Assembly: GCF_001194135.2 (NCBI RefSeq)
Contig: NC_068981.1
Location: forward strand, 146,753,102 to 146,817,101
DNA: 64,000 nt
Reading direction: 5' to 3'
From: Octopus bimaculoides
Lineage: Eukaryota
Every line of letters starts with the position of its first letter. The first letter of the stretch is position 1. The notes under the pieces were generated by a model. The model did no database searches and was not told the origin of the DNA. It was given only the letters and a program-made list of their open reading frames with translations. Positions 1 through 64,000 of this stretch are shown here, in pieces. The translations under genes were made by a program, and so were the position numbers.

Positions 1-14034: not shown

Positions 14035-17000
14035 CATTTCTAAATCTCTCAGGGAGATTTATACAGTAGCAGCATGATAAAGTGATGATATGTTGTCAAC
14101 TTAGTGTGACAGTCCCATGAAAGGGAAGAATGCTACTGCTATTTAGCCCTAGGAAACACCGTTTCCTGTTGGCCTTGACACATTTCCTGTGTCCTTATGT
14201 TTTCAAAGGGGAGATAAGCACCTCTACCCAGCAAAGCCAGCATCCAGAGACTNNNNNNNNNNNNNNNNNNNNNNNNNNNNNNNNNNNNNNNNNNNNNNNN
14301 NNNNNNNNNNNNNNNNNNNNNNNNNNNNNNNNNNNNNNNNNNNNNNNNNNNNNNNNNNNNNNNNNNNNNNNNNNNNNNNNNNNNNNNNNNNNNNNNNNNN
14401 NNNNNNNNNNNNNNNNNNNNNNNNNNNNNNNNNNNNNNNNNNNNNNNNNNNNNNNNNNNNNNNNNNNNNNNNNNNNNNAAAAGTGATTATATGTTGAAAA
14501 TACAAACAAAAATGTATTTGAAATATTGTTTACAATAAAAAGTAAAATATAATTAGAAAAATATAACATTAAACAAAATAATAAGAAATTTAGGAAAAAT
14601 TTAAAGCAAAATAAGTCAAGCTTTTAGGACACATTGTTAGTTAGTTAGTTAGAGAGGAAAGCCAAAATTATAAAGTTGTAAAACTGGTGAAACAGGTTAA
14701 AGAAAGTAATGTATAAAGAGTAATAAAACAAAGGGCTTGAAAAGTTGTTTATGCAACAACTGAATATCATAACTTGCTCAGACAACAATTGGAAAATATA
14801 AATAAGCAGTGTAGTACTGGTGGTCAGAAGGGAGACAAGCCCTTCTAGATTAAGTTAAGCTGAGGCAGATTTGTAAGTTTGAAATTTAAATCAAAGAGTA
14901 AAAAGATGATATACAAAATATACACATTTAATATTTCCTTTTCCTTTATATTATAAATTTCTTGTTGTTGGTAGCCTTCAATAGTGCCATTTCATTCTTC
15001 TTTGGAATCATCAGCACAGTATAACTCAAGGCAGATAAATTACACTAAATCAAGCATTTTATGAAATTAGACAATCCTCATTGAGAGAAAATAGCTTACA
15101 GTTTAAAAGGCATTGATGGGATATATATTTTTTCTTTTTGCCTCATCATAGATTACTAATTGTTCAATAATAGGGTGAGAAGTTCAAGAATTATAAGATG
15201 TGTATCTTTTACCCAGCTAATATTCAACAATGGCAACACACCTAGGATCGGTCAGCACTGATTTAGTAGACTTGTGTTCAAAGGTGTTTCAGCAGAGACC
15301 CTCATCTTACATTTTATGCATAGCATACACAGGACTACAATATGCCTTATGTTCTTCCTTTTTGAAGATGGTTTGGCTGTGATATGATGTAGGTTTGACT
15401 GGTATATCTAGCAGATCAAGTGACTACAATAGAGGCTACCTCATTCACTTGATAATATCAATAGTTGCTAGAAATGTAAGACACATACATTCTAGTTAGT
15501 TTATACCCAAGAGGTAAACTGGCAGAGTTGTTGTAGCATTGGATAGAATTCCTTGTAATATTGGTTCTGACTCTCTGCCATTTGAGTTCAAATTCCACTG
15601 AGATGAACACTGCCTTCCATCCTTCCAGAGTCAATAAATAAAGCATCAGTTAAACGTTGTGGTTGATTCTTTGTCCTCTCTGTCTCTCAGAATCAGCCTC
15701 AAGCAAGTGAAAGAGTGATAGCACTCTAGTTTATTATGCACCAAAAACATGCTTCTATCAAAGTAGATATTTGTGAGTTTGAGGAAGTGGGTACCAACAA
15801 GTCAAGCAAAGGTCCTCAACTTCTTTCTTAAGTACTCACAAAAAATAATGCTTTCTAAATTAACAATTCTAAAAATTTGTAGTGAATGAATATAGTCAAC
15901 TGGACAGATACCTTAACACATTGCATCTATGACACCTGTAATTAAACGGTTTGTAATTAACCTGTTCAGGATGTATTCCTTGGTTACCAAAAAATGAATC
16001 CATTTCCCCATATAGCAAAAGTAGCAAACTCTATGTTAAAAATGAGTCAAACTAAAAATAGATTAGTCAATCAGAATGAAGACAGGTCATCAGTGCAGAG
16101 TTAGACTTCACAAATGTTTGCTTGCAGGTAGCACTTTTGATGTGTTGTTTTGAGTATTTTTTATTAACTTTTCAACCATAAAGCACATCACACCCAACAC
16201 TCCCAGGTAGAAAAGACAAAGGCATAGATTGCTTACAACAGATGTGGCACTGCCAATTTTAGAAGATTCTGATGGAAAACAATAGGAATTCTATTAAATA
16301 CACCAAAAGGATGAACTGGAGTCAACTGAAGATGAAAGATTTCACGTGGAAAGTGATAATGATGTGTTTCAGATGGAGATGATTTCAACCAGCTAATGGT
16401 AATGGTGATGTAATATTGGCTTCAAATTTTGGATGCCATTTAAGTGGTCATTTTTCTTATATGATGGAGAGGTGTTGCAAAATTTGACTTGTGCATATTA
16501 ATTTCCATCATGTCCTTTATATTGTATCAAAATTTCCTGCATTTATTTGTATATTTAAGGAAGTTATAAAAAATTGAAACCTATCAACCATCAGTGACTT
16601 TGGGGACACCCTGTAGTTCTAGATTCAAGCTCATTGCATGGCACCTTGATTAAAAGCAATGCTTTGAGAGTGAAATTTGATAGGCATTCAAAGGATGCTG
16701 TGTGTATGTGTGTGGTGTATGTGTATATATATATATATATTAGAATTCCATCTGTTACAGCAACAAGGGTTACAGTTGATCTGACCAAAAATTAATGTGC
16801 AAGAAGCCAAGCACTCCACAGACATGAGTACCCTTCATCTAGTACTCAGGGAGATTCAGTATAACACAGAATGTGACAAAGCTGACCCTTTTGAATTACA
16901 GGTACAACACATTTTTGCCAGCTGAGTGGACTGAAGCAATGTGAAACAAAGTGTCTTGTTCAAGGACACTATGTGCTGACAGGTATTGCACTCATGACCT

Positions 17001-18339
17001 TACAATTAGGAGCAGAGTACCCTAATCAGTGAGTCACACGCTAGTGTAAAATGAAGCAACCAGTTACATCCTTTATGTCAGAAGGTAACTTAGCCATTCA
17101 GTAAGTAGAAATCAATAAAAAATGTCTCTTACTGAAGTACTGGGTTGATATAACTGAATAAAACCTTCAACATAACTGAAATCAATGACGGAAGCTGAAA
17201 GCAGATGGGTTGTTGGAAATGCTATAATCAAAATGGAGATATCAACCTTCCTTCTAATAGAAATCTTTCAAATAAACCAGCACATTCTTGTTACCAACAC
17301 ATAAAAGTAATATGAGTAGATAATAGATAAAGTTATGTATTTCTATTAGAGAAAGGAGAAGAAATGTGTAGCTTATACATTGTTGCTCAACCTGCTGGAA
17401 ATGGCAGCCAAATCTCTACCAAATCCCACCCTATATTTAATATAAACATGAAATTATGGAAAACAATGGGACCATTTGTCATATGAGAACAAAACTGTTT
17501 TAAAAGTTGTTTTGCAAGAATTTTGATTTGAAACCATGTACTCAAACCAATGTTCTTCTCATATTTGGGAATAGCCATAACTAATTAAGCCTACAAAATC
17601 ACACTCACTGGTTGTTGCTTGTCTATATTTCACTTCGTTTTTTCCAAAACAGTTGATGTCTGTTTATGTCTTCAAAAATACTGTTTTAAATATTGTTAGT
17701 AAGTCAATGAAAGTGATATGGCTATTGTATCAAGAGACAGTGTGTACAATGAGAGAATTTTTATGTGGCTATGTGTTACACAACCTGACAAGAATAACAG
17801 TCAAATCTCCCTCAAATCACATCCTATTGTTTTAAAAATGGAAATTGTATATTAGATTTGGCAGTTATATAATAGCCCTAAAAAGACAAGGCGATCACAA
17901 ATGGAATGTCTTTGATAACAGGCCTGCTGTATCAGGGCAAACCTTGGAACATGTTCAATAACTGTTGCAACTCCTTCATGTGTTCAGGATTATTAGAATG
18001 AGGGATGCCTAACTTGAGCAGGACCAATTTGATTCGTTAGGAATTGAATAATTATTTTAATTGTTATTAGCAATATAATGACAAACCATTTATGGAGAAT
18101 TGTTATAATTTTTTAATTTTAATGTCTTTAATAAAGAAAACCAGCACACCCAGAACATGTCAGTAACTTATAATACAAATAAGATAGGAAATCGTAACAA
18201 ATTGTGTGAAAATCTCAAATCAAACAGAAAATCTTTATGTATCAAACTCTACAGTATACTCCTTATGACTTTTACCAGTTCCAAAAATCATTCTTTTGCC
18301 AAACTTCTAATTCATGATTGTCAAAACATTGACAAGGTC

Positions 18340-18560
18340 AAACTTGTTACCATAACAAACTTATTACAGGAATTCTTACAAAAGGAATTTTTAATTAAGC
18401 ACAGACCACTACACCTAGAACTCGTTGACCTGGAGCAAGCCTTTGACAGGGTTGCACTCTGTAATGTGGGAGTCACTGAGAAAACTGGGTATAGATGAAT
18501 GGCTTGTGAGAGCATTACAAGCCATGTGCAGGGGTGTTGTCAGCTGGTAAGAATAACAAA
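18340..18560 (+). mobile_element. RTE-like LINE RT fragment
   Basis: LQEFLQKEFLIKHRPLHLELVDLEQAFDRV, followed by a degenerate KLG.DEWLVRA-like segment. Confidence 0.75.
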
Positions 18561-20717
18561 ACTGCATTGAGAGATTTAAAATCCTAGCATGAGATAATTG
18601 TCATGATATCATCATTTCTTTAATAATATTGATAACAAAGAAATATCTCATGAAAATCAAATTATGTATAAAATTATGATTACTCTTAAAATTTTAGTTT
18701 AAGATGATTGTTACAATATCATATTTCTTAAGAAATATTAATAATAATAATAATTCTAAAATTGGCTCAACAGCACTAATTTTGAGACCTATCAAAGTAC
18801 TTATTTTATTTATCCTGAAAGTAACATAGGCTACAGTGGAATTTGCGCTCTGAATGGAAGGAGCAAGAAGCACTGCAAGGTTCTCAATCTGTCACAAGCA
18901 ATTTTGCTCTCAACAGCCTTGGTAATAATAATAATGATTTCAAACACAGACTCCAAATTTAAGTAGGAAGTATATAGTTAATTACAATCAACTTTGTACA
19001 TGACTAGTATTTTATTTTATTGATTCTCAGAAGGATGAAAAGCTAAGTTGATCAAGACATGATCTGAATTCAGAACTATTTTGCCACAAGGCCAGCAATA
19101 TTAAGAGAGGAGTTAAATTGATTATATCAACCCTTGTGTTCAACTGGTACTTATTTTATTGACCCCAGAAGGATGAAAGGCAAAGTCAAGCTCAGTGGCA
19201 TTTGAACATAAAAATGGACGAAATGCTGCTAAGCATTTTGCCCAGCATGGTAACAATTCTGCCAGCTCACTGCCTTAAGTCTACTAATAACAATAATAAA
19301 AATAATTGTAATGGTAAGTGATTGTATCAAACATGCAGATTAAAAACAAAATAATTAAAGTCAATAATAACAATGACAACAATAACAATTTCTGATTTAG
19401 GTACAAGGCTAGCAATTTTGAAGGAAGAAAGGTTAGTTGATAAAATCAACTCCAGTACTTAACTGGTAATCTATTTTATCACCCACCAGAAGGATGAATG
19501 GAAGGAATCAAATCCAGAACATATAGAGCTGGAGGAAATACCATAAAGTATTTTGTCCTATACTCTAATAGTTCTGCAAAAGCAACATCAACAACAATAG
19601 TAACAAAATGGTTAATTATTTCTAAGGAAAACAGTTGCTAGCTATGATGTTAATGGTGTAAAATGGGTAAAAGTAATACATTAAATGGATTTTTGCATAT
19701 CATAAAGACTAAAAGGCATCCCAATATTTAGTGAACAGTCATTATTAAAATGCAATGTAAATTATAGTGAAGTCATATAATATGATTTAAGTTATTTTTT
19801 TCCAAATTAGTAAGGTGCTTTGCTAGACAATGTTGCAATTAATATGTTTAAAGGAATTAGCCAGAAATTTTTAAAAAAATTATAAATTATAAATTTTAAT
19901 CTTGAGTCCCTGCAAAATTTAACATATCACTAAAGTTAATTTCCTAAGTCAATGTCCTACCTGTTAGATAAAATTTGCTAATGTCTATTGACAAAAATTA
20001 TAGCGTAAAATGTATTATTTGGGGAAATTTTAACAAAGGACCATAGCCCAAATTTTTACTCCCAAACAACAACAACCCACACATATTGACACTTCTGGAT
20101 TTATAAATACCATATACTGAATCAGATTTAGAATCTTTTAAGCCAAGTCAGATATCCTTTTATTTTTATCTATTATTTGTTTGCTGATTTTGCCATACTA
20201 ATGAAACAATGAAAGTAGGAGGTAATATAACAACAAACAGACAGAGTGAGTTGTGGTAGGATAATTAGAATGAAAAGGAGTTGAAGGATGAGGTGTTTAT
20301 TGTACTGGTTGGAGTAGCAAACAACAGAGAGAAAGTATGAGTGAGGGTGAGTTGGAGTAAAGGATATTACACTGCCCAGTGAGGCAGGTTAAAAAACAGG
20401 AAAGGAACAGACAGGACAAGAGTTAATAAGGAATCATATTTCAAAACAACCAACCAAATGTAAAAAATGGACATGCCATTTAGGTGTCATATAGAATTCA
20501 GTTAACTAACTGACAAGTTGCTTGCCTTGAAATTACAGACTGAAGATTACAAAGGTGAAGGAAAACATATGAAATTATGCATCTTAATAAAGAATGTGGT
20601 TATTAAGAAACTATCACATTAAATATTTTTATGTTTAAATCTTTGTAGCATAAATTTTTCTATACTCAGATAATGGTTCCTATACCTGAAAATTAACAAA
20701 CGAATTTNNNNNNNNNN

Positions 20718-20785
<68 letters not shown>

Positions 20786-20939
20786 GTAGCCACATACTGT
20801 AATGCAATGTACTTTTAATGTACAAGTTTGGGTCAGAAGCCTGATAACAAATTCTTCCTAAAAAAATTTGATGAAGATATGGCAACTCTGAAATATACAT
20901 TTTTGATGAATATTAAGGTAGTTATCATATACTGAACAG

Positions 20940-21243
20940 CAAAGATTTAAGAGAGAAATGAAGCTAACATGATTTTCTGGATGTACAACAATAATTTGTT
21001 TAAAAAGCAGAGTACAAGTGCATCAGAAAAATTAGCTGAAGTAAACAAGAAAGGACTATGCAAGCACAGACATATATTGTGAATGGACAAGGATTACTGG
21101 GGGAAATGCATTGTGTTAATAGAGCAGAAGACCAAAGAAATGGTGAAAACAGATCTCAGACTTTGTGCCATGCGGCACAGAGTCCAATAAGCCAAGCCAA
21201 CATGGAAATAAAGGCATTAAAATGAGATGAATGATGATAATGC
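20940..21243 (+). mobile_element. RTE-like LINE 3' end with a (GAT)n-type tail
   Basis: Degenerate RT C-terminal coding sequence followed by ccaacatggaaataaaggcattaaaatgagatgaatgatgat, resembling the tail of the SINE family below. Confidence 0.5.
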
Positions 21244-21653
21244 TTGTATTTTTTACTTTTTCCTTTGACTTTTAAATTTATTTACCTACACTAAGTTTTT
21301 GGACTAGACCAACCTAAATATCAGATTCATGCTATATCCTTGACTTTGTATTAAAGATTTAAAAAAAAAACGGAATAAACCACTACTTCTAATAACATGA
21401 CTTTAAAGATTAAAAAAAAAAATATTGTTATGAATCTGAACCATGAATTCTATGTTATTGATTATTTACTGACTTGGTATGAGTATTTCATAATTTTCAA
21501 GAATTTTACACACTAATTATATCAATAAATAAACTTCTCTTACAATGTAAATAATCACATCACTTACATTTACGTGCCTGTTTTGCAAGATTCCTGATGT
21601 GGAACCATGTGTTGAAACTGACATTACTTGGAGATGGTTATTTATTATTTATC

Positions 21654-21817
21654 TTTTTGCCAAATAACCACATGCACTATATACTGGGTCTTCACTTCAG
21701 CCTTATTATTATTCTTGTTTTAGTGTCCTTTCTCCAGACAAAGGACACTAAAATAAGAATAGTAATAATAAAGCTGAAGAGAACAAGTATATAGTGTGTG
21801 AGATTATTTGGCAAAAA
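21654..21817. repeat. Long hairpin (arms about 78 bp, 8-nt loop)
   Basis: tttttgccaaataa..cactatatact..cttcagccttattattattcttgttttagtgtccttt pairs with aaaggacactaaaataagaatagtaataataaagctgaag..agtatatagtg..ttatttggcaaaaa. Confidence 0.9.
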
Positions 21818-22409
21818 AAAAAAAAAAACATCCTGAAATATAATAATAATCATTTCACTATTTTTGATCTGTGGTTAACTCTTTAGCATTTAAACCAGCC
21901 ATAACTGACCCAAATATTCTATGTGATTTATGCCAAAACTGGCCTGATCTAACCTCTCACACTTCCCCTAAAATGTCATTCTAAAAATCTACAATTATAT
22001 CAGTGAAGTCTTGAAGCTACAAGATAATGCATAATTAATTCAAAACAATGTGAATAGATAAGCATTACACATGTCCAAGTAATCTGAATGCTAAAAGGAT
22101 TAAACTAACTGTTACAGCAACTCCAAAGATTGCCCTTTTATTACCTTCTGTTCAAAACTATGAAGGATATCATTTTTGCCCCCAAGGAATTACAATGATG
22201 TATCAAAGTTTATTACCAAGATTTCTTTGAGAGTAATAATTCTTATTCAAGATCAAATAGTTTCAAATTTTTACTACAGTTAATGACTGGCAGGTTTACT
22301 ATCGGGATGACAAGGAGTCTTTATAAAATGAATTTGGTTTAAAAAAATTAAAACAAAAATTTCAATTAAAAAAATGTAATAAATAATAAACACCTAATAT
22401 ATCAGATAC

Positions 22410-22656
22410 CTGGATCCGCATCGTACTGACTTGCATTTCACAAAAGAGGCGGATACATTTATAAAATGAGGATAAAACACTGCTTCCAATCAGATGAAGC
22501 ATAGGTTTATAAATATAAAGATAGTAAGGCAGTAGAACATGTTCCTGTTGAGAACTGCTAGCAATCACAATAAATAACATCATCTGTGGCAAGTTCCAAC
22601 AAGATGCATGCAAAGCACTCATTACTTTGCATAACCAGACTTTATGTAGTTCATGC
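22410..22656 (-). CDS. ABCC4: ABCC4-like variable exon 8c, HELHKVWLCKVMSALHASCWNLPQMMLFIVIASSSQQEHVLLPYYLYIYKPMLHLIGSSVLSSFYKCIRLFCEMQVSTMRIQ
   Basis: 247 bp, tcacag acceptor, gtatct donor, phase 2-0, no stops. Shares xELH start, P43 and SxxRIQ end with the other copies; 22/82 aa identical to 8a. Confidence 0.88.
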
Positions 22657-22743
22657 CTGTGAACAATAATAAAATATATATATATATATATATATAAAAA
22701 TTATTAAGGTGGCTATTCGCAACTTACAACCAAAGGGCAACAA

Positions 22744-22810
<67 letters not shown>

Positions 22811-23028
22811 AATATATACATATATAAATTATTAAGGTGCTTATTTGCAATTTACAACAGAAAGCAACAAGTGTATGTATGTATATCTATCTATCTATCT
22901 ATCTATTTATCTATTATCATCATCATCATCATCGTTTAACGTCCGCTTTCCATGCTAGCATGGGTTGGACGATTTGACTGAGGACTGGTGCAACCGGATG
23001 GCTACACTAGGCTCCAAATCTATATATA

Positions 23029-23062
<34 letters not shown>

Positions 23063-23394
23063 TTGTATGCATGTACATATGTCATCCTATGTGATAAAAT
23101 GCAAAGTGTGTCCCTATCGGTCATGCTGTAGACAAAGAAAAGTAAAACGGATGGCAGTGAGAGATGCTAAAGCATGTGGACAACATTTAAAGGCTTTACT
23201 CCGAAGATGCTAAGGCGAGAAGAGTAAAACAACAAATAGAGTGACAGTGAGTGACAGTGAGAGGCAGCTGACTGCAGGCAAACTGTAGTAAGCTCTGAAG
23301 TCACCAGTATTTTAATGAAAATGAAATTTAATTTTTATCATAATTTATATTTATCAATTTCACATACACACACTCCACAGTAGCATATATATGT

Positions 23395-23425
<31 letters not shown>

Positions 23426-24325
23426 NNNNNNNNNNNNNNNNNNNNNNNNNNNNNNNNNNNNNNNNNNNNNNNNNNNNNNNNNNNNNNNNNNNNNNNNNNN
23501 NNNNNNNNNNNNNNNNNNNNNNNNNGGATTAATCAATATGCAGATAATACAAAAATAACCTAATGAGAATATCTGACAGTAAACTCATGGTATCAGTTTG
23601 CACATCACGAAATAATGCTTAAAGGATATAAGCAAAATTACCAGTTGGGTATATAATATATTTAATTATATCATACTTTAGTTAATACTTATATTTATTG
23701 AATATGAAGGAACTACACGTCTTCAGGTTCTATTTCAAAATATTATATATCTAATTTTACACCCCTTTAAAAATAAGCAATACTATTAAGCATTAAAGAT
23801 TAAAAATTACGAATTAAAAATTAAGAATAAAAATTATACTTTGTAATATTAAGAATTAAAATTTATAAATTATACATTATAAATATGAATTAGTGTATAT
23901 ATCAATCATGTAAAATCAAGTATACATCAAATACAGAATGTGAGATATAAGATTAAACATCAGAATAAAAAATGTCTGTGTTTATTTGTGATATATAACA
24001 TGAAAAATTCAAATACATATCTTCCTTTTTTTGCTGGTACTAAAATAGTGATTTGAGGAAGAAGATAGCAGCAAACTATGGGTGATTAGTGCCAAGTGGG
24101 GTAATTACACTATACATAGTTTTAATTTAAATTATCCTCTATTATTATTTTCAAATTTACCTATATTGGGAGGTATGTCTAATTTGTTATTATATAATTT
24201 TAGTAAAATTTAATTCATATATTTATTTTATTTAAATTATTGCATTATTTATTTTTTATTTATATAGTTTAATCAAGTGCTTTAGAAATAAAATTATGTG
24301 GTTGTTTGATTCGGGGGTTGGGGGT

Positions 24326-24870
24326 TCAGTACTTCATTTTACTAAATGTAAAATTACTTCGGTGCTTACATTTAACTCCTCCTTTATCATGTGTGCTTAG
24401 TAATTCATCTCTAGACTGTAGTAGTTTCATAAATTCAGTTATGCATAATAAACACATTTTATTCCCAATATTATAGGAGTGGGCTCTACCTATAATACTC
24501 CAATTAAGGATCTACTCTCTTTTTCTAGATTTTAATTCCCATATATATTTACTTAAGCCTTTAGACTTACTTAAATTGGGATTTTTAAAGGTCTGGTACT
24601 ATTGGGATATTCTTTTTTTAATTTCATTAGCTGTTGATCCAATATAAGCCTTATTTATAATTTTATTATTATTGTTCTTAGAGTTAACTATACATTTATA
24701 AATTACATTATCTATATTACAATTATTAGAGAGCTTACATTTAGTCTTATCATGACATGAACATTTTTCTATGGGTCGATTAAGTTTTCTATCACTATTG
24801 GTTATATTATGGCTAGAGCTATTATTTATTATGCTATAATTATTTAATTTCTTATTATTTATAGAGGGAA
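24326..24870 (-). mobile_element. Penelope-like element, GIY-YIG endonuclease remnant
   Basis: CSCHDKTKCKLSNNCNIDNVIYKC..AYIGSTANEIKKRI..LSKYIWELK..WSII.RA..Y..G..C.LC..E..CKHR, with internal stops. Confidence 0.85.
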
Positions 24871-24892
24871 TGATATAGCCTACATTTCTCGA

Positions 24893-24934
<42 letters not shown>

Positions 24935-25632
24935 TCACACAACCACACACATACATATACATACACACATAAATATACATATATACGTATGAATATGTAC
25001 ATATGCACTCACACACACACATGCACACACAAATGCACACACAAACACATACATATATACATACAAGGCACAAGTGCAGCTGTGTGGTTAATAAGTGCTT
25101 TCCAATCACATGGTTTGGGTTTAGTGGCACCCCGGGCTTTTATGGAGCTCCAAGGTAGTGAGAGCCTTGTGAATGGATTTGTTAAACAGAAACCGAAAAT
25201 GGGGGGGTGTTTGTGTTTGTGTGTGTGCTGACATCCCTGTCATATACATGTCTTGACATCACATCACAGTTGTAAATGAATGTCACCGTCATACAAGCTG
25301 CGTCATTCCTTTGCAATATTCTGCAAAAATATGGTCATAGGGAAATAATATCTTGTTCAGAAGTAGGTGAGAACCAGTGGCAGGAAGGACATCTGGTCAT
25401 ACAAAATCTGCCTCAATAAAACTGTTTGACCCATGCATGTATGGAAAAGTAGATGTTATAAGGATGATATATTATATATTTCTTTATTGCCTACAGGGGA
25501 CTTAAACACAAATTGAACAAACAAGGACAGACAAAGGGATTATATATATATATATACACACATACATATATATATATATATATCATCATCATCGTTTAAC
25601 ATCCATTTTACAAGCTGGCATGGTTTTGACGG

Positions 25633-25692
<60 letters not shown>

Positions 25693-26500
25693 CAACGGGC
25701 CCAGATGGACTCCCAGCTGTTCTCTTGTTCTCTTAAAGACATGTAAAAAGGCTCTTGCAAAGCCACTGCAGACACTCTTTCAGAGTTTCCTTGCCTGTGG
25801 TAAACTTCCCAACATGTTAAAAGTGGGTATAATATGCCCTGTCCATAAAGGAGGGAGCAGAGCAGATACTAAAAACCACAGGCCCATCTCTCTGACCTCA
25901 CATGTTAGCAAGACAATGAAACGCATTGTCAGAAAAAGGATGATCACATTCGTAGAAGAAAACAACCTTCTTACAAACACGCAACATGGCTTCTGTCTAG
26001 GAAGGAGCTGCCTCACACAGTTGCTGCAACACTTTGACTAGTTACTGAAGCAACAGCTAAATCAGTCAGCTGTAGATGTGATATACCTCGACTTCGCCAA
26101 TATATATCACAAGCTGCAAAACCTTGGTATTACTGGGAAACTGGGAGAGTGGCTGAATGATTTTCTGAAGAGCAGGAAGCAGACAGATGTAGCCAATGGT
26201 GCTCACTCTGAAGAGAGAACACTTCTCAACAGAGTCCCACAGGGAACTGTACTGGAGCCCCTACTATTTGTAGTGGCCCTCTCAGACATGTCCTCCATGG
26301 TACAGTCAGCCAACCTGACCAGTTACGCTGACAACACAAAACTATCGCAGGCAGTTAGGAACCAAGAGGACATCATAAAACTGCAGAAAGACCTAAAAGA
26401 AATCTACAAATGGGATAAAATAACATGTAGTTCAATGCTATGAAATTTCAGGCACTCCACTATTGGTCCAACACCAGGCTAAAATCAAAATGCACTGGAC
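25693..26500 (+). mobile_element. CR1-like LINE reverse transcriptase fragment
   Basis: ATGPDG, PVHKGGSR..NHRPISLTS, QHGF..GRSCLTQL, IYLDFA, VPQGTVLEPLLF, YADNTK; disrupted by stops and deletions. Confidence 0.92.
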
Positions 26501-28071
26501 CAGAAGTCTCTCTCTTGTTGCTCACACGTGACCATCGTCCATCTTTCTCTTCCTTACATGATCATCTTTCTTTTCTTTCAGGGCTATCCTAAGGACAGCA
26601 CATATCCTATCTCTCTCTTCTATCTTTTCTCTTGTCAAAGAAAATATTTCTCCGGTGTTCACTATTTTATCCTCGTTCTGGTCTAACGACCCTCCATGTT
26701 TGTTTTCATTCAGCTTCCTTGTATGTCTCCACTGTCTTGTTTTTGTTCCCAACTTTGACCTTCCATAAATCCCAAATTTTATTTTGGTACTTATGGGAGC
26801 AACTGTCCTCGAAGACTCATAATGTCATTCAATGCTCAAAATGAGGAGTAGATAGACAGCCGACACCTGATGAAGGATTGTTCTTTATGTTACTTGTCCT
26901 GTTTTCCATTTGCTTTTCTCGTTGTTTGTGTATTGAACTCATTCGTTTTTATATTTCATGTTGTTTACTGTTTGTGACGTCCTGTACCCATATATGCATG
27001 TGTGTGTGTATATATANNNNNNNNNNNNNNNNNNNNNNNNNNNNNNNNNNNNNNNNNNNNNNNNNNNNNNNNNNNNNNNNNNNNNNNNNNNNNNNNNNNN
27101 NNNNNNNNNNNNNNNNNNNNNNNNNNNNNNNNNNNNNNNNNNNNNNNNNNNNNNNNNNNNNNNNNNNNNNNNNNNNNNNNNNNNNNNNNNNNNNNNNNNN
27201 NNNNNNNNNNNNNNNNNNNNNNNNNNNNNNNNNNNNNNNNNNNNNNNNNNNNNNNNNNNNNNNNNNNNNNNNNNNNNNNNNNNNNNNNNNNNNNNNNNNN
27301 NNNNNNNNNNNNNNNNNNNNNNNNNNNNNNNNNNNNNNNNNNNNNNNNNNNNNNNNNNNNNNNNNNNNNNNNNNNNNNNNNNNNNNNNNNATATATATAT
27401 ATATATATATATACATATGACCAGCTTCTTTCAGTTTCCCTCTACCAAATCCACTCACAAGGCTTTGGTCGTCCCAAGGCTATAGTAGAAGACACTTGTC
27501 CAAGGTGCCACATAGTGGGACTAAACCTGGGACCATGTGGTTGGAAAGCAAGCTTCTTACCACACAGCTACACCTACACACACACAAACACACACACATA
27601 CATGTACATATAAATATATATGTAAGTATATATGCAACAGGATTCTTTTCAGTTTCCACCAACCAAATTCACTTGCAAGGAGTTACAAATATGGGCAATA
27701 AGATTGAACCTGAAACCAAATGATCGCAAAGCAATACTCTTAACCATATAACCATACTTGTACCTATGCAATCATGCCTGTACCTACTACAGCCATGTGT
27801 GCAGCTGTAAAAATATTTGTTTCGTTTATATGTAAAACAGACAAAAGTAAAACAAGTAAGCAATCTTAGGAGAATGAATGCTCAGTGAGGACAAAAGAAG
27901 GAATAGATAAACAAGTACTTTAAGCAAGATAGTAAATAAATTATAGACATCAAGATTAGTAAGAAATTCAAGTCAGTAAATCAAAGCAAAAGCGTATATA
28001 AATAAGTAACTATTGACATTTCATACATATCCAGTTTTCATTAAAATATGAAATGAGTCTTCAATTTTTAC

Positions 28072-28318
28072 CTGGATTCTTTTAACACTTGATTTGGCCT
28101 CACTGAAATCTCTAATAGCAATAAATATAAAAACAAGCATATTTTCTGCAAGCAAGCGTATCAGAGGTATGAAAGTGAAAAGAGGTTCAGGCAATAGCCT
28201 ATTTCCAACCATATGTATTATCAGAATTGTCATATAAACAATAAAGTAATGAGCATCCATAGAGCATACATGGGTGGAACTCAAATATTTGGTCAGTTTA
28301 ACATGATGAAGCTCATGT
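28072..28318 (-). CDS. ABCC4: ABCC4-like variable exon 8b, HELHHVKLTKYLSSTHVCSMDAHYFIVYMTILIIHMVGNRLLPEPLFTFIPLIRLLAENMLVFIFIAIRDFSEAKSSVKRIQ
   Basis: 247 bp, tttcag acceptor, gtaaaa donor, phase 2-0. 52/82 aa identical to 8a by manual count; flanking introns are also similar to those of 8a. Confidence 0.92.
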
Positions 28319-28838
28319 CTGAAATACAAAGGAAGTAAAGCAACATAGAACACTATTACTATAGAGATAAAATTAACAAATGTAAAGATATACGTATGTA
28401 AACTGAAGGGATCTTTGGAGTAAGATCAACAGGACACATAACTCAACCAGGGAGAGAGCTCAACAGGAAGCATAGGTCAGAGACCAGGATGTCTCCCCAA
28501 GTCAAGCTACCACTTCTCCACATTCAGAGATCACAGCTATGGTACTATGAATATGTGGTTAGAGTGTCACAAAAAAGAATCACAAGAATCATCAAGCCAA
28601 GCCAACAAGTAGGAGACCTAGGGGTAGACCAAGAAGGAGATTAAAAAAAAAATTTTTTATGTTATCTAGTTTCAGCTCAAGAGCTGTGGCCATGCTGGGG
28701 CAATATCCATAATCTCATTTGGTCATGCTTGGGAATCCAACTTCTGAAAGGATCTGATAGAAAAGGCACCTCATATCTTTAACCCCTTGACCCTCCTAGG
28801 AATAGTAGGCAGCAAAAATGAGTGAATGGGTGGATAGG

Positions 28839-29215
28839 ATACAATGAAACTCAAGTCTGAAACACAAAGGGAGTAAAACATAGCAAAATATTTTATCATA
28901 TAGATGAAATTAACAAAATTAAAAATATTACTGGCTAATAAATGTTATATCATTATTAGCAAAGCTTATCAGAAGCCAATTTAGAATGCCACCACAATTG
29001 AAACTATTTTGATACACCAGGGGATGCTTGGCCAATAACTTGATAAAGTACATCTGCTTAGTAAGTCTGCATTCCATGAAATAGTTATGTGGTGAACAAC
29101 TGAAGCATAGTTAAGAGTATGTGAAAGAAATGTTTGTAAAATTTGCTGAACTTTTATAGGTTTGGTAGATCATGTTATCTCTGATTCAGCTGACCTATGA
29201 TTAACGGTATCTTAA
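28839..29215 (-). pseudogene. Relic exon-8 copy: intact acceptor, about 18 nt of exon start and about 360 nt of upstream intron
   Basis: ctccctttgtgtttcag|ACTTGAGTTTCATTGTAT matches the 8a start ttcctttgtatttcag|ACTTGAGCTTCATTATAT. 28857-29215 aligns by eye to 36276-36660. The reading frame then hits TAG after about 20 codons. Confidence 0.75.
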
Positions 29216-29499
29216 CTGTGATTATCCTATTTATTTCTGAAGCTCTGGGTAGAAGGACTGACCACAGCGGTTAGTGTAGGGCTGGAGATTAGACACAAGT
29301 GTGATGAGAGCAGGAAAGACAAGTGGGTCAGAAGTACCTAAGTGGAGGTAGCATGAACCCAACAAGTTCCAAGGATCGGAAACCAATTTTGTAACTGTAG
29401 AAAAGGTAGAGAAAGGAGACTTCATGCTTGTGGGCCAGAGGCTGGAATGTGATTGTGAGTGACTTTATGTAAATCATTCCAACAGCTCTTTTCTGAATG

Positions 29500-29745
29500 T
29501 GGTCTTGTGTGTTATTTCTTTACTACCCACAAGGGGCTACACACTGAGGGGACAAACAAGGACAGACAAACGGATTAAGTCGATTATATCGACCCCAGTG
29601 CATAACTGGTACTTATTTAATCGATCCCGTAAGGATGAAAGGCAAAGTCAACCTCGGCGGAATTTGAACTCAGAACGTAGCGGCAGACGAAATACTACTA
29701 AGCATTTCGCCAGGCGTGCTAACGTTTCTGCCAGCTCATCACCAT
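29500..29745. mobile_element. SINE-like family C; other copies at about 19080-19280, 30890-31000, 46780-46995, 51370-51582, 56150-56540
   Basis: Repeated aactggtacttattttatcgacccc.aaaggatgaaaggcaaagtcaacctcggcggaatttgaactcagaac. Confidence 0.8.
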
Positions 29746-29754
29746 GTGGTCGTG

Positions 29755-29844
<90 letters not shown>

Positions 29845-30019
29845 TGCGTACGTGTGTGTGAGTGTGTGTGTGTGTGTGTGCACGCATGCACAAGAGCAGC
29901 TTCACAGATATGAAGGTATTACTCCACAGTGGGTCTCACTTATGCTTTATAGAATGTTGATAGTTGTTGGGAGCTGAAAATCTTCTCGCTCTGAAGAGAA
30001 CAGCTAGTAATAAGATACA

Positions 30020-30640
30020 GGCCTAAGAGTGTGTAGGCTGAGATTTTATGTTTGGAAGAGATTTACTGAGTGTGCACAGTATGGAGTTGGTTGCAAAGTG
30101 AGCAGCAAAGGTGGAAGCTATCATTGTGGTGTCAAGATTACATGTAGATAATGCATGGATGAGGAAGATTATGGGACAACGAAGATAAGTATCATTTACA
30201 TAAGGATAAGTGACGTTGGATGTGATGATGGTAAGAAGGTCATTGATATGGAGAAGGAATAGAGTGGAAGACAAGACTAATCCTTGGGGAACCATCAGAG
30301 TTGATAGAACAAGAGACATAAAAAGCTCTGTCAATATACACTGAAATAGTGTGATCTGACAGAAAGCAACTGAACCAAGAGATGAAAGATGGGTTTAGCC
30401 CAAAGACAGGCACTTTCAATAAGAGATTTGCATTCTAGGCATGGTCAAAAACATTTCTGATGTTGCGGATGACAACACTGCTTCCACTAAATTTCTTCAA
30501 AGTGAGAACCCACTGAGAAGTAGGTTAGCAGTGGATATGGCTGTTCTGCTCATGGTCATTAGAGTGAGAAGTATGATAGGGGAACAGAGAGAAGAGAAAG
30601 GGATTCAAGGAGCTGAAGAACATTTTTGTTAATAGATGTC
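30020..30640 (-). mobile_element. LINE RT fragment
   Basis: NIRNVFDH..LLLKVPVFGL..FISWFSCFLSD and VPQGLVLSSTLFLLHINDL; degenerate. Confidence 0.8.
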
Positions 30641-33615
30641 TCCACTAGAAGTGAGTACAACTATGTGATAGTTGCTTTCTTTGTAGCCTGTTTCCAAAGA
30701 TCAGAATAATCCTAGTAGAAAGTAAGATATAGGATGTAAATCTACAAACTTTGAAGGAAAGGAGAGAAAATTGCTCAAAAGATTATTTTGGGTTTTTGCC
30801 AATTGAAGAAGAGTAGGGAGATAATTCATTGCTTGATCATGGCAACCTTCTGCCAGAGGACAGACCAAATGCTTGCTACAGAGCAAACACCATTTAAGGC
30901 AAAGTTGACCTTGGTGGAATTTGAACCCAGAATGTGAAGGTGGACGAAATACCACTAAGCATTTCACCCAGCATGCTAATGATTCTGCCAACTCACTGTC
31001 TTAATAATAGTAGTAATAATAATAACAGTAATGATAGCTGTAGTAGCAATAGTAGGAACAATAGGAACAAGAGCAGCAGTAACAGTATTAGTAATAGTAT
31101 CAGTAGTTGTAGCAGCAGCAGAAGTAGCAGTGGTAATGGTATCAGTAGCAGAAGACACCAGTATATCTGTTTGTTTAATGAATTTTGTGTAGTCTATTTT
31201 CAACCAACTTATTTCTTGATTTACATTAAACTTTCTGATATTCAGTTGCAAATGTTGATGAGGAGCAACTAAAGGATGTATCCACTTCAATGTTGTTGTC
31301 ATACATCGTTGTTGATTTACTTAGGTGAATATCATGCAATAACAGGGAATAATTCAGGCAGATAAACAAAAAGTTAAGGTAGTGACACTGTTGAGAGAAT
31401 CAGAGGCCGGCAGTGAGTAGGGATTTGGTGGTAAAATAAAACAAAACCATCTTGGATTGTAATTATATAGGAAATTATCAAGGATTGATTCAGATTTTAA
31501 AGATGGAAATTAGATATTCAGCAGTAGATGAAAACAAAACAAAAAAAAAAAAAAACATTACATTAGTAATCTGATTGGTAGATGTTTACTTGGGTCAGTA
31601 ATTAGTTAATATCATAGTTAATAAACAATAAGATTCTGGTTTATTGCCTATAAGCAACAAACCAATTAGGCAAATTTTCGCCATTTGTGGAAAACAATAC
31701 ATCTGGTGCTGAGATTACTGTTACATTTCAGGATAAGATAATATACAGTGGTTGAACATGTGTGGATTGAGAAGTGAAGGATCAGTTGTATTTACTATAT
31801 GGCATTGTTTTATTTTGATTTCTTTGTGATTAAAAGAATACTACACTCTTCTGCTTGTCTCAATTATTCAGGATAATTTTGTGTGTAGTAATTACATGGA
31901 ATGCATGTAGTGTGAGCATTTGTTAAAATGGGTCTGTTTTGTTTTGTTTATAATCAAAGGAACGTTAGTAAAATAGAACCACTTTCTTCACAACATTATA
32001 ACTTGAAGAGATTATACATTTAAAATATTATTTTATTAAATATATATATTATAGTATAGATGTGTAAAAACCAAAACTTCCTTTTTTAGAGCTGAGATTC
32101 GAAACCGAATCTAAGGATTCTCACTCATCTGATCTACCACTGGCCAAACAGGGGCAAAAGAAATTTCTTTGTCCTGTCAAAAAATGTTAGATAGTTTCCC
32201 TTCGACCTTAGCCATGTCATTTAAGGTTCAAGTGGACAGGAGGTGACCTACATAGGTAGGAATTTCTCCTGTGGTATGTCTGCCCTTCTAGCTGTCATGA
32301 TCATTATAAATACAGCAATCCATCAAGGAAAGCAGACAGAGACAGACGGAGAGAGAGAGATAGCCATGAGACAGCCAGCCAGTAACTTCACCAGTTAAAC
32401 AGATATTCAACATGAATGACAGTAGCAGTCACAGAACATAAACAGACACCACTGAATGACCAATGCACACACAGACGCAAAATATGTCCAGTTCTACCCT
32501 ATCATGTCAACACAGTATTTACCCTGTTAATTTCCTTTCGACCAGCTGGAAGCAGTTCATAATGTGATATAGTGAAATATTTGGTGTATACAACAAGTAA
32601 ATGCAAGTGTCATTTAAATAAATTATTTAAACGGCAATCCAATGTTTTCCCATTGTTTTACTTTGATATCGTCCACATGCCTATTTCAACTGCTACCTCA
32701 ACATCTTTTGCTACACCTTTCCCACTACAGATGTATTTAATAACAAATCACAGATTCTGTCCATGAAAACGAATTTTAAAAATATTGATTCAAACGACAG
32801 AAGATACAAGTAATTCTCTAAAGTACAGATTTCTATGTTTAAACAGAAATTACAACTGTGTGCAAAAAAAAAAAAACGAAATTTCACAGCCTAATTCCCC
32901 CCACCCCCAATTATTTCCCTTCTCAATATGACCTTTAAGCTAAGACTCTGTATCCTAACTCTAACTGACCTGCACCAGTTCTTCCTAAGAGAATTTTAAT
33001 CCTCTACTTTAGGCAAAGGAAAAACACATTCACCATCTTGTTGTTAATGATCCAGAAAACACCTACTTCTGGTGAGGCAAATACTTTCACTTTCTTGCAA
33101 TCTTGGAAACAAAGAAGGGTTGTTTCTTATTTAGAAAACACATCATTGAGAATTGTCAGTGAAATATAAATNNNNNNNNNNNNNNNNNNNNNNNNNNNNN
33201 NNNNNNNNNNNNNNNNNNNNNNNNNNNNNNNNNNNNNNNNNNNNNNNNNNNNNNNNNNNNNNNNNNNNNNNNNNNNNNNNNNNNNNNNNNNNNNNNNNNN
33301 NNNNNNNNNNNNNNNNNNNNNNNNNNNNNNNNNNNNNNNNNNNNNNNNNNNNNNNNNNNNNNNNNNNNNNNNNNNNNNNNNNNNNNNNNNNNNNNNNNNN
33401 NNNNNNNNNNNNNNNNNNNNNNNNNNNNNNNNNNNNNNNNNNNNNNNNNNNNNNNNNNNNNNNNNNNNNNNNNNNNNNNNNNNNNNNNNNNNNNNNNNNN
33501 NNNNNNNGTTATTCTATGCAAAATGGGTGTTTAACAATCCATTAGTTGAAAGCTTTTATTACCACAATGGATGGTTTTACACATGAACAGAAAACTTATG
33601 ATAAACTTTTATTAT

Positions 33616-33663
<48 letters not shown>

Positions 33664-33910
33664 CACTGTACCAAAAGCTACACCTGAGCAGAAACAAAAG
33701 ATGTAATTATTGTAGTTAGAATCAATTTGAATAAAGTTTTGGTATCTTGAAGCAACTTCCAAAAAGAGAGAAAAATTAAAAGTTTTAAAAAATAGAAATT
33801 TATTTAAAGTAAAAGAAAATCAGAATCACAGCTAAATTTAAAATTCATGCATCTGTAAATATATTCATAAACGCACGCAGAATTTCTTACATATAAAAAT
33901 TTACTTTCAG

Positions 33911-34293
33911 GTGAAAGTGACACAGCAGATGAAGGAGCTGGTCTAATATGATATCACCCTTTATCCAAGACAGTGGGTGATCAACAAATAAGATGAAAGT
34001 CACATCAATGAACTTTAAACAGATAAATATATCACTGAAATATTTAGAAATGCAAAATCAGAAACATTATATGTAAATTCACAGACAAATAATAAAATCA
34101 AACTACTGAAGGATGAATTCTGGGATCATGTAACTAGATTGACAGCTTATTCATTCAAGGCTTACTTTTCTCAACAGGATTAGAAACTTAGCACTTAAAG
34201 TATTGTGCTCACCATATTTAGTGCGTTAACAGTTACTTTACTAATTATTTTCAATGCTGATGTCATCCCTGAGTAATTTTTTTTCATTCATTA
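33911..34293 (+). repeat. Direct duplicate of 40663-41052
   Basis: About 340-380 bp, roughly 85-90% identical by eye, offset about 6.75 kb. Confidence 0.9.
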
Positions 34294-36028
34294 TGCTATG
34301 TTTAACACTTTCTTGAGTGTATTACTGTTCATACATAAGGTAATTCTTATATTACAGATCTGGTATGTACAGTAAAGACTTAATGACTATGCTTTCATAA
34401 GGAGGCCTACTGAGATGTCAGTTAACATGTCTTGTACTGTCACCATGCCAATCAAAGATTAGATTAATTTTTATGTTCAATTCATGCCTATTCTTAATTT
34501 TAAATTAACTGAGATAATTGTTTTATCAACTCATTTTGATATTTGAAATATATGGCAGAATGCAATGAGATAGAAACAATGGAAGTCCTAAAATCATGCA
34601 AAAAGATCAGGAAAGTAGTGGAACACAGCATCAAAGAAGAAGGAATAAAAGAAAATTTTAAAGACCCAGAATGGCTTAAGAAAGCCACAAAGATAATCAA
34701 AAGAATTGAAGAAACATATGTGGAAATGAGAAGAGAGAAGAGAGATGTGGATGAGGTAAAAACCATTGTGTTAAAATAGCTCACTTTCAAATTATGTATT
34801 CTCTAAGGATAGTGAAGTAAGCAGTGATAGAATCACAAATCATGTATTACTTTCTTTGACTCAATCTGCTTAGCTGATAATGTTAGTGATTCCAATTTCA
34901 GGGTTAAGTAATTACCACAGATGGTTGTGTGGTTACGGAGTTCACCTCACAACTGTGTAGTTTTGCATTTAATTCCACTGCACAGCACTTTGGGCAGGTG
35001 TCTTCTAGCTTTGAGTTGACTCAGTACTGTCTTAAGGTATGTTAAAGGCATACTGGGATTGCCGAGGGCTTTGTAGATCTAGGGTCTAATCCTGATCTAT
35101 TATACAGTGGTTTGCTTAAAAAAATAAGTCATTTCGAGCCCAGTGCACTGATTTACCTAGGGGCCTATAATGCTCCTTAGACAGTCATGAGTTGATCAAA
35201 ACCATGTGACTGGAATGTGGCAGACAGAAACTGTGCAGTGACCCATTTTGTGTGCATGCATGTGTATTTATGTGCATAAGTTGCACCATTTCATACAAAT
35301 GCCAGTAAGAAACACCAAAACAAATGATTCAAATGAAGTCTCTTGGATCAGGTTAGATATTTCTTTGCCATTATCACTGATAGAAAGCAAGTGATCCAGT
35401 GATTGGCTTGTTGGAAAACTGTAAAAAATGATACTGTTGTTTACAAATTGTTATATAAAATGTTAACAAAGCATATCAATTAGGAGAGGCAGCCAGCTAT
35501 AAATATATTTGTTTAATTAATTTGTATAAGAATATATAAATTTACAAAAATAAAACCATCTCAGTTAAACAAACTTAAGAAAACGTTTATTGAATTATAT
35601 CAAAAGAAGCACCAGAAAGGCAAGTATTTTAAGCAAGATAGTTAATATACAATAGACACTAAGATTAGCAAGCAACTCCAGTCAGCAAATCCAGACAAAA
35701 ACAACTCAATGATAAGAAGCTGCAGACATCAGTAAAATCTAGTTTCATTAAAAATATTAAGTGCTAAAAATAAAAAGAAACTGCTAGGTGATGTTATAAA
35801 CAGATAAAATGAGTTTGAAATGTGATGTTTTTACACACGATCATGCAAACCAAAGCAAGAAAGAATAGAATAGATATGTAGAGAAAGATAAAATCTATAT
35901 CATCAACTAATGAAAGCAAATGAAAACATGAGAATGTGCAGAAAAGTGTCCAACCAAAATGTTACATGCCAAGTAAAGAAGTGTTGTAATAATTATAGCA
36001 AGCACCAGAAAAAAACATTCCATTTTAC

Positions 36029-36275
36029 CTGGATTCTTTTAACACTTGATTTGGCTTCATTAAAATTTCTGATAGCCATGAATATAAAGAACAGCATACT
36101 AAATGATAGTATGTGCATCAGAGGGCGTATAATGAAAAGAGTTTCAGGGAATATCTTATTTCCCACTGTGTATATTATCACAACTGTTATATAAACAAGA
36201 AAGTAGTGAGCATCTAAACTGCATAAATGTATGGAACTCAAATATTTGGTCATCTTAATATAATGAAGCTCAAGT
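36029..36275 (-). CDS. ABCC4: ABCC4-like variable exon 8a, LELHYIKMTKYLSSIHLCSLDAHYFLVYITVVIIYTVGNKIFPETLFIIRPLMHILSFSMLFFIFMAIRNFNEAKSSVKRIQ
   Basis: 247 bp, tttcag acceptor, gtaaaa donor, phase 2-0, no stops. Ends in EAxxSVKRIQ, like the ABCC4 TM6 exit EAIVSIRRIQ. Confidence 0.92.
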
Positions 36276-37819
36276 CTGAAATACAAAGGAAGTAAAACAA
36301 AACAAAGTACCATTACTATAGAGATGAAATTAAAGATAAAATGTAAAGATATTAGTCATTTTGATAAGTATTGAATATTTCAACTGGTTATTAAATATTA
36401 TATTATGGTATCAAAGCTTATTACAATCCAATTCAGTATACCTCACTTCCTTTCCTCGTAATTAAAACCATATGAACATATCAAAAGCAGTTGGACTGAC
36501 AACCTAGTAAAGCACATCCATTTAGTGTCCCATGAATTAAGTGCATGGTGATGAATTGTAGCATGGTCTAAGACTAGATTAAAGAAATATTTATAAAAAT
36601 TTTCAAGATATTCATAGGTCTTCTAGATCAAGCCATTTTAATTTCATCTGATATGTGATCAAAAGAGTCCCACCTGTGATAATCCCTCAAGATGAGAAGT
36701 GGTAAATTCACAATTGCTCCCATTGTTATTACTTAGCTAAGGTCAACCTTTATCAGTCTTATGATCAAAGACACTCCCATTGTGACCACCCAGTTGTTTT
36801 AAAAAGTAAAAAAGACTCCCTTCAGTCATGAATGACCAAGAGATTGCACCAAGACAGTTCCTCTCCTAGGCACACAAGTCTTGGCATGATTGCTTATGGA
36901 AGACAAGCAGTTGCCCATGCATACCAGCCTCCCCCTCTCCACACCACCAATGTTATCAGCTCGGCACTAGTGACAATGATTCATTTCTACAGCTGAGTGA
37001 ACTGGAGCAGCATGAGATAAAGTGTCTTGCTCAAGAACACAACACACAGCCTGGCTCGGGAACTGAACTCACTACCTCATGATTGTGAGCCAGATGTTTC
37101 TAACCACTGAGCCATGAGCAAGTATGTGTAAGACTACATTATCTAATGTTTCCTTTCTTCAATTAAGACAGCAGGATGTGAATTAAGGGAGAATAGGTTG
37201 CTATTTCTAGATCATGTGACCACACTGATGCTCTTTTGTTGACTTGTGATAGCAAGAGTATTCCAGTGAAGAGCAGTGACCAGTTATTAGCTTTGAAAGA
37301 CATAATGATGGTACAATGTCACAAAACTACTATAATTAATGGGATATGTGATGCATTTGTCATTGTGTGCGATGTAGTCAACAGAGAAAGAAGAAAGTAG
37401 ATATTAATACATTACTAAAATAGAGACATTTACCATACAATATTTGAAGTTTTTTATATATATGAAAAAAAATGCTTTATTAAATACATGTATCAAAATA
37501 ACGTTTCACAGATTCAGGTGAACAGTTCATGAACATGAATTAAACAAATATTGATGATAGATGATAGACAACAGATAGTAAATAGCAGATGACAGTAGTA
37601 ATTTTCTAAAATGCAGCTGAGGGTCAGGTAGTGGATTGGATGATTCAATAAAACATCAAATAAAATGTCTGAAATATTAAGATACAGACTGTTTACATTC
37701 TGAGTTCAAGTCCCATTGAGATCTACTTGCTCTTTCATTCCTTCCAGGGAAGAAATATAAAGCATTCTACTCATGAATGGAATTATAATTGAAGACTAAC
37801 ATTTTTATGCATGAATATA

Positions 37820-38156
37820 CAGGCAAAATTAAGTCATCACTTATTGTGACTGCATGTGCTACAAGCACATATATTGCTAGAAACAGCATTTAAACCACTT
37901 ATAGCTGTGAAAAAACATATTTATACATATGCTGACAAGGTAGATAACAGTCCCATGAGTGAAGCGAAGCTAGAACACTGGACTGCACAGTTTCATCCCA
38001 AAGGATATTGTCAACAGTGTGCCTTCATCACTTTGATACAGTAAATTCCCTATATGAATGTCCTTTTTCACAGCTATAAGTGGTTTAACTGCTATTTCTA
38101 GTAATATATGTTTGTAGCACATACAGTCACAATAAGTGATGACTAAATTTTGCCTA
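37820..38156. mobile_element. Tc1/mariner-type MITE with TIRs of about 105 bp
   Basis: ta|caggcaaaattaagtcatcacttattgtgactg... is mirrored by ...cagtcacaataagtgatgactaaattttgccta|ta; TA flanks; explains the mirror ORFs 37856+ and 37970-. Confidence 0.8.
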
Positions 38157-39484
38157 TACAGTTTACATTGTACCCAGCTATCCACATTAATTTTATATAT
38201 GAATGAGTGTTTGGAGGGTATATTTGAGTGTATTTGGGATGCAGGGGCTCAGATAAATGTAGTACCTTTGCTACTTGTCAGCTGTACTTTGCCAGGGATG
38301 GTCAGGTGGATGGGCATCACTGGTCCTCATTCAGCTCCTAATTTCTTACTTGAGGGCTCTTAGCACCACACCCCAATGCCCCACTTCAACTGATGGGCTA
38401 AACTAAGTGAGGGGATGATGTTAACATTGCATCAATAAGCAAAAGGTATTTGGTAAAGTTTCCCACAGAGTCATCAGCTAGGATGTTGGAACCTACTCAG
38501 GTCAATGGCCTAGTGTTCGGGGGTCAAGGCATGTCACAAGTAGAGGCATGCGGTTGTGGCTAATAGCTTTGAGGGGAATGGGTGCTGCCAAGCTAACTTA
38601 CCCACGATATGTTTAGGATGATGGTAACCATACCAGAACCCATACCACATTGGTTGTCTCCAAGGTTAACATCAAAACGTGGACAGGTTTCAATTTTGTC
38701 AACTCACAGACAACAGCAGAAGACTGAGAAAAGTAGCAAAATCTGGTTGTGACATCATCAATGAATACCTCAATGACCACATGGTCAAGTGATAAGAAGA
38801 ATGGAATGAGGTATTTTAGTATATGTATGCATATATATGCATGTAGATATGTATAAATGTACAAATACACCCTCCTGGGTCTGGTCTTGTCATGTTCCAT
38901 AGATCCGGGAGAGCAATTACCATCTGGATCTTTACTCCTGGTAGGGACACCCTAGGTGGGCAAGTCTCCTGGGGAGGTTCCAGACTAACAGTCACCCACA
39001 GAATGTTGGCTCATTGCCAAGATGGCAGCCCCATCATCTGACTATTCTGCAGAGGACCAACAACCCACCCAGAAGAACTTTCAGCCTGTTGCAACACTGA
39101 CCAGAAGAAACCAGACTACCCAACATTGGTACAGACCCCTGCATGCCCCCAGACAATGAAAAATCAACTTACACTACAAAATTCATGTTGCTACATGGAA
39201 CCAGTATGTATAAATGTATATGTTTATATCTGTAAAGCCTCTATTTAGCACCAACTTTTGCAACCCTAACCCCTCTCATCTTCCTGGTAATCACTTTTCA
39301 GCTTTCACTCATCTCCCCACTCACTTCAACCATCTCATCTTTCTGTCAATCATACCTCTCCGTCCTTTGTCTCCCCAGCATCTATGAAGCTTGTAGTCTA
39401 TGAATGGCTGCACTTCATATCATTTCCTTTAGTCTCTCTCTCCATTTCTTTCACTACACTTACCTCTCTATTTCTCTGTCTATG

Positions 39485-39525
<41 letters not shown>

Positions 39526-39857
39526 CAAAATGAGATAACAAAACCAATGCTGTGAGGAGTTTTCAGNNNNNNNNNNNNNNNNNNNNNNNNNNNNNNNNNN
39601 NNNNNNNNNNNNNNNNNNNNNNNNNNNNNNNNNNNNNNNNNNNNNNNNNNNNNNNNNNNNNNNNNNNNNNNNNNNNNNNNNNNNNNNNNNNNNNNNNNNN
39701 NNNNNNNNNNNNNNNNNNNNNNNNNNNNNNNNNNNNNNNNNNNNNNNNNNNNNNNNNNNNNNNNNNNNNNNNNNNNNNNNNNNNNNNNNNNNNNNNNNNN
39801 NNNNNNNNNNNNNNNNNNNNNNNNNNNNNNNNNNNNNNNNNNNNNNNNNNNNNNNNN

Positions 39858-40051
39858 AGTATATTTGCCACTTAAATGTGGTTAAACCCTAAGGGTGAAT
39901 GTTACTGTTGGTTTTAGCCCCAGGAGAACATCTCCTCAAGCTGGCTATTGACACACATCAATAGCCAGCTGGAGGAGATGTTATTCTGGGGCTAAAAGCA
40001 ACAGTAACATTCACCCTTAGGGTTTAGCAGCATTTAAGTGGCAAATATACT
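39858..40051. repeat. Near-perfect palindrome (94-bp arms, 6-nt loop cacaca)
   Basis: 39858-39951 is the reverse complement of 39958-40051 with few mismatches; it abuts an N gap. Confidence 0.92.
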
Positions 40052-40103
40052 TCATGTTGTCGTGCAGTTACTGTTTATACTTCGTTCAGAGATTTAACAT
40101 TGT

Positions 40104-40154
<51 letters not shown>

Positions 40155-40609
40155 GCGTGCGCGCGCGTGTGTGAGTGTGCGTGTATGTGTATTATATGTA
40201 TGTATAGCATGTGTGTATGTGTGTGTGTCTGTGTGTATTCATCTATGTATTATACATAGTGTATATCCCATTGACAGGAAAGTTACTGCAGCTTTTTTCT
40301 GAGATAAAATCTCTTATGGTCATGCTGCATTTAAAAACACAATTATTATTGGAAGGAAACAAAAAAAATCATCTCGGCAGTGGCTGATGAGAATGCCACA
40401 TGCATTTCAGCTGTCTTAGGGCTTGTCAATGGTGTGTACTCCCAGACAATCACATGCCCAGATATAATTTGTTGCCTTTGAAAATAGTAAATAATACATT
40501 CCCTGGTATTGTAAATAGCTGCTGGGTTAGATAAAGTAGTATCATATTTACATTATTAGAAGATAAAATACAGTGGTTTCTGTCTGAGTTAAAATCTCTA
40601 ATGGAAATG

Positions 40610-40654
<45 letters not shown>

Positions 40655-64000: not shown

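What the first reader, a model, noticed from the sequence alone, without database searches (positions are those of the whole stretch)
22410..36275. The swappable cassette is the TM5-TM6 substrate-pocket segment, and pocket positions differ between variants
Established (recalled, numbering approximate): human ABCC4 exon 8 encodes residues about 304-387, including substrate-contacting F324, L363, L367, F368 and R375. Seen: anchoring on the terminal RIQ, the positions equivalent to L367/F368/E374/R375 read F/F/R/N in 8a, V/F/R/D in 8b, S/S/R/L in 8c and Y/F/K/T in 8d (8d lies at 8349-8595). Charge and bulk therefore change between cassettes, and 8c has an unusually polar SSSQQEH loop. Inference: exon choice tunes substrate specificity (xenobiotics, cyclic nucleotides, prostanoids, prey toxins), which would be combinatorial detoxification by splicing.
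Basis: partly seen in the sequence, partly recalled or inferred. Interest (0 to 1): 0.75.

Follow-up and report, generated by a model that had tools for sequence, protein, structure and literature searches.

The report
Four swappable exons in octopus ABCC4
An octopus drug-and-metabolite export pump gene (ABCC4/MRP4 type) carries four alternative copies of the exon that builds two membrane helices lining its cargo pocket, so the animal can probably make four versions of the pump from one gene; a similar trick is already known in related pump genes of flies and worms.

Summary
The window (Octopus bimaculoides, minus strand) holds part of an ABCC4/MRP4-type gene. The exon for the TM5-loop-TM6 hairpin (human residues 304-387) is present as four tandem copies. 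Each is exactly 247 nt, AG/GT-bounded and in the same phase: 8a 36029-36275, 8b 28072-28318, 8c 22410-22656, 8d 8349-8595. They lie between single-copy exon 7 (52048-52173) and exon 9 (3171-3281). One copy keeps the frame; none or two gives a stop. The three gaps are intronic. A gap-free Argonauta hians locus has 8a/b, 8c and 8d in the same order (dN/dS 0.12-0.28), so each cassette lineage is a maintained coding exon. Cryo-EM papers name F324, R362, L363, L367 and F368 as ligand contacts; the cassettes read L/M/W/W, S/A/G/T, F/E/S/R, F/V/S/Y and F/F/S/F there. However, R375 is defined by mutagenesis, not contact. Position 374 stays basic. 75 of 83 positions vary, so pocket change is not specific. 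No transcript data were reachable, so substrate tuning is plausible but untested. Mutually exclusive exon clusters are already known in MRP1-type genes: a new member of a known kind.

The parts
63793..63900 (-). Upstream constitutive exon (human ABCC4 residues about 177-212, ..[19 protein letters not shown]); boundaries approximate
   Evidence: tblastn with a human ABCC4 probe. 79% nucleotide identity to Argonauta L001 23631-23745. Identical to O. bimaculoides protein P0002.
55870..56037 (-). Constitutive exon (human residues about 207-262); boundaries approximate
   Evidence: 87% nucleotide identity to Argonauta.
52048..52173 (-). Constitutive exon 7 (126 nt; RCKTAIFTDQRMALMNEIIAGMRILKLYCWEIPYGKLVRDVR plus AG of a split codon). 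Donor is AAG|GTTTGT.
   Evidence: The public O. bimaculoides model P0002 reads through this donor into the intron.
36029..36275 (-). Cassette 8a, 247 nt: (R)LELHYIKMTKYLSSIHLCSLDAHYFLVYITVVIIYTVGNKIFPETLFIIRPLMHILSFSMLFFIFMAIRNFNEAKSSVKRIQ
   Evidence: AG/GT sites, length and frame. 57% amino-acid identity to the single Argonauta 8a/b cassette, dN/dS 0.28.
28072..28318 (-). Cassette 8b, 247 nt, a young copy of 8a (66% aa identity, dS 0.38). It carries the derived pocket changes F363E, F367V and N375D.
   Evidence: About 80 nt of upstream intron is shared with 8a. Its contig is bounded by gaps on both sides.
22410..22656 (-). Cassette 8c, 247 nt, the most divergent copy (S/S at 367/368, polar SSSQQEH turn)
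   Evidence: 80% aa identity to Argonauta 8c (241 nt, still 1 mod 3), dN/dS 0.12. AlphaFold2 model is helix-turn-helix, pLDDT 83.
22278..22409 (-). About 130 nt of intron just downstream of 8c, conserved with Argonauta (candidate splicing control element)
   Evidence: The blastn block runs on past the exon; alignment at 81% column identity.
8349..8595 (-). Cassette 8d, 247 nt; the last copy and the closest to human in tblastn score (29% identity). Its first residue is S instead of R.
   Evidence: 80% aa identity to Argonauta 8d, dN/dS 0.24.
12088..12135 (-). Conserved intronic element upstream of 8d (GCTGGTTCAAT..GGCTGAGATTTTGT); one arm of a candidate long-range RNA duplex
   Evidence: Conserved at the colinear place in Argonauta, L001 41553-41590. 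Complementary to 4017-4065.
4017..4065 (-). Conserved intronic element between 8d and exon 9 (AATAAAATCTCAGCTCCC..AGGTTGAACCATC); the other arm
   Evidence: Conserved with L001 44719-44770. Duplex energy -42.0 kcal/mol in the window and -38.8 in Argonauta, z = -5.9 and -5.3 against shuffles. Ranked 2nd and 1st of all intron windows. No other copy in either locus and no Rfam family.
3171..3281 (-). Constitutive exon 9 (111 nt, phase 0: DFLVLEELPAVPAITNECSDNQAPSIVMNNVCANWNK)
925..1020 (-). Constitutive exon 10 (ESNSNNMILDDISVSLNDNQLLAVVGPVGAGK; Walker A of NBD1)
23426..23525 (.). Assembly gap in the 8b-8c intron, 770 nt from 8c; a (GT)n run lies on one side
27017..27390 (.). Assembly gap in the 8b-8c intron, 682 nt from 8b; TA-rich repeats on both sides
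33172..33507 (.). Assembly gap in the 8a-8b intron, 2.5 kb from 8a; unique sequence on both sides

Best explanation
The feature is a cluster of four tandemly duplicated, mutually exclusive exons in an Octopus bimaculoides ABCC4/MRP4-type ABC exporter gene.

Shown by the sequence: each copy encodes the whole TM5-turn-TM6 hairpin of the first membrane domain, with the same length (247 nt), the same phase and canonical splice sites. Only transcripts with exactly one copy stay in frame. None or two gives an early stop, which would be expected to send the transcript to nonsense-mediated decay.

Shown by comparison: three cassette lineages (8a/b, 8c, 8d) predate the Octopus-Argonauta split and are each kept under purifying selection. 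8b is a younger copy of 8a.

Shown by homology to solved human MRP4: the hairpin supplies the TMD1 hydrophobic face of the substrate pocket. The cassettes differ there. 8a is F/F/F at 363/367/368. 8b is E/V/F, with D at 375. 8c is S/S/S. 8d is R/Y/F.

Inferred: the four isoforms have different substrate ranges or affinities and are chosen by tissue or condition.

Inferred, weaker: a conserved pair of complementary intron elements flanking 8d loops 8d out of the pre-mRNA. That would let an upstream cassette be joined to exon 9.
For: - Exon anatomy and frame tests.
- Exactly four copies, with every flanking exon present once.
- Same cluster and order in a gap-free Argonauta hians locus, with AG/GT sites and lengths of 247, 241 and 247 nt (all 1 mod 3).
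- Orthologue identity of 57-80% against paralogue identity of 22-34%; dN/dS 0.12-0.28.
- ABCC4 is the best solved relative, with E = 1e-16 for the 8d and 8a queries against 4e-6 and 3.5e-12 respectively for MRP1.
- Pocket residues taken from four cryo-EM papers.
- Residue table.
- Derived acidic changes in the 8b pocket.
- 8c folds in silico as helix-turn-helix.
- RNA arms.
- Precedent for mutually exclusive clusters in MRP genes: PMC4588896, PMC6071210, PMC7434440, PMC9741552.
Against: - No transcript evidence of any kind was reachable. No protein in the searched collection contains an Octopus cassette. The public O. bimaculoides model stops at exon 7.
- The cassettes differ at 75 of 83 positions, so pocket differences are not enriched over background (P = 0.35).
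- The one-residue deletion relative to human lies at or next to F324, so that assignment is uncertain by one residue.
- None of the four cassettes keeps the human-like R362/L363/L367 set, which a mussel and an abalone cassette largely keep. Mapping human ligand contacts onto this protein is therefore an extrapolation.
- Only one conserved RNA pair was found, not a set of competing selectors. One stem position is mismatched in Argonauta.
Confidence: 0.6

Rival explanations
1. The cassettes are real mutually exclusive exons, but what differs between isoforms is not mainly cargo choice. It could be transport rate, gating of the outer gate, coupling to NBD1, fit to a tissue's membrane lipids or temperature, stability, or trafficking.
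For: Variation is spread over the whole hairpin: 75 of 83 positions differ, including the lipid-facing faces and the outer turn, and there is no enrichment at pocket positions. The turn itself differs strongly (GNK, GNR, QQEH, FGI), and 8c has a 2-residue length change between species. TM5 and TM6 bend during the inward-to-outward switch (PMC10202912).
Against: Known ligand-contact positions change in charge and size between cassettes (F/E/S/R at 363). They are held fixed between species within 8c and within 8d. In human MRP4, single changes at F368, L367 and R375 alter transport in a substrate-dependent way.
Confidence: 0.25
2. Only one cassette (for example 8d, next to exon 9) makes the working protein. 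The others are rarely used, or serve as frame-breaking 'poison' exons that lower expression when two are included.
For: Including two cassettes gives an immediate stop. In Drosophila MRP, usage of the eight variants is very uneven and one was not seen (PMC4588896). No Octopus transcript evidence exists for any cassette.
Against: All cassette lineages keep open frames and splice sites in two genera, with dN/dS 0.12-0.28. 8c, the oddest copy, is the most constrained at 0.12. A poison exon needs no conserved protein sequence. The Argonauta gene model joins exon 7 directly to 8c.
Confidence: 0.1
3. The repeated exon is an assembly artefact: haplotype copies or mis-scaffolded contigs from paralogous genes.
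For: Each cassette lies on a separate contig between gaps. The 8b contig has gaps on both sides and no Argonauta counterpart.
Against: The copies are 22-66% identical in protein, far beyond allelic difference. The flanking exons occur only once. The same order is seen in a gap-free chromosome-scale Argonauta contig. A bivalve shows two tandem copies of the same exon.
Confidence: 0.03

Closest known systems
Mutually exclusive exon clusters of MRP1-type (ABCC1-like) genes: Drosophila MRP/CG6214 (clusters of 2 and 8 exons) and C. elegans mrp-1. Independent clusters are reported in molluscs and annelids by Yue et al. 2017, RNA Biol 14:1399.
   Same: An ABCC exporter gene in which a tandemly duplicated internal exon of fixed length is chosen one at a time. 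Clusters arose repeatedly in different phyla. Intronic RNA pairing has been implicated in exon choice (PMC4588896, PMC6071210, PMC7434440, PMC9741552).
   Different: This gene is the short, TMD0-less ABCC4/MRP4 type, not the MRP1 type. I could not read Yue et al. 2017. I therefore cannot say which protein segment their clusters encode, or whether an ABCC4-type mollusc gene was among them. Here only one conserved RNA pair was found, not a docking site with several selectors.
Human/bovine MRP4 (ABCC4) substrate pocket as solved by cryo-EM (8BJF, 8BWO-R, 8I4A-C, 8SWN, 8SX7-B, 9KRL-N)
   Same: The same fold segment is involved: TM5 and TM6 of TMD1. Their residues F324, R362, L363, L367 and F368 contact prostaglandins, DHEA-S, methotrexate, cAMP, topotecan and sulindac. 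The octopus cassettes align without gaps from G343 to Q387.
   Different: Vertebrate ABCC4 has a single copy of this exon as far as the papers read here show. The octopus cassettes are only 18-31% identical to human in this segment, and none keeps R362/L363/L367.
CaV1.2 (CACNA1C) mutually exclusive exons 8/8a encoding transmembrane segment IS6
   Same: A swap of one membrane-helix exon in a transport protein by mutually exclusive splicing, with functional consequences (PMC3060452, listed).
   Different: It is an unrelated protein family with two exons rather than four. Its regulation is by PTB protein rather than any known RNA pairing.
Tandem copies of the same exon in a bivalve ABCC4-like gene (Sinanodonta woodiana, locus L003)
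   Same: Same exon position and phase, with two 250-nt AG/GT-bounded copies 5.5 kb apart.
   Different: There are two copies, not four, each one codon longer. One copy is human-like (H/L/M/F at 362/363/367/368) and the other divergent. Whether the duplication is shared with cephalopods is unresolved.

Membership tests
ABCC4/MRP4-type (short MRP) ABC exporter | ABC transporter type-1 transmembrane domain (Pfam PF00664) | tested here: met
   Precomputed PF00664 on the O. bimaculoides protein P0002 (100% identical to window exons) and on Argonauta P0001.
ABCC4/MRP4-type (short MRP) ABC exporter | Closer to ABCC4 than to other ABCC members | tested here: met
   Exon 7 plus cassette against PDB. 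With 8d: ABCC4 E = 1.3e-16 against MRP1 4e-6. With 8a: 1.2e-16 against 3.5e-12. With 8c: 1.4e-11 against 5e-6. Only about 126 residues were tested.
ABCC4/MRP4-type (short MRP) ABC exporter | No extra N-terminal membrane domain (TMD0); the protein starts just before TM1 | tested here: met
   P0002 starts MEKAKQHYNPNPMMKANFISKLFYWWLNPL. This aligns with the start of the mollusc and human ABCC4 proteins retrieved. The N-terminal exons lie outside the window.
ABCC4/MRP4-type (short MRP) ABC exporter | NBD1 with a Walker A motif follows TM6 | tested here: met
   Exon 10 encodes LLAVVGPVGAGK. The rest of the gene is outside the window.
ABCC4/MRP4-type (short MRP) ABC exporter | ATP-driven export of organic anions, cyclic nucleotides or prostanoids | not testable with these tools
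   Needs a transport assay.
Mutually exclusive exon cluster from tandem exon duplication | Two or more homologous exons in tandem between the same two constitutive exons | tested here: met
   Four homologous copies between exon 7 and exon 9; all other exons are single.
Mutually exclusive exon cluster from tandem exon duplication | Same length, same phase, own canonical splice sites | tested here: met
   All copies are 247 nt with AG...GT and run from a split first codon to phase 0. In Argonauta the lengths are 247, 241 and 247 nt.
Mutually exclusive exon cluster from tandem exon duplication | Joint inclusion or joint skipping breaks the reading frame | tested here: met
   With no cassette, a stop falls in exon 9. 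Any pair gives a stop at the start of the second cassette.
Mutually exclusive exon cluster from tandem exon duplication | Each copy is maintained as coding sequence | tested here: met
   dN/dS is 0.12 (8c), 0.24 (8d), and 0.28 and 0.19 (8a and 8b against Argonauta 8a/b).
Mutually exclusive exon cluster from tandem exon duplication | Mature transcripts contain exactly one copy, and more than one copy is used | not testable with these tools
   No RNA data could be reached. The only hints are gene models. Argonauta P0001 joins exon 7 to 8c. The Octopus model stops at exon 7.
Docking-site/selector competing RNA structures (Dscam, 14-3-3 zeta, Mhc, MRP type) | Conserved intronic element complementary to another conserved intronic element in the cluster | tested here: met
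   Window 12088-12135 pairs with 4017-4065. Both are conserved at colinear places in Argonauta. Energies are -42.0 and -38.8 kcal/mol, z = -5.9 and -5.3.
Docking-site/selector competing RNA structures (Dscam, 14-3-3 zeta, Mhc, MRP type) | Several selector sequences, one per variable exon, competing for one docking site | tested here: not met
   Only one conserved partner was found. A dock-like 14-mer at 30036-30049 lies in a LINE fragment and is absent from Argonauta. Other strong duplexes are not at orthologous places.
Docking-site/selector competing RNA structures (Dscam, 14-3-3 zeta, Mhc, MRP type) | Disrupting and restoring the pairing changes exon choice | not testable with these tools
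   Needs minigene or in vivo mutagenesis.

The most novel reading that the evidence does not exclude
Octopods have kept, since before the Octopus-Argonauta split, an ABCC4-type pump whose cargo pocket is swapped as a module. The versions would be a hydrophobic pocket (8a), an acidic one (8b, a recent Octopus gain with E363 and D375), a small polar one (8c) and a basic one (8d, R363). The choice between the last cassette and the upstream ones would be set by a conserved long-range RNA loop around 8d. If so, one gene would cover anionic, neutral and possibly cationic cargo in different tissues. That would be a splice-level alternative to the gene-family expansion seen in other molluscs and arthropods.
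Probability: 0.2. Interest if true: 0.7.

Novelty: new member of a known kind. Interest (0 to 1): 0.5.

Why it matters
If the four isoforms differ in cargo, this is a natural experiment in how the TM5-TM6 face sets MRP4 selectivity. There are four complete, evolution-tested pocket halves on one constant scaffold, directly usable for chimeras with human MRP4, a drug-resistance and prostaglandin exporter.

It also matters for annotation. The public Octopus and Argonauta gene models break exactly at this cluster, and several mollusc ABCC4 models end right after this exon. Transporter counts and expression studies in molluscs are therefore likely to be misreading such genes.

It adds an ABCC4-type case to the repeated, independent origin of mutually exclusive exons in ABCC pumps. 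It also offers a simple two-arm RNA structure to test in an animal group known for heavy RNA-level regulation.

Tried and rejected
1. Protein search with the four cassettes concatenated. It found only one hit, an Argonauta partial model. No Octopus transcript-derived protein was found, so there is no expression evidence.

2. Exact-sequence contig look-up of the O. bimaculoides model P0002 and of the Mya protein P0007. Neither is on record, so no second Octopus assembly was available to close the gaps.

3. Full TMD1 model (P0002 N-terminus plus cassette plus exon 9). Only the 82-residue 8c cassette could be modelled. Foldseek of that hairpin against PDB gave nothing meaningful (E above 2). Lipid-facing versus cavity-facing orientation therefore had to be judged from alignment to published MRP4 contact lists.

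4. Yue et al. 2017, the key prior paper on MRP exon arrays across phyla, is not held.

5. Search for a fifth, human-like cassette using mollusc cassettes and a profile HMM. None was found.

6. Haliotis locus L002. Only one cassette was found from exon 7 through 10 kb downstream of the cassette, so it is uninformative about older origin.

7. Neighbour-joining tree of cassettes. It is unresolved, with octopod cassettes monophyletic in 103 of 200 bootstraps, so the age of the cluster beyond Octopoda is open.

8. Test of whether pocket positions vary more than others among 8a, 8c and 8d. They do not.

9. Rfam scan of 3000-13000. It returned only microsatellite false hits below threshold.

10. The strongest duplex among conserved blocks (10162-10123 with 8941-8893) turned out to be an inverted pair of a high-copy SINE. 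It was set aside as a repeat.

11. The dock-like 14-mer at 30036-30049 was rejected as a selector: it lies inside an RT-like fragment and is not conserved.
Full report
WHAT IS THERE

The window is AT-rich (34% G+C), rich in repeats, and has 12 assembly gaps. A human ABCC4 probe finds single hits on the minus strand for residues 177-212 (63900-63793), 207-262 (56037-55870), 261-304 (52178-52047) and 423-459 (1011-901). It also finds several hits for residues about 304-387.

Reading the DNA gives four exons of exactly 247 nt: 8a 36029-36275, 8b 28072-28318, 8c 22410-22656 and 8d 8349-8595. Each follows a pyrimidine tract plus AG and is followed by GT. Each is open in one frame only, with several stops in the other two.

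Exon 7 (52048-52173) ends AAG|GT and leaves two bases of a codon. Each cassette completes that codon, giving R, R, R and S, and ends on a full codon (..RIQ). Exon 9 (3171-3281, DFLVLEEL..) starts in phase 0, and exon 10 (925-1020) carries the Walker A motif.

With exactly one cassette the frame runs through. With none, a stop falls in exon 9. With any two, a stop falls at the start of the second cassette. A profile HMM of the cassette family run on all six frames finds these four copies (87-99 bits) and nothing else above 1.6 bits.

THE GAPS

The three gaps in the finding's range all lie in introns, 682 to 2522 nt from the nearest cassette, so frame continuity across them is not an issue. Two border simple repeats. 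Each cassette sits on its own contig, so order and orientation depend on scaffolding.

This was checked against a gap-free locus of Argonauta hians (L001, chromosome-scale contig BAAFZT010000006.1). That locus has exon 6, exon 7, one 8a/b-type cassette (29809-30055, 247 nt), 8c (38524-38764, 241 nt), 8d (43481-43727, 247 nt), exon 9 and exon 10. They are in the same order and strand, all with AG/GT sites.

The order 8a, 8c, 8d in the window is therefore right. The place of 8b, whose contig has gaps on both sides, rests on scaffolding alone. A further copy inside a 336- or 374-base gap cannot be excluded.

WHOSE GENE IT IS

A UniRef protein of Octopus bimaculoides (P0002, 309 aa) is 100% identical to the window's exons. 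It then reads through the exon 7 donor into the intron (..VRDVRRFVYSSSLFH). The window is therefore O. bimaculoides, and the public model is cut off exactly where the cluster begins.

P0002 starts like ABCC4, with no TMD0. Exon 7 plus a cassette matches solved ABCC4 far better than MRP1 or other ABCC members.

ARE ALL FOUR REAL EXONS?

Orthologous cassettes are much more alike than paralogous ones. 8c is 80% identical and 8d 80% identical to their Argonauta counterparts, and 8a is 57% identical to Argonauta 8a/b. Paralogous cassette lineages are 22-34% identical.

Nei-Gojobori dN/dS values are 0.12 (8c), 0.24 (8d), and 0.28 and 0.19 (8a and 8b against Argonauta 8a/b). The 2-codon length change in 8c keeps the 1-mod-3 length.

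The three lineages are thus older than the Octopus-Argonauta split, and each is kept as coding sequence. This argues against relic or purely frame-breaking exons.

8a and 8b are a younger pair (dS 0.38, dN/dS 0.57). They share about 80 nt of upstream intron and almost nothing downstream. Argonauta has one copy.

PDB numbering (8bjf_A) confirms that RIQ ends at 387. From G343 to Q387 the cassettes align to human without gaps, anchored by G343, A372-I373, E378-A379, S382 and R385-I386-Q387.

Positions 367/368/374/375 read F/F/R/N, V/F/R/D, S/S/R/L and Y/F/K/T, exactly as stated.

The single-residue deletion relative to human falls at F324/F325 in the HMMER and MAFFT alignments of 8a and 8d, and at 321 in that of 8c. 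The F324 equivalent (L/M/W/W) is therefore uncertain by one residue.

WHICH RESIDUES TOUCH CARGO IN MRP4

Four structure papers agree on F324 (TM5) and L363, L367 and F368 (TM6) as the TMD1 hydrophobic face of the pocket. R362 binds the sulfate of DHEA-S (PMC10202912, PMC11948813, bioRxiv 10.1101/2022.12.12.520055 and 10.1101/2022.12.22.521501). None of them names E374 or R375. Their importance comes from mutagenesis (El-Sheikh 2008, as cited in PMC6188748).

The table below gives each position in the order: human; window 8a/8b/8c/8d; Argonauta 8ab/8c/8d.

- 324: F; L/M/W/W; I/W/W
- 362: R; S/A/G/T; A/G/T
- 363: L; F/E/S/R; F/S/R
- 367: L; F/V/S/Y; F/S/Y
- 368: F; F/F/S/F; F/S/F
- 374: E; R/R/R/K; K/R/K
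- 375: R; N/D/L/T; N/V/T

Position 374 is basic in every copy. Within 8c and within 8d, all five contact positions are identical between the two genera.

HOW SPECIFIC IS THE POCKET VARIATION?

It is not specific. Only 8 of 83 positions are the same in all four cassettes: E306, L307, H308, P348, S382, R385, I386 and Q387. Three of five contact positions are different in all three lineages, against 42% overall (P = 0.35).

The one suggestive signal is in the young pair. 8a and 8b differ at 30 of 83 positions but at 4 of 5 contact positions (P = 0.055). With Argonauta as outgroup, 8b has gained F363E, F367V and N375D, which are two new acidic groups on the cavity-facing side of TM6.

THE POLAR STRETCH OF 8c

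An AlphaFold2 model of the 8c cassette alone, using a 19-row alignment, gives helix 2-36, turn 37-42 (QEHVLL) and helix 43-81, with mean pLDDT 83. SSSQQEH therefore sits at the outer end of TM5 and in the outer turn, not in the pocket. Argonauta has SCTSQH there.

A full-domain model could not be run. The hairpin alone finds nothing in PDB by fold.

HOW EXCLUSIVITY MAY BE ENFORCED

The introns between cassettes are 5-14 kb, and all splice sites are GT-AG. Steric hindrance and spliceosome incompatibility are therefore unlikely mechanisms. Frame surveillance is built in.

Comparing introns between the two genera shows few conserved blocks. Two of them are complementary:

- window 12088-12135, about 3.5 kb upstream of 8d (GCTGGTTCAAT..GGCTGAGATTTTGT);
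- window 4017-4065, about 740 nt upstream of exon 9 (AAAATCTCAGC..GGTTGAACCA).

Their orthologues lie at L001 41553-41590 and 44719-44770.

The duplex energy is -42.0 kcal/mol in the window and -38.8 in Argonauta (z = -5.9 and -5.3 against dinucleotide shuffles). The pair ranks 2nd of 4597 intron windows in the window and 1st of 1875 in Argonauta. Neither arm has other copies in either locus, and no Rfam family matches.

Between species, two G-U pairs become G-C and A-U, and one A-U becomes a U-U mismatch. The pair encloses 8d only.

My inference is that pairing loops 8d out and brings the upstream cassettes near exon 9. I found no set of competing selectors, so this is not the classical docking-site system.

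COMPARISON WITH WHAT IS KNOWN

Mutually exclusive exon clusters in ABCC pumps are established. Drosophila MRP has clusters of 2 and 8 exons, and 9 of 16 possible isoforms were seen by nanopore sequencing (PMC4588896). C. elegans mrp-1 has one as well. Independent clusters in molluscs and annelids were reported by Yue et al. 2017, according to PMC6071210, PMC7434440 and PMC9741552.

Those are MRP1-type genes. I could not read Yue et al., so I cannot exclude that an ABCC4-type mollusc gene was covered.

The same exon is also duplicated in a freshwater mussel, Sinanodonta woodiana. It has two 250-nt copies in the same phase (L003 95971-96220 and 101680-101929). Several mollusc ABCC4 models stop right after this exon. 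The phenomenon is probably wider than cephalopods.

A tree of the cassettes does not resolve whether the duplications are shared.

VERDICT

The reading 'a swappable TM5-TM6 pocket segment' is sound as anatomy.

The reading 'exon choice tunes substrate specificity' is the most likely function but rests on homology and conservation only. I put it at about 0.5-0.6. I put about 0.9 on the cluster being a genuine mutually exclusive exon set.

The claim about R375 as a contact residue and the claim about charge change at 374 need correction.

Novelty: a new member of a known kind. Interest is moderate.

Noticed in passing
window 52017-52199 (minus); proteins P0002 and P0001; L001 10001-38668 and 43659 onward: Public gene models break at the cluster. 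The O. bimaculoides model reads through the exon 7 donor and stops. The Argonauta gene is split into one model ending inside 8c and another starting inside 8d. Several mollusc ABCC4 models (Haliotis, Mytilus, Mya, Patella) end with intron read-through right after this exon.
   Followed up: partly
window 12088-12135 and 4017-4065; L001 41553-41590 and 44719-44770: A conserved, complementary pair of intron elements encloses cassette 8d in both genera (-42 and -39 kcal/mol, z about -5.5). It is a candidate loop-out switch.
   Followed up: partly
window 12214-12352 (minus); L001 41374-41507: A further 140-nt conserved intron block lies just upstream of the RNA arm. Its function is unknown; it has no Rfam match and no open frame.
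   Followed up: partly
window 22278-22409 (minus); L001 38765-38889: About 130 nt of intron directly downstream of 8c is conserved between genera, far more than around the other cassettes. It may hold splicing control elements.
   Followed up: no
window 10123-10162 and 8893-8941; L001 42016-42052 and 42701-42749: An inverted pair of a high-copy SINE (core GGTTTCTACAGCTGGATGCCCTTCCTAAC) lies 0.3-1.5 kb upstream of 8d in both genera. The predicted duplex is about -56 kcal/mol. Such double-stranded RNA could also affect splicing or attract RNA editing.
   Followed up: partly
L003 95971-96220 and 101680-101929 (Sinanodonta woodiana): A freshwater mussel ABCC4-like gene has two tandem 250-nt copies of the same exon, in the same phase and with AG/GT sites. 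One copy is human-like and one is divergent. The deposited protein wrongly contains both.
   Followed up: partly
window 25814-26443 (+) and 30023-30334 (-): Reverse-transcriptase-like open frames (LINE fragments) lie in the 8b-8c and 8a-8b introns. The second contains a 14-mer resembling the RNA arm, probably by chance.
   Followed up: partly
window 36276-36355 and 28319-28398 (minus): The roughly 80 nt upstream of 8a and of 8b are more alike than the exons' silent sites. The last 27 nt are also conserved in Argonauta. This is a likely shared branch-point and acceptor control region.
   Followed up: no
one search hit list: The hit list holds many partial 'ABCC4-like' proteins from ruminants (Bos, Capra, Bison, Cervus, Muntiacus, Rangifer). 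This suggests ABCC4 fragments or copies in those genomes. It is unrelated to the octopus finding.
   Followed up: no
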